A DNA stretch of 64,000 bases from Catajapyx aquilonaris. Its lineage: Eukaryota. Position 1 is the first letter of the stretch, and every line of letters begins with the position of its first letter. The stretch is taken from positions 62,001-126,000 of the forward strand of contig KZ537997.1 in NCBI GenBank assembly GCA_000934665.2. The letters are read 5' to 3'. Below are positions 1-64,000 of this stretch, piece after piece. The notes beneath the pieces were generated by a model. That model was not told the origin of the DNA. It searched no databases and was given only the letters and a program-made list of their open reading frames with translations. Position numbers and translations under genes: made by a program.

Positions 1-1072
1 TGTTTTTGGGAACCGAGATCTCAAGCATATTGTGCCTTTTTGAGAAATTTTTTGCACTGTTCTGAGGAAGTGTGCTCGTTATTTATGTCCTGCATTGTCA
101 CAAGTCTCATGGTGATCTTTTGTAAAAAATGGGAAGCAAGTACCTCCTCCACTTCGTGTATGTTACTGGTGGAGTTTCTTTGTAACATATTTGACCTTCC
201 CCTCGTCTTCTGTTCAAATGTGTAGTGGCTTCCATTATGTGTGAGTGAATGAAATAAATCGACTTTTTGCAGAGTAGTAGTAATTCATTTTCAACTGATA
301 TACTCTCTAGAGTAGTGCATGTGGCATCAAAATTGCATGTATGTGTTTCTTAATGTTCTGTTTTCTAGTTATCGAACTGGAACGTAATGGTCACGATGTC
401 AAATCTGAAGTCTGTTCAGGCACAATACCCGAGAAGCCGGAAGTGCTGTCGAATGAGAAAAGCTGTGAAAACACAAACTCAACATGAAGTCCTACACAGA
501 GACAGCTAAATGCGTTGGTATGCTGTGATGATTCCTGAACATGGAGGGAAATTTCATGCCAGGATGTATATAAAGTGTGCAATATTATTTGGGTGACTTG
601 AATTGTCTGTTGGGTCTCCAGAATACTTAGATTATTTAATTCATATACACCATAACATGAGTATTGTTGTTAAGTCGAATGTTACCTTCCATCATGGCAT
701 TCCTGCAGTTTCAGGAACCGTGGCCATTAATAATACAACTTGACAGGTTCAGCAGAGCATGCTCTGCCTTCCTTTAACGTAAGCACTGGTTGGGTGCTTT
801 TATTCCAAAAGCAAATGTAATCATGGATGCCTGTTCCCTAGTGACATGTGATACTATTAAATCAAACAATATTTGGAATGATTTGGAAGGACAAATTCAA
901 ATGCTTGCATCAAAATTCAGAATGAATTCTTTTTCTGCATTGTTAGTATGGTACTCCTGTTTTCACAGGCTTTTGCAAGTTATCTGTACAATCGACTGAA
1001 ATTGCAGCTTGTTAAACATTTGTAATACCAGGGGTGTAATTATAGTGTAAACACAGACCTGTGTTATTCATG

Positions 1073-1830
1073 TACAGGGTTTGGCAAAATTTATAACAGG
1101 ATTTGAATCACGTGGTATGGGGTGCTATTTGCACATGAGCGAGAGATTGGGATGTGCTGGAGTGGGGAAGGTATGCCATTTGCAAAAATAGCGTCGTGGT
1201 CAGCAGAAAACCATGCTTTCGTCGTGGAGGATTATTTTGAAAATAATGAGTCCCCCATAGCTGTACAAAGTATCTTTCTTCGTCTTTTTGGGCTGGAACC
1301 TCAGGACAAAGTCCCTGACCACCGGACGTTCATAAAGTGGGTGAAGCAGTTCTGGGACACAGCTTCAAGCCGGGACCAGACAGCACTGGATGTAAAAGGA
1401 CACATCAGACCCCTCAACGGAGCTTCAAATGGCCTATCGCTGAGAACTTCAGAGTAGAGTATTGCTTACCTCTTGTACCCGTTGAGGGGTCCTGTGTTCT
1501 TTGACGTCCAGTGCTTTCTGGTCCCGGCTTGAAGCTGTGTCCCAGAACTGCTTCACCCACCTTATGAACGGTCTGGTGGTCGGGGACTGTGTCCTGACGT
1601 CCCAGCCCAAAAAGACAAAGAAATATCCTTTGTACAGCTACGCGGAACTCATTATTATTTTTTAATGTAATTCTCCACAACAAATGCATAGTGTTCTGCT
1701 GACCATGACGCTATTTTTGAAAATGGCATACCTTCCCCACTCCAGCACATGCCAATATCCAACTCATGTGCAAATAGCACCACCGTACCATGTGATTCAA
1801 ATACTGTTATTCATTTTGCCCAACCCTGTA
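1073..1830. mobile_element. Long foldback MITE (~350-bp arms), TA-flanked, Tc1/mariner-like ends
   Basis: Ends tacagggtttggcaaaat... and ...attttgcccaaccctgta; the arms (1073-~1417, ~1480-1830) are reverse complements over their whole length. Confidence 0.85.
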
Positions 1831-2108
1831 AATGTATGCTAAATTATGTAAAGGAAGTGCCTGGTGGTTGCAGGAGAAGTCTGCGGGAAAGAAATTCCAT
1901 GAGAATTATTCATGAGAAGGAAAATTAGGCATTCCCTTTGTAGTGATTGGTTCTCGTATAAGTTCTGCTCCAACTTTCACTACCACCATTGAGAGTCTAT
2001 AGCACAGGCACATATCTTGCTATGATCAACTGTTTATAACATCAGGTTGGCTGAGGACTAAACTGCTGTATTAATGAAATATTGAAATGTTAAATAATAA
2101 TTACACTA

Positions 2109-2218
2109 CTACAGTTGACTCGGGATATAACAGCCTTGGCTGCAACAGATTCTCGATTATAGCGGACTGATTTTGGCACTCCATTGAAGTCTTGTTATAT
2201 CTCGAGTCGACTTGTATA
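2109..2218. mobile_element. Short TA-flanked MITE (pogo/Tigger-like ends)
   Basis: tacagttgactcgggatataac ... gttatatctcgagtcgacttgta. Confidence 0.55.
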
Positions 2219-2652
2219 TATACGAGTTTCTGTAATGTTTGGCATCGTATAGCTTGGATAAAAAGCTTGCAGTGCACCATAACCTGTGAATATCAAGTAG
2301 AATATATCGCAGGATTAGTGCTTTATCAGTACATGTGCACACTTTTGATGAAGCTTAAGAACATAGAAATTCTTTATATTGGACACAATATTTGTGGTGC
2401 TTGTAGCTTTCATATTGCATGTAACAGAAACTAATGGGACAAAACAGTGCATGCTCCTGTTATCAGAAACAAAAGGATGCCTAGATTAATGCAGCTGGAT
2501 CTGCATGAATTGTTCAGCATAAATGCACATACCCTGTACATTATGAATATCAGTTATTGCTCAACTTACAAACTCCACATATTTTTATTGCATAAAATGT
2601 GAAGAGAGTGAATCAAATGAAACCCATTCTTGCTGTCTCGAGAGGATACTAC

Positions 2653-2989
2653 TATAAGCTGGGTAGTTCTTTCACACGTCTTGGGGTATATCGCATGGAC
2701 CTTTATTAGCCTTTGTGGACAATCTACACATTGGGAACCTTTTTACGAAACACCCTGGTCCAAGGGCAGGGTACTGGGAGGGGATGTGCAAAGTGCAAGT
2801 GCAATGTCTATAATGGTTCCTTTTTTGAACTCCCCCGAGTGGTTAGTCTCAAGGTCTCCCACCCGAGAAGAATACAGAAACAACCCATCTCTGCGCGAGA
2901 TGAAGGAGGGAATGCCCGGGCTTGGAATCGAACCAGGGGCTCTTACATCCATGGGAGCGTACGTTTCCACAGTGCCACTCCACTTCCCC
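2653..2989 (-). mobile_element. tRNA-derived SINE, family B copy 1
   Basis: Minus-strand tRNA-like head with B box ggttcgattcc; similar to 29665-29991; imperfect TSD gagaggatac(t/c)act at ~2640 and ~2995. Confidence 0.75.
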
Positions 2990-3008
2990 TCTGGAGAGGA
3001 TACCACTG

Positions 3009-3765
3009 AACTTGGAATTTCTACCACAGCAAGATAGTATCAATAGCTTGTAAATGTATAGGTCAGAGCCTGCGCGCGCAGAACATGAACGGCACCGCAG
3101 CCAATCCAAGCTTGTGTGTGCACTGTCGAGCGTGCCTAAGGGATATCAGAGCATTTTCATTCCATTTCTGATGGCCAAAGGCAATAGATCTGCGGAAACC
3201 CATTGGAGGTTGCTTATGGTGCGTGGTGCATGGTGCATTCAAGTAAGCAAGATGTACTAAGGGGCTCAAATTGTTTTGGCCACTTTATCCTGGTCTTGAA
3301 GCAACCCTTCACACACACACACAACTGCTCAACGTGGGGCCTGTGCGAAGGGTTGCTTCAAGACCAGGATAAGTGGCCAAAACAATTTGAGCCCCATAGT
3401 ACCAACAATCCTCCCACATCAGCTGGTCCACACATGTAACGATGGCAGGTGTGATTGCGGGCCGAGCTTGGCCTGGTCGGGGAAGGTCAGCAGTGGATTG
3501 TCTGCCATCTGGAAATGTTGAACCATTCAACGACGGCAGTCGTTGTCACACCGCTGGTAGCTTACACCATAAGCATCCTCCGATGGATTTCCGCGCCTTT
3601 GGCCACCAGAAATTGAATGCAAATGTGCCGATACAGCTTGGGCACGCTCGACAGTCCACACACCATTTTGGATTGGCTGTGGCGGCATTCTTGGTATGTG
3701 CACGCAGGCTCTTACATACGCATAGAAGGTATTGATACTATCTTGCTGTGGTGGAAGCTTCAAGT
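3009..3765. mobile_element. Foldback element with a nested younger MITE at ~3261-3395
   Basis: Outer arms cagcaagatagtatcaata / tattgatactatcttgctg; inner near-perfect inverted repeat ggggctcaaattgttttggccact...agtggccaaaacaatttgagcccc. Confidence 0.8.
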
Positions 3766-4417
3766 CCCTGCATTCAACAGTATTCGCTCCAGACACCAAG
3801 TACGGGTTTCATTTGATTCACCTAATAGAATTAACACACGGTGGAAAATATCCTTTCCCTTCTAATGATAACATGTAGATATGTACAGTATTTAGTATCT
3901 GATGATTGTGATTATCCAAAGAATTTTATGACTGTTGTGTCTCCTAACTCTGAAGGAAAGGTTTTGTACCTGCTGATTTTGTGACTATTATGCCTACTCT
4001 TAACAATTTAAATAAATTATGTGATTCAATAATTTTATGCAACTTTTATTAACATACAAGAGTGTACAAGGAAATGTGATTCAATACTAATATTATGCTT
4101 TCAATATTGGTCATGGTTTAGCGTGACGACTAATCACAAAATTATCACAATTTACTTCCATCAGTTTCATTACATACAAAGCATTGAAAAATAGGCTAAT
4201 GTCTACATTTTTTTATGCCTTTGTTTTTTTCTGTACATGAACAGCACCTCATAAATGCAAACTCTTTTGGGGAATAAGTAAAGAAATACACATCTCTAAA
4301 GTGAACATGTACATGTACAAGATTTTGGGGTTCCCATTGGTAACAAACAGGTACATTCAACCTACTACCTTTCAAAAAGAAGAAAAAAAATTCTACAGTA
4401 CAAATACAGTCTGATTC

Positions 4418-7400
4418 TTACTGCTCCTTTTTTGGCTCATCAAGATGCTCAAAACCATCATCTGAATTTCCATTGACAGTGTGTTTCATTGGAAGAGTTG
4501 CCTTCTGGTCGGTCTCACTTCCTGAGCCCTGCTCCTTTATATCTTTTGCATCCGGATCCTGCTCCAAGGAAGTAGATCTCTTCGCCTTGCGGTGGCTCCA
4601 GAAGTACTTGTCAAGGCGTGTGAATCTGTACTTGAGGCTGGCCTTCTCATCCACCTTCTGCGGTATGACCACTGAGGTTGTAATTGTATTTCCCAGGAAG
4701 AGAATAAAGAAGAGGGCACTCGACACTGGTACCTGCAAGAGAATACAAACAGAAATGGTCACATGGTGCAGGTTACTACCTTGCACGAATATGAAAAACA
4801 ATAAAATAATGGGCATGTTCTAGGGATGCTGAAATAGAACTAATAACAATGCTGTCAAGTTGTACTATCGGACGCATAAACAATGTCCGGGGAGATTCTT
4901 CGTTCAGCCTTGCGGAAGCAACCCATTGCACCTGGGTAGCTAAGGGAGGAGGGAAAAAACTCAGCAGATGAGCACGGACGTACACACAAGTGTGTGTGTG
5001 CACATCTGTGCAATGGTTTGCCTCCACCAGGCTGAACGAAGACTCTCCCCGGACATTGTTTTTGCGTCCTATAGTACATTAGTAGCATTATTCCTATCAA
5101 GAAATAATCTCCCCAGCCTGAGAAAATACTGCTGACTAACCTGCCAAGGTGAGTCAGGCTGAAAGGCTAGCTGGTAGAGCTTGTATGCATTGTACAGCTC
5201 GAAGAGATATCCGATGTATAGGAATGGCAAGAGGAATGACAGCCCTCTCCACATCCAAGAGTGGAAGCCCTCTATAGTAATGTCCATATTGTGCCTCTGT
5301 CCCAGAGCTTTCAACCGATACAAGCATCCTCTCTGGTACCGGAACTGTAGGTACTGAACAAAATTGATGTACACATTGAACAGCATGAACTGTAGTCGGA
5401 AGGAGTAATAAGCTGGACCCTGTGGCCAGATTAATAGGATTGCAGCCAGGACGGTGGAGATAAAGTGGTGGGCTCGCCACCAGCCTTTGATGCGTGAACC
5501 GTTCACCTTCAGGATGCTCTCGCGGATTGTCAGAGTGCAGTAGTACCACACTAACAGGAACATGTACGATAGATCCAGTACCCTGAAAGAATGCATCAGA
5601 GTTTTGGTACTTAATGGAATGCCCCTCATATGATAGAGCTTCTAGTCCAAGTAAGTGGCAATTTGGACCATGTTTCTGTGAAACACCACCAGATAACATA
5701 AAAGTGGCACTTCCTTTCCATGACTGGTAATGGATGGTTAACATCCTGTAACTTCTGTAAACTTGGACTAGAATCCTTGCAATTTACATAGTCAAGTGGT
5801 ATAATTATATTAGCTACCTGTTATTTGTCACAAGGATAAGCAGTGACATCAGTGTCCCAATCCCACAGAGGATCAGCTTGAACTTTTCATATTCATCTTT
5901 ATATGCAAACCTGCAAAAATTCAATATATATGCTTGGTTTCTTCACCTTTTTATTGGGCCGTTAAGAGCTAAAAGTTGTTAAATGCTTCATAAACAAACT
6001 TAATTGGCATTAGCTCTTAACTGTTGGATTGCAAAAGTTGAAGAAACTGATTTAATGCCCAACTATACATCTTGTGATGACGAAGTACTTACTTTTCTTC
6101 CTTGTTTAGAATGGAGACATTGACATTTCCAAGTATGACTTTCAGGTAAAGACCATTTGGCTTGGGCAATGCCTGCTCCATTTCATTAAGTTGCGCTTCT
6201 CTCCTCATAACATCCTTGGTCATACAGTACTTCTCCTCTTCCAATTCTTTTCCTTTCACTCTGTAATGTAAATACACGGCTCAATTGAATCAACCTTTAG
6301 CATTACATAAGCACTTTCACGAGGTAAACTTTACTACACAGATGAAAGCTTCTAGCTTCTGGTATATTTTTAAATAGGCAATAAGAGTCCCTAACTATAA
6401 AAATAAATTGCTGATTCATTGGCCCACCCTACAGGCACAAAACATGTCTAGTGATAAGGAAAAAGGAACAATTCATGACTAATAATTTCCTTCCTCCATG
6501 GCTATCATGAGATGACAGACATGTTTAAATTGTGTGAAACTTGCTGCATTTGTGCACAGTGTGTCTGGTTATATAACATTCTTATGCAACTGATAACTAT
6601 AGCAGGAGAAGATATCAGGATATCTTTCAATCTGTCCAGTAGGTGACATGGTTCATACAATACTCTCTGAACTTATAATGACTCGTGTATCATTTCCTTT
6701 CAACAGCACTGTATTTGTACTCTTTCTGCAAAATCCAATAATAACATCGAAATAGTAGTGTTGAGCTTTGCGGCATAGGTCAAAACCTAGTTATGCAGCT
6801 AATGATAACACTGCTTAGACAGCTGCATAAATCTGTGAAATAAACACCTATTTTCAGTAATGAGTTATTAGGTCTTAAAGTATTTTCCACTTGCAATTTG
6901 TACACAAATTCAGGGGGTGGATTCATCAAATGTCGGAAGTCATAATTTCATTGTAACCATAGTTATATATATGCCGGCCTTGGTGGACTAGTGGTTAGCG
7001 CGCTCGCCTCTGGTCCCAAGGTTGTGGGTTCGAACCCGGCCAAGGTTGGTGACTTTTCTCTGGGTGGCAGAAAAGTGAGAGTGCGCCTTCCTTCAGAGGG
7101 GAAGTAAATCCGTCGGTCCCATGTGCTTGTGACATTGCACGAGTGCACGTTAAAGATCCCCAGAGTGGCCAAATTTCCAGGAGAAGGACCACCCCCTGGC
7201 GTCGGTGTTGAGCCTTAGAGGCAGAAATAGGCCGACATTAAGCCCCACTGAACCCAGTTAGTTAATTGTGAGTAACTATGGTTACTACCACTTACGACGA
7301 AAATATTATTTGACTTACAACATGTGATGAATCCACCCCCCATGACTCCTTGTTCACCATTCAACTCAATGGAGACTTTCAATTGTCATACCCCTACATT

Positions 7401-7843
7401 ATTATTGTCGTTGTTGTTGTACACACTTGGCCCCCACCACCTTGGCTATTACCACTATACCCACAAAGCCTCCATTGAACTGTAGCCTACCATATGCTAG
7501 TCACACTTTCTCACTAAAATACAATAAAACACTGCTTTCCCCCTCGCATCGTGGATTCCTCTGTGCAACCTCACCGCTTGAGCGACTTGCGAATAATGTT
7601 GAGTCTGTACTTCTGGTGTCCCAGCCCCTTGACACACTTCTGCTGCAGGTCACGCAGCTCATCCAGCTTCTCCACATACTGCTTATGAAGCGACTGCAAC
7701 GTGAACGAGTGACAATCATGAAAATTTCCCATCAGCACAAGCCAAACGGCTCTATTTGCAGTGCTTCTTACTTCCAAGGACCTGTATTCCTCGCTGAGGT
7801 CCTTCCACTCCTTCAGGCACGAGTTGAGGTCCAGCGGGTCCAT
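4418..7843 (-). CDS. TMEM120: Transmembrane protein 120 (TMPIT/TACAN family), 6 exons
   Basis: Exons 7843-7772, 7693-7575, 6260-6093, 5910-5818, 5582-5141, 4732-4418 join in frame via GT-AG introns. Motifs: LP(K)[79 protein letters not shown]. Confidence 0.95.
4862..5077. mobile_element. MITE in TMEM120 intron 5
   Basis: ~70-bp inverted arms gtactatcggacgcataaacaatgtccggggag / ctccccggacattgtttttgcgtcctatagtac. Confidence 0.8.
6913..7340. mobile_element. MITE (Harbinger-like ends) interrupted by a SINE
   Basis: TIR gggggtggattcatca / tgatgaatccaccccc; internal gtaaccatagtta / taactatggttac flank the SINE. Confidence 0.75.
6973..7250 (+). mobile_element. tRNA-derived SINE, family A copy 1
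   Basis: A box ggtggactagtgg, B box ggttcgaaccc; central ccttcagaggggaagtaaatccgtcggtccc...gcacgttaaagatccc; near-identical to 48388-48670. Confidence 0.9.
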
Positions 7844-8463
7844 CGCTGAGGCACCCTCCCGCCCTCCGACAGCATGCACCACACACCGCCCGACTCACAC
7901 TGACCACTCTTCAAGTGTTGATTATGAGAGCAGACTACGTACAAAAATTAGAAGAAAAAAAAATGTAGGAAGGCGAAGCCGATTCATCATATGGTATCAT
8001 TTTCCTATTAGTCATTAATTGTAACCTTTGCTATTTTACACTACCACTGGAAAGTAAATAGCTGCAGGTGAAATAAAATTAATATTAAAATGCGGCTGCG
8101 TGTATTTAGAAATGTCAAGGTTTGAGAAGATATTACACGGTGTTAGTTGCGCATTGGGCCACGGATTGGACCAATCGAAGAGCTGTGATAATAAGTAAAT
8201 CGCGTATTGTAATAGTTGCATCATCCTCGTCATACTTCCTGACAAGCTTAAATATAAGTGTGCTAATTTTAACTTATTAATATTTAAATTGTTAATTTAT
8301 AGTTATGAAAGGGATTAGTTTTGAGGAGTTGATTTTCAAAGGAAGCGACGGCAGGAACGATTCCGACGCGAGATTCTCCTCCATCTTTGGTACATGCCGT
8401 CGCGTCGGGTTTGTCCGCACGTGAGCCGCAGCATTTTCCTCTCGCATTTGCTCAGCCATCATC
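7844..8463. promoter_or_regulatory. Putative bidirectional promoter TMEM120/C1QBP
   Basis: Divergent ATGs ~620 bp apart; CpG-rich flanks; CCAAT/ATTGG near 8165-8175. Confidence 0.55.
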
Positions 8464-11400
8464 ATGATGTGGGGCGTGAGCACACTCTCCCGTGTGGCAG
8501 CCCGTCTGGGGTCGGCCCTCCTTCACCAGCCAGCCGCCCCTGCACTGCCAGCACTGGCCAGCGGCACCCTGGTTCGAGCCGGCATGGCCTCGTCCAGCCC
8601 CGTGCTGCCCCTCCTGCAGTCCCCGCGCAGCTTCACCCGCTCGCTGTGGTACCTCTGCGGAAACCCTAACCCACACCGACAACCAGGCTGGAGCAAGACG
8701 TGCGGATGTGGCTGTGGAGCAAAGGGCGTACATACCAAGGGCAAGTATATTGGGCGGGGACAAGTGGCAATAATACAATGTCACAGGATTGACCTGAAGG
8801 AGAGTACCAGGTTGGAAAGAAGGACTGTAACGAGGAAGCAACCCACCCTGCCATCACCATGCTCATAGCGATATCTCTACAATGCGGAAAACAAAATGAC
8901 GATCTGACATCCTCATTTTGTTCTAATGCAACAATAGGCGTAAATAATCTTATTGTTGACACTGTTTACTCATATTGTTGTGTGACGATGACGTCAGATC
9001 GTCGTTTCGTTTTCCACACAGTACTTTTTGTCTCGGAATAGCTTTGCTTTAGCCTGCACACTCCTGAAGCAGAACAGCTCACATTCCCAATATGTGGATT
9101 GGAGATGGAGGAGTATGCAATGTAATAGCCGTCATAATTATTGATGCACTGGCACTAAAATAAAATGCAACAACGTGGTTGCAAGGTTGGAACTTATGGA
9201 GAGTGTCTCATGACCTCCCAACTGAGAAATATCAAGGAGAGGGGCAAAGGCAGTGCCTCTCTTTTTGACAGTTTGGTCGCATGTGGCCCATGTAATGTTG
9301 CAGAAACTCACAACTGTCATTTGGAACAATCTGGAGATAATGTTTCTTAACTCAGCAAGAAGGAAAGGAGAGGTGAGGGGAAAGGGAATGATATTGGGAG
9401 TGATGGGGAAAGAGAGGTTACCAATGACAGGTGTATTGATTCTTGATTTATCTGTCTGGACCAAGACATCTTTGTCTGCTTTGGTTGTCCTTTTGTCATT
9501 TTAAACCTTGCCTTCTCCCCTGTTAAAGGCAGGGTACCCCATTTGTTGTTGATTCAACCTGTGAGTAGTACTGGTTAAATTATTGTCACATAATTTGTGT
9601 ATGTCACTCATCTGATACTCCAAGACACTGTTAATTATGCCATAATTATGTTCAAATATTCATATGTTGAATTGTTTGTTCACTTGTTGTTTATTTTCAT
9701 AACCATTGAACTTTAAAAGTAATGACAAATGGATTAATATGGCGCACTCTATTCCTCAGCAGACATAACGACTCCCAACCTGTGGGTTCGCTGCTACTCC
9801 AACACAACACAGCTGGATTCCCAAAGTATTATTCATGCCACCGGAATATTAATATCTTTCCACTTTCTTTTCTCTGCAACTTTAACTTTCTTTCTATTCA
9901 TACCTCGGTCTCCAGGACTGCATGACTATGAGTGCAATGTTTGAGCTGCTCGATTATTTTTCAGGTGACAAGGAGCTGATTGAATTCCTGTCAGAAGAGA
10001 TTGCAACAGAAAAGAAGAGTTCCAAGAAGGTACAGAAGGAAGTGGCTGGGTTTTCTGCCACTTTTGAGGATGCAGACATCACTCTGACCAAGAAGTTTAA
10101 TGATGAAATGTAAGTCTAGGGCAGCAGAGATATACAATCCCAATTCCCTTGAATCAGAATGAATGCATCACAGATTGTATTTTCTTGTTTGGATATTGGC
10201 AGTTTGTTAAGTTAACATTACTATTTCGACATGTTGCCTATACCCATGAGGGGTTTCTTGTGTGTCATCTAGGTGTACAGTCAGTTAAAAGAGCATCTTT
10301 CCACACCAGACCAAGGAATTAGCCTCCAACGGAGGTGCTGGCTAGGGGAGTTCGAGTTATTGCATCAGTGGGAAGCAGCACCTGTGTTGGAGGCTAATTT
10401 CTCGGTCTGATGTGGACAGATACTCCTTTAACTGACTGCACGCCATAGTTATGGATGGTTATTTTATCAGGTTACTCACTGGTTATAGGCTTGTTACTTG
10501 GACACTGTACACCAATTGCTTGGAAGTTACTACTCCCGTGGGAAATGTACTAAGTAAAAAAAACATTAGCAGTCAGTAATGATGCCAGACCTAGAGAGTA
10601 TGGTTCACCCAGAATGTTTTCTCCATAGGGTGGAAGTTAACTTAAATGTGAACCACACAGTGGATGCAGATATGCCTGAGGATGTGAATCCACAGGCAGA
10701 CAAGGTTGAATTCCCAGAGATGAAGTCCAAGCCCAATTTTGAGGTAGAGATCAAGAAAGGGAACAAGACGCTTAGTTTTACCTGCTCTTTTGTCCAGGAC
10801 ACTGGAGAACAGTCTGATGATGATGGTAAGTAGTATTTGTTCATAAGTTCAATTAATAAAGAATTTATTGGGCCAGAGAGATGTCATCACCTTGCCCAGC
10901 AAATATGTAAAATTTATATTGATACCAGCAATTATTAGCTATGAGTCATCGTTGACTTCTCCCGACTTGCTAAGGGACATGTAATTACTTTATGATGGAG
11001 GCATATGCTGTACTGTACTGTACAATGCTTATGTCCATAACACAATGTGACAAATACTGCTGGCACTAGATTCCAGGGGAGTGCATGATACGTCCAAAGG
11101 GTACGAGACCAACTTGAGCTTGAAGATGACATGACTGTGTTCTTTTATGAATATGGAATCTAGAAAATGATGCAAATTGGATGATTTACATCCACCTCTG
11201 CAAATGTGACAACAGCAGTGAGAAAATGTTTTTCAGTTGGAAATTGTGCGTGAAGATGCCATGTATACTGCTGGACACACTTGCAGTACAGTGATGGACA
11301 TATTTGCAGTCCCTAAATGGTTTTTTTTTCCAGCGGCGTTGGTGTTACCTGGCAACGGCACCGTTCCCGAGAGTAGGAGGGCGCATTCAGACGTAGCCTA

Positions 11401-13015
11401 TGGTGTGCGCTTCCCGTGTTCTTGCCATTGTTGCCACTGTTTACAGGGCAAGAGTGACGCGGACGACCCAGCAATGGGATCTGCCTGCTTACAGTAAAAA
11501 TGAATGGGATCGGGATAAGCAGGCAGACCTGTCACTGAGTCGCCCAGCATCACTCGTGCCTTGTAAACAGTGGCAAGAATAGCAAGGACATGGTAAGCGC
11601 TCACCGTAGAGGCATAGGCTTATGTTTGAATGCACCTCCTACCAGTGGCGGATTTAGGGGGGGGGGCACGGGGGCACGTGCCCCCCCCCCCCAGAGCTCC
11701 CCCAGAGGGGAAAAAACGGGAAAAAACAAAAAAAAACGGGGGGGAAACGCGCAAAAACCCTCAAAATTGCACTGTTCTATGGGTTATTTTCCGTTTTGCC
11801 CCAAATTTGGGCTCGAGAGTAAGGGTTGTGACCTTGAAGCGAAAAAAAATTCGCCTGCGGCGGGCCCTCCTCGTCCCCCCCCACCCATACCCTTGTGCCC
11901 CCCCAGAAAAAATTCCTGGATCCGCCACTGCCTCCTACTGTCGGTGGCGCTGCTGTCGGGAAAAAAACTATTTATGTCCAGCACCTTGTCCTGAACTGTG
12001 CGTACTGTTCCTGTTGGTGGGAACTTGGTGCTTGGGAAGAATGTCGCATACTGTTGCCACCGAGGGGTTATTCACTAAGGGTAGTCTGTGTACACCTTCG
12101 TGGGTAGTCCAAAGGGTAGTCCAGGTTAGTCCAATAGTCCGTGTACGCAAAAAAAGTGAATAACTCCTCGGTTACCACTTTATGCCTTATGGCACATAGC
12201 CACATACCTGTCTTCCTCTCTTATGTAACTGCATTCCTTCCTTGGATGTAGAAGTAAAATCAACTGCAACGGAGGTCAAGCTAACTTAGCATATTGACTT
12301 TAATCCTCAGTGGACTGCAAATGTGCCAGGCAGAGTGGTTTTCACTTGTGAGGACACACTTTAATCCAGCTGTATTACAGATAGAAGGAAACTTCTTTAG
12401 TTTGTGAGGGCTTTTCGTGGGTTATATTGTGTGATCTGATTGGCGTGGTTTTTATTGCTGGTGACATGCACTGATGGAAAATTTAAACAGGAAGGAACAT
12501 TGACATGTTCGATGCTGAGAACATACTTCAGTACATTGGTAGTGATTGTGTTCCGTTACATTTCAGTTGACATCTTCAACATTGACGAAGTCACCCTCTT
12601 TGAAGGTGATCACAATGACAAGATCTATGCCGTTGCTGGTGATATTTTGGATGGGGTAGGTACCACTATTTCTAGATATTCCACTTATTCAGCACAGATT
12701 TAAAACTACCATACTGTATAACATGGAATGGAAGTGTCGGAACTGTGCTAGAGCAATCTCCCAATAAAGAACCTACCTTGTTGTGTCTTTTCGCAACAAA
12801 TGTTCTTCCTGGGAACAATTTCTTCTGGTTTAAGAACTACGTTCAACATGTGCTTTTTGTTGCAGTACTTGTACGACTTGTTCATGAACATGCTGGAGGA
12901 AAGGGGCGTGACCAATGAAGCAGTGGAGAAGATATCCGATCTGGCAACTGCATATGAACACGAGTTGTATGTGTCTATGTTGGAGAGCCTGCAGAAGTTT
13001 GTCGCTGGGAATTAA
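8464..13015 (+). CDS. C1QBP: C1q-binding protein / p32 (MAM33 family), mitochondrial matrix, 5 exons
   Basis: Exons 8464-8740, 9965-10109, 10629-10825, 12567-12655, 12866-13015; intron 1 is GC-AG. Arg/Ala/Leu-rich presequence, then CGCGCG..HTKGDKELIEFLSEEIATEK, KSKPNFEVEI, DIFNIDEV, GDILDGYLYDLFMNMLEERG. Confidence 0.95.
10278..10438. mobile_element. MITE in C1QBP intron 2
   Basis: cagtcagttaaaagagcatc / tactcctttaactgactg; inner arms aattagcctccaac / gttggaggctaatt. Confidence 0.75.
11322..11966. mobile_element. Host foldback MITE in C1QBP intron 3
   Basis: Left arm gtaggagggcgcattcagacgtagcctatg...ttgccactgtttacagggc pairs with right arm gccttgtaaacagtggcaa...cataggcttatgtttgaatgcacctcctac. 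Confidence 0.75.
11643..11930. mobile_element. hAT-type MITE with 8-bp TSD
   Basis: TIR cagtggcggat / atccgccactg; perfect TSD cctcctac at 11635-11642 and 11931-11938. Confidence 0.9.
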
Positions 13016-13262
13016 AAGTAAAGCTTCCCCTGCCCATTGTTGGGAATTGCTGGTTAATAGTTCAGTTTCCTCCCAATAAAAAGTATTGTTCTCACTTTTA
13101 TGGAGATGTGTTATATTTATATTATGCTACACTTGATTGTGGTGCAGGTTAACAGGCAACAATGTGTTGTTAAAAGTCTTCTTTTGGTGACTGGGTGATC
13201 CAAAAGCATGGTGGTATGCAGCCTATTGTTAATGGCAGGTGTGCTGTTGACTTTTCCAACTG

Positions 13263-14730
<1,468 letters not shown>

Positions 14731-17700
14731 ATGTCGGATGTTAGGGCCATGTACATGTACGGTGCCGCAGCCGTGGCGGCTGGAGTGGGTTGGTACGTCC
14801 TCTTCGGACCAACCGGCTCCCCTGGACCCGCATGTCGGAGAGGTATACATCTCGCAGAAGTTTTACGACGCAGTCGATGTATTATGATAATAAGCTGGGT
14901 ACTTTTCAGGTTATGTTTTCCCGTCAGGTTGCTATCGATGGGGTCAATTCCTTTTCTAATGTGGCATTAAGTTGTTAAGATTATGAATAGACTAATAATA
15001 CTTTGCAGCTGATGTGGGGCAATGTGTAGGATAAAGGCCTTGGACCTTCAGCTTATCAACCATTCATTTCTGAATACAATGCAAACAGGTCAATGGGCAA
15101 ACATATGATACATTCTGCTATTACACTATAAATGCCAATACGTGTTGAAAAATAGGATACTTTCATCAGAGCCAAGTTGCCTGTGTTCTCTTTTAAATTG
15201 GAACACCCTGCAGAGGCAACTTGGTAAGATAAAAGCATGGTGTGGTATTTAATGACAACTTGTAATGTTACAGAGGCAATATGTGGCCTACGCAACATGG
15301 GCAACACTTGCTTTTTGAACACCACCATCCAGGCATTGGCTGCCTGTCCCTATTTCTTCACCTGGTTACAGGAGCGTATTGCTGAAAATAGAAAGGCTCC
15401 ACTTGCAACTCAACTTCTTCGGGCATTGCAAGGCAAGTTATTACTGTTACTTTATCTTATTCTTTTTGACCAGGAGAGGCAGAGTTCCACATCAGTAACG
15501 TATAAGTCTACAGATGGAAGAGTCCTGGTTTAGATTCCAAGCCCAGTCTTCCCCCTTTTATCTGATACAGAGTTAGGGTCATCTCCCTCTGCACTTCCAC
15601 CTTCCACCTTCCCTTTCACATTTCCTCCACCTTACTCTGACCATGGGCACCACTGCTTTACTAAAAATGTTCTCAGTTGTATCACTAACCAATAATGACA
15701 ATAAATAATGCATTCTAATGGAATACCACGCAAGAGGTCAGCACCACCCAGATAATATCATTAACAAGTTTACCTATCTAGTGCACAGCTATGATGGAAA
15801 GAAGCCTACAAAATTTTTCTGCCTGTAATTCCAGTTGTGAATCGCCACAATGAACATCTGTTCCAGCTAAGTCCATTTATCCCGACTGACTTAATGCATG
15901 CTCTGGGCAAGTATGGCTGGATGGAGACAAATGAAGAACAAGATGCCCATGAGATGTTCGTGTCCATGTCTTCTACTTTGCAAGATGAGTTGCAGGTAAT
16001 ATGTGTTAGTGTAACAGTTTGTTGCGATCATCAATTTCATTTGAAATGCTGTGTCACCAAATGGAATTACTAAAGCAGATCCTTATTGACAAATAATGTT
16101 CTAGTAGCCATTTCTTAAACTAAAACAGTTGTAATTCCCAGTTTGTTATAAAATATATGTTTATATATAAAATGTCTTAAGTACTTCCACAACAAAACAA
16201 TAGTACAGTTGAATCCGGATAAAACAGCCTCAGCTATAATCGACTTTCAGTTATAACAGACTCGAAGGGCCGGTCACACCCTACTTCCATAGGGCCCTAT
16301 GTATTTTTACTCCTGATATAACAGCCTCATTTTCACCTCACCTCGGGTATAACGTATAATCGACAATTTCTTGGAACCTCGGTGAGAAAATGTGCTGCTT
16401 TTGATTACTCAGCTTCTTTTTCCACGTGAGGAAAGCACTGCATAATGGAGATGGGGTGATTTTCCCATCTGTCACTGATATAACACTTGCTGAAAAGGTC
16501 AAAATCATTATTTTTCTTGTATATTTGGCCAGAACAAGATAGCATAAGAGAATTAAGGATTTGTTTTGGTCCTGCCTAAGTTCCTGGTGAGCTAATTTTT
16601 CATGTTTGTGGATAGTTTCATTAATCAACATGCAGTAGTGTGCATTATAAGCATATGAAAGCAGAAAACTTGTGTTTTGTTGCAAAAGTGGTGGGTTGGC
16701 TATAACAGACCACTGTTATATCATACTAATTTCCTCGGTCCCTTGAAGTCTGTTATATCCTTATTCAACTGTATATGCTAAGTGCAATGCTGGACATCAT
16801 TTTAAAATCTTAGGCAATGCAATTGTTTTTAGTTTACATCAACCTTTTAGTCAAAAAACTGGGTACCATAATTAAAGATTATACTCTGCAGGTTCCTTCC
16901 AAGATACCATCCCTGATACGTGTAGACAGTGTGGTACGATTGGGGCAGCTCCCTAGAAAGGGGGATGGTGAATCCATTACTACAGAGGAAGCCAGCAAAT
17001 TCAAGCTTCTGGGTGGCATATGTGAGAATCAGGCATCCTCCTCCTCTACTGCTTGCGCAATACCTGATGACTCTGACATGCTTATAAGGAGTGAGGAACT
17101 TATGCAGAATGCGGCAATTTGTCCTGAGATGGTCCCGGAGCTGCTTGAGTTGCAGAGATCTTTGCAGGCAGAAGGTGTACCTCTACAGTCTCTGGACTCA
17201 GTTCGATATATCCCTGGTCGCTTTCTTAGCCGGACTTCAGAGCAGAACAAAGTACGGGACCTACCATTTAGGGGGATGATGGCCAATCAAGTCATTTGTA
17301 ACACATGCGGGTACAAGGTAAGGGAGAAAATTAGCAGGTGAATTTACAATATTAAAGGGTGCAAAAGTGAGCTTAATTATTAGGGTCTTGGGAACAGCAA
17401 GGATAGAATACACCGTATTACCTCTCATAAAGCGGCATGCCAGTGTAGTTCAGGTCGACCAGTTCTTAGAAATGCATGATATGGTGGCTATACCGGCATG
17501 CCAGTATAAGGAAAGGTATGCTGGTATAAGGCGACGTTGTCACATAAGTTACATTATCCTTTCCGAACTTGACATTTGCCTGAAAATCAAAATTCACGTA
17601 AAGGCTATTGAAAAGGCACATTTTCCGAATAGAGTACCCGTTCCATATCTTGTTTTCATTGCAGTGTCGGGCAATAATCTGTATTTAAACAGTATTTTGG

Positions 17701-19998
17701 AGCAGGGGGTTCCCCTGTCAAAGCAGGCTGACGATGGGATTGGTCACACACACTACATTTTTTATATGCACTGTGCACCAGAATTTGCATATTCTCACAG
17801 CCTGTACACTCACCCATTTTCATTGCATCATTTATTTAAGTGGGCACTACAGTAATCGACCTTCAAAAAATCGATTTTTTATTTTATTTTTGAAAAAAAT
17901 CAAGTGTCTTTTCCTGCGTCGAACGCGGCAAACCGTGTCCCGAATTTCAAAAAATTGGCGCGTCAGCTCTGGCAACAACCTTAGGAATCTTTTAACTTGA
18001 AACACATTTTTCTCAGTTTGCCGGATTTGGACACTGTCACCATCGCCCAGGCCACAAAAATTTAGTTATGGACTTCCCGCTTCACCAGATTTATCCTCAA
18101 ACATGGCGCTATCGTTCGGCCTAAAAGAATTAGCCTGCTCGAACTACTTCTATTTTTTACTTTCATTAAATGTTGCTTAATTTTGTAGTTATCTTTCTGA
18201 AATCATCAAAAAAATACTAAAACGATTTCAAAAATTATAATTCTAGGTCAAACGAAAACTACATGCTCAAGGAAGCCTGAGGTCCAATCTGACAGTTGTA
18301 GGTTAACCCCAGCGCCCTAAATCGTGGTTACAGTGGCGTGACGTCACGTGGCCCTGGAGGCCCTTCGACACACAAACGTGATTCGATTATAGGCGCTAAT
18401 AGGTCTGTGACTTAAGTACATTCATGAAAATGAAGTCCAACTTCTTGTCATTTTTGTTTTCCTTATTTCTTTCTTTGGGGGGGGGNGGCAAGTTTTCACA
18501 AAACCCTTGATTTTGACTGTACTGCATTAATACGGTACCAGAAACATTCCAAAAAATTTGGCAGGGATCAAAATTACAGAAATCTACCTCAGTTATTGTT
18601 GCATGCAGGCCACCCCCTGGATATACCGGCATGCTGGTCAACCTTGTTTTATACCGGCATGCCGCTTTATGAGAGGTAATATGGTAGTGTCATGCTATGC
18701 AAGGAAATGAAGATTTTAATGTAACTTACATAAGTTGCAGAATTTTTTTACAAATTTGGGGCTACATTAGTGCTCATCCACATGCTGTACACAGTGCATG
18801 TAATATAAGGGTTATCCAGATGAAAATGTGTATTGTCATGAATTTTTTGAATCCAAGAGCAGAAGAAATTAAACGCCCTTCGTATTCATCCATTTACAGT
18901 CTCTGATGAAGTACGACACATTTGACTGCATCTCTGTGAGCCTGCCTCTTATCCATTATGAAGCTGCCACACTGGAGGGTCTCCTGGCGCAATTTGTAGC
19001 AGAAGAGACTATTGCTGGAGTCATATGTGAGTCCTGCTCACGCATCAAGCATACCAAACAGCAGAGAGCACTGCATCATGGGGGAACCAAGAGTGAGGTG
19101 GTGGTTCCTGATGGACTTCACAGGGATGCATTCAATAGATCCAATGGGGAGGTCCCAGTTCCTGTGGAACCTACACCAGATGTACCACTTCCAGAAAGGA
19201 CCAAAGGAGAGGTTGCACTCCATGAAAGACACAATAATGAGTCAGCACTTTCTGATAGGCAAGAGGCTGTTCACTCTGACAAGCCTAATGGTGATGTGAC
19301 ATTACCTGGTGAACCCTCAGGAGTTGTGGTTATTCCCAAAGGGGATATATATGAATCCCTTACTCACAGCAAGACCAAACCTTCACCTGAAACCACGTCT
19401 TCCACTACTGCAGATATGGAGGTTGTAAGGAGCACGTTTCAGAAGCAGCAGGTGATTGGGAAACTTCCCCGCTGCCTGTGCATACATGTGCAGCGAACTG
19501 CTGCTACGAAGGATGGAAGGCAGTTTAAAAGAGGAGACCACGTCAAGTTTGGGGAGGAGCTTGACATGGGGAGATTCATGCAGGGTGCAATGAGGAGAGG
19601 TGGAAAGAAGATGGCTGAGGGGGAGAGTGGGAGTAAAAACAATAGAGATCACCGCTACAAGCTGAGGTCTATTGTTGTGCATGTGGGTGACGTGTCTTCA
19701 GGGCACTTTGTCACTTGCAGGAGGGGACCATCTGACTCCAAGGCTTACGATCAGTAAGTATATGGTTCATGTGTCGTGAGGATCTGATATGCATCTCAAA
19801 TGCCACTCACTTACAGTTGGATGTTAAGTTCATCCTTTATGCGGTGATATTAGTATGCCTCCCATGTGCACATATTATCCTTAATTTCATTTGGTTAATT
19901 TCAGATGGTACCATACATCAGACGCTACAGTGCAGAAGACTAGTCTGGAGCGTGTGCTCCAAGAGAAGGCATACTTGCTATTTTACGAAAAGATCTGA
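14731..19998 (+). CDS. USP30: Ubiquitin carboxyl-terminal hydrolase 30 (mitochondrial outer-membrane DUB)
   Basis: Exons ~14731-14842, 15274-15432, 15835-15995, 16892-17337, 18900-19754, 19905-19998; intron 2 is GC-AG. N-terminal TM ([16 protein letters not shown]), Cys box [19 protein letters not shown], His box [13 protein letters not shown], and WYHTSD with Ser at the third catalytic position as in USP30; ends AYLLFYEK. Confidence 0.92.
16206..16771. mobile_element. TA-flanked pogo/Tigger-like MITE in USP30 intron 3
   Basis: ta|cagttgaatccggataaaacag ... ctgttatatccttattcaactg|ta, with subterminal tataac repeats. Confidence 0.75.
17413..18684. mobile_element. Non-autonomous DNA transposon in USP30 intron 4, with a nested TTAA-flanked (Kolobok-like) element at ~17836-18530
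   Basis: Outer TIR ccgtattacctctcataaagcggcatgcc / ggcatgccgctttatgagaggtaatatgg with repeated taccggcatg; inner ends ttaagtgggcactacagt / actgtactgcattaa. Confidence 0.7.
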
Positions 19999-20252
19999 GC
20001 CTCAAGCTATCCAAAGAATGAAAAATATGCTAAATTATTTTAAACAAATTACTGGTACTGTACTTGAAAACCACTCCACCAATTGTGTTCAGTGCTGTGA
20101 TAACAGAAACATGCCAAATGCCCATATTGGATGGTTGTGTTTTTCTTAATCTGAAATTGTACATACACTGAAGAATTTTATTTGTAATTTTAGATGTCAA
20201 TATATGCAGGATTGTATATCAAATTGTGTGTTATAAATATAGTTGAATGACC

Positions 20253-20420
20253 GAAGCAGGTTGGTGTGGTGGAGGAGTCCGAATGCGAATCGGAAGGTCC
20301 TGAGTTCGATTCCCGGGACCAGAGATCCTGACCGTAGTTTTCTGTGGTTTTCCACTGTCCCCCCAGGATAATTCCAGGATCGTTTCTGTATAATAGGCCA
20401 CAGCCGCTTTCCTATCCTTG
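20253..20420 (+). mobile_element. tRNA-derived SINE, family C
   Basis: B box gagttcgattcc followed by atcctgaccgtagttttctgtggttttccactgtcc...taggccacagccgcttt, a body pattern common in insect SINEs. Confidence 0.65.
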
Positions 20421-20760
20421 GCACCATCCAATGGTGGTATTCCACCCCCCTAATGGAGAGCCGATTCTCCCAATGGGGTGAAATAAATTTAAATTAAATG
20501 TGGTTGAATGTGATTATATCTGACAGCAGATTGTGACCATCGATATTTATTTTCAACTGAAGAATATTGACATTTTTGAGGAACCCGCGCAACGCACGCA
20601 GCGCCACACGCGAAATAAAAACAAAATGTTTATTGATGCGACGATGGCGACACCCCCGTCGGTTCTTGGAACTACTGGAGCTTCCCCCCCTCATTTGCAT
20701 ATGCCTCCCACCCTCCTCTGCCACCCTCGACCCTCTCCTCTTTTCCCTTCCCTCCCTACG

Positions 20761-21082
20761 AATATGGCGGACGGTTGAGTGGTGACGGGGTGGGGTCCTA
20801 ACCCAGGTGAATATTGGGCGTGCCTGCTCCCTTCTTGCTTTTACTCTGGGTTGCTTGCCCCTCGCAGCCATCAGGGTGTGTCCTAGTCGGCGTCCGGGGA
20901 CAGTGTGCGGCAGAGGAACAACTTGACTGCCCTGGGTTGCATAATTTCGCTTCATTTTTTGACATCCAACGACGCACCCTTATGTCCCTTTCTCATGTGC
21001 ACACACATCCTTCTTGCCCATTCCGATTGGTTCAGTCCCACCGTGTGTTGCGCCAGGCTGATTTTTGGAAAAGTACACCCAA
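20761..21082 (+). other. Probable non-coding first exon (5' UTR) of DGCR8/pasha
   Basis: GC-rich island starting AATATGGCGG (YY1-like, typical near a TSS) and ending at donor caa|gtaact; next acceptor ttgcag at 22285 lies upstream of the ATG. Confidence 0.6.
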
Positions 21083-22380
21083 GTAACTACATTATCCGTC
21101 ACGATGATTCTGTAGTAATGATTATCCTGGCACAGCGCAAAAGAGGATTTAATATCTTTAAAGTTTCAATTGCACAATATTATCTGATGCATTTCGTGTC
21201 ACGTCTTTGGGTTCAGTTTGACTGCGGACTCTGCTTGTGAGTGGATTTACTTGAATGTTTTTTTCTCTACCTAGCGGGCCCCCGAAATTGCAAAACAAAA
21301 GAGAGAGAAATATATATCGATGTAAATGTGACAAAAGTATGGAGCATGGCAAAAGTTTTCTGAGGGAGAGAGCCTTTCAACATTTCACGAGCTCTTTACT
21401 TAGAAAAACTCTTGTTAATGCTTGGACAAGCAGCTTCAACTGGTCAAGTCTTCTTTCATTCCCCAATTCCCACATTCTCTTCAGTGACTGATCGCAACTT
21501 TTAAGCCCCCTGCAGTAGAATTTGTGCAGAAAAGTCCAAGCTAAAGGCAAATATAAATTCTCGTTAGAAAATGAAGGTTCAACCTGCTGCTGCCAATGCA
21601 AATGTCCAATCTAGATGGTGAGAAAGAGGTTGGACTTTGCTACCATTGGTGGTTTGTGGGGAGGACTCGGCACAAACGCCCCTCAACAACAAAGAACTCT
21701 TCTTTTACTACTCGGAACTAGTAGCTGCTTTTTTATTACAATAATAGTAACATTTACTACTTTCCTTTTGAAAGAGCAAAATTATATTGTTTGTAAAAGA
21801 AACACAATGAATTTTAATTTACAGTTATGTGGAGATGATGGTTTATTCTTGCCAACGAGAAAGAAACTAATTTTTATCGCCCAAGTTGTTGGTCTCACTG
21901 TCCATCTTGAGTGAAGGAGATGACAAATTTTGTTGAGTAAAGCTTCCGAAACATTGTACGTTATTCATTGCCAGGAGGAAAGACTAAGTTTGTTGTTTCT
22001 TTACTCTCCTTCTCTGTCACCTTCTCCTAGTTTGTGAGTTATCCATGATCTTCATATAATTGGGAATGGATATCTTATTGTGTTTCTCTATAAGTATACC
22101 CAGCCTTTTGACTAACATAATAGTGCACCACATACATGTATTAACTTGTGGACTTCTAGCCCCATGTGATCTTTGTAATGTGTTCTCTGTTGTCATAAGG
22201 ATCACAGTAAGGTCATCTGTTTTGATGCTTTTATTGCATGCATATTGTGATGCTTTTGGTCTTCATTGTGAATGTTTTATTGCAGAGGTGACAGCAGGAC
22301 AGTTTTGCGCTCTCTTTAATTATTTGAGGGAGCCTAATTATTGGTTTGGGGGTGAACCAAAAATATTTGAAAACGAAGAC

Positions 22381-25300
22381 ATGACAATGAAGAGGAAGAT
22401 TAGGGATGTGGAGTCTGAAGAAAGCGCATTGGACATGACAGAGGAGGAGGAGAACAGGGTGAAATTGGAAAATGGAGACATCAATGGGGTGGAATTAAAA
22501 ACTGAGCCAGATGATGAGATAGAGGATGGGGAGGATGAGGAGGATGAGGAGGAGGAGGAGGAGGAGTATAGGGATGAGGAGGTAGGGTTGTTATGCCGGG
22601 CAGGTATGGGGACATCAAGGGAGTTTGATGTGCTGGATGAGGTGGATGCAACAGCCAATGACAATGAAGAGGTGGATAGTGACAACCAGTCAGATGGCAG
22701 CTATGACTCCGAAGTTCCAGATGAAGAAATTGACGCCATGTTAGAAGAAGGTTCGGGACTGTTATTACCACTGTATTAATGGCATCGAGAAGAATGACTC
22801 TCACACTGTCACTTTTATTACTTTAATATGTTGTGATTTAATATGTTGTGACAAGGAAATCATTGTCAGAAGTCAAATTTTTTTTCATGTAAGGATTGAT
22901 AATTCTGGGAAGGCTTCACCAAAATTAACACGAGGTCCTTTTTCTTCATGCAAAACAAGACCTAGCTGCTAGTCAATTCTTCTCTTAATATATGAAAAAT
23001 GTTCTGCAACAGGAAGTACATTAATTTGATTTTAGTAGGCGTCTCATTTGCTACTTGCCACTTGCCACTTTTAGAAAAAGGGAACAGAAATGTGACAAGG
23101 GAATTGATGCACACATTGTCACATTATCTATGTATTTCTTTAGCCTCTTTTGAATGGGTGCCAATGAGATGTGCATTGCTAGATGCTGAAAGCAATTATG
23201 CCTGTAATAACTTCAAATTTCTTATTGAAGTGAATCTTATTTGCACCCATTTTTGTATCTGTTCCCTGAGGCAGTTGTCAGCAGTTTGATTTCTGGTAGG
23301 TTTGCCCGAGGAATTCAAAGGGACCAAGAGACGGAGGATTGAGGATTGTTACAGGAGGGATGATGATGACACTGCCCATGAGGAGAGGGAAAAGGTTGTA
23401 CTTGAAGGTAAGACATTGTGACCCTCCTCACCATTGGAAGTAGCTTTGTCTGTCACCATTCCACAAATATCAAGGCAGTCAATAACATGAATAAAAACCA
23501 GGAAAGATTTTGTCTATCTCCTACCTCTCAAATACTTTTCTGGCGTGGGTGACCCTGCCAATAGACAAAGCTACCACTGTTATAGCTCTTGCGGTGACCA
23601 GAGAAACACAAGATCCAACACAAAACCAAATCAAGGAGATTATTAAAGAACTAGTGTGTGCCTTGTGAATCTCTATGAGAGGCCCTTGAAATGTCATTGG
23701 CTAAGAACTTGTAATTTTCATTTCATCCTTGATTGTATTATTGTTGCTTTATTGTACTTTTAAATTCCGGTGGAACCCAAATGGTAGAATATGATGATGA
23801 AGCTAATTATTATGAAGGTGTCATGAACTGAGAGTGGTAATTGACTCACTATTCCTCGGTGCAACTGAGAAATGATCATGTTTAATGCTTCCAGAAAAAG
23901 GTCACAACCACTTCGAGGTCCTCCCTGAGGGATGGGTTCAGGTGACACACAACAGTGGGATGCCCATCTACTTGCAGAAGCAGACTCGTGTTTGCACCCT
24001 TTCCAAACCTTATTTCTTAGGACCAGGAAGTGTTAGGGTGAGGAAGGCATTGGATATGTATTCTGTTTGTCAATACTTTGAACATACATTCATGCATGCT
24101 ATTTCCAACTGCAGAAACATGAGATTCCGCTGAGTGCCATTCCGTGCCTCCAGTATCAGAAAGCTTTGGAACAGGAAGACGAAGACAGGAGAGTCAGCAT
24201 TTGCCCATTCAGCAGCAACGGCACGGATAATTGGGAGGAAGAAGAGCAGAAAAATCCTTCTCCATCTAGTGGTGACCAATCGACCCAATTGACTTTTCCT
24301 CCACCCATTTTATCTTCCTGCCTTATTTGATATAACCAGGTTATGCATTTAATTGATGCCTATGCATTTTACTTATGCAAGTTTTCTATAAATGTTTTAC
24401 AGATGATGGCAATCCTGAGGTATCACTGCCAAGTGCAAGAATTGAGACTGCACAGGAAAACAAGGCGGCTCAGTCACTAGACCACATCCAAGTCCGAAAG
24501 TATTGCCAGAGATTGTTCAAGTTCAAAACCATCAAAGTTTTACGATTCAAGTAATAACCTTTAAAAAATTGGGCTTTCTTAAAGCTTATTCACAAATTAA
24601 TGGAGCTTGGTGTGATTTTCAAAGGTCATGGACTGCCAGACGACGTTACACAAAGCAGAAAAAACACCAAAAACAGCTTCAGAGGCCTACTTTACCAGAA
24701 GGAACCAAACTGATCATGTTTCCAATACAGAGTGAAGGTACCTTATGATTCATCATGAAGGCTTATTTATTTTCAGAGGGTATACTTAATCATACGGCAT
24801 ATTAATTTCCTATAGATGCAGAAAATACCGGTGTTGGGTCCAGAGCCAAGAAAGAATGGATTATGAATCCAAATGGCAAAAGTTATGTGTGTATACTACA
24901 TGAATATGTCCAACATGCTCTGAAAAAACAGCCCTGTTATCAATTTAAGGAGTTGGGTATGGTCATTTATATATTTATTTTAAAAACCAAATGTAATGAA
25001 TATGCCCCCTTTCATTTATATATATGCAGAGAATGCAGCATCCCCTTATGCAGCTACGGTTATAATTAATGCCATGAAATACGGAACTGGTTATGGAAGT
25101 AGCAAAAAACAAGCCAAGCTTGAAGCAGCTAAAGCAACTTTAGAAATTCTAATCCCCGAGATGAGAGAGAAGATACGAGAGGAAAGTGGGAATAAGAATG
25201 CAGATGACACTGACCTTTCGGTAGGTACTGGACATTTGCAGTCAATTTCATACTCCTCTTAGTTTATAGATTTGTTTAATTATGTTTTTGGTAATGTTGA

Positions 25301-27858
25301 TTTGGGGCAGGATAAAATATAAGATTCAAGGAACAAATATGGTTGGAATGGATGTTTCTTACTTTGTGGCGGGCCAGAAACGTATCCTTTAAACGCACAT
25401 TAATTGTTTTCACATCAATAATGACATGTCACGAGGTTTTGAAACTGATCCTTCGAAAGTGGGCAAAACTGACCTGTCTAATTAGGTTTAAGGAAGACAA
25501 GGCAGTGCCGTAAGATGGATTGCTAAGTCCAAAAGTAATCCAGGACCACCTGCAGGATAATTTTACGGAATTCGTGCATTACAAATGTTTTGATATGTTC
25601 CCAATTGGTAGTTTAATCAGTCAGATTGATGTTTAACTTTGCATAATTTTCAGTTCTTTGATGAGGTTAAAATTGAAGATCCGCGGGTAGCTGAACTCTG
25701 TGCCAAGACGAGTGAGCCTTCCCCTTATTCAATTTTACTCACATGTTTACAACGGTAGGTATGCACTTTTATCATCTTTTATCCAAAAACTAAATGTATT
25801 ATTTGGTCGTTTTGCAGAAACTTTGGCTTGGGTGATATGCACATTAAATATGAAGTAAGCAGTCTGAAGCATCAGAAGAACGAATTCACCATGACAGTAG
25901 GAAAGCACACTGCCAAAGTCATATGCAAGAACAAGAGAGATGGGAAGCAAAGAGCATCTCAAGCAGTACTGCAGGTTGTTTGGTTAACCCTGTTTCTCAT
26001 TATAATCATGAAGTTATCTTTCATCCTGTGTTCTATTGTGGAGAATGATGTGATTTGTGGAGTCATGGAAGTAACGCATACTACTGAGTGTGTTTTGTTC
26101 TTAACATTATTTTTCAGGGTAAGGTGTGCATGCCATTGTGTTATAGCTTGCAATCGTTAATTGAACTCACTAACTCCACGCATCTCAGGAACAACCTACA
26201 ATCTGTTACCACCGTTACAACCAGCTACACTGCAAGTTACCACTACACAATTCCACCCAACCAGGACTCACTGTCAGAAACTACATAAGTTTGTTTCTAT
26301 AGGCAGACCACAATGACTTCCAAGTGATGTTATCGTGTTGTTTACCAATTCCTAGTCACTGGAAATATGCCGAACACACACCTGGAACCTCACACTTTTC
26401 AAGTTTCCATGGAGATGCGCTCATGCTACAATGGGGAAGTAGCCTTCATTTTGGAAACTACATAATAAATTCGCCCACATTTTTTGGATTTTTTTGGCAT
26501 ATTCCGTTTCAAGATATCAGTTTCAGTTCCGGAGTAATTGGGGTTTTTATGTAGGCTACTGGTGACGTCACTGTCAGCCTAGAAAATGTTGACGTCACGC
26601 GAAGTGAAATGAACGCAAAAATGGTGTTATAGAACGCGCCCCGTCATTGTCGTAAAATGCTTTGCTGTTGTTAGCAACCGTCCCATTCCGTGAGCAAGAG
26701 AGCGGCCGGGGCGCGTATTTATTCCAGGCCGCTCAAGTCGCTTTGTATGTGGCAGTGATGCCAACTGGTAGGAATTATCTGTCACCCGAATTCGGCACAC
26801 TGAGGTCCCTTTTCTCCACCTCTATGGCCTACATCCGCCTTGCAAATGCTTTCCGTCGTGTCCGCGGTTAATTCAAAGTCAAATTCCTCATATCTCGCAG
26901 TCAACCAGGCATTTCAGTGCACCCTTTCGATTGGCACCACCCGGCTCCGCCGTTTTTCCCGCCAATTTTGAAGGCACTTTTAAATGTGCCGTAATTTATC
27001 CAGTAATGTCATTTTGATGCAACAAAGTGATGGAATGTATGTTTACAGGCATGGGCTAGCTAGTTATGAACAAAAATCCCAAATCCCAGACCAAGGCTAG
27101 TTCCCCATTGACGTAAAAATTGGGTAAAAATTGCCGTACTTGTATCATGAGGGCATTTCCATGGACATTTGAAGAGTGTAGGGTTCCAGGGGTGTGTATG
27201 GCATATTTCCGTTGAGTAGGAATTGGTAAACAAAACAATGACGTTATTTGTAAGTTATCGTGGCCTGCCTGTAGGGACAAGTTTTTATGAGTTAGGTTGG
27301 GTTCTAATTGTATTTCTTTAATTTGGCCTTATAACCCTTTGGACCAGTTGCTTAGTAAATAAGCAAATGAAAGTTGTCAAATTTACTCCACTTTCTTGAC
27401 CATTTCTCTAGGACCATGTCACATTTTTTACCACACATACAGTAGTATCTAGTCTAGAATTGCAGGAATTGGATATAAGATGTAATTTAATACTCGACCG
27501 TGTGTATTTGAAGGCATTGCATCCACACATCACAAGTTGGGGCTCGCTGTTGCGCCTGTATGGTAATCGGTCTGTCAAGTCTATTAAGGAGAAGAAGCAG
27601 GAGGAACAAGAAATAACGCTTCTGCAAAGCAAAGCCTCAATGAATTCCCCCAACTTCGCAATTCTCAACAAACTCCGCATGGAAATGCACAAGCTTAAGG
27701 AAATGAAGGTCTTGTGTTACTTTTATATTAAACATGCATTTTCTCTAATATAAACTTTGTTGCAGGCGGCTGTGCAACCAATTGGAAAGTTCATCCCACC
27801 AGATGATGTGGGAATGCCAACATCATCAGGTGTTGATCTGAAGAATGTTGACCTCTGA
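22381..27858 (+). CDS. DGCR8: Microprocessor subunit DGCR8/Pasha
   Basis: Coding exons approx 22381-22750, 23300-23407, 23895-24037, 24115-24271, 24403-24550, 24625-24737, 24816-24956, 25030-25220, 25654-25754, 25818-25974, 27514-27708, 27766-27858. WW/Rhed region [18 protein letters not shown]...[22 protein letters not shown], dsRBDs ([34 protein letters not shown]), [16 protein letters not shown]. Confidence 0.96.
26299..27272. mobile_element. Non-autonomous DNA transposon with ~130-bp TIRs in a pasha intron
   Basis: aggcagaccacaatgac...tttaccaattccta...ggaaatatgcc pairs with ggcatatttcc...taggaattggtaaa...atcgtggcctgcct. Confidence 0.75.
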
Positions 27859-28199
27859 CAGAGCACTACTTGACACCCTGTGGAGGACAAATCAGTGCAC
27901 TTTGTCACATACTCCTAGACGAGGAGCCAAATACATTACTATTCTACTTTGCCCATCTTGACAGAGCTATTGCATAGCTGGTATGAGTACTACATTTTTG
28001 GCGTATTGTTAACAACACTGCCATGAAGCTGGAAATTTATTCCAACATTTGCAACTGCCAAAGTTCACTGTTTCACTTTATTGCGGTTATTATTCACTCA
28101 CTTTGTTTCGCAGACATGCCAGGTTCCTTTATGTGTAGATGTTGGATTTGCTGCCTAGTCCACTGCCATGTTTGTTTTACCTTTAGCCACTTAGTTGCA

Positions 28200-28364
28200 A
28201 ATATTCTAGTGAAGACTTGATTCTTAGTGGCAGTTGATAGTTGGAAGGGATTGACGTGGAAGACCTTGTGAAGCCGCACCAGATTTTTTGGGTCAATTGG
28301 TTCCTGTATGGTCCATTCCTTAAAATCAACATCCCCAGTTCCTGTCCACAAGAACTACCCAGTC
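28200..28364 (-). pseudogene. Degraded duplicate of the TANGO2 terminal exon
   Basis: Retains acceptor tagcag|gact and aligns with exon 29408-29243 (GDVDFKEWTIQEPIDPKN vs WDVDFEEWTMKEPIDPKN). A -4/+1 indel pair places a TAG two codons after the acceptor. Confidence 0.8.
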
Positions 28365-29242
28365 CTGCTAAAATGATTCTTGAAATTAATCCCGAGTGAA
28401 AGTTTTTCATGCAAACTTTAATTGCCTGAATGAAAGGTTGTGAGCTATATTATTCACTACAACTTAATCAATGTTGTAATTAAATTACAAACCATTATGA
28501 TGATTTCAGTTGCTGTAAATTGATTTTATTGGGACTAAGGCTGAAAAAGCTGTGGTGACATTTGTTGTAGTAGATTATGTGTAAATAAATTGAGTAAAAA
28601 ACATCTCATTTTTTGTTATTCATATAACCTGAATCCATTCAAGCATGCAGCGCATTAGTAAAAATACGGTAGGCGGATTTTTGAGGGAATTATATATTTT
28701 TGTGGCGAAATGGACCGTTGATCAGAAAAATCATGAAGAAGGTGCCCTGCGTAAAGGTTTGGCCTTTACTATGGTACCGTACTCGATATGATTGCATTAA
28801 AATTGTGGACATACGGGCACAGTAGCGTTCCCGACTTTGTCGCATTGCCTGCCGCCATGTTAGGAAAATGGCGTTCCCGAAAAGCCCATTTGAATTTCAC
28901 TTCAACTCGATGAAAAGGTCACTTCTAGGTCGAAAATGGTAAAATGACGAAGGTGCCATGCGCCAGATCATATCCTATTTTTTGGTGTAATTTTTGTGTC
29001 CATTGCACCATTTTTGCGGCCGTATGGCCGCAGAAGCGTAGACATGTCGAATCCCCATAATTATTCTGCCCATGCACATGCGAGTTGCCAAGTCCCTATT
29101 TGCATAATCCATGTGTAATTTAAACGGCACAATTAAAACTTACTTGCACTTTTAAATTCCGCAAGATAAATTATTTACTTTATTACCACTTTAGTGCACT
29201 GCCATGTTACATCCCATTTAGCAGATTCTAGTCATGAAAAGG

Positions 29243-31283
29243 TCAGCAAGAAGCACCTGTGTTCTCAGAAGCAACTGACTGCTGGAAGAGCTTGAAATGG
29301 AAGACTCTGTGAACCCATTCTGGATTTTTTGGGTCAATTGGTTCCTTCATGGTCCATTCTTCAAAGTCCACATCCCAATTCTCAGCCACAAGAATCACTG
29401 TATGAGTCCTGCATATAATATAAAAACATAACTATCAGATTAACATTTCTGAAAAGTAAAACAACAAAGGAAATTATGATTATCTGCCCCCACCTGCATA
29501 ATTTTTGTTCCGGACAAAATTTATGCCAGAATAATTTCGTTTCCCTGGCAATTTTGTGCAGCACAAATAAACACTTGTTCCAACCAGGACAATTTTTGTT
29601 CTTTTCACAAAAAGAAACAAAGTGAACACTCAGAAGGGAGCATCACCCAAAGTTCCGAATGTGTTTTTTTTTTTTTTTTTTTTTTTTCATTACCCCATTG
29701 GGATTTACCATAGCCTTTAGGGGGGTGGATTACCACCATCTGAAATTGGAGCCATATAAGATCTTATTTAATTACTCCATGGTAGGTAGGAGGGGATGTG
29801 CAAGTGCAATGTCTCTAACGGTCATTTTGTGAACTCCCCCGGGTGGCTTACTCTATCGGAAATTGCCACCCGAAATGAAGCCAGAGATGGCCCAACTCTG
29901 CACGGATAAAGGTGAGAACCCCGGGTGGGGATCGAACCCGGAACCTTAATATCCGTGGGCGCGAGTGTTACCGCTGCGCAACTTCACCTCCCCGAATGTA
30001 TTTTATTTAAACTGAACCCCCATCTGAAAATCATTTAGCTTACTTTAACCATCAATAATTGTGCTCGAATTATCACAAAATAATTCCGATAAGTACAGCA
30101 TGTTGGCCATCTTGTATTTCCATTTTGTGCATGGGACAATTATTTTGTGAAAAGTTCAAAATTGTGTACTTTGGAATAATTCCTAACGGTATAATTTTGT
30201 GCTCAATTTTTGTGCGCTTCTTTTGTGCTCAAAAATTATGCCGGTCGAAACAGGCCTTTACTTTATCTGACATAGCCCTTTAGCATATTAGACATCTACA
30301 ATAACAGCACAGAAGTGATACCGCTGTACTGTACCTTGATCCATATTTATTTTGTGGCGTGGTGACAAAATTAGAGCAGAGGCATCTGATGTCGAATCCT
30401 AAATTATTTCCAGGTTTATCCAGTTCTGGATCAGGATGATATCTGCAAACAAAATGGACAGTCAGTGATGTGCAACTCTATTGCATAAAAATAATCTCAC
30501 TTGGTATCACACTTGAGAAGATTAACGAGTTCCTGAATCAGCTCTGACTTATTCTGAGTGTCGGAATTCTCTCCTAAGATTTTCTCAAATCTTTTCTTAC
30601 TCTCTTTGACCTTCATAAGTGGATGTGGTAGCATTGAATTTCCAAAGGCATGTGTTCCCAAGGGCAGAGGATGGGGCTCAACAGCACTTTCTGGGGAACC
30701 ATTTGTGTAGTAGATTAACTGTGGCTCCTCAGTCTTGCTGAAAAACACGTCAACTTAAGTCCAAAATGAACTCATAAGTTTTCAATGTTCAATTATAATG
30801 TCATTCACCTGAAGTCCAGAGTAACCAAATTGAAATGATTGTATTCAAGTCCATGCTCAGCAATCTTTCTAAGGTAGTCCATTCCAGTAGTATCGGAAGC
30901 GAGGTAATCCGTAACAAGAAATCCCCTTCCTTTAGCATTATCCCTCTTGTCGGCTCCCATAAGGATATTCAAGATTATCCCAACCTTTCCTCGAGAACTC
31001 ATCCCCAACCAGGTGCCACCCTCCCTACCAGGCTCACGGTCTTGACCTAACAGATGACATTGAGCACAGTGTCTTCACATATACTTCTGGTGAAAAAAGG
31101 CCCAACTTACACTCCGCATAACAACAGGTACAGCATCTCACCTGCAAGTACATGCGGGTGATCCTCCCAGAAGCAGGCCTGTCTGGCTGGTCTTCTGTAA
31201 TACTCATCCCGGTTGGCTGCTAACACCAAGCGGTACTGACCAGGTGAAGGGCTTTGGTTGACATTCAGAAACAAGATGCACAT
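29243..31283 (-). CDS. TANGO2: Transport and Golgi organization protein 2 (NRDE family), 5 exons
   Basis: Exons 31283-31142, 31046-30809, 30737-30501, 30442-30335, 29408-29243. Starts MCILF; LAANRDEYY.RP, GGTWLG, GRGFLV, YGSRTHTVILV. Confidence 0.94.
29665..29991 (-). mobile_element. tRNA-derived SINE, family B copy 2, with poly(A) tail
   Basis: Minus-strand head gggaggtgaagttgcgcagcggt...gggttcgatccc; T-run at 29663-29687; ccgaatgt on both sides as a TSD. Confidence 0.8.
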
Positions 31284-32262
31284 GGTCACCCAAGTATGAC
31301 CTAACGTGTACAACTACGCATATATATCCCTGCAGTGCCGATAAGACAGCACGAGGTACGTCACGAGGCTAATCTGCACAGGTGCTGTTGTCTTCTCCCG
31401 TGACCTCAAGGCCCTGCGCAGGACGTGGCGGTTTCTTTGCCCACATCAGCTGTTTCAGACACGCTGCCAGACAGGCACTTGTTCATTCAAATGATGACGC
31501 GCGTTCTTACAAGTTAGTCAAACTCATGACCTCTCTCACCTTGAAAGTACGGTGCTATCTGTCGTTGAACAGTCAGATTGTTTTCTTGTCTAGTAAAATC
31601 AATAGGGCTAAAACACATAATCGGGAAACCAAATAATATTTATTCATTGATATCAGTTTATTAGAAGAAATACATGTAAAGAGGAAGTCACGATTATTTT
31701 TATTAACACTATACAGCTATAGGGCAATACATCGGTACAAAAGTAGTATTTTCATTAGTCCAAGTCCTACAATGCGAATGCGTGTAAATAATGAGATATA
31801 TGGTACAAAATCGTACATAGGATTATAAGTAACGACTGTCATTTTTAAATCCATTAATCTTAAAGGTGTTTTGAGTTAATTATGATGATACTCAACTCCA
31901 TTGTTTCACTCGCGTTGCAGGCATACATTGTTATTGAAACATCATTTGCATTTATTACGATGGCATTAGTACGTATTTAAGCCAACACACAAACAATTTA
32001 TTGAAGAAAATATTTGATTGAATTTTGTCTGCTGCATTGATTGGTACTATCCAGTCACCCTGACCCACATCAAACTTGGCTTTATTTTGCTATTTATTTG
32101 TTTCAGCCGGGTTTTTATGTAATATTTTTAAAAATTATGTCAACAATTATTATCAAGCAGAAACGCTCTGTTTATCATTTTTTTAGGTTGCCTACATGTC
32201 TGAATATATGGTATACTTTCGAGTGTGCATAAAATTGCATTAATTAGTTATAACCACCAAAA

Positions 32263-32315
32263 TACATACATACATACATACATACATACATACATACATA
32301 CATACATACATACAT
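32263..32315 (+). repeat. (TACA)n microsatellite, ~13 units
   Basis: Direct reading of the tandem tacatacataca run. Confidence 0.95.
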
Positions 32316-32753
32316 GCATGCCTGATGTCATGATCTCCCTCTTTAAAAGGGTAAACAGTAATAAAACAATGGTCAAAACTGATTACAAATACGACATTGA
32401 TCAGTCGTCAAAAAAGCCAGAGTTAATAACACACTGAGGACATACAAATGTGATAATTAATATAATTACCGCAAATTATTATTGCAACAAGAGTTATACA
32501 GTAAAATCCATAACCATATTTTCAACTGCATTGAACTAATCACTTAAACATGCGAGCATGTACAGTACTGTATTCCCTTCTGGGATTTACATGCAAAAAA
32601 TGACACATATAAGGATACATATAATACAACTCTAATTACATGGTTTGTACACTGAATTTGTACATTGAAATCAGTCTGAAGTCTGTACATGAATTGTGTT
32701 ATATTTTACATTGAACAAAAATCTTTATCAGGAGGCTGACTCGTCTGAGCTGA

Positions 32754-35700
32754 TCATCTCTCTGTGAGTTTCAGCAATGTTGGTTCACTCGGAACAGCGA
32801 TCATCCTCATAACCATGTCAACATCATTCTTGTTCATGATCTCCAAATTGTATGACTGAACCAGCTAAATAAAATAACATTTATTTACTTTCCTGAGAGG
32901 GCTTAGATATAGCATTTAAAAGAGATTATCTCATACTAAATACCACCTTCGAATTATTATATGAAACCTACCCTTCCAATGAGGACATACATCTGTAGTT
33001 CTGCGATCCTCCTGCCTATGCAAGACCTGGTTCCAAAACCAAAAGGCAGGCACGCATAAGCATCACTCAATGTCCCATGCGGTCCATTATCAGCTTGAAA
33101 GTTAGCACTATCATCTTCTGACCCTCTTTCCCACCTCTCAGGCCAAAAGCGTTGTGGTTCTGAGAAGTAGCTGGGGTTTCTCCCGTTGGTGTAAATTGAT
33201 AACAGGATGAGTTTCTGGTAAAGAACATTCAAAAATAAGGACTCTCTATTCACAGCAGCAATTATTGTGTAAAAAGTGTTCATGATATTTGCTTGTGAAC
33301 TTACACCTGCTGGAATCTTGTATCCTCCTAAGACACAGTCTTCAGGCAGAAATCGAGTGAGGAATGGTGCGATAGGATACAGCCTAAGCGCTTCCTTTAC
33401 CACACGCTTCAGGTATCCCAGGTGAGAAACTTGTGATGGAGTCAAAGGTTGTCCATCTGGACATACGCTCTGAACCTCTTTCAGCAGCTTCTCTTGCACT
33501 TCAGGATGTTTTCCCAGCAAATACAGGGCCCATTGAGCTGTGTATGAAGTCTGAAATAGAAGGCCTATGTTTGAGCAATATGTTTAACATTAAAAAGAGG
33601 AAGTGTGTTAAGAGACATACAGTGTCAGCAGCTGCCAGAAAGAGATCAGCAACGATTCTGACAATGTCTTCTTCCGACATGTTTTCTTCTTTCATCTTGT
33701 GGAGAATTCCATCCTGTTCGACAGAAGAGTGATCGGAACCAAGTTCCGAGAGCTTATTGGAGACAAAAGTTGTGGCTGAAATGAAATGATGCAAAATGTT
33801 ACACTTCATACAATGTGCCAACTTCCTGTGTGACACAGTACTATTGTTCAAACACTGAAGTACGTTATATATGGTCACATTGTATCTCGTGAGATAAAGG
33901 ATATATTGTACCAGTATTGCAGTGCAGTGCAAAGTAATCGCATCTCACAAAAATTTACTATCAATGACAAGCTTGAACTTTGAGATGTTTCTGATAATAT
34001 ACAGTATACGTATATACACCTGGAGGGTTATGGACCGTAAAATAAACATGTTGCTTACACATTCTTGCAAAAAAACGTAAATCGGAATTTTTAACTACAG
34101 GCTCTTGATAAAGACACGGAATTGCAATATTGCGATAAAATATGCGTGAAGGTGACATGCAACAGTTTCTCGCAGGAATGTGCTGACACTGACCTATTGA
34201 AAGGGCAGAATCAACAGCCTGCGTGAATCTTCTCCACACTGGAAGGTTAAGAGCTGCTGCCAGTTTCGGAGGTACGAGGGTCATCTGCGCACTTTCCTCG
34301 AATATCTGATGGATGTTGCTCACAAATTCTTCTTGGTATCCAGCGAATTCACTGTGTGTTCTCGTGAAGTTCAATCCAAACAGGAGGGCCATCAAGCCTG
34401 TAAAAAATTTGCTGAATTTTTATACTGTGTTACAGTGTTATAGTTTTCATTCCAAGTGTTGTCCATTGTAGCTTGGAATGTCTAAGGTTAGGAACCTGTG
34501 TGGACTGCAGCCAACGAGGAAGTAAGTCATGCCAAGAATGTACAATGCTACTTCTAGTGAATTGAGTAATAATTGCGGTACTCGGAAATGTCTGCTTTTC
34601 TCGAGGCTACTAACATACATTGGAATTTAGTTCATGACACGTATACAATGTTGCACTCACTTTCTATGGACCACCTATACAGTTCTTTGTCCAGAGACAT
34701 GATGACTCCATCCTTTCGACAGCTATCAAGACGGTTGATTGTTGATGTCACCACGTGGTCATAAGCTTGGTGGTAATCCACAAGCGTCGATTGTTTCAGT
34801 AGCAGTCGACTCAAAATTCTTCTGAACCACAACCATTCTTCTCCATCCCTGTATAAACATCATTGTTATTAATACTTTTATATTAATCTGAGTAAGCCCT
34901 GTCCTTGCTCATATTGGCGGTGACAGGAGTACCACCTTGAAGTCTATGAAATATCCACCGATACGGATTTGAGCTCAATTTTGATGTAATAACGTCATTG
35001 GGTAATTATAGATTTACACTTCGAATTAAATACCAGTAGTTACATTCAGTGCATGCGTATGAATCTTCCACGTATGTGGCTAAGGAAATGACCGGCTATT
35101 GGCCTTTCTCAGAGCATGTGGGGGAACAGGTCCGACAAGTTTCCCTGTATTCACATAGTCTACGCACACGCACACATCCGCACATTCGTAAGTGCAGTTA
35201 CACGTGCACATTCCATCACATTTTTTGGGCGGATAATCCCGGATATTGAAACACCATCTTTGTAACAACTTGAACTTGTCAAAAAAAACACTGATATCCA
35301 CCTGATGAAGATATGGCACAGGGAAACAATACACTACAAGAGGCATTGAACTCATTATATCTGGGCAAGATGATTTCGGCATGCGGAATAGGATAGCTTT
35401 CTCTCTCTCTCATACGTTGGAAGTAATATTGTGAAATTAATTTCCAGCCATGATATTAGTAAACAAGCTAATAAATCGGTCATGATATGCGGCATGCGCG
35501 ACCGACATGGGCCATTGGCGAATCTGACTCTTATCAAACATTTAGCAATAGGACGCCAAAGTCAACTCTGGCTGTTACAGCAAGGTTGATAACCCCTATG
35601 TGTACACAAGTCCTGTCATGTTCCATATTGTATGCTTACATGAAAAAAAGTCCTCTTCGACAGTGGTACTTCTCATTGTAGACAATCCAAGGCTCAGGTA

Positions 35701-36598
35701 GAAGATGCCTCGGATATTCACCTTCGTGTCTAAACACCTCACGTGTCATATCAGCATCCGCCACAAAAACCGCCTCAACTGTCCCCAACGTCTCTTTGTA
35801 AATCGGTCCCAACTGGGCATGCCTACTATTCACATACTCGTGAATTTTGGCCACCGATCCAGCCCGCATCAGGTCAAGGGTCGTCCCTAGGATAGGCAAT
35901 CCTCTTGGGGTTGGCACCTCCGAAAATGGCAACCCTTCTTCTTCCTTCAAACTAGCCCTGAAATGTACATCGGAATAGTTCAAGGTTGCCCCAAATATCA
36001 GTGCATGATGCAAACATATCCCTTCGAAGGTACTGTTCAGTCACAAATAGCCCGAGTCAGGAATATCTTGGAATGTCTCAGTTGCCTGAAATCTCTCATC
36101 AGGAGTAATCATGGGCGACATAATCGGCAAAAGGGGTAACTGATGGGGGTAGTTGGCACACGCCACCGTTTCCTAACTGATGTGAACCATTAGCCACTTT
36201 TTACCCCTTTTCTCCCACCCTTGCATTCCAGCCAGAATTTATTGAAGGATATAAATGTCTCAACTCCAGACACTTTTGGCCTAAATCCTAATTAATATGG
36301 CGGCTATGGGCTCCCATCGTGGAAAAAACCGGGTACGGCATGGAAGGTCAAAAGCACTCTTATTTTGGTTAGGGCCGTCGAAAAAGAAGCTAACTGACCT
36401 TGGTCTCCGAGGTCTTGTGGTGACCATGGACTTCGAAGCCTGGTTGAAAGGACATTGGTTCGCGGTAGATGCTGATTCTGTTGCTGCTGCCGCCGGCAAG
36501 GTGGACCGCTGACGGGTGAAGGGCAGGTTGCCCCGGGGCAGGCTTTTGTTGCCTCCATGGCGTTGCAATGTACCCCAAAGACATGCGATCTTCCTCAT
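32754..36598 (-). CDS. Cyp315a1: Cytochrome P450 315A1 (shadow, ecdysteroid C2-hydroxylase, mitochondrial clan), 8 exons
   Basis: Exons 36598-36399, 35957-35640, 34848-34661, 34397-34194, 33775-33621, 33550-33305, 33214-32972, 32864-32754. I-helix IVADLFLAAADTTS, EALRLYPIAPFLTR, PERW, heme motif PFGFGTRSCIGRRIAE, basic mitochondrial presequence. Confidence 0.88.
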
Positions 36599-39500
36599 GG
36601 CTGATTTTGGTGTCAGGCTGTCAGCTATAGGAAAAAAAATGTATTGCTGTCAATAAACTCTGGGGGTACCACGACAACAACACAGCAGCAATTTCTTGGC
36701 TGTAAACAAACAGGTGCATGTAATTTTCCACACGCAACCATGCATCATTAATCGACCCTATATTATGTAAGATGACTTTTTAACAATAGGTCACTGCATT
36801 TACATTGTTTCAAAAATGACTTGGTACCGACCCTGAACTTGAGCAAAAAAAAAAAAATCAGAATGACTCACACTACAATAATGAAAATTAAATGTCTAGC
36901 ATACCTGACCTGAGGGGAACTAACGGAGATTCACTGTTGTGACTGAAGGGTTTTTGGAAGGTGGAATGGGAGGATGGGTTTGAATAAGAAAGAATATAAC
37001 GGGAAAACAAGTGTAGACAAAATGTCACTCAACCAGATCATTCCTCAGGTCGCAGGCTGTCCCTTACTATCTGACCTCTTCATCTGGCAACTCGATAAAA
37101 AAAAATTGTATCTAAACCCCTTCTCTCAGTATTACATAATATGTTGACTTATCCTAACCACATTTTGCGCACCATGTCACATGTACACTACGTTGTTTTG
37201 GATACATATTGGAGACACGCCAATATGTTCACACTTCCGTTGTAAGGTATTTTTAAGAGCAGGATGTACTTTTGCATAATAATTGCCGGAACTTTCTAAT
37301 AGACATTTTTTTTATAAATAGCAAATATTGTGCTTACCTTATGTACGACACATACAGATGATTCGGTAGGAGCTAGAGGACGGTCCGCACTCACGCTAAT
37401 ACCAAGTTGCTCTGTTCATAAAGCAGCGGGCATCTGCCTAGTGGGCGCGGGAGGAGACGGAGGAGGAGGGACCAGAGGGCGGGGTGGTTTGGGTGGTGGA
37501 TAGGGGAGGAGGGCTGTTGGAGGGGATAGGTAAGCAGGGAGGGATAAACCAAGGGTGCACCAAACTTGCACATGGTACCACGTTGTACTGACAGGTGCAC
37601 TTAGTACAATAGGGTACAGGTGTGGCACATTCAATAAGAATGAGAACACTATATTTTTGCGTCATTTTTGTAAAATAGTGCATATTTTTTTTGTGAGGTA
37701 GGATACACTAACTGTAAGTGCGATTTCGCCAGCTTTTGCAACCGGCCCTGTAATCTGGGAGTAGCACAAAGGATGAAACAATCTGATCTAATCCACCTGT
37801 CGATATACAGAGGTCAAATTATTTGTATAACTCTCAAGTTGGGCAATACCGTTCCGGGTACGTTCCGGGTTCGGACTTCGTACGTGGCATATAAAGCTGA
37901 AAATACTTATAGCCTATTTGAAATAATTATTGTAGCAATTAATTAAATAGGTAGGCTAAATATTATATGCTTTTTGTCATATGTGCATATTTTAAAAGCT
38001 AATGATTTTTGATGATTTATTGTTGTAAAAGTCCATATATCATGTAATAATTTACGTCGCAAAGTATTTTACAAGGTGTATCAAATGACACCCATAAATT
38101 TTTGCAATCATTAAGATTGAAAATATCTGAAAGTCAGACAAGTCAAATGGGCAGACCAAAATATAGTCAAGTTCCAGACGCATAAGTCACGAGATATGTA
38201 AGGGTATGTCGATTCAAATACTCCTGGCACACTGTCCGTCACCAAATTAAAATGCCATAAATTTCAATGCGAAGTTGTATCACTCCGATACGAAACTTAC
38301 GGGGTTACACTCGATTTGAATAGATGACGTAAGTTAGTGCCCCAGACATCACTTATTGTTACAGCTCATATGCAACGGTATACGTAAGGAAGTCTGGCTA
38401 TTTGGTGCTTTGAAGGTCACGGTCGCAGACATTTCCGCATTTACTATTAGCACTTAGTTTTTACTATCGTTGATGTAAGAAACTGACTCATAATCTGTCT
38501 GGGTAGCCAAGGATGAAACCAATATTTCTGCTTAGAAAAGGTTGTTAGTTTTTTTTCTGGAATTCCCAGAATCGCCCATTGGCAAAACAGCCTTTCATAT
38601 TACATTATACAGTACAGTGACTTAAGATAGCTAATCAGTTCGCCCTCTAACATATGACAATAACTGGTGCAAGTTGCATTTGGAATTCATCGTTTCAGCA
38701 CTTTTTTTTAAAAAAAAGAGACGAAGTGGTCAAGGAGAGGTCATCAAGGATTGCCCAAATCTACACTTGATACAAATATACACATAAATATAAAGCTAGG
38801 GTTAAAAATAAGTGGCCAAAATTAATTTTGTTTAATGGATAAGAGCAAAAGTAGCTTCTGAACTCTGGCAGAATTCCAGGACCTAAAGAAAGCGGAAAAA
38901 AGGAAGCTTGGGAGTTGTTCGTAGCGTTGCATGGGAGACATTGACCTCTCCATCAGTATTCATATCCCCTCTCCGCCTTCCTTAAGTGAAGCCACATATG
39001 TTGTTAGCTCCTCCTCTGACGGTTCGCAATATAACATGTCCTTTCTTATAAGATGAAGGACATTGTCAAAAAATTGCCAACTTATTTTTTTCTCTAGTGT
39101 TTATGTTAGTATATGCCTACCTAACAATGCTGTACTGTACATGTGGATATTTCGAGCCGTCTCTTTGGCGGCCAATAACCGGACCATACCCTAGAGACTT
39201 TCGGCCGACTTTTACTCCAAAGCCGTCCAAATATTGACATTGTCCTCCAGCTTTCCCATTGTGTCCACCCCTAACCTTTCCCTCCAAGGTAGTAGCCTAC
39301 CACAATAATTTACAACCACCATAGTAGTACCCTTTGGGGAACCCTATAATAAACTCATGTCTCAATTAGGTCTCGTCGAAACTGAAAGCAATAAAAAAAA
39401 ATCCTAGTGTCAACTAGTGTATTCCGACACCTGCTTCCAGTACAGGGTACCGCCTGTCCGAATGATTCCCACGGTGCAGCTTAATTTGTCGGCAGCTGTA

Positions 39501-42128
39501 TAGAAGGACAGGACCTATTGGAGCAGGGGATTGAAAAGGGATAGCTTCCCTTTCAAGTTCATGGTCAAGGATTTGGGCAAGGGGATGGGGTGTTTGAATT
39601 TATTGTGGAGCACCCACTCAGGTGTTCAGTTATCCACTGGGGGGACACAAGAGTTGATGAAGGAAGAATAGGGCAGTAGCTGGTGGGTGGGGTTGAACCA
39701 GAAGGACCAGAGAGGGTCCCTTCTTTAAAAGAAATTGAAAACTGGGCCCTCAGGTATTCTTTCCGGGCAGTAAACGGGCAATTCATAACCTTACTTAACT
39801 AGACGTTTCAATTGCACCTTTTGTATTGCCTTCCCATTCAGAAAATGGGGGGTAATCAGACACTACAGTGAAATACCAAAAAAAATTTGGTTGAATAAAT
39901 ATTTTCGGACCATATAAACATGACCTGCCACACTTCAACTCTTGAAAAGCGCCAAATAGAAACTTGTTTTGTAGCATCCCAAGCTTTACCCTTCCCAAGG
40001 GAAAAAGAGTTGGAAAGTGTGCTTCCGGGCGCCTTCTACCTGTGGAGACCCCCCCTGTATGACCTGAGGAGACGGCTACCCTTGAAGGGAACCAAGGGCG
40101 GCGATTTTGCAGACTCGGAAACTTGGGCCTAAGCTTGGTTAACCTTGGCCTTGGAAAGTATTAGGCCTGGGTTACTCCCTATCATACACGCTTTCACCTT
40201 ACGAAGGCTACTGCTTTGTGCCATGGACGAATGACGTGTGTTGCACCTTGCAAATTGGTGTGACTCATTCTTAATAGGCTCAGAAGGATTATGTGATACG
40301 ACATACTGGGTCAACAGGAAGTCACCTGTAAGCTCTTGACACGGTTAAATCGTGGTGGCCTTTCATTTTTTAATAAAGAAACTATGTTATAATAAATTAT
40401 GTAACTAGTTCATACTCACAACCACCAGAGGCGCTGCCTATTACGCAGGCGCAGAACGGGGGCCAATTGAAAGCGTTGAGTAAACAATGTAAGGGAGCCA
40501 ATCAGAAACCTCGGTTTTGGCGGTAATATTCTCTTTTCTAAAGCTGACCATGTGCTATTAACTTCGACAGACAACCTGTCTCGATCTGTGTCCCTTGTTA
40601 CCTTGTAGCGTGTCTACGATGCTTGCGGCGTAGTTGTACCGGCGTAGCATCTCAGACACCATTATCAGCTTTGCTTTCGAAGGTCGGTCAAAAATAGGTA
40701 ATCCTACGTTTAATCCTATTCGGTAGGTGGACCTACATGGCGTAAAGTCGGTCTGTGGGTCGCGACTCGCCGTACGTGTATTCTTCTGCTTCTAAGGGAC
40801 GTCAGATTTCTGAACCAGAAAGGGCGGTTTGTCCTTTCGGAACTTACCTGTTTCTCCTAGGAGACCACTAAAGCTGAGTGAACTGTGCCTGTAGCAAACT
40901 AGACCTTGGAGACTATAGCCGGCAGCCTTTTAAGGTTTATAAAGTAACGTAAATACCAGTAAAAAAACAAGTCTAAAATAGAAAATACTGTTGTTCAAGT
41001 ACGTATATAAGTAACTCAAAGGTCCACATTACTGAAGCTGCAATTACGTACCTTATTGTGCCTTATTTGTTGCTTAGAATTTTTTGTCTCAGTTTTTATA
41101 CGCATTTCTTCGGTCAGTAACTGAATAGATTCTTTAATTGGAACGAGTTGATGGCTTGTGACCATGAACTTTGGACGGATGCCCATCAATATACTGCATA
41201 TATCATGTGAGTGAGATATGTTTAGCGACATTTAATATGTAGGTCGAATACTCTATACGATTTCCAGCAGCGTGTTCGCTTATTGAGTTCAGTTTATGCA
41301 GCAGGGCATTAGAAAAGGTGCTGCTTATCTCGTAGATTTCTAATTACAAATATGAATTAAGTCTGTAGTATGCAGATGAGAGAAATTTTCCGATTATGTA
41401 TACCGTATAGGAATTTTCTCCTTATTTTTTATTCATACAGCTGGTCGGTCACATTTGGCCAAACAAGCGGTACATCCTGGGAGATATGGAACCCTCCGCA
41501 CGAGCATGGATATACCCTATTCAAAATCCAAGAGATGCCTTCGTAATAACCGGGCCTTCACTGCATACGTATAGTGGCATATGATGCAAAAACTATATGC
41601 TACCAGTTGCTCTAGTTTCATACCGATATAGTAATGTCAAAGGGTATGCAAACTGGAATATGCCCGAGAACGAAAGCCTATATGTCTACCTAATCGGCCA
41701 TACATACTTATCACCCTTCAGTATTACCTTGATAAGAGGTTATTCATCCTTTCTTTAAACACATCAGGTTGATGAGATCACACTATTGATGCACCTGCAT
41801 TTGAAGTTAGAATTCTCAGAAGTGATTCGTAACAATATTCATAGGTGATAATAACTTTATTAAACACAGTATGATACACAAATTACATATTGCAACATGC
41901 AATATTTTGTCACTCCTCAACGCTGCATTGCGAGTGTCTCTGCAGTCATGTAGCGTGGGCCTTCTGTTGCCGTATTACTATATTGCAACTCTCATCTACG
42001 ACCTTAAAAAGTCGTTCCCTTGTGTGAGCTGACAGTGAGCTGCATTTGGGACAGCAATGGCAGAGAGCTGCATTTATTATACTGTACAGTATTATACCAA
42101 GATGAAACATCAACATGCCGCAGGGGAA

Positions 42129-43398
42129 TCAAGGCAAAGTCTTGAAGCATCTTAAGACAATATCCTCAACGCCCATGGCCACAACGCACACCATGACCAG
42201 CATTGCTCCCAGTATGCTCGTCCAGTCTGGTATCTCTCCGAACACCGCCACCTGAATGACGTAGGCCAGAACAATGTCCATTGACCTGGTCACCGCTACT
42301 CTGCCAGCGCCTTCCAAAGCCAGCGCCTTTGCCACCAAAACCTGTTAATTAAACAACAGTTAATTACCTCTAATATGTTTGCACTAGTAAGAGCATGTGA
42401 CTTACCTGCCCACTCATTCCAAAGATGGACATGATTATTACAAGGACCCAGTCAGTAGTGTTGGTAGGGATGGAGTAATGGCCCAAAATGACCACCAGTG
42501 CACCGCTGATGACCAACGACCAGAAGGAGAATTGAAACACTACGACGGAATAGTGCACTTCCTTGCACTTCCTCATGATGACTATGTTGATAGCAGTGAA
42601 GACTGTTCCCAGCAGGGCAGCTACATATCCCAGGATTTGATGGTGGTGATGTTCCGATCCATGGTGGTCTCCTGGTTTTGTCGGGGCAGCTTGAGAGGGG
42701 GCATTGGGCATGTCAGGAAACAGGAAAGGTGGCTTGGAGATGAGGACCACACCGCTGACCAGAAGGCAGACGATTGCTGTCCTGTAGAATCCACAAGGTT
42801 CCCTCAACCAGAGATGAGACATTACCATGACGAAGACTGGTGAGCTGAAGATGATGGTGGCAGCGTCTCCTAGAGGAAGAGTTCTGAAGGCGTAGAACAT
42901 CAACGCCAGGGTAGTTCCTCCAACCAGACCCTGCCCAAGTAGAAGCAGTCGATGTCCATGAGGACCCAACAAGTTCTCCCTTCTGTACAACGCAATGGGC
43001 AGGAGACATGCCACTTGGAACAGTGATCTGATGGCCAGAAGCTCCATTGGGTTGATGTTTGTCAGGTACTTGACGGATCCGGAGCATAGGGTGAAGAACA
43101 CACCTGAGCAGAAGGCCAGAAAAATTCCTGTCCAGTTGGCTCCAGTGCTTTCCTCGTCGATTTGTCCTTTGACCACTACCACCCGCGGTACCCCCCTCGA
43201 TCCATCAGGAGACACCCAGGTTGGCTGAATTGCATCGTAACTCTTCCCAGGAGGAGGTGCACTACTGCCACCCAACAGACCTGTCGATTCTGCTTGCTTA
43301 CTGCCATTATTTTTGTCTTCATCTACATGAATTGACACCAACTGATCCTTATCACTCTTGCTTCCAGAACGTAGTGTAATAATTTCTGGAAGACGCAT
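42129..43398 (-). CDS. SLC35G1: Solute carrier family 35 member G (EamA/DMT) transporter, 2 coding exons
   Basis: Exons 43398-42406 and 42341-42129. About 10 TM segments; LPLGDAATIIFSSPVFV, LISKPPFLF, KALALEGAGRVAVTRSMDIVLAY, SILGAMLV. Confidence 0.85.
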
Positions 43399-43400
43399 GT

Positions 43401-43700
43401 TTAGGCTTGTGTTGTCTTTTCTGATTCTATGGCGTCGTCGTCTGTAATTTCGTCTTCTTCACCAACTGGATTCAGAGCCTCTGCAGGAGCCTCTGAAGTT
43501 GAGAGTCTCAAAGGTATGGTGTCTGAAGAAGTAGTGTCTGCAAACAATAAAGCACGTTTATAGCAACTAATAACTGATAGTGACATATATCACTTACCTC
43601 GATTAGTATCAGCACTAAGCAGGGTCTTGTCCTCTGGTACAACTTCAACGAGCTTCTTTCGTGAAACTTGAGATCTTCGGGAAGAAAAAATAGTTCCCAT
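43401..43700 (-). CDS. Spliced upstream ORF, 79-aa putative N-myristoylated microprotein
   Basis: Exon 43700-43598 (tccATGg; donor cgag|gtaagt) plus exon 43537-43401 (acceptor tttgcag) gives MGTIFSSRRSQVSRKKLVEVVPEDKTLLSADTNRDTTSSDTIPLRLSTSEAPAEALNPVGEEDEITDDDAIESEKTTQA*. The stop lies 2 nt before the SLC35G ATG. Confidence 0.6.
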
Positions 43701-46013
43701 GGACTGTTAGCACATGAATCTATGTGCAAAATGGACTAGTGCGAAGGATCGTCCCACTTATATGCTGTTGGTCAAATATTAATCCCCTTTATAGTGCTTT
43801 ATGATCACGTATCTACATCTGGTTGTTGCAATACCACCTCTAAATCCTCTTAGACAAATGCGATCATCCGGTACATCGCCCGCCGGGATAATAATCCATA
43901 TGTTGGCAGATTCACCTTTACCTGTGGACATGGGGGACTTGCTCTTGCAATCTAACGAGAGGTCAACGGAATATTGTCAACTTGCTCAATCTTCTTTTCG
44001 ATGCATCATGCACAAGTTACCTGTGCATTTGTAAATTCGGATATCCTGTTGCAATAATTTGTCCAAATTTGTAGCAAATAATACAAAATAACAGTGAAAA
44101 TATGCCCTGATTGATTGGACATTCAATCGCATCTGGGTAATTATTTACATGTATTGCAAATATTAATTGAAATTCAGCCCGAACAAAATATTACACCATG
44201 CCTTACATAATGATGACGGTATTGAAAGGTAATGTAAAAGATTATCCTACCAGAATATTGTTTATGCGTTTTACTGAATGTTGGTCTACTTATGCAAGAT
44301 TAGCGAGGAGGGATAAAGTTGTGTGGTGGAAGGTCACTTAAATCTTTATTATACATCGCACGTTTTATAAGACTCACCTTGTCGTGTACCTAAGGTCAAT
44401 TTTTTTACACTCTCAGACAAATTTCATGGCTCTAAGGCACATGTACTGAGGACTGATTCCTAAGACATCTTAACGGGTCAAGGACACACTTTAATTTTTC
44501 CACGACCAGAAGAAAACTCGGAGGTCACCCATATTATGATACTCGCCTGTATAAACCAGTTTGGCTGGTTCTGTTTATTTTGGTACTATGAAGCAAAAAA
44601 AATTTCAAGTTCAAGGTTTGAGAGCTACCTAAAATACCTGAATGCTTGTTATGTAACATATACATGTTACACACCATCGCGGAGTATACCGATAAAATAT
44701 TATTCGGTGCAAGTCATTATTAATATCGTGTTCTAAAATATCGAAAACTTACACATGGTAAAGCTAATGTGCCCCAGAAAATAATGAAATTTATTAGTGT
44801 GTGCGCATAATTTCTGCACTTAAATGTCAATTATGGAATTAAGAAATGAAACAACATGCTCTCCTGGTGACATCAGATAGAAAGAACATTGACTCGGTGA
44901 CATATCTACAACCGTGCATCTGATATGCTCCTGGTTCATATGAGGTTATAGATGTGCAGTCATCAACCGCACCAGATGGCAATTTGACATATGTGCCTTT
45001 GTAATTTCTCTTTAATATAATGGGGTAAATGACTCGCAAAGTTGTTATGGTTTAAACTTCAGGCTCGTGTTAGATTAATGGCTTTAATAATGCGGTCTGG
45101 CGATAACCCTACGCCCCCTGAGATAATAACAGCTATGGGATATTCACCATTAACTTACGATATTATTAAAAATTATTGCTTTCAGAATAAACCGCTTTTA
45201 TCTTTATCGACATGTTCAGCCACGATGGAATGTACCGGTCACTTCACACCGGATACTTCACAGAAACTCTTTGTTCTTGATAAAGATATTTAACTTCCGT
45301 CAGAATCGAAGGCCATTATGCAGACATGCATCAGGGACAAAAGAGATTATTTCCTAACTGTTGCAAGCAAGTTACAAGGGTGATGGTGACATCAATAATA
45401 GCAACAGTCGGTGGTCTTATTGTCCGGTATTCTCAGGTTTGTGTGATGACGGTTGCAGAGTCATCAGGGGCCATTTCCTCCTACTCTTCTGAAGCAACAA
45501 TCTGACTATTGGTGTTACGTCACAAAGTCGGCCCATATGAAGAGCCAAAACATATTTTGCATACAAGTTAGCTATACATTAGCTAATATTTTGGACAACT
45601 TCGAAAAGTAATTTTTCGAAAGCAACTGTATTATAACAAGCAATTAGCGTGAAAAATATATATACAAAATGGGCATTAAAATTACAGTAATTTGAAAAGT
45701 AATGGATACGGTCACAAATACGGTAGTGATGATTTGACCGATTGTGGAACTACGCGCAATTCTCATCGCTGTTTTTTGTAATATCGACACAAGTATTATT
45801 TTCATCGTCATAATTTTCTCCCCCACATGGCTTGATACCAGATGCTTCAAGTTGTTATCGTGTCTTCGTGAAGCACATTTTGCCCACATATTTGGACTCA
45901 CAGGTACTAGTGTAAGGGTATGAAGTGGTATAACACCCATACAACGTTGTGTGTTCTAGCTGCAGTGGTGTAAGCACATTGCACATTGTTTTACAACGAT
46001 ACACTTATGAACC

Positions 46014-47713
46014 ATGGCTGCAGACTTGAAGGACATGTTACCCTTCCTCAGTGAAGACTCCAGACCAGAGGTGAAGCACATAGCTGCACAGTACATTCTA
46101 GGTGAGACTACCGACTACCGAGTTGCCGTGTACTGTACAGTACCCGTAATACGTATTTCTTAAAATTTTTACAGGTTTAACAGCTGCACCAGAGGGATTG
46201 CAACTACTAGGAGATAATGACATTATTAAACACCTCACGAAATGCCTGCAAGTAGAGGTTAAGACAGAAATAGGGAAAAAGATTTGTGACGCTGTCATTA
46301 ACCTGTCTTCTGACGACAATGTGGCCTCTAAAATTGTATCAGAAGATGAAACGTTTGTGCCGTTTCTGATTGGATGCACCGTGGATTCCAGTTTCGAGAT
46401 GAGCGAGCGTGCCTCCATGCTGCTGGCCAATATCACCAGACAGCCTGATTTGTGCCGTGTTGTGTTTGAATCTATTCAAGCCACTTCACAGAAGCTGGAT
46501 GGACTTGTGTCCGTCCTCGGTCAAGGAAAATCAGTACCTCAACATATCGGATCCATTTTGGCCAACCTGACCCAGATGCATGAAGCACGACAGTATGTTG
46601 CAACTGGGTTTTTTTTTTTTGCATAATACTGTATGCATTTCAGAAAAGGCATTATCCGCAATGGATGTGTCAGTGGAAGTGTTGCGGAAATTGATGGGCA
46701 TATACTCGTAGACTTCATTTTGTACTGCAGAGGGATGTTTTAAAAGGGAAAGACCTAAAATATGGCGATTACATGGGTGTAACTGCCACTTCAAAAATAT
46801 TTTTACATATGATTATGTCACTATTCAAAACAAGAATGATAATAATTTTTATCAGCTGTAAAAACATTGATAATAATCTTAAGTGAATATGTTGTAAGTT
46901 AGCTTTGAATATTGCTACTGTCTCATTATGTTTGAAAAATTTCAGGTACATTCTGGACAAGGATAAGGGTCTTATTTTGAAATTACTTCCTGTCATAAGG
47001 CTGAGTGACTCTGAAATCAATCGTAGAGCAGTTGCAGCTTCCATAAGGAACTGCTGCTTTGAAACAGGTTAGGTAACCAGTCAAATGTTTAAGTGGTAAG
47101 TACTTGTCAATAGTACACTGTATGTGGATTTTATTACTGCAGGATATCATGAGTGGCTGCTTGGTGAAGATGTGGATATATTACCTGCTTTGTTGCTTCC
47201 ATTGGCTGGGCCAGAAGAATTTACAGATGAAGAGATGGACAAACTGCCATTAGACCTTCAGTATCTTGGCGAAGATAAGCTTCGAGAACCAAACCCAGAA
47301 GTACGCTGCCTGCTTCTGGAAGCTCTCACTCAGGTTAAGACCATTTCCAGTGGCCATTAACTTGCTGTAATAAGGCTATGGTTAACTGCTGAATTGTTGT
47401 AGCTCTGCAGTACAAGGAAGTGCCGTGAAGTAATGAGAGAGAAAAATGTGTATGTTATCCTGAGGGAATTGCACAAGTGGGACAGAGATAGTTCCACCTT
47501 AACAGCTTGTGAAAACTTGGTTGACATTTTGATCAGGTAGGATCTGAAAACAGAGGTTTCAAAGACGTACATTAGTGTTGCAATATACTCAATATATGTT
47601 TTTTTTTTCTCTCTCTATCTAGAACGGAAGATGAAATTGGACATGACAATCTTAAAGACTTGAACATTCCAGATGATGTGACAAAGAAATTAGAATCTTT
47701 GACAACACAATAA
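46014..47713 (+). CDS. HGH1: Protein HGH1 homolog (FAM203, eEF2 chaperone), 6 exons
   Basis: Exons 46014-46101, 46175-46592, 46946-47067, 47143-47333, 47403-47536, 47623-47713. Motifs MLLANIT, IRNCCF, HEWLL, ILPALLLPLAGPEEF..EEMDKLPLDLQYL..DKLREP, VYVILRELHKW. Confidence 0.93.
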
Positions 47714-48387
47714 AACTGACTGAATTGAACAGAGAAAGCATATCATCTGCTTGAACCAGCCCTGAGGTAATAAAGTTACTTGACTTTTTATGTGTGTTTC
47801 ATTAATTTTGCTTTTTTTAAGGGAAGCACATGCTCATTATCATAAATGTAGTACAGTACCATATTTGGGTTACTTTCATATGAAATGGCTGTACATTTTT
47901 CATTTTAATCCTTTACGTAGAGTTAAATCATTTTACCTTGAACGACAGGTCGATAGCTGATTTAAAAAGTGGGGTTTTGTGTACATCTTACCTGTGAAAA
48001 GCAAGTCATTTCTTTGAGCTGTAAATTGAAGAACATACCACATTTTAAAATCCTCTTCCCCCATAAGCACCAGCCATCAAGAATAGTTGCTTATCACTTG
48101 GCAAATATAATAAAATGTGCTGACCTTAACCAGTCAACAAGGTGGCAAGAGTGTTGTGGTATGTTGGCACTGCACTTGTCAACCCCCTTCTTGCCCTTCC
48201 AACCCTTCGAACTAAATTACGGGCTGCCTTAGCTGCAGAAAAACTATAGTTGATGCCCCTCCACCAGCAGGAAAGATTCGTTTGAAAAACAAGTGGGGCC
48301 TACTGTAACTGTCTTGGTTTTAGAGACTTGATAATGTAGGGTTTAGACTTATACATAATGTAAAATATGCATTGTACTACTCTGGTA

Positions 48388-48670
48388 CCGGATCTGGTGG
48401 ACTGGTGGTTAGCGTGTTCGCCTCTGGTCCCGAAGTTGTGGGTTCGAACCCGGCCGAGGTCGATGACTTTTCTCCAGGTGGTAGAAAAGTGAGAGTGCGC
48501 CTTCCTTCCGAGGGGAAGTAAAGCCATCGGTCCCGTGTGCTTGTGACATTGCATGAGTGCACGTTAAAGATTCCCAGAGTGGCCAAATTTCCAGGAGGAG
48601 GACCACTCCCTGGCGTCGGTGTTGGGCCTTGAGGCAGAATTGGGCCGAAGTTAGGCCCCACTGATGAAGA
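48388..48670 (+). mobile_element. tRNA-derived SINE, family A copy 2, with perfect 15-bp TSD
   Basis: TSD tgtactactctggta at 48373-48387 and 48671-48685; A/B boxes; tail ctgatgaaga. Confidence 0.92.
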
Positions 48671-49505
48671 TGTACTACTCTGGTATGTGAACCATTGCAG
48701 AGGAAAATGAAAGGAGAAAATTTACTGGTGCAATTGATTTATTTTGTAAGCCTCACATTGGTATCACATAAAATATTCTAAACATTTGAGAGCGTTGTAT
48801 TTATGTTATTGAGAATACCGATAATTTCAAAGGAAAAAAGAAAATCACGAAAACCTCATGTTATGCTGGCTGGTTCCCCTGGGTTGTACTGGTCCCCTGG
48901 TCATCCCAGTTTGATACCAGCATGCTGTTCTATGGGGGTCATACAGTATGAGTCACCATTGGTCTATCACAATCTCTTCTTTCCCAAAAATGAGGTTATG
49001 TAACATGAAGGGGGCCAAGTATTTGTTTATTGTCATTAGACAGTGTGGAATTAGAGGTTAGTGTCCATATAAAGCTTTGTGTTCTGAGGTTTTGTCAAAT
49101 TTCTCTAACATGAATCATACACAATTTGAAGATTTTTTTGGTCCCTTAGAGGTTTGAGCTGTATACGTTACTCAGCTATTTTGTAAATATTTAAGGCATT
49201 TTAATAGCCAGCCTTTCTGCTGCTTTTTGGGAACTCAATATCAGTTACAGTACTGGTGTTCCTCTGAGAATGTCTCAGTAAATACCGACATATTTAAAAT
49301 CATTAAGAATTTATGGAATATTGCAGAATGCATAGCCTACATAAGGAAAAAAGCAAGTCAGCATTTTTGGCAGTACACTATCAGACAACATGTGCAGTTG
49401 AATATCAGTGCAATGGCATCAGAAATTTCGAAAGTAATAAGAGTTAGTAGAAATGTTGAAGAGTGATCACTTGTGCACTGAGCTTAATTAATATTGAGCA
49501 CTGGT

Positions 49506-52393
49506 TCACGGTAAATATCCAAGTGAAATTTCCATGTTGCTTCCTGAGTAGAGGGCAGGAGCATCTTTCTTGTTCTTGTTGTTGATGGCCTTAGCAACAC
49601 CCAATATATCAGTAGTTTGCTTAAGAGGAATTCCAGTGAAAAGAGCGGCTATCTCTGCGGTCTTCTTCACTGACAAGACATTGTTGGTGTCAGCTGATAA
49701 TCTCTTGGGTGGAAGTCCAGAGGCACCTTTGAGCAGCACCTGGCCCACGGATCCCTGGATATGAATGAGAATATACAGGGTGTTCATGAATTCATCTTGC
49801 CAAATTGATATGGGTGGTAGCTGGTGCCTTTGATACGTTTTATTTATTTATCTATTTTAGCCTGCTTTTGTAAAAATTAAAGTGTACTTAACCATTAAAC
49901 AGGATGCTCCTTTGAATATACGCTCGTACTTGTGAAATTAATGAATATTAAATAATTTAAAAGCATAAGAAATTTATACCTTGATCTGTTGAGAAGTAGC
50001 ATAGTGATTCCCTTCCTTTGTAGTGGTTAGTAGCCTCCCTTGAGCCTCTTCCGGACCACCCCATTTCCACCCAGAACTGGATGATTCAGACTCGTCGGAT
50101 GCTGATGCTTCTGAAGCATCTGAGCCCAAATCAATGCGGTAGACATGAAGACCGTCTGGTTTGACCCTTTGCAGTGAACAGTAACACTTGTCACTGGTAG
50201 CGCAATTATCCTCATCTAATCCACATGGAAGAGCTGCGGGATGGCGATACTTGTGATTGATGTGGTGATGGTGTGCACTGCCACATGATGAAGAATCAGA
50301 GGGTGTTGGGATGGATGTGCTGTCTTCGTCCAGAATGAGTGGTGGTGGAGGTGGAAGTGGCGGAGGCGGAGGCGGTGGTTGAAATGTTGGTGGTGGTGGT
50401 AGAGGAAGGGGTGTAGGTAGGTTTGGTTCTTCTGTTTTTCCTGGCTTAGTTCCCTTTGATTTGCCCTTGATAAGGACTGAAGCACCCCTCTTGGTAGCTC
50501 TCAGAACATTAGCCAAAGTTCTTCCTTCTGGATGATGGCCATGGTTTCCACCCTCTAGCAGAGATAACATGCTGGAACTCTTGTTTCCTTTGGCTTGCTG
50601 TTGCAGTTTCATAATGTTCTTGCTACGTCGAAACATTTCATCTTGGCTGAGGGTTAGGGCAACCCGGAAGAGAAGAGCTTTGTGGACTGGCTTCAGCTCA
50701 TTGAAACTCATCCCTTCAACTCGAACTACCTGACGCAATATAGAATCTACATCTCCCAAGCCTTCTTCTTCCATTTCCTCCAGGAGCTCCTGCAAATGTT
50801 TTAATATTGAATTAAATTTTCTGCAGCATAATGTGTCTTATCTTCTGGAATTGTTGAAAAGTCAAATGAACCATCTTTCAGAATAACCCAGTATGGCCAT
50901 AATCTATCGAGAGTAAATTGTGCCCGACACTGACCTGAAGATCAGCTCTTTGTGCCAAAGCCATGAATCCTTGATGTCCTCTAGGAAACGCAACCCTTGT
51001 GTAAATGTCCCCACTTTCGCGCTGTTGCTGATGGCTAGATGCCGAAGACAATGGTGACGTGTGATCCATCATCTGCCTCTCAGACACACATCTTCTGATT
51101 GCCCTGCCACCACCGTCAGAAAACACGTCGTCGTCAAAGTCGTCATCAGGCCCTCCCAGAACTTCAGCCGAAATGGACCTCTGTAGCATGGTACCCATGG
51201 ATGTGTCCGGCTGCGACCGCGTTGAGGAACACGACCTCTTCCTTCGTGGAGGCCTCACTGGAGCTACATCTTCCTTCCTCTGCCTTGGATGATGTCCCCC
51301 TGAAGGAACAGGCGAAATAGTGCTGTATGCACTGTCCTGCGCAGGCGGGACAGCTGCGGCAACATCAGCAGCGTTGACGAGGGCTTGGTACAGCCTTGCC
51401 GCCAGCAACAATGCATGATGAGAGCTACGGCAGGCGAAGGCATGACACTCCAGCAATCGAGACACTCCCTGACGACGCATGACGCAGGCGAATAGTGGCG
51501 GATGTGGATGGGACAGAAGAAGTCGAGCATCTGCCGGACCCACTGGCCGGAAGAGGCTGGCTTTGTCGCGACTGGATGGGTCGGCGACCAGAGGTAAAAA
51601 TGCGGTACGGAGGTATGTCAGCTGACCATCTCTAGTGTCGCCGGCACCATCACGGGGACCCCCAGAGGCCTCACGTATGACGGAAAGCTGCACCGCTGCC
51701 CATACTGCGATGGTTGGGAAAGGGTTGAACGAGAAGCACTCGGTGTCGCAGCTGACCACTCGGAGACCTTCCTCAAGTACTTCCAGTCTGGTTTCTCCAT
51801 CACCTGTACACACAATAATGGCTTGTAATAATGCAGTACAACATTTCGGACTGTAGTACTGTACCTGTGGTACCTCCGGCTTTGAGCGACTGGAAGTACA
51901 GTGTCCTCAACGGTGCTTGAAGTGCATCCAGTGTGTCAGTCTTTCCCTGGACGGGCAGACAACCTAAGTGACGTACTGGGAACATTTGCACGGACTCCTG
52001 GCTGCTGGCTGTAGTCTTCATGGTGGCTGTCCTTGAAGCTGAAGACGCAATTGAAGGTCTTTCATGTGTAGACAATGTACCATGACGACTTCTGGCTTGC
52101 TGGAAGAGCCTCTGGATCTGCTCTTGGACAACATGCTTGCTCGGAGGACTGTGGCTTGGTGGAGGTGGTAGTGGTGGTGGCAGAGGAGATGTTGATCTAT
52201 CCAAATCGGAATAGATACCCGACTGACCGATGTTCTTGGCCGCAGTGGTCGGTCGGAAGAAGAGACTGTCAATTTTCTCCTTGTAAATAGAGCTGATGTC
52301 TGAACAAACAGAGCAGGAGTCGCAGTCTCGTGACAATGGGAAATGAGCCGCACCGGGACTCGATGACCTTCCTCTTCCTGCGTAACCAACCAT
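49506..52393 (-). CDS. PTB/PID-domain-containing, proline-rich adaptor-like protein
   Basis: Exons ~52393-51865, 51803-50935, 50789-49980, 49754-49506 (start accATGg inferred). PID-like F.VRHLG, IAVWAAV, HPPLFACVMRR, LECHAFAC; poly-Pro tracts; C-terminus MEISLGYLP. Confidence 0.75.
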
Positions 52394-55300
52394 GGTTTGT
52401 GGGTCGGTCACCTATCACTTCTCATACCTGTAATGACCACCAGAAAAATAAACGCTATTGTGCTCAAAGTGACCATTGTTTGTTTAAACCTACGCGTGTG
52501 CGTATAGTGTGACACACACCACACACTAATTACATGCTTTGTATACGCTTTTCTTCCCGGAATTTTCGTGGTCTGTCACATTATCCACATCGCTGCTCCT
52601 TTCTTTGCCCCCTATTTCACTCTTATTTCTAACACATGCTACGTCCATAATTTCATGAGCACACCTTTGTGATTTAAAATGGGTACACTTTCTCGGCTTC
52701 CTCGAATGAACCAAAAATTTTGCGCTCATTTTTTTGGGGGCGTCATTAAGATCTGCAAGGTTGAGCACATGCATGTAATCGTGAATATCACAACTCTCTA
52801 TTAACAAAAGTAGAAGAATCGGGAGTGTGAAGATGGGGCGTCACTATACCACTTTCTCAAGACATAAGTTTGAAACCTTGAGGCTTATCTTTGCGATGTT
52901 ACTCTTCTGCCATGTTTCAAATGATATTAGGCTATGCGTGAAGAAGCTGTCCAGATGGATGGTAACGATAGGAGAGGAACTCAAGACTGTTCCCGTTGTG
53001 TTTCTGCAATTTACCTCGCTTCAATTATTTTTGGGCTTGGAATCCATGTTGGTCTCTATTGTTGTGCATCAATACGTGCTTCCTGTTCTTGAAACGAATG
53101 GAATTTATTCCTTGAAGTGGTTTGAGCAGTGTATTGATTACATCAAAGTTTGAACGCAATATGTATTATTTTCGTCTCTAACTGTACATTGTCCTTGAGA
53201 TAGACTGATTTGATTGCACATTCGGTGTATGAAAATATAATTGCCTGATCACTGCCGCCTCTTTTAAATTGCCTTATAATTACCTGGAGTACGCGTATGT
53301 CAAAACAACTATAATAAGCTTACCTGCTTACTTCACTGTCCACTGCTACCAGAACCCGCTAATTGTCGGAGCAAAGTAAACATCCTTCTAACTGACTTTG
53401 GAATAGACGTACGCGAAACCGTAATGTTAACCTAGGCCCACATGTCGTTTTGCCCACTATGTCCTAAGCCATGCCATCTGGTCAGTCAACCTTCACGGAT
53501 ATTGCTTTCAAATACTGCTAAAGCTAAAGGTGGCATGGTGTAACTATTAATTTGTGTCTGAATGCTGTTAATAATAATAATAACATCAGGCACATTATTC
53601 AATTGTGGTATTTTATTGAAAGTGATATTAGAGGCGGAAATAAATAATATGTAGTAAAATGCTGAAGAGTGAATGACATATGATGAAATGAGAAGCGGAC
53701 ATGGACGATTTTAGTATTCATATGCGAGTTTCCGGAGATACGCTTCTGGAACTTGAAGGGCGGAATAAGAAATGTAGAGTAGTGTTGGGAGAACTTCCTA
53801 TAAAGAACACAAGTCATGCAGTTACAGCAACATGTTATTAATTCAGCCTTATAGTTATCACTTGGAATATCTTATTCCAGGAAAATATTCTACTTTCTCT
53901 ATACAGTCTACACCATGACTATATTAAGGGGTGTGATAGCATTTTCGCAACTAACATTTCCGCTATTGGTTTGGTTCACAAGGAATGTATTTTAACAGAC
54001 CAATCTATATAGCACTCATAAATATTCAGGTAACCTAATTAATAAATCCGGTTGACATAATGCGATGCATCATTAATCTTATCGCGCATATGTTGCCTAA
54101 TACTTTTGTCACTTGCCATTAAATGGCATCTGCACCATTTTTTTAATGTAATAAAGAGGGTAATCTCTAATAGGATCTTGCACCTTTTCGACGCAACAAA
54201 CATGGCCTCAAAAAGATCTACTCGCTTTTTTTATGTGTGCAGCATAGTTGAGAGACCAAGCAACTCTTTTTGAAAACTTTACTTCCTTCCCTGTCGTGGA
54301 GTTAGGAGAATCACGCTAACAAATTAAGTCAAATTGAATAGAGCGTAAAAGAGTGGGTGCGTAGTTTGAAAGTGTTTCCGGATGCTCATGGTGCAGGTCC
54401 GTTCAACAATTCGTAATAGTTATTTTTCAACAATGAAAATTAAATAAGATTTGAGTTCTTCAATATAATTGACAACAGACAAATTACTCTACATTGCTAG
54501 AGATGTAATTGACTTGCTCACCATAGCTATTCAGAAAGTTCTTTTTGGTCACTCCTACAATTATTACGAGTAACAAAGCATTGCTGAGAGCAGGGTAATT
54601 GTTATGCCAGGTAGAGACGTACTGTTCTCTGGCGCATATTCTCGGTTAATGCACTCCACATATACGCAGTAGTCACCAGGACAGTTGAAGTGACATATTG
54701 CTCTACATCTTTTTAGTTTCTTCTTTTACTTTTATAAACTCCAACTTTCTTCTGAAAGTGCAGCAGGAGGTGCCCTGACCTTGATATTTATTATCTTTTT
54801 GTTGTTTTGCTGCAGCATAGTTTTGCCACATTTTTATTTGCTTTTTCTTTTGAGTACTGCACTCATATTTCTATATTAGGTGTGATATAGTAGGTCAAGA
54901 AAACTACTTTTCCGCCTTGAAAGCATTCCTCTGTTAGGCCTACTCCTATTCACATGACTTGGAGTTCCTGATAAGGATTCATTGATTTTTTTTCCTGTGG
55001 GAACACTTTCTCACGACTTGGAATTCAATTAAAAACACTATACACGACGTACTACTAGCGATTAGCGCTTCATTAAATTTACATAACAATTTGAATTTTT
55101 GTACACAACACAGAACAACCGACATTTGGTTAATTACTGTCTCATCATCAGCCTGGGCGCCAAATTATTATCTGAACTACGTATACGTACAAAGTGACAA
55201 CTTCAGTTGAGAACGACTGTGCGACTGGAATACTTTCAGATTAGTTTCTCATGCTATAGGTCAGGTGTTCATGTCCATTTTCTTTCTATGCAAATACATG

Positions 55301-58300
55301 CATGTAGACAGATTTTACGTGGATGTCATTCTCATAATTTCAGTGGGTGGCAAGGAATCCGAATTCGCAATACGAGAAGTCATAAAGTCATTGATATAGC
55401 ACCTATTCATGTGATCCTATGGGAATTAGGTCGTAATCATTGGTATTATTTCCTTGTGGTTGTGGACCATTCATGAGCAGAACACATACCAACAAGCAAA
55501 GAGTCCAAGTCTAACATTTCCCAAATGTAAGGTTAGACTTGGACCGTTTCGGTCTCGCTAACCCAATCGTTGGTTTTGGCGACGAATAATAATGAGCTTT
55601 TATTCCGTATTATGATGTTTATTAGTCTTGCCTTCAATCATACTGAATTGCAACTACAGAACTGACAAATAAGCAGTGCATTTTTTATTACACACGTAAT
55701 ATGAATGCAAGAGAGGAGGCCTACAGTACTTCATAGTCGCTGGCTAGCACGTGCAATAGTACATTTTCCTTTCATTTTTATAGCTGTCTCTCCTTCTGGT
55801 GCATAGATTACAGAATTTCGGGAAAGCTAATAATTACGTAAACTTTCTACTTAATATTACTCCTAGGAATTATAATCCCACAAATGATATATTATGGCCA
55901 TTACATCATTTTCTTTCAACAGCCCTAACTGTACATATGGAAAACTACCCGAATAATGCTCGTTTGCGATTGCACACTTCTGGATTTTTTCCAGGAATAA
56001 CAAGGGACCTGGCCAGACATTAATTGGGTCCAACACAGTTGCCGACAGAACCGGTACATTTACAGTGGCTACCATTAGGACAACCCGAAGCGCCCATAGC
56101 CTAAAAGGTCACCACCACTAATAATTGTAAAAATAACACTTTCAATATTATCAATGTCCACAACAATATTGATAGCCTCCTTACCTGTTGACTGAATCCA
56201 CATCCACCATTAGCCACAAGTATAGGACCATCCACTAGCACACACGCGGTCACACACAAGGTGCTGGTCCAGGAAGAAGATAACAGATGTTGAGCGGAGA
56301 TGTACTGGACAGTACAGGTACAGAGGCCGAATGTGAGCCTGTTGGTTGCATGACAACGCAAGAAGTGGAGGGCTAGTGGACTCTGATCATCCAACTGTGA
56401 CCGTCGGCGCACAAGACCGCCTCTGCTGACTCCATGCGCACACGCCCATTCACACACCAACCAGAAACCATAGTGTATGACACCATTCCACATACTCTGA
56501 TGGCATATGAGCAGAACTAGCCAGTTAGGATCTGTATTATTGGCACTGATTGTGCACTCAATATCTTTATAGGAAGTGTTTCTTTAGCCAAAAAAATATA
56601 TATTGGAAGATACCGTATTGTCTACAGGTTCGATATGTACAGATCATATCAAAAAGGAAGCTGCGGACATTCACAAGTGTGTGTCGGTCATGGGCAATAG
56701 GGCACTTTGCTGGTGTTAGATGTTATAAAAAAAATACTCCACGTGTTTGCACCTGTCAGCCTAAGTTTTTGTTCTCTTCCTCACTTCACTGTGCATGACG
56801 CCATCGTATTTGCCCAAACAATGCTTGGTATCTCCTGAATTCCAAATCACTCTTCCTGTATCAGTATGGTTCGGCCCTAGGCACTATTTCCATACTCCGT
56901 TACACATATATGAATTTTAGCAGTTATTTTTTTTATATTTTTTTTGGAAGCATATTGTAAGCAGCTGTTTGTAGGCCCGTTACATGAGATGATGAATAGT
57001 TGGGTGCTATGATTGAAATGCCACGATGCATAATTAGTGATGGCCTCGCAGATGTGTAGTTGGAGCAGGTGAGTACAGTGACTTTTGGCCCGAGTTACGA
57101 TCTCTCAATAGATAAGTTTTGATTAAATTGCCCTAATTATCATAGTGCAATTTGACAAAGCCGAGTAAATTCCTTGAACTCTATATGACCTACTAGTCGA
57201 TATTTAATATTCGTGTATAAGCGTGCTAAATGTAGGTACATGTGCAAACCTTCCATTTCTCCAGTACCGTTAAATACACGAGCACGTGGACATTTTAATG
57301 GTTGAAAAGGGCGGGATGCCCCATAAAGTCACAGAGGCGTATGGGTCTTGTACTCGTAATTTTAGAGAGAATAAAATATATGTGGAATTTGAAAAAGTGC
57401 ATTTTATATTTATCCTGGTTGTGGTATGCACGAGCCAGGGAATGAAACTCTGCATATTTTTCATTCTAAAAGGGAGATTTTGCTGAAGATATAACTTATG
57501 GCGTAGTCAGACCCATACTTATGGAGTGAGATTAGTGGAATCCCGTTGAAGTAATTACATGTGTCCGTATCTAGAGCGGCTTATGCACGTGGACAAGGTC
57601 ACATGACATTTTCACTTACCTGTGACGACCCTTCAACTCAATTTGAATGGGGCTGGACCATTTTCCACGCTAAGTGCCCTTAAAAGAAGTCGTTAAAGGT
57701 GGGCGGGGTAATAGTGTAGCATATTTATTAAATCGTGTGTTTTAGTTTTCAACTACGTATAGGATTATTATGGATTTTTATATTAATTTATTGCATGATG
57801 TGTAAGCGGATTAGTAGCTTGAGATTAACCTATCTCATCTGAGGTCAGTTTCTTATTTACTGGTTGTATGCACATTTGTGTCACGTGAATGACACATGGG
57901 GTGCAAAAATTAATACCGGTACGTAATATGTATTGCCGTTTCAGAAATTAGCACTGCTATCTCGCATAGCTTAATCCTGTTTGATATAGCATATATAGCC
58001 TACTAGTCTGAATTACATACCGTGGTTTGAAAGTATGAAATAAAATTTTATAGTGAATGTCTCATCGCTAAAATTTAATGGTGTCAGTCAAGATAGAGCT
58101 ATAATAATAATTCTATACACCTTGGTGGCAGTTATATTTTATTTGCTGTGGACGACTAGTGTGTCGGACATTTTTGAGCCGAATCGTTGAAACCATGATG
58201 CGACTATTATTGTAATGTATAGCCAACGCATAATACTCGTACATTGAAGTTTCTACCAGTAATTCATCACCTTCCAAAACATAATCACATTTCCGTCACC

Positions 58301-59120
58301 CTTTGTTATTCCCGAAGTTACATGTACACCCTGTCGCACTCCTCAAGCTCTCATGCGTAAGAAAATTATTGCAAAATATCCGGCAGGAAGTAACTCACTT
58401 GAGATTTTAAAAACCTCTGTTTCTCATTATTGAAATGAATTATTCACACTGGCGAGGGACAAATTTATGACATTTTTAAAACACAAATAGTCCAAAAAAA
58501 AAGTGCTGGAAACACATGGCAGTGTAGGAGAGAGTGCCCTGGGCCTGAGCTAGGAAATACACCTAATAATTATCAATAATGGCGGTGAAGTAAGCGTGAA
58601 CTTGCCTCCCCCTAAAGATAATATTGTTCCCCACCTTTTTTCCCTCTGCAATATTCCACGAGAGAGAAAGCCGCTACTTTCTGAAACTTTAATTGCAGCC
58701 ACAAAAACTGAGGGCCTAAATATGAGTGTTGACAATTATTTTTACCCCCTTCGCCTCACCTACATTTCAACTCTACCCTGCTGTAATTATTTTTACACTT
58801 TCTGTAAAGTATTTTAATGATTTAAATAACTTGTAAGGTAACAGTACCGTATTTATTCGGTACACAATCAGTTCTTTGTAATTTGTCAGATGGCTGCAAG
58901 GTGGCAGCACTGAGCGGAGTCGACCAATTTGAACACCAGTTGGCAGCACTGAGCACAAATTGCACCAGAAGGCCGGGAGGAAAGGACCACGACTGCACAC
59001 GACACGACCACTGCATGGACCACTGCGATGTCTCCTCCATGCGGACCATCAGGAGACAGCGGTACCAGGAAGGTTCAGAAACACCATAGGACACCGGCGG
59101 TGGGCGATGAGGTTGTGTCC

Positions 59121-62100
59121 ATGGTGGCCGAGGGAAGCGGCATAAGAAAGAGGAAGAGGAACTTCACCACTGAGGAGGTCAGCGTGCTGGTGGATGAGGT
59201 GCTGCACAAGTATCCTTACCTGAGCGGGTCTGATATCAAGAAGACGGTGGGCACCAAAAGGGGGTACAATCAGCAGAAAGAGGCCTGGGAGAAGATTGCG
59301 CAGAAGGTCACCTCGCTTGGGTCAGTTCTGGCGGGCGTAGTAGGTGCAGAGGCGTATCATGGAGAGGGCAACTAATAAGTGCTCTGGAATGATTTCTGTT
59401 CTTGTGTACAGTACTGGAAAAATAAACGCTGCGAGCCGTACCCTACTTGCACAGGAAGCATGCTTGAGCTTGAATCATGCAGCATGCTTTCACTTGCTCC
59501 CGCTTGCTCGGAGCTGCTTGTGGGATTACAAGACTGTTATTTCCAGTAGTGTACCACAATCATGTTTAATTGAATTTTTTCTAATAATATTGGATTTAAA
59601 AATGAAACTGGGTTTCGTAGGGTGGATTGCAAAGACGTGGCCTGTCTAAACCACGATCTAATTGAGCCGTGGTTTAAACCTCGTTTCCCGGCTAAACATT
59701 GGGCTAAACCTCATCTTTGCAAGCGGAACCCCCGGTTTAAACTGCGATATAACTGAGCCATGGTTTAAACTCCGTCATTGCAATCCACCCTTTGTGTCTG
59801 TCGTTTGAGGGTCAATGGTATTATCAGTATTTTGTTGGCATTTATTAATTTGATGCACTTGCAAAATGTGGCATCCTGTCAGATGGGGTTACAGTGGGTA
59901 GGGGGGGGGGGGGTGCTTGTGTTGCACTGTGTTTAGCATGGCGTTTCATATAAAAGCACCTAGCCACACAAGTGAGAGGAATTGAATTTATTCTCCTCTC
60001 CAGCCTTATAAAGAGGCTTCCATTTCTGTATAATCAAGTCTCTTGCTTGTTTACAAGTGTTCCTGTCTTAATAATGAGAATATTGAGTTAACCTGAATGT
60101 CAACTGAGACTAATATTTCAACTTATTTTGAAATCCTGATATAGCGTGTCAACCCGAACATACAGGGATGTACGGCGTAAGTGGCAGGACATGAAGTACA
60201 TGGCTAAGGCCAAGGGGAAGCCACTGCGTGTGGAGAACAAAGCAGAACAGATCGAGACCCGTGAAGTGTACACATACTCCCGGAACTCAATGGAAAGGAC
60301 AAAACTGATCAAGACTGAAGGCAATACCAGTCACACTTATGATGGTAATGGGTTCACATTGTGCATTCCAAGATATATGATCCTAATTTTGATTAATTGG
60401 CCTGCAGTTACTGCTAGCAGCCATGAAGATTCTGTCACAGATAGTGCAAGTGATGATGAAGGAAGTTGTAACTCAGAGGAACCCACAGAATGGACTCCAC
60501 ATCTGCAGGGCACAGAAGGACCACCCTCACCATCCCTTTCATCACCGGATTCTTCCAGTGAGCAGATAGAAGTGTTGAGCGAGATGCGTTGCATATCTGC
60601 ATCTCTCAGGCAAATTGCTGAAGTCTCCCAAGAAAGATTGGCTGTTGAAAAGGACATGGCCAGCATCCTTCATGTGCTGGCTGAAGGATTAACAAGGTGT
60701 GTATTTTTAAAGCTAAGGTGAAAGAAAGTAAGTTTTATGACTCATTCTTATTAATTGTCTTGAAGTCAACAACAATGCCATTACTAGAAATGAGGCAGTA
60801 CTTTGTATGCACCTGTGATGCCAGTGTATGCCCAAATTTCCATTATGTTTAGTTTTTTCCGTTCAAACACAAAATGTTTTTGAAGAACTGCTAAGTAAAT
60901 GTTCATGTTTTACATGAGAAACAAAACCATGGCACAATAGTTAAGAGTGTCACAGAAAAACTCACAATATGTGTAAGCTTCTCTGGTGGGGATCTAGAGT
61001 AAGTCATAACACATCTTTGAAGTCAGGATCTTAAATTTCTGCATTTCTGCATTCTGCATACCATTCAAGATTATTTTGGTGTAGCTGTCTGTTTTTTCCC
61101 TATTGATCTGAAAATAATTTTGAAGAATGCACTTCTTATATCATGTGTGTGTAAAGCAATTGTTTTGCAGTGCAATGCTGCAGGGAAATTTTTGGGAAAG
61201 GCCAGACCACTGAGCATGTAGTATCAGTACAGGCAGCCCCCTGCAACTCATACGATATGGTAGCTTAATATAAAAGTCTCTGTCTGCGGCGCTGGCGCAT
61301 CCCCACAGGGATCTTGTGGTTCGGGCGGACGCCCGTGGACGCCTTAACCAATCTGAACCATCCCTTCCACTACAGCTATATCCGGAAGTAATTCACAAAT
61401 CGCCAGTCAGCCACCCAAACCACAAGATCCCTGTGGGGCCCCGCCAGCAACAAATTCCAGGCTGGGGGAGACTCTTATATAACAACCGTCACCATAGGGC
61501 TAGATAGGGAGTTGCGGGGGGCTGGTACTGTACAGGCATTTAAAGTTGGAAGATTATCCTATTCCTGCAATAGATATTCTGTAATACCATTCCGAAACCG
61601 AAAAGTTCAGTCTTTCGAAAAGTGTCTGATTCCAGGGGTTTTAGATGAGAGGTTGTCAACTTCTACTGTGTATGGACAGCCCATTGTTGTCATCCCTACC
61701 CCGTTGCTTCCACTCTCCACCCACAGGAATGCCAATGCTTTTTTAATAAGGTTGTACAGATGTAATTTATCCCCAATACCACGGAAGATTTATTATATTG
61801 TGCTTCATCCAAGAATTAGAACTTTGCTCCTAATGGGAATGTGCCTGGCACAGTACAGTACATAGTTGGGAAGTGTTAGACTTAGTGCTAGTGGACACAT
61901 GACCTTTTAGGAAGGCCAGTAATTTCACTTAAGTAGATCTGATGATAGTGGGTTTTAAGTAGTTCAAAGGGCCTGTATCCTCCTGCACTGTCCTAAGCCA
62001 GGGCATCGACGTTAGAACAGCGCTCTTGGTGTCATATTGTGTCATCCTGTACTATATCGCTCAGAAACATAGAGACGATTTTGCATTTGATTCATGTGTA

Positions 62101-63066
62101 TGCTGCACATGAGTAAAATGAAACATCGTCTCTATGTTTTTGAGCGATGTAGTACCTGAGGGCAGGACTGTCAATGCCCAGTTCTATCGCGACTCCTTGG
62201 AACACCATCTGAAAGCAGCGATACGATGCAAGCGACCACACTAACTGAACACCAGCCCTATCGTGTTGCACAACAATGCGCATTGCCATGTTTCAGCTGC
62301 AGTGAGAGAATTATTATTGCTATGTTGGCAATGAGAAACACGGGAGAAACCTCCCTATACTCTCAAGACATGAGAAGTCATGATAGTACAGACATTCACA
62401 GTCCTGCCTCGCCACCTTGATCTTTAACTAAGAGTGCTGTTCTAACTTAAATGCCATGGCTTAGAGCAGTGGATGGGGCCCCTTTGAACTACCCTGCCAC
62501 TGTCACCAGTGGCACAATTGGGTCCAAACTTGACAGGAACAAGCCCCACGTCTGCCTGGATCTCACGTCTTGCGCAGAAGCCACAACCATGTTTCTGTGC
62601 ACAAGGGAAACAGGGTTGCCACTATTTTAAATCCAACTCTCGTAGTTGGCATGTGAAATCCTATGAGTCGTATTTTGGCAATGCCACTTTACAAGCAATT
62701 GCTCACCAAAGTTACATGATTGAAGTGAGAAAGCATTCTTAAGTGCCACACATCTCTGTCTTTATAATCCATTCAGGCATGGTGAGGTGATAGTCTTGTG
62801 CCTTGCCAGAGTGCAACATGTTAGTCATGATTGAATAAATAAATGTGTATGATTATAAAATTACCGTATAAGCGCTTAACTTTTTCTATTGTACTACAAT
62901 GAAATTTTGTGTGGGCAACACAGGAAATGTCAAGATTGAATATGATGATTGAACCAGTTAATTGTGCAGTGCATACATGAATTTACATAATATGCATCAT
63001 CATCACAGATTTTCCTGACACAGGAGGTGCCAGCGAGTAATGAGGAACAGCTTCCTTGTCACCTAA
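59121..63066 (+). CDS. Myb/SANT-like DNA-binding domain protein (MSANTD/NAIF1-like)
   Basis: Exons 59121-59320, 60145-60344, 60408-60696 and a tentative last exon 63024-63066. RKRNFTTEEVSVLVDEV...KEAWEKIAQKV...RTYRDVRRKWQDMK, followed by an acidic region and a coiled coil. Confidence 0.78.
59619..59791. mobile_element. Harbinger-like MITE in intron 1 of the Myb/SANT gene
   Basis: TIR agggtggattgcaaagacg / cgtcattgcaatccaccct; internal ggtttaaac repeats. Confidence 0.75.
61960..62490. mobile_element. Foldback MITE with an internal hairpin at ~62057-62148
   Basis: agttcaaaggg...ctaagccagggcat...gttagaacagcgctctt pairs with aagagtgctgttctaac...atgccatggcttag...ccctttgaact. Confidence 0.7.
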
Positions 63067-64000
63067 ATAAATTTGAGGAAGAATAATTTTATGGTGTCAT
63101 AAGTCTTCCCATCAATTGAAGGTTGTTTATATCAGGGTGATGATAAAAACACAGCATATACAGTACTACTCAAAATTCAAGCATGGACCTTTACCTGACC
63201 ATTTCTGACCCAACTTTTACAAGGGCAAATGACGGTAGGAATATGGGACTGACGCATATCTTTCTCCCTTACCCTGGTATAATACTGTCTGAGTTCTTCC
63301 TTTAGTCTACTGCACATGATTTCATCACATCATTTTCTTCCAGAGTGGGCCTAGTTGTGCACTGGGATGGTTGTCATTAGATCTGTGATGCCACTTTTTG
63401 TCTGATATCAACTGACATTTTTGATATGTGTAAGAGACATACTGAATTGCAGGGATTCCTCTGCACCCATCTTATCATGATCTTGGCCAGGCATGGTTGA
63501 GTGGTACTTTCTCATTTGACTGCCACTGGCTTTGCTTACATTTCCTATGGTGATTAAGCAGGATGCCCTCCCATACGCAACTTGGGCTTAGAAAGGCTTT
63601 GTGTAATCTCACAATGTTGTCTGATTCCCCACAGTATATTGTTTCCATAATTCTTTTTCATAATTAAGGTGAGTCTTATTATCTTCTTTATTTTTATTCC
63701 TATTAATTAAGTGTTATTCATAGTAACATAATGCTTTCAGGCTCTGATTTATTATGAGTGTTTTATTGTAGGAATGTCTGTAAGCACAGGAGGCAGAGGG
63801 AAAGTCAAGACTGAAAAAGTGCCAACAAGAAGTCATGGAGTGTGATAAATGGAGTACAAAAACTTTTGTATCATGACAAGATGTGTAAAAGTAATAATTA
63901 TACCAGAGTTATATTATTTATAGTTTTGTATTCCTTCACATGTGAGATTCTTTGCTTGGCTGTGAAGAGTAAGATTGGTTATTGTCAAATAAAGACTGAA

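What the first reader, a model, noticed from the sequence alone, without database searches (positions are those of the whole stretch)
43396..43700. Spliced, myristoylation-motif microprotein ORF abutting the SLC35G start: candidate bicistronic microprotein-transporter system
Seen: an ATG in good context (tccATGg, just after acceptor ctaacag) opens a frame that stays open across a 60-nt GT-AG intron in matching phase 1 and encodes 79 aa. Its stop and the transporter start form TAAacATG. The transporter frame has an upstream TGA, so the two frames are not continuous. Established: MGxxxS followed by basic residues (MGTIFSSRR..RKK) is the N-myristoyltransferase consensus plus an electrostatic membrane anchor. 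Inference: one mRNA could make a membrane-tethered acidic microprotein and, by reinitiation or leaky scanning, the SLC35G transporter. The ORF track misses this ORF because it is spliced.
Basis: partly seen in the sequence, partly recalled or inferred. Interest (0 to 1): 0.8.

Follow-up and report, generated by a model that had tools for sequence, protein, structure and literature searches.

The report
Upstream ORF before springtail SLC35G transporter
A 79-codon open frame really does sit just upstream of a springtail SLC35G1-like transporter gene, and its second half lies on the same RNA, but nothing shows that it is a conserved or translated microprotein, so it is most likely an ordinary upstream ORF in the transporter's leader.

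Summary
On the minus strand there is an ATG at 43700, a 60-nt GTAAGT..CAG candidate intron (43597-43538, phase 1), a 79-codon ORF, TAA-ac-ATG at 43403-43396, and a TGA (43461-43459) closing the transporter frame upstream.

The downstream gene is a complete EamA/SLC35G1-like transporter (401 aa). It is closest to springtail proteins.

One cDNA-like contig of a public run covers 43514 to 42017. It has 0 differences and 0 gaps and crosses the stop/start junction. So there is no assembly indel and no frame-joining intron in that form. The contig does not reach the ATG-bearing exon, so the 60-nt splice is not shown.

No relative of the peptide was found in 1.84 billion representative proteins, in 93 transporter homologues, or upstream of the one springtail-like relative locus.

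Codon usage, ATG depletion and RNA folding are uninformative. The myristoylation pattern fits, but 1% of ATGs in the window fit it.

Best reading: a lineage-specific, probably non-functional or merely regulatory uORF that is passed by leaky scanning. A functional myristoylated microprotein remains possible, at about 0.13.

The parts
43598..43700 (-). Candidate exon 1 of the upstream ORF: ATG at 43700-43698, 34 codons plus 1 nt, basic N-half (pI 10.3) beginning MGTIFSS
   Evidence: Its presence in the mRNA is not shown.
43538..43597 (-). Candidate 60-nt intron, GTAAGT...TTTATTGTTTGCAG, phase 1. It contains an ATG (43586) and a TATAAA (43562-43557).
   Evidence: Its length is like the RNA-shown introns of 56, 64 and 73 nt. 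The splice itself was not observed.
43401..43537 (-). Exon 2 of the upstream ORF: acidic, Ser/Thr-rich C-half (pI 4.05), with TAA at 43403-43401
   Evidence: The stretch 43514-43401 is covered by X1 contig record 2 with no difference.
43399..43400 (-). 2-nt spacer (AC) between the upstream stop and the transporter ATG
42406..43398 (-). Transporter coding exon 1 (ATG 43398-43396, context AAACATGC)
   Evidence: Pfam EamA 1.5e-24; homologues; RNA contig
42342..42405 (-). 64-nt intron of the transporter gene (GTAAGT..AACAG)
   Evidence: Joint in X1 contig record 2; sequence
42129..42341 (-). Last coding exon of the transporter with TGA stop; the whole CDS is 1206 nt, 401 aa
42017..43514 (-). Span of the 1434-nt cDNA-like contig (X1 record 2, depth 155) that bridges the upstream stop and the transporter start
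43386..43410 (-). Alternative acceptor (GCGTCTTCCAG|AA). If joined to the exon 1 donor (212-nt intron) or to a GTGAAG donor at 43462 (77-nt intron), it would put the upstream frame in frame with the transporter.
   Evidence: Not used in the X1 contig.

Best explanation
The stretch is the 5' leader of the mRNA of a springtail SLC35G1-like (EamA) transporter. The transporter is a complete cistron of its own, starting at ATG 43398. The 79-codon frame upstream is a lineage-specific upstream ORF. If the ATG-bearing exon is spliced on as predicted (inferred, not shown), some scanning ribosomes start at its weak-context ATG and make an unconserved, disordered peptide. That peptide probably has no function of its own. 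The other ribosomes scan past it, meet no further ATG, and start at the near-optimal transporter ATG two bases after the upstream stop (leaky scanning). The ORF would then at most damp transporter translation.

Shown: the ORF anatomy, the separateness of the frames, and the continuity of exon 2 with the transporter on one RNA contig. Inferred: the splice, translation of the uORF, leaky scanning, and lack of peptide function.
For: 1. Exact anatomy.
2. X1 contig record 2 (1434 nt) covers 43514-42404 and 42339-42017 with 0 other letters and 0 gaps. It skips a GT..AG intron, so it behaves as cDNA and bridges TAAacATG with 116 nt on the upstream side.
3. The transporter is complete without the upstream ORF. 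87 residues precede the first membrane helix motif, against 61-104 in five springtail-like homologues. The tail carries the conserved PE[IV]I and Y/D-x-I motifs. EamA scores 1.5e-24.
4. No relative of the peptide was found. blastp against all 93 homologues gives best E 0.92. tblastn in L001 and L002 gives best E 0.90 and 0.47. The word-index search of longer proteins scored none of its 19 candidates at E <= 10. HMMER over 1,835,955,588 representatives gave 1 hit, E 3e-4, to an unrelated Cys-rich repeat protein. L001, the closest locus with DNA, has no ORF abutting its start.
5. Contexts are GTCCATGG upstream against AAACATGC downstream, with no ATG between 43700 and 43398 in the spliced leader. 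This is the same logic as Drosophila sloth1/sloth2 (passages of PMC9681215).
6. The peptide has no hydrophobic segment (maximum KD19 0.16), is rich in Ser, Thr, Asp and Glu, and matches no Pfam family.
Against: - The splice joining the ATG exon to exon 2 was not seen, so the mRNA may carry no upstream ATG at all.
- A 79-codon ORF from the first ATG, ending 2 nt before the main ATG and carrying a myristoylation-type start, is a combination rarer than each part alone and could reflect selection.
- The lack of homologues is weak evidence. No genome of a close relative could be searched, the best homologue is only 65-70% identical, exon 1 (34 aa) could not be searched by sequence, and short disordered peptides diverge fast.
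- The absence of ATGs in the leader is not significant: P(0) = 0.13 in 5000 dinucleotide shuffles.
Confidence: 0.4

Rival explanations
1. There is no upstream ORF on the mRNA at all. Transcription starts downstream of the ATG exon, for example about 30 nt after the TATAAA at 43562-43557, which lies inside the supposed intron. The leader is then a plain, ATG-free 5'UTR of about 120-135 nt, and the 79-codon frame is a chance open frame assembled from a chance GTAAGT..CAG pair.
For: - The RNA-supported leader (43514-43399) contains no ATG in any frame, so the transporter ATG is the first one in the contig.
- TATAAA lies at 43562-43557, 30 nt upstream of a CTACTTC initiator-like word (promoter consensus recalled).
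- Open frames of 60-109 codons are common: 249 in the window outside the training genes.
- GTAAGT-plus-acceptor pairs are no more frequent in the window than in shuffles: 3 against about 4.7.
- No conservation was found.
Against: - The donor AG|GTAAGT and the acceptor TTTATTGTTTGCAG|A are both near-consensus, 60 nt apart like proven introns here. Such a pair is expected by chance only about once per 27 kb of strand (2.34 per 64 kb).
- The frame stays open across it.
- TATA-like words are frequent here, three within 240 nt, so the one in the intron is weak evidence.
- Contigs cannot show an RNA start (statement of the tool).
Confidence: 0.3
2. One mRNA encodes a functional, N-myristoylated, membrane-tethered acidic microprotein of 79 aa and, by leaky scanning, the SLC35G1-like transporter. 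This would be a true bicistronic gene like sloth1/sloth2 or the SLC35A4 uORF microprotein.
For: - The ORF anatomy.
- Continuity of exon 2 with the transporter, and no indel.
- The start MGTIFSS followed by Arg/Lys fits the myristoylation pattern, which only 21 of 2044 ATGs in the window fit.
- Weak-then-strong ATG contexts, with no ATG in between.
Against: - No homologue in any search.
- The springtail-like relative L001 lacks it.
- Low-complexity composition with no hydrophobic segment and no family.
- The codon-usage score sits at the median of the null ORFs (49% of 249 score at least as high), though the test also fails to separate known exons.
- The splice and translation are not shown.
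Confidence: 0.13
3. Exon 1 is the alternative first coding exon of the transporter. Its donor (43598|43597) joins the acceptor at 43386|43385 (212-nt intron). This gives a transporter isoform with a 34-residue myristoylatable N-terminus fused in frame just inside the conserved PEII motif. The form seen in RNA would then be a second isoform that starts at ATG 43398.
For: - The join is in frame with no stop.
- The acceptor has a short pyrimidine run (GCGTCTTCCAG).
- The resulting 34 residues before EII match the spacing in relatives: 33 in P0059 and about 45 in L001.
Against: - The X1 contig runs straight through 43386.
- The join would remove the L-P of the conserved LPE motif.
- A 212-nt intron is three times the length of the three RNA-shown introns.
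- The exon 1 peptide shows no similarity to relatives' N-termini: shuffle P 0.23-0.61 in 5 comparisons.
Confidence: 0.07
4. The two frames are really one protein, split only by an assembly indel or rejoined by programmed -1 ribosomal frameshifting.
For: The frames overlap open over 43458-43404, and a -1 shift there would fuse them.
Against: - The RNA contig agrees with the assembly at every base from 43514 to 42404.
- There is no X XXY YYZ slippery heptamer in frame in the overlap.
- The leader RNA folds no better than shuffles, z = -0.72.
- Caveat: run X1 may come from the same source as the assembly, so a real frameshift allele of that individual is not excluded.
Confidence: 0.03

Closest known systems
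Drosophila sloth1/sloth2 bicistronic transcript (PMC9681215; passages read)
   Same: An arthropod mRNA with a 79-aa upstream cistron and a spacer of a few bases (5 nt there, 2 nt here). The upstream ATG context is non-optimal and the downstream one optimal. Leaky scanning is the route to the second ORF.
   Different: Both sloth peptides are conserved from choanoflagellates to man, are paralogues with a membrane helix, and their translation was tested with reporters. Here the upstream peptide has no homologue and no helix, the downstream ORF is a 401-aa transporter, and nothing has been tested.
SLC35A4 dual-coding gene with the uORF protein AltSLC35A4 / SLC35A4-MP (PMC12183330; passages read)
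   Same: A long upstream ORF in the 5' leader of an SLC35 family transporter mRNA, with a uORF-dependent effect on transporter translation.
   Different: AltSLC35A4 is conserved across vertebrates, is an inner mitochondrial membrane protein, and has been detected by antibody and mass spectrometry. SLC35A4 and SLC35G1 are different subfamilies. No similarity between the peptides was seen here, and no paper in the library links SLC35G1 with an upstream ORF (0 papers).
Ordinary regulatory or neutral uORFs in eukaryotic 5' leaders
   Same: An ATG-initiated frame upstream of the main ATG, not conserved as a peptide, which lowers initiation at the main ATG.
   Different: At 79 codons it is long for a uORF, and it stops 2 nt before the main ATG. 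Its presence on the mRNA is not yet shown.
N-myristoylated proteins with Arf-like N-termini (MG-x-I-F-[AS]; recalled, not from a call)
   Same: Met-Gly start, small residue at position 6, basic residues after it.
   Different: Only the first 7-9 residues resemble each other. There is no GTPase or other domain, and modification is untested.
Viral termination-reinitiation (calicivirus TURBS, influenza B BM2; recalled)
   Same: The stop and restart codons almost touch.
   Different: No UGGGA motif lies in the 120 nt before the restart site, and no virus is involved.

Membership tests
Eukaryotic bicistronic mRNA with two translated cistrons (sloth1/sloth2 type) | Both complete ORFs lie on one mature mRNA | tested here: inconclusive
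   The X1 contig joins 43514-43401 (the last 38 codons, stop included) to the whole transporter CDS. The ATG exon and the 60-nt splice were not observed.
Eukaryotic bicistronic mRNA with two translated cistrons (sloth1/sloth2 type) | The upstream ORF is conserved as a protein in relatives | tested here: not met
   No hit in 93 homologues, in L001 or L002, in the word-index search, or in HMMER over 1.84 billion representatives apart from one spurious hit. Limits: no close relative's genome was available, and exon 1 could not be searched by sequence.
Eukaryotic bicistronic mRNA with two translated cistrons (sloth1/sloth2 type) | Weak upstream and strong downstream start context, with no ATG in between (leaky scanning) | tested here: met
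   GTCCATGG against AAACATGC, and 0 ATG in the 239 nt of spliced leader. The ATG-free run is not significant, P = 0.13.
Eukaryotic bicistronic mRNA with two translated cistrons (sloth1/sloth2 type) | Both ORFs are translated | not testable with these tools
   No Ribo-seq or proteome data are available. No run on record as RNA was listed.
N-myristoylated proteins | N-terminal M-G-{EDRKHPFYW}-x-x-[STAGCN]-{P} (PROSITE-type pattern, recalled) | tested here: met
   MGTIFSS fits. 21 of 2044 ATGs with 7 open codons in the window fit as well.
N-myristoylated proteins | Myristate is attached to Gly2 by N-myristoyltransferase | not testable with these tools
   Needs labelling of wild type against G2A.
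SLC35G1-like / EamA (drug/metabolite transporter) family, for the downstream gene | Two EamA repeats and full-length similarity to SLC35G1-like proteins | tested here: met
   PF00892 at 1.5e-24 and 87.2 bits (cut-off 28.2), in 2 stretches. 93 homologues; the best are Allacma fusca at 65% and Orchesella cincta 'Solute carrier family 35 member G1' at 56%.
Termination-reinitiation (TURBS type) | UGGGA motif 1 upstream of the restart codon (recalled) | tested here: not met
   No TGGGA in 43520-43399.
Programmed -1 ribosomal frameshift | In-frame slippery heptamer X XXY YYZ in the overlap, followed by a stable structure | tested here: not met
   No heptamer in 43470-43399. Fold z = -0.72.

The most novel reading that the evidence does not exclude
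A young, lineage-specific microprotein has arisen in the leader of a springtail SLC35G1-like transporter mRNA. It would have a myristoylated, basic N-terminus that tethers it to a membrane, and an acidic disordered tail. Both proteins would be made from one spliced mRNA by leaky scanning, so their amounts are coupled. This would be an independent parallel to the SLC35A4 uORF microprotein.
Probability: 0.13. Interest if true: 0.55.

Novelty: new member of a known kind. Interest (0 to 1): 0.25.

Why it matters
If the ORF were translated and functional, it would be a second case of an SLC35 family transporter mRNA that also encodes a microprotein. It would also be a possible example of de novo gene birth in a 5' leader of a little-studied hexapod lineage.

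As the evidence stands, it is mainly a caution for annotation. The transporter should be annotated from ATG 43398 and not fused to the upstream frame, and the upstream frame should not be called a gene without RNA, ribosome or comparative support.

Tried and rejected
RNA runs
- One search listed no holder on record as RNA. It listed one run, X1, of kind '?'. Its contigs skip three GT..AG introns, so I treat it as cDNA-like.
- In one search no contig of X1 lay on 43515-45850, which includes exon 1, the candidate intron and the intergenic region. The bridging contig ends at 43514, 23 nt short of the acceptor. I do not count them as evidence.

Tests of coding and selection that gave nothing
- Codon-usage likelihood, trained on 7 pieces of 6 gene regions. 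The upstream ORF scores at the median of 249 null ORFs, but 14 leave-one-out chunks of known exons are not separated from the null either. The test has no power.
- ATG depletion of the leader. P(0) is 0.13 for dinucleotide shuffles, 0.23 for codon permutation, and 0.29 for the RNA-supported 116 nt. Not significant.

Searches for a related sequence that gave nothing
- Homology of the upstream peptide to N-terminal tails of 13 orthologues by tblastn on 43100-47000. There was no hit upstream of 43398 with E < 0.1.
- Smith-Waterman with 2000 shuffles in 10 comparisons. The lowest P is 0.010 (against the P0004 tail) and the rest are 0.23-0.89. The P0004 match lines up with a motif that the window's transporter tail already carries itself, so I read it as chance.
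- Internal duplication of the transporter's own N-tail: protein P = 0.64, DNA P = 0.42.
- A second copy in the window: none.
The ESM Atlas gave no usable hit.
- L002 turned out to be a GC-rich, thrips-like insect locus, of no use for the question.

Other checks that gave nothing
- Rfam on 43300-44300: nothing at E <= 1.
- Pfam on 9 open frames of 43404-45955: none reaches its cut-off.
- RNA fold of 43537-43340: z = -0.72.
- Whole genome of the window: not held.
- Earlier notes of this scan: none bear on it.

Full report
**Observation.**
- An ATG lies at 43700-43698.
- 103 nt follow, up to a consensus donor (GAG|GTAAGT).
- A 60-nt AT-rich stretch ends in TTTATTGTTTGCAG (43597-43538).
- 137 nt then run to a TAA at 43403-43401.

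Spliced, this is 240 nt: 79 codons plus stop. Unspliced, the frame stops after 36 codons. TAA, the bases AC and the transporter ATG (43398-43396) follow each other directly. The transporter frame is closed upstream by a TGA at 43461-43459. One detail needs correcting. The upstream ATG has G at +4 but T at -3 (CAGTCCATGG). The transporter ATG has A at -3 (CTAAACATGC).

**The downstream gene.** The ORF from 43398 has two EamA stretches (PF00892, 1.5e-24).
- A search gave 93 homologues with E <= 0.001 among the 8000 candidates scored. The best are the springtails Allacma fusca (65% identity) and Orchesella cincta ('Solute carrier family 35 member G1', 56%), followed by insect SLC35G1-like proteins. 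The window is therefore from a springtail or close kin.
- With the RNA-shown 64-nt intron (42405-42342), the CDS is 1206 nt, 401 aa.
- Its N-terminal tail has 87 residues before the first helix motif, against 61-104 in five springtail-like homologues. It carries the conserved PE[IV]I motif two residues after the Met.

The transporter therefore lacks nothing that the upstream frame would have to supply.

**RNA.** One public run holds the stretch (X1, kind not on record). Its contigs skip three GT..AG introns in the 6 kb laid, so they behave as cDNA.
- Record 2 (1434 nt, depth 155) lies on 42017-42339 and 42404-43514 with 0 other letters and 0 gaps.
- There is therefore no indel relative to the assembly in the 58 nt where both frames are open.
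- The only reasonable frame-joining intron (GTGAAG at 43462 to TCTTCCAG at 43386, 77 nt) is retained in this form.
- The last 38 codons of the upstream frame (stop included) and the whole transporter CDS lie on one assembled RNA.

Three caveats apply:
- A contig does not strictly prove a single molecule.
- X1 may come from the same source as the assembly.
- The contig does not reach the candidate intron or exon 1, so the splice and the presence of the upstream ATG in the mRNA remain unshown.

**Is the anatomy more than chance?** Only moderately.
- Stop-free frames of 60-109 codons number 249 in the window outside the gene regions used for training, about one per 500 nt of strand. The 62-codon open frame of exon 2 is therefore unremarkable.
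- GTAAGT followed 45-100 nt later by a pyrimidine-rich CAG/TAG occurs 3 times on both strands. Block shuffles expect about 4.7 (2.34 per strand). By my arithmetic, such a pair falls in a given 300 nt about 1% of the time.
- The myristoylation-type pattern (recalled from PROSITE) fits 21 of 2044 ATGs, 1.0%.
- The leader has no ATG between 43700 and 43398 once spliced, but 13% of 5000 dinucleotide shuffles have none either.
- A codon-usage likelihood test had no power.

The combination is uncommon for one gene. It is to be expected somewhere in a large scan.

**Conservation.** None was found.
- The peptide has no Pfam family.
- Against all 93 homologues it has no blastp hit better than E 0.92.
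- In the two metagenome loci that encode relatives, the best tblastn hits are E 0.90 (L001) and 0.47 (L002). These two are the relatives confirmed among the 121 stretches that matched a search pattern.
- The word-index search of longer proteins with exon 2 gave nothing (19 candidates, none at E <= 10).
- HMMER over 1,835,955,588 representatives gave one hit (E 3e-4), to a repeat of a 1168-aa Cys-rich protein that is clearly unrelated.
- L001, a springtail-like genomic contig (62% identity), starts its transporter with about 45 residues before the PVEVII motif. That start is shared with P0059 (alignment score 69). It has no ORF abutting its ATG.
- The exon 1 peptide and the whole peptide show no significant similarity to those N-termini, nor to the window's own transporter tail.

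There are limits. No close relative's genome could be searched. Exon 1 was too short for the sequence searches. Short disordered peptides diverge fast.

**The peptide.** It is 8.6 kDa with pI 4.3. The N-half is basic (pI 10.3) and the C-half acidic (pI 4.05). It is rich in Ser, Thr, Asp and Glu and has no hydrophobic segment. The start resembles Arf-type myristoylated N-termini (recalled).

**Mechanism.** If exon 1 is on the mRNA, leaky scanning is the likeliest route to the transporter.
- The upstream context is weak, the downstream one is near the arthropod optimum, and no ATG lies between them. This is what was shown by reporters for Drosophila sloth1/sloth2, whose upstream cistron is also 79 aa, with a 5-nt spacer (PMC9681215, passages).
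- Reinitiation after 79 codons with a 2-nt spacer is unlikely on general knowledge (recalled). The UGGGA motif of viral termination-reinitiation is also absent.
- A -1 frameshift would fuse the frames, but there is no slippery heptamer, and the RNA folds no better than shuffles (z = -0.72).

**Rivals.**
- (a) No uORF at all (0.3). Transcription may start downstream of exon 1. A TATAAA lies inside the 'intron', 30 nt before an initiator-like word, and the RNA-supported leader has no ATG.
- (b) A functional myristoylated microprotein (0.13). It has a real precedent on another SLC35 mRNA, SLC35A4/AltSLC35A4 (PMC12183330, passages).
- (c) Exon 1 as an alternative first coding exon joined to 43385 (0.07). 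The join is in frame with no stop but is not used in the X1 contig.
- (d) An indel or frameshifting (0.03).

**Verdict.** I commit to a lineage-specific upstream ORF in the transporter's leader that is at most regulatory (0.4). This kind of arrangement is known. No paper in the library links SLC35G1 with an upstream ORF (0 papers).

Noticed in passing
window 42637-42714 (-): The central loop between the two EamA halves carries a 26-residue insert ending in a His-rich run (…GDHHGSEHHHHQ). The springtail homologues P0001 and P0002 lack it. It may be a lineage-specific metal-binding loop.
   Followed up: partly
window 45851-46626 (+): The divergent neighbour gene on the + strand has a DUF383 domain (3.1e-09). 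An RNA contig of X1 shows two short introns in it (56 and 73 nt, GT..AG). The two genes are head to head, about 2.3 kb apart.
   Followed up: partly
window 43557-43562, 43757-43762, 43788-43793 (-): Three TATA-like hexamers (TATAAA, TATAAG, TATAAA) lie within 240 nt upstream of the transporter start. One is inside the candidate intron, 30 nt before a CTACTTC initiator-like word. They may mark alternative promoters.
   Followed up: partly
window 43707-43715 (-): A minimal upstream ORF (ATG TGC TAA) lies 15 nt before the 79-codon ORF's ATG. If it is transcribed, it would also affect scanning.
   Followed up: no
window 5072-5641 (-), 18873-19754 (+), 32960-36040 (-), 1107-1454 (+), 58953-59372 (+): Other genes in the window by Pfam: TMEM120A/B (3.9e-80), a ubiquitin C-terminal hydrolase exon, cytochrome P450 exons, a DUF4817 helix-turn-helix frame, and a Myb/SANT-like DNA-binding frame. 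The last two are of the kind seen in transposon-derived genes.
   Followed up: no
L001 2838-2960: In the springtail-like relative locus, an ATG directly followed by GTAAGT (2838-2846) could join an acceptor at 2922. That would extend the transporter by 12 residues in frame. This is speculative and rests on reading the sequence only.
   Followed up: no
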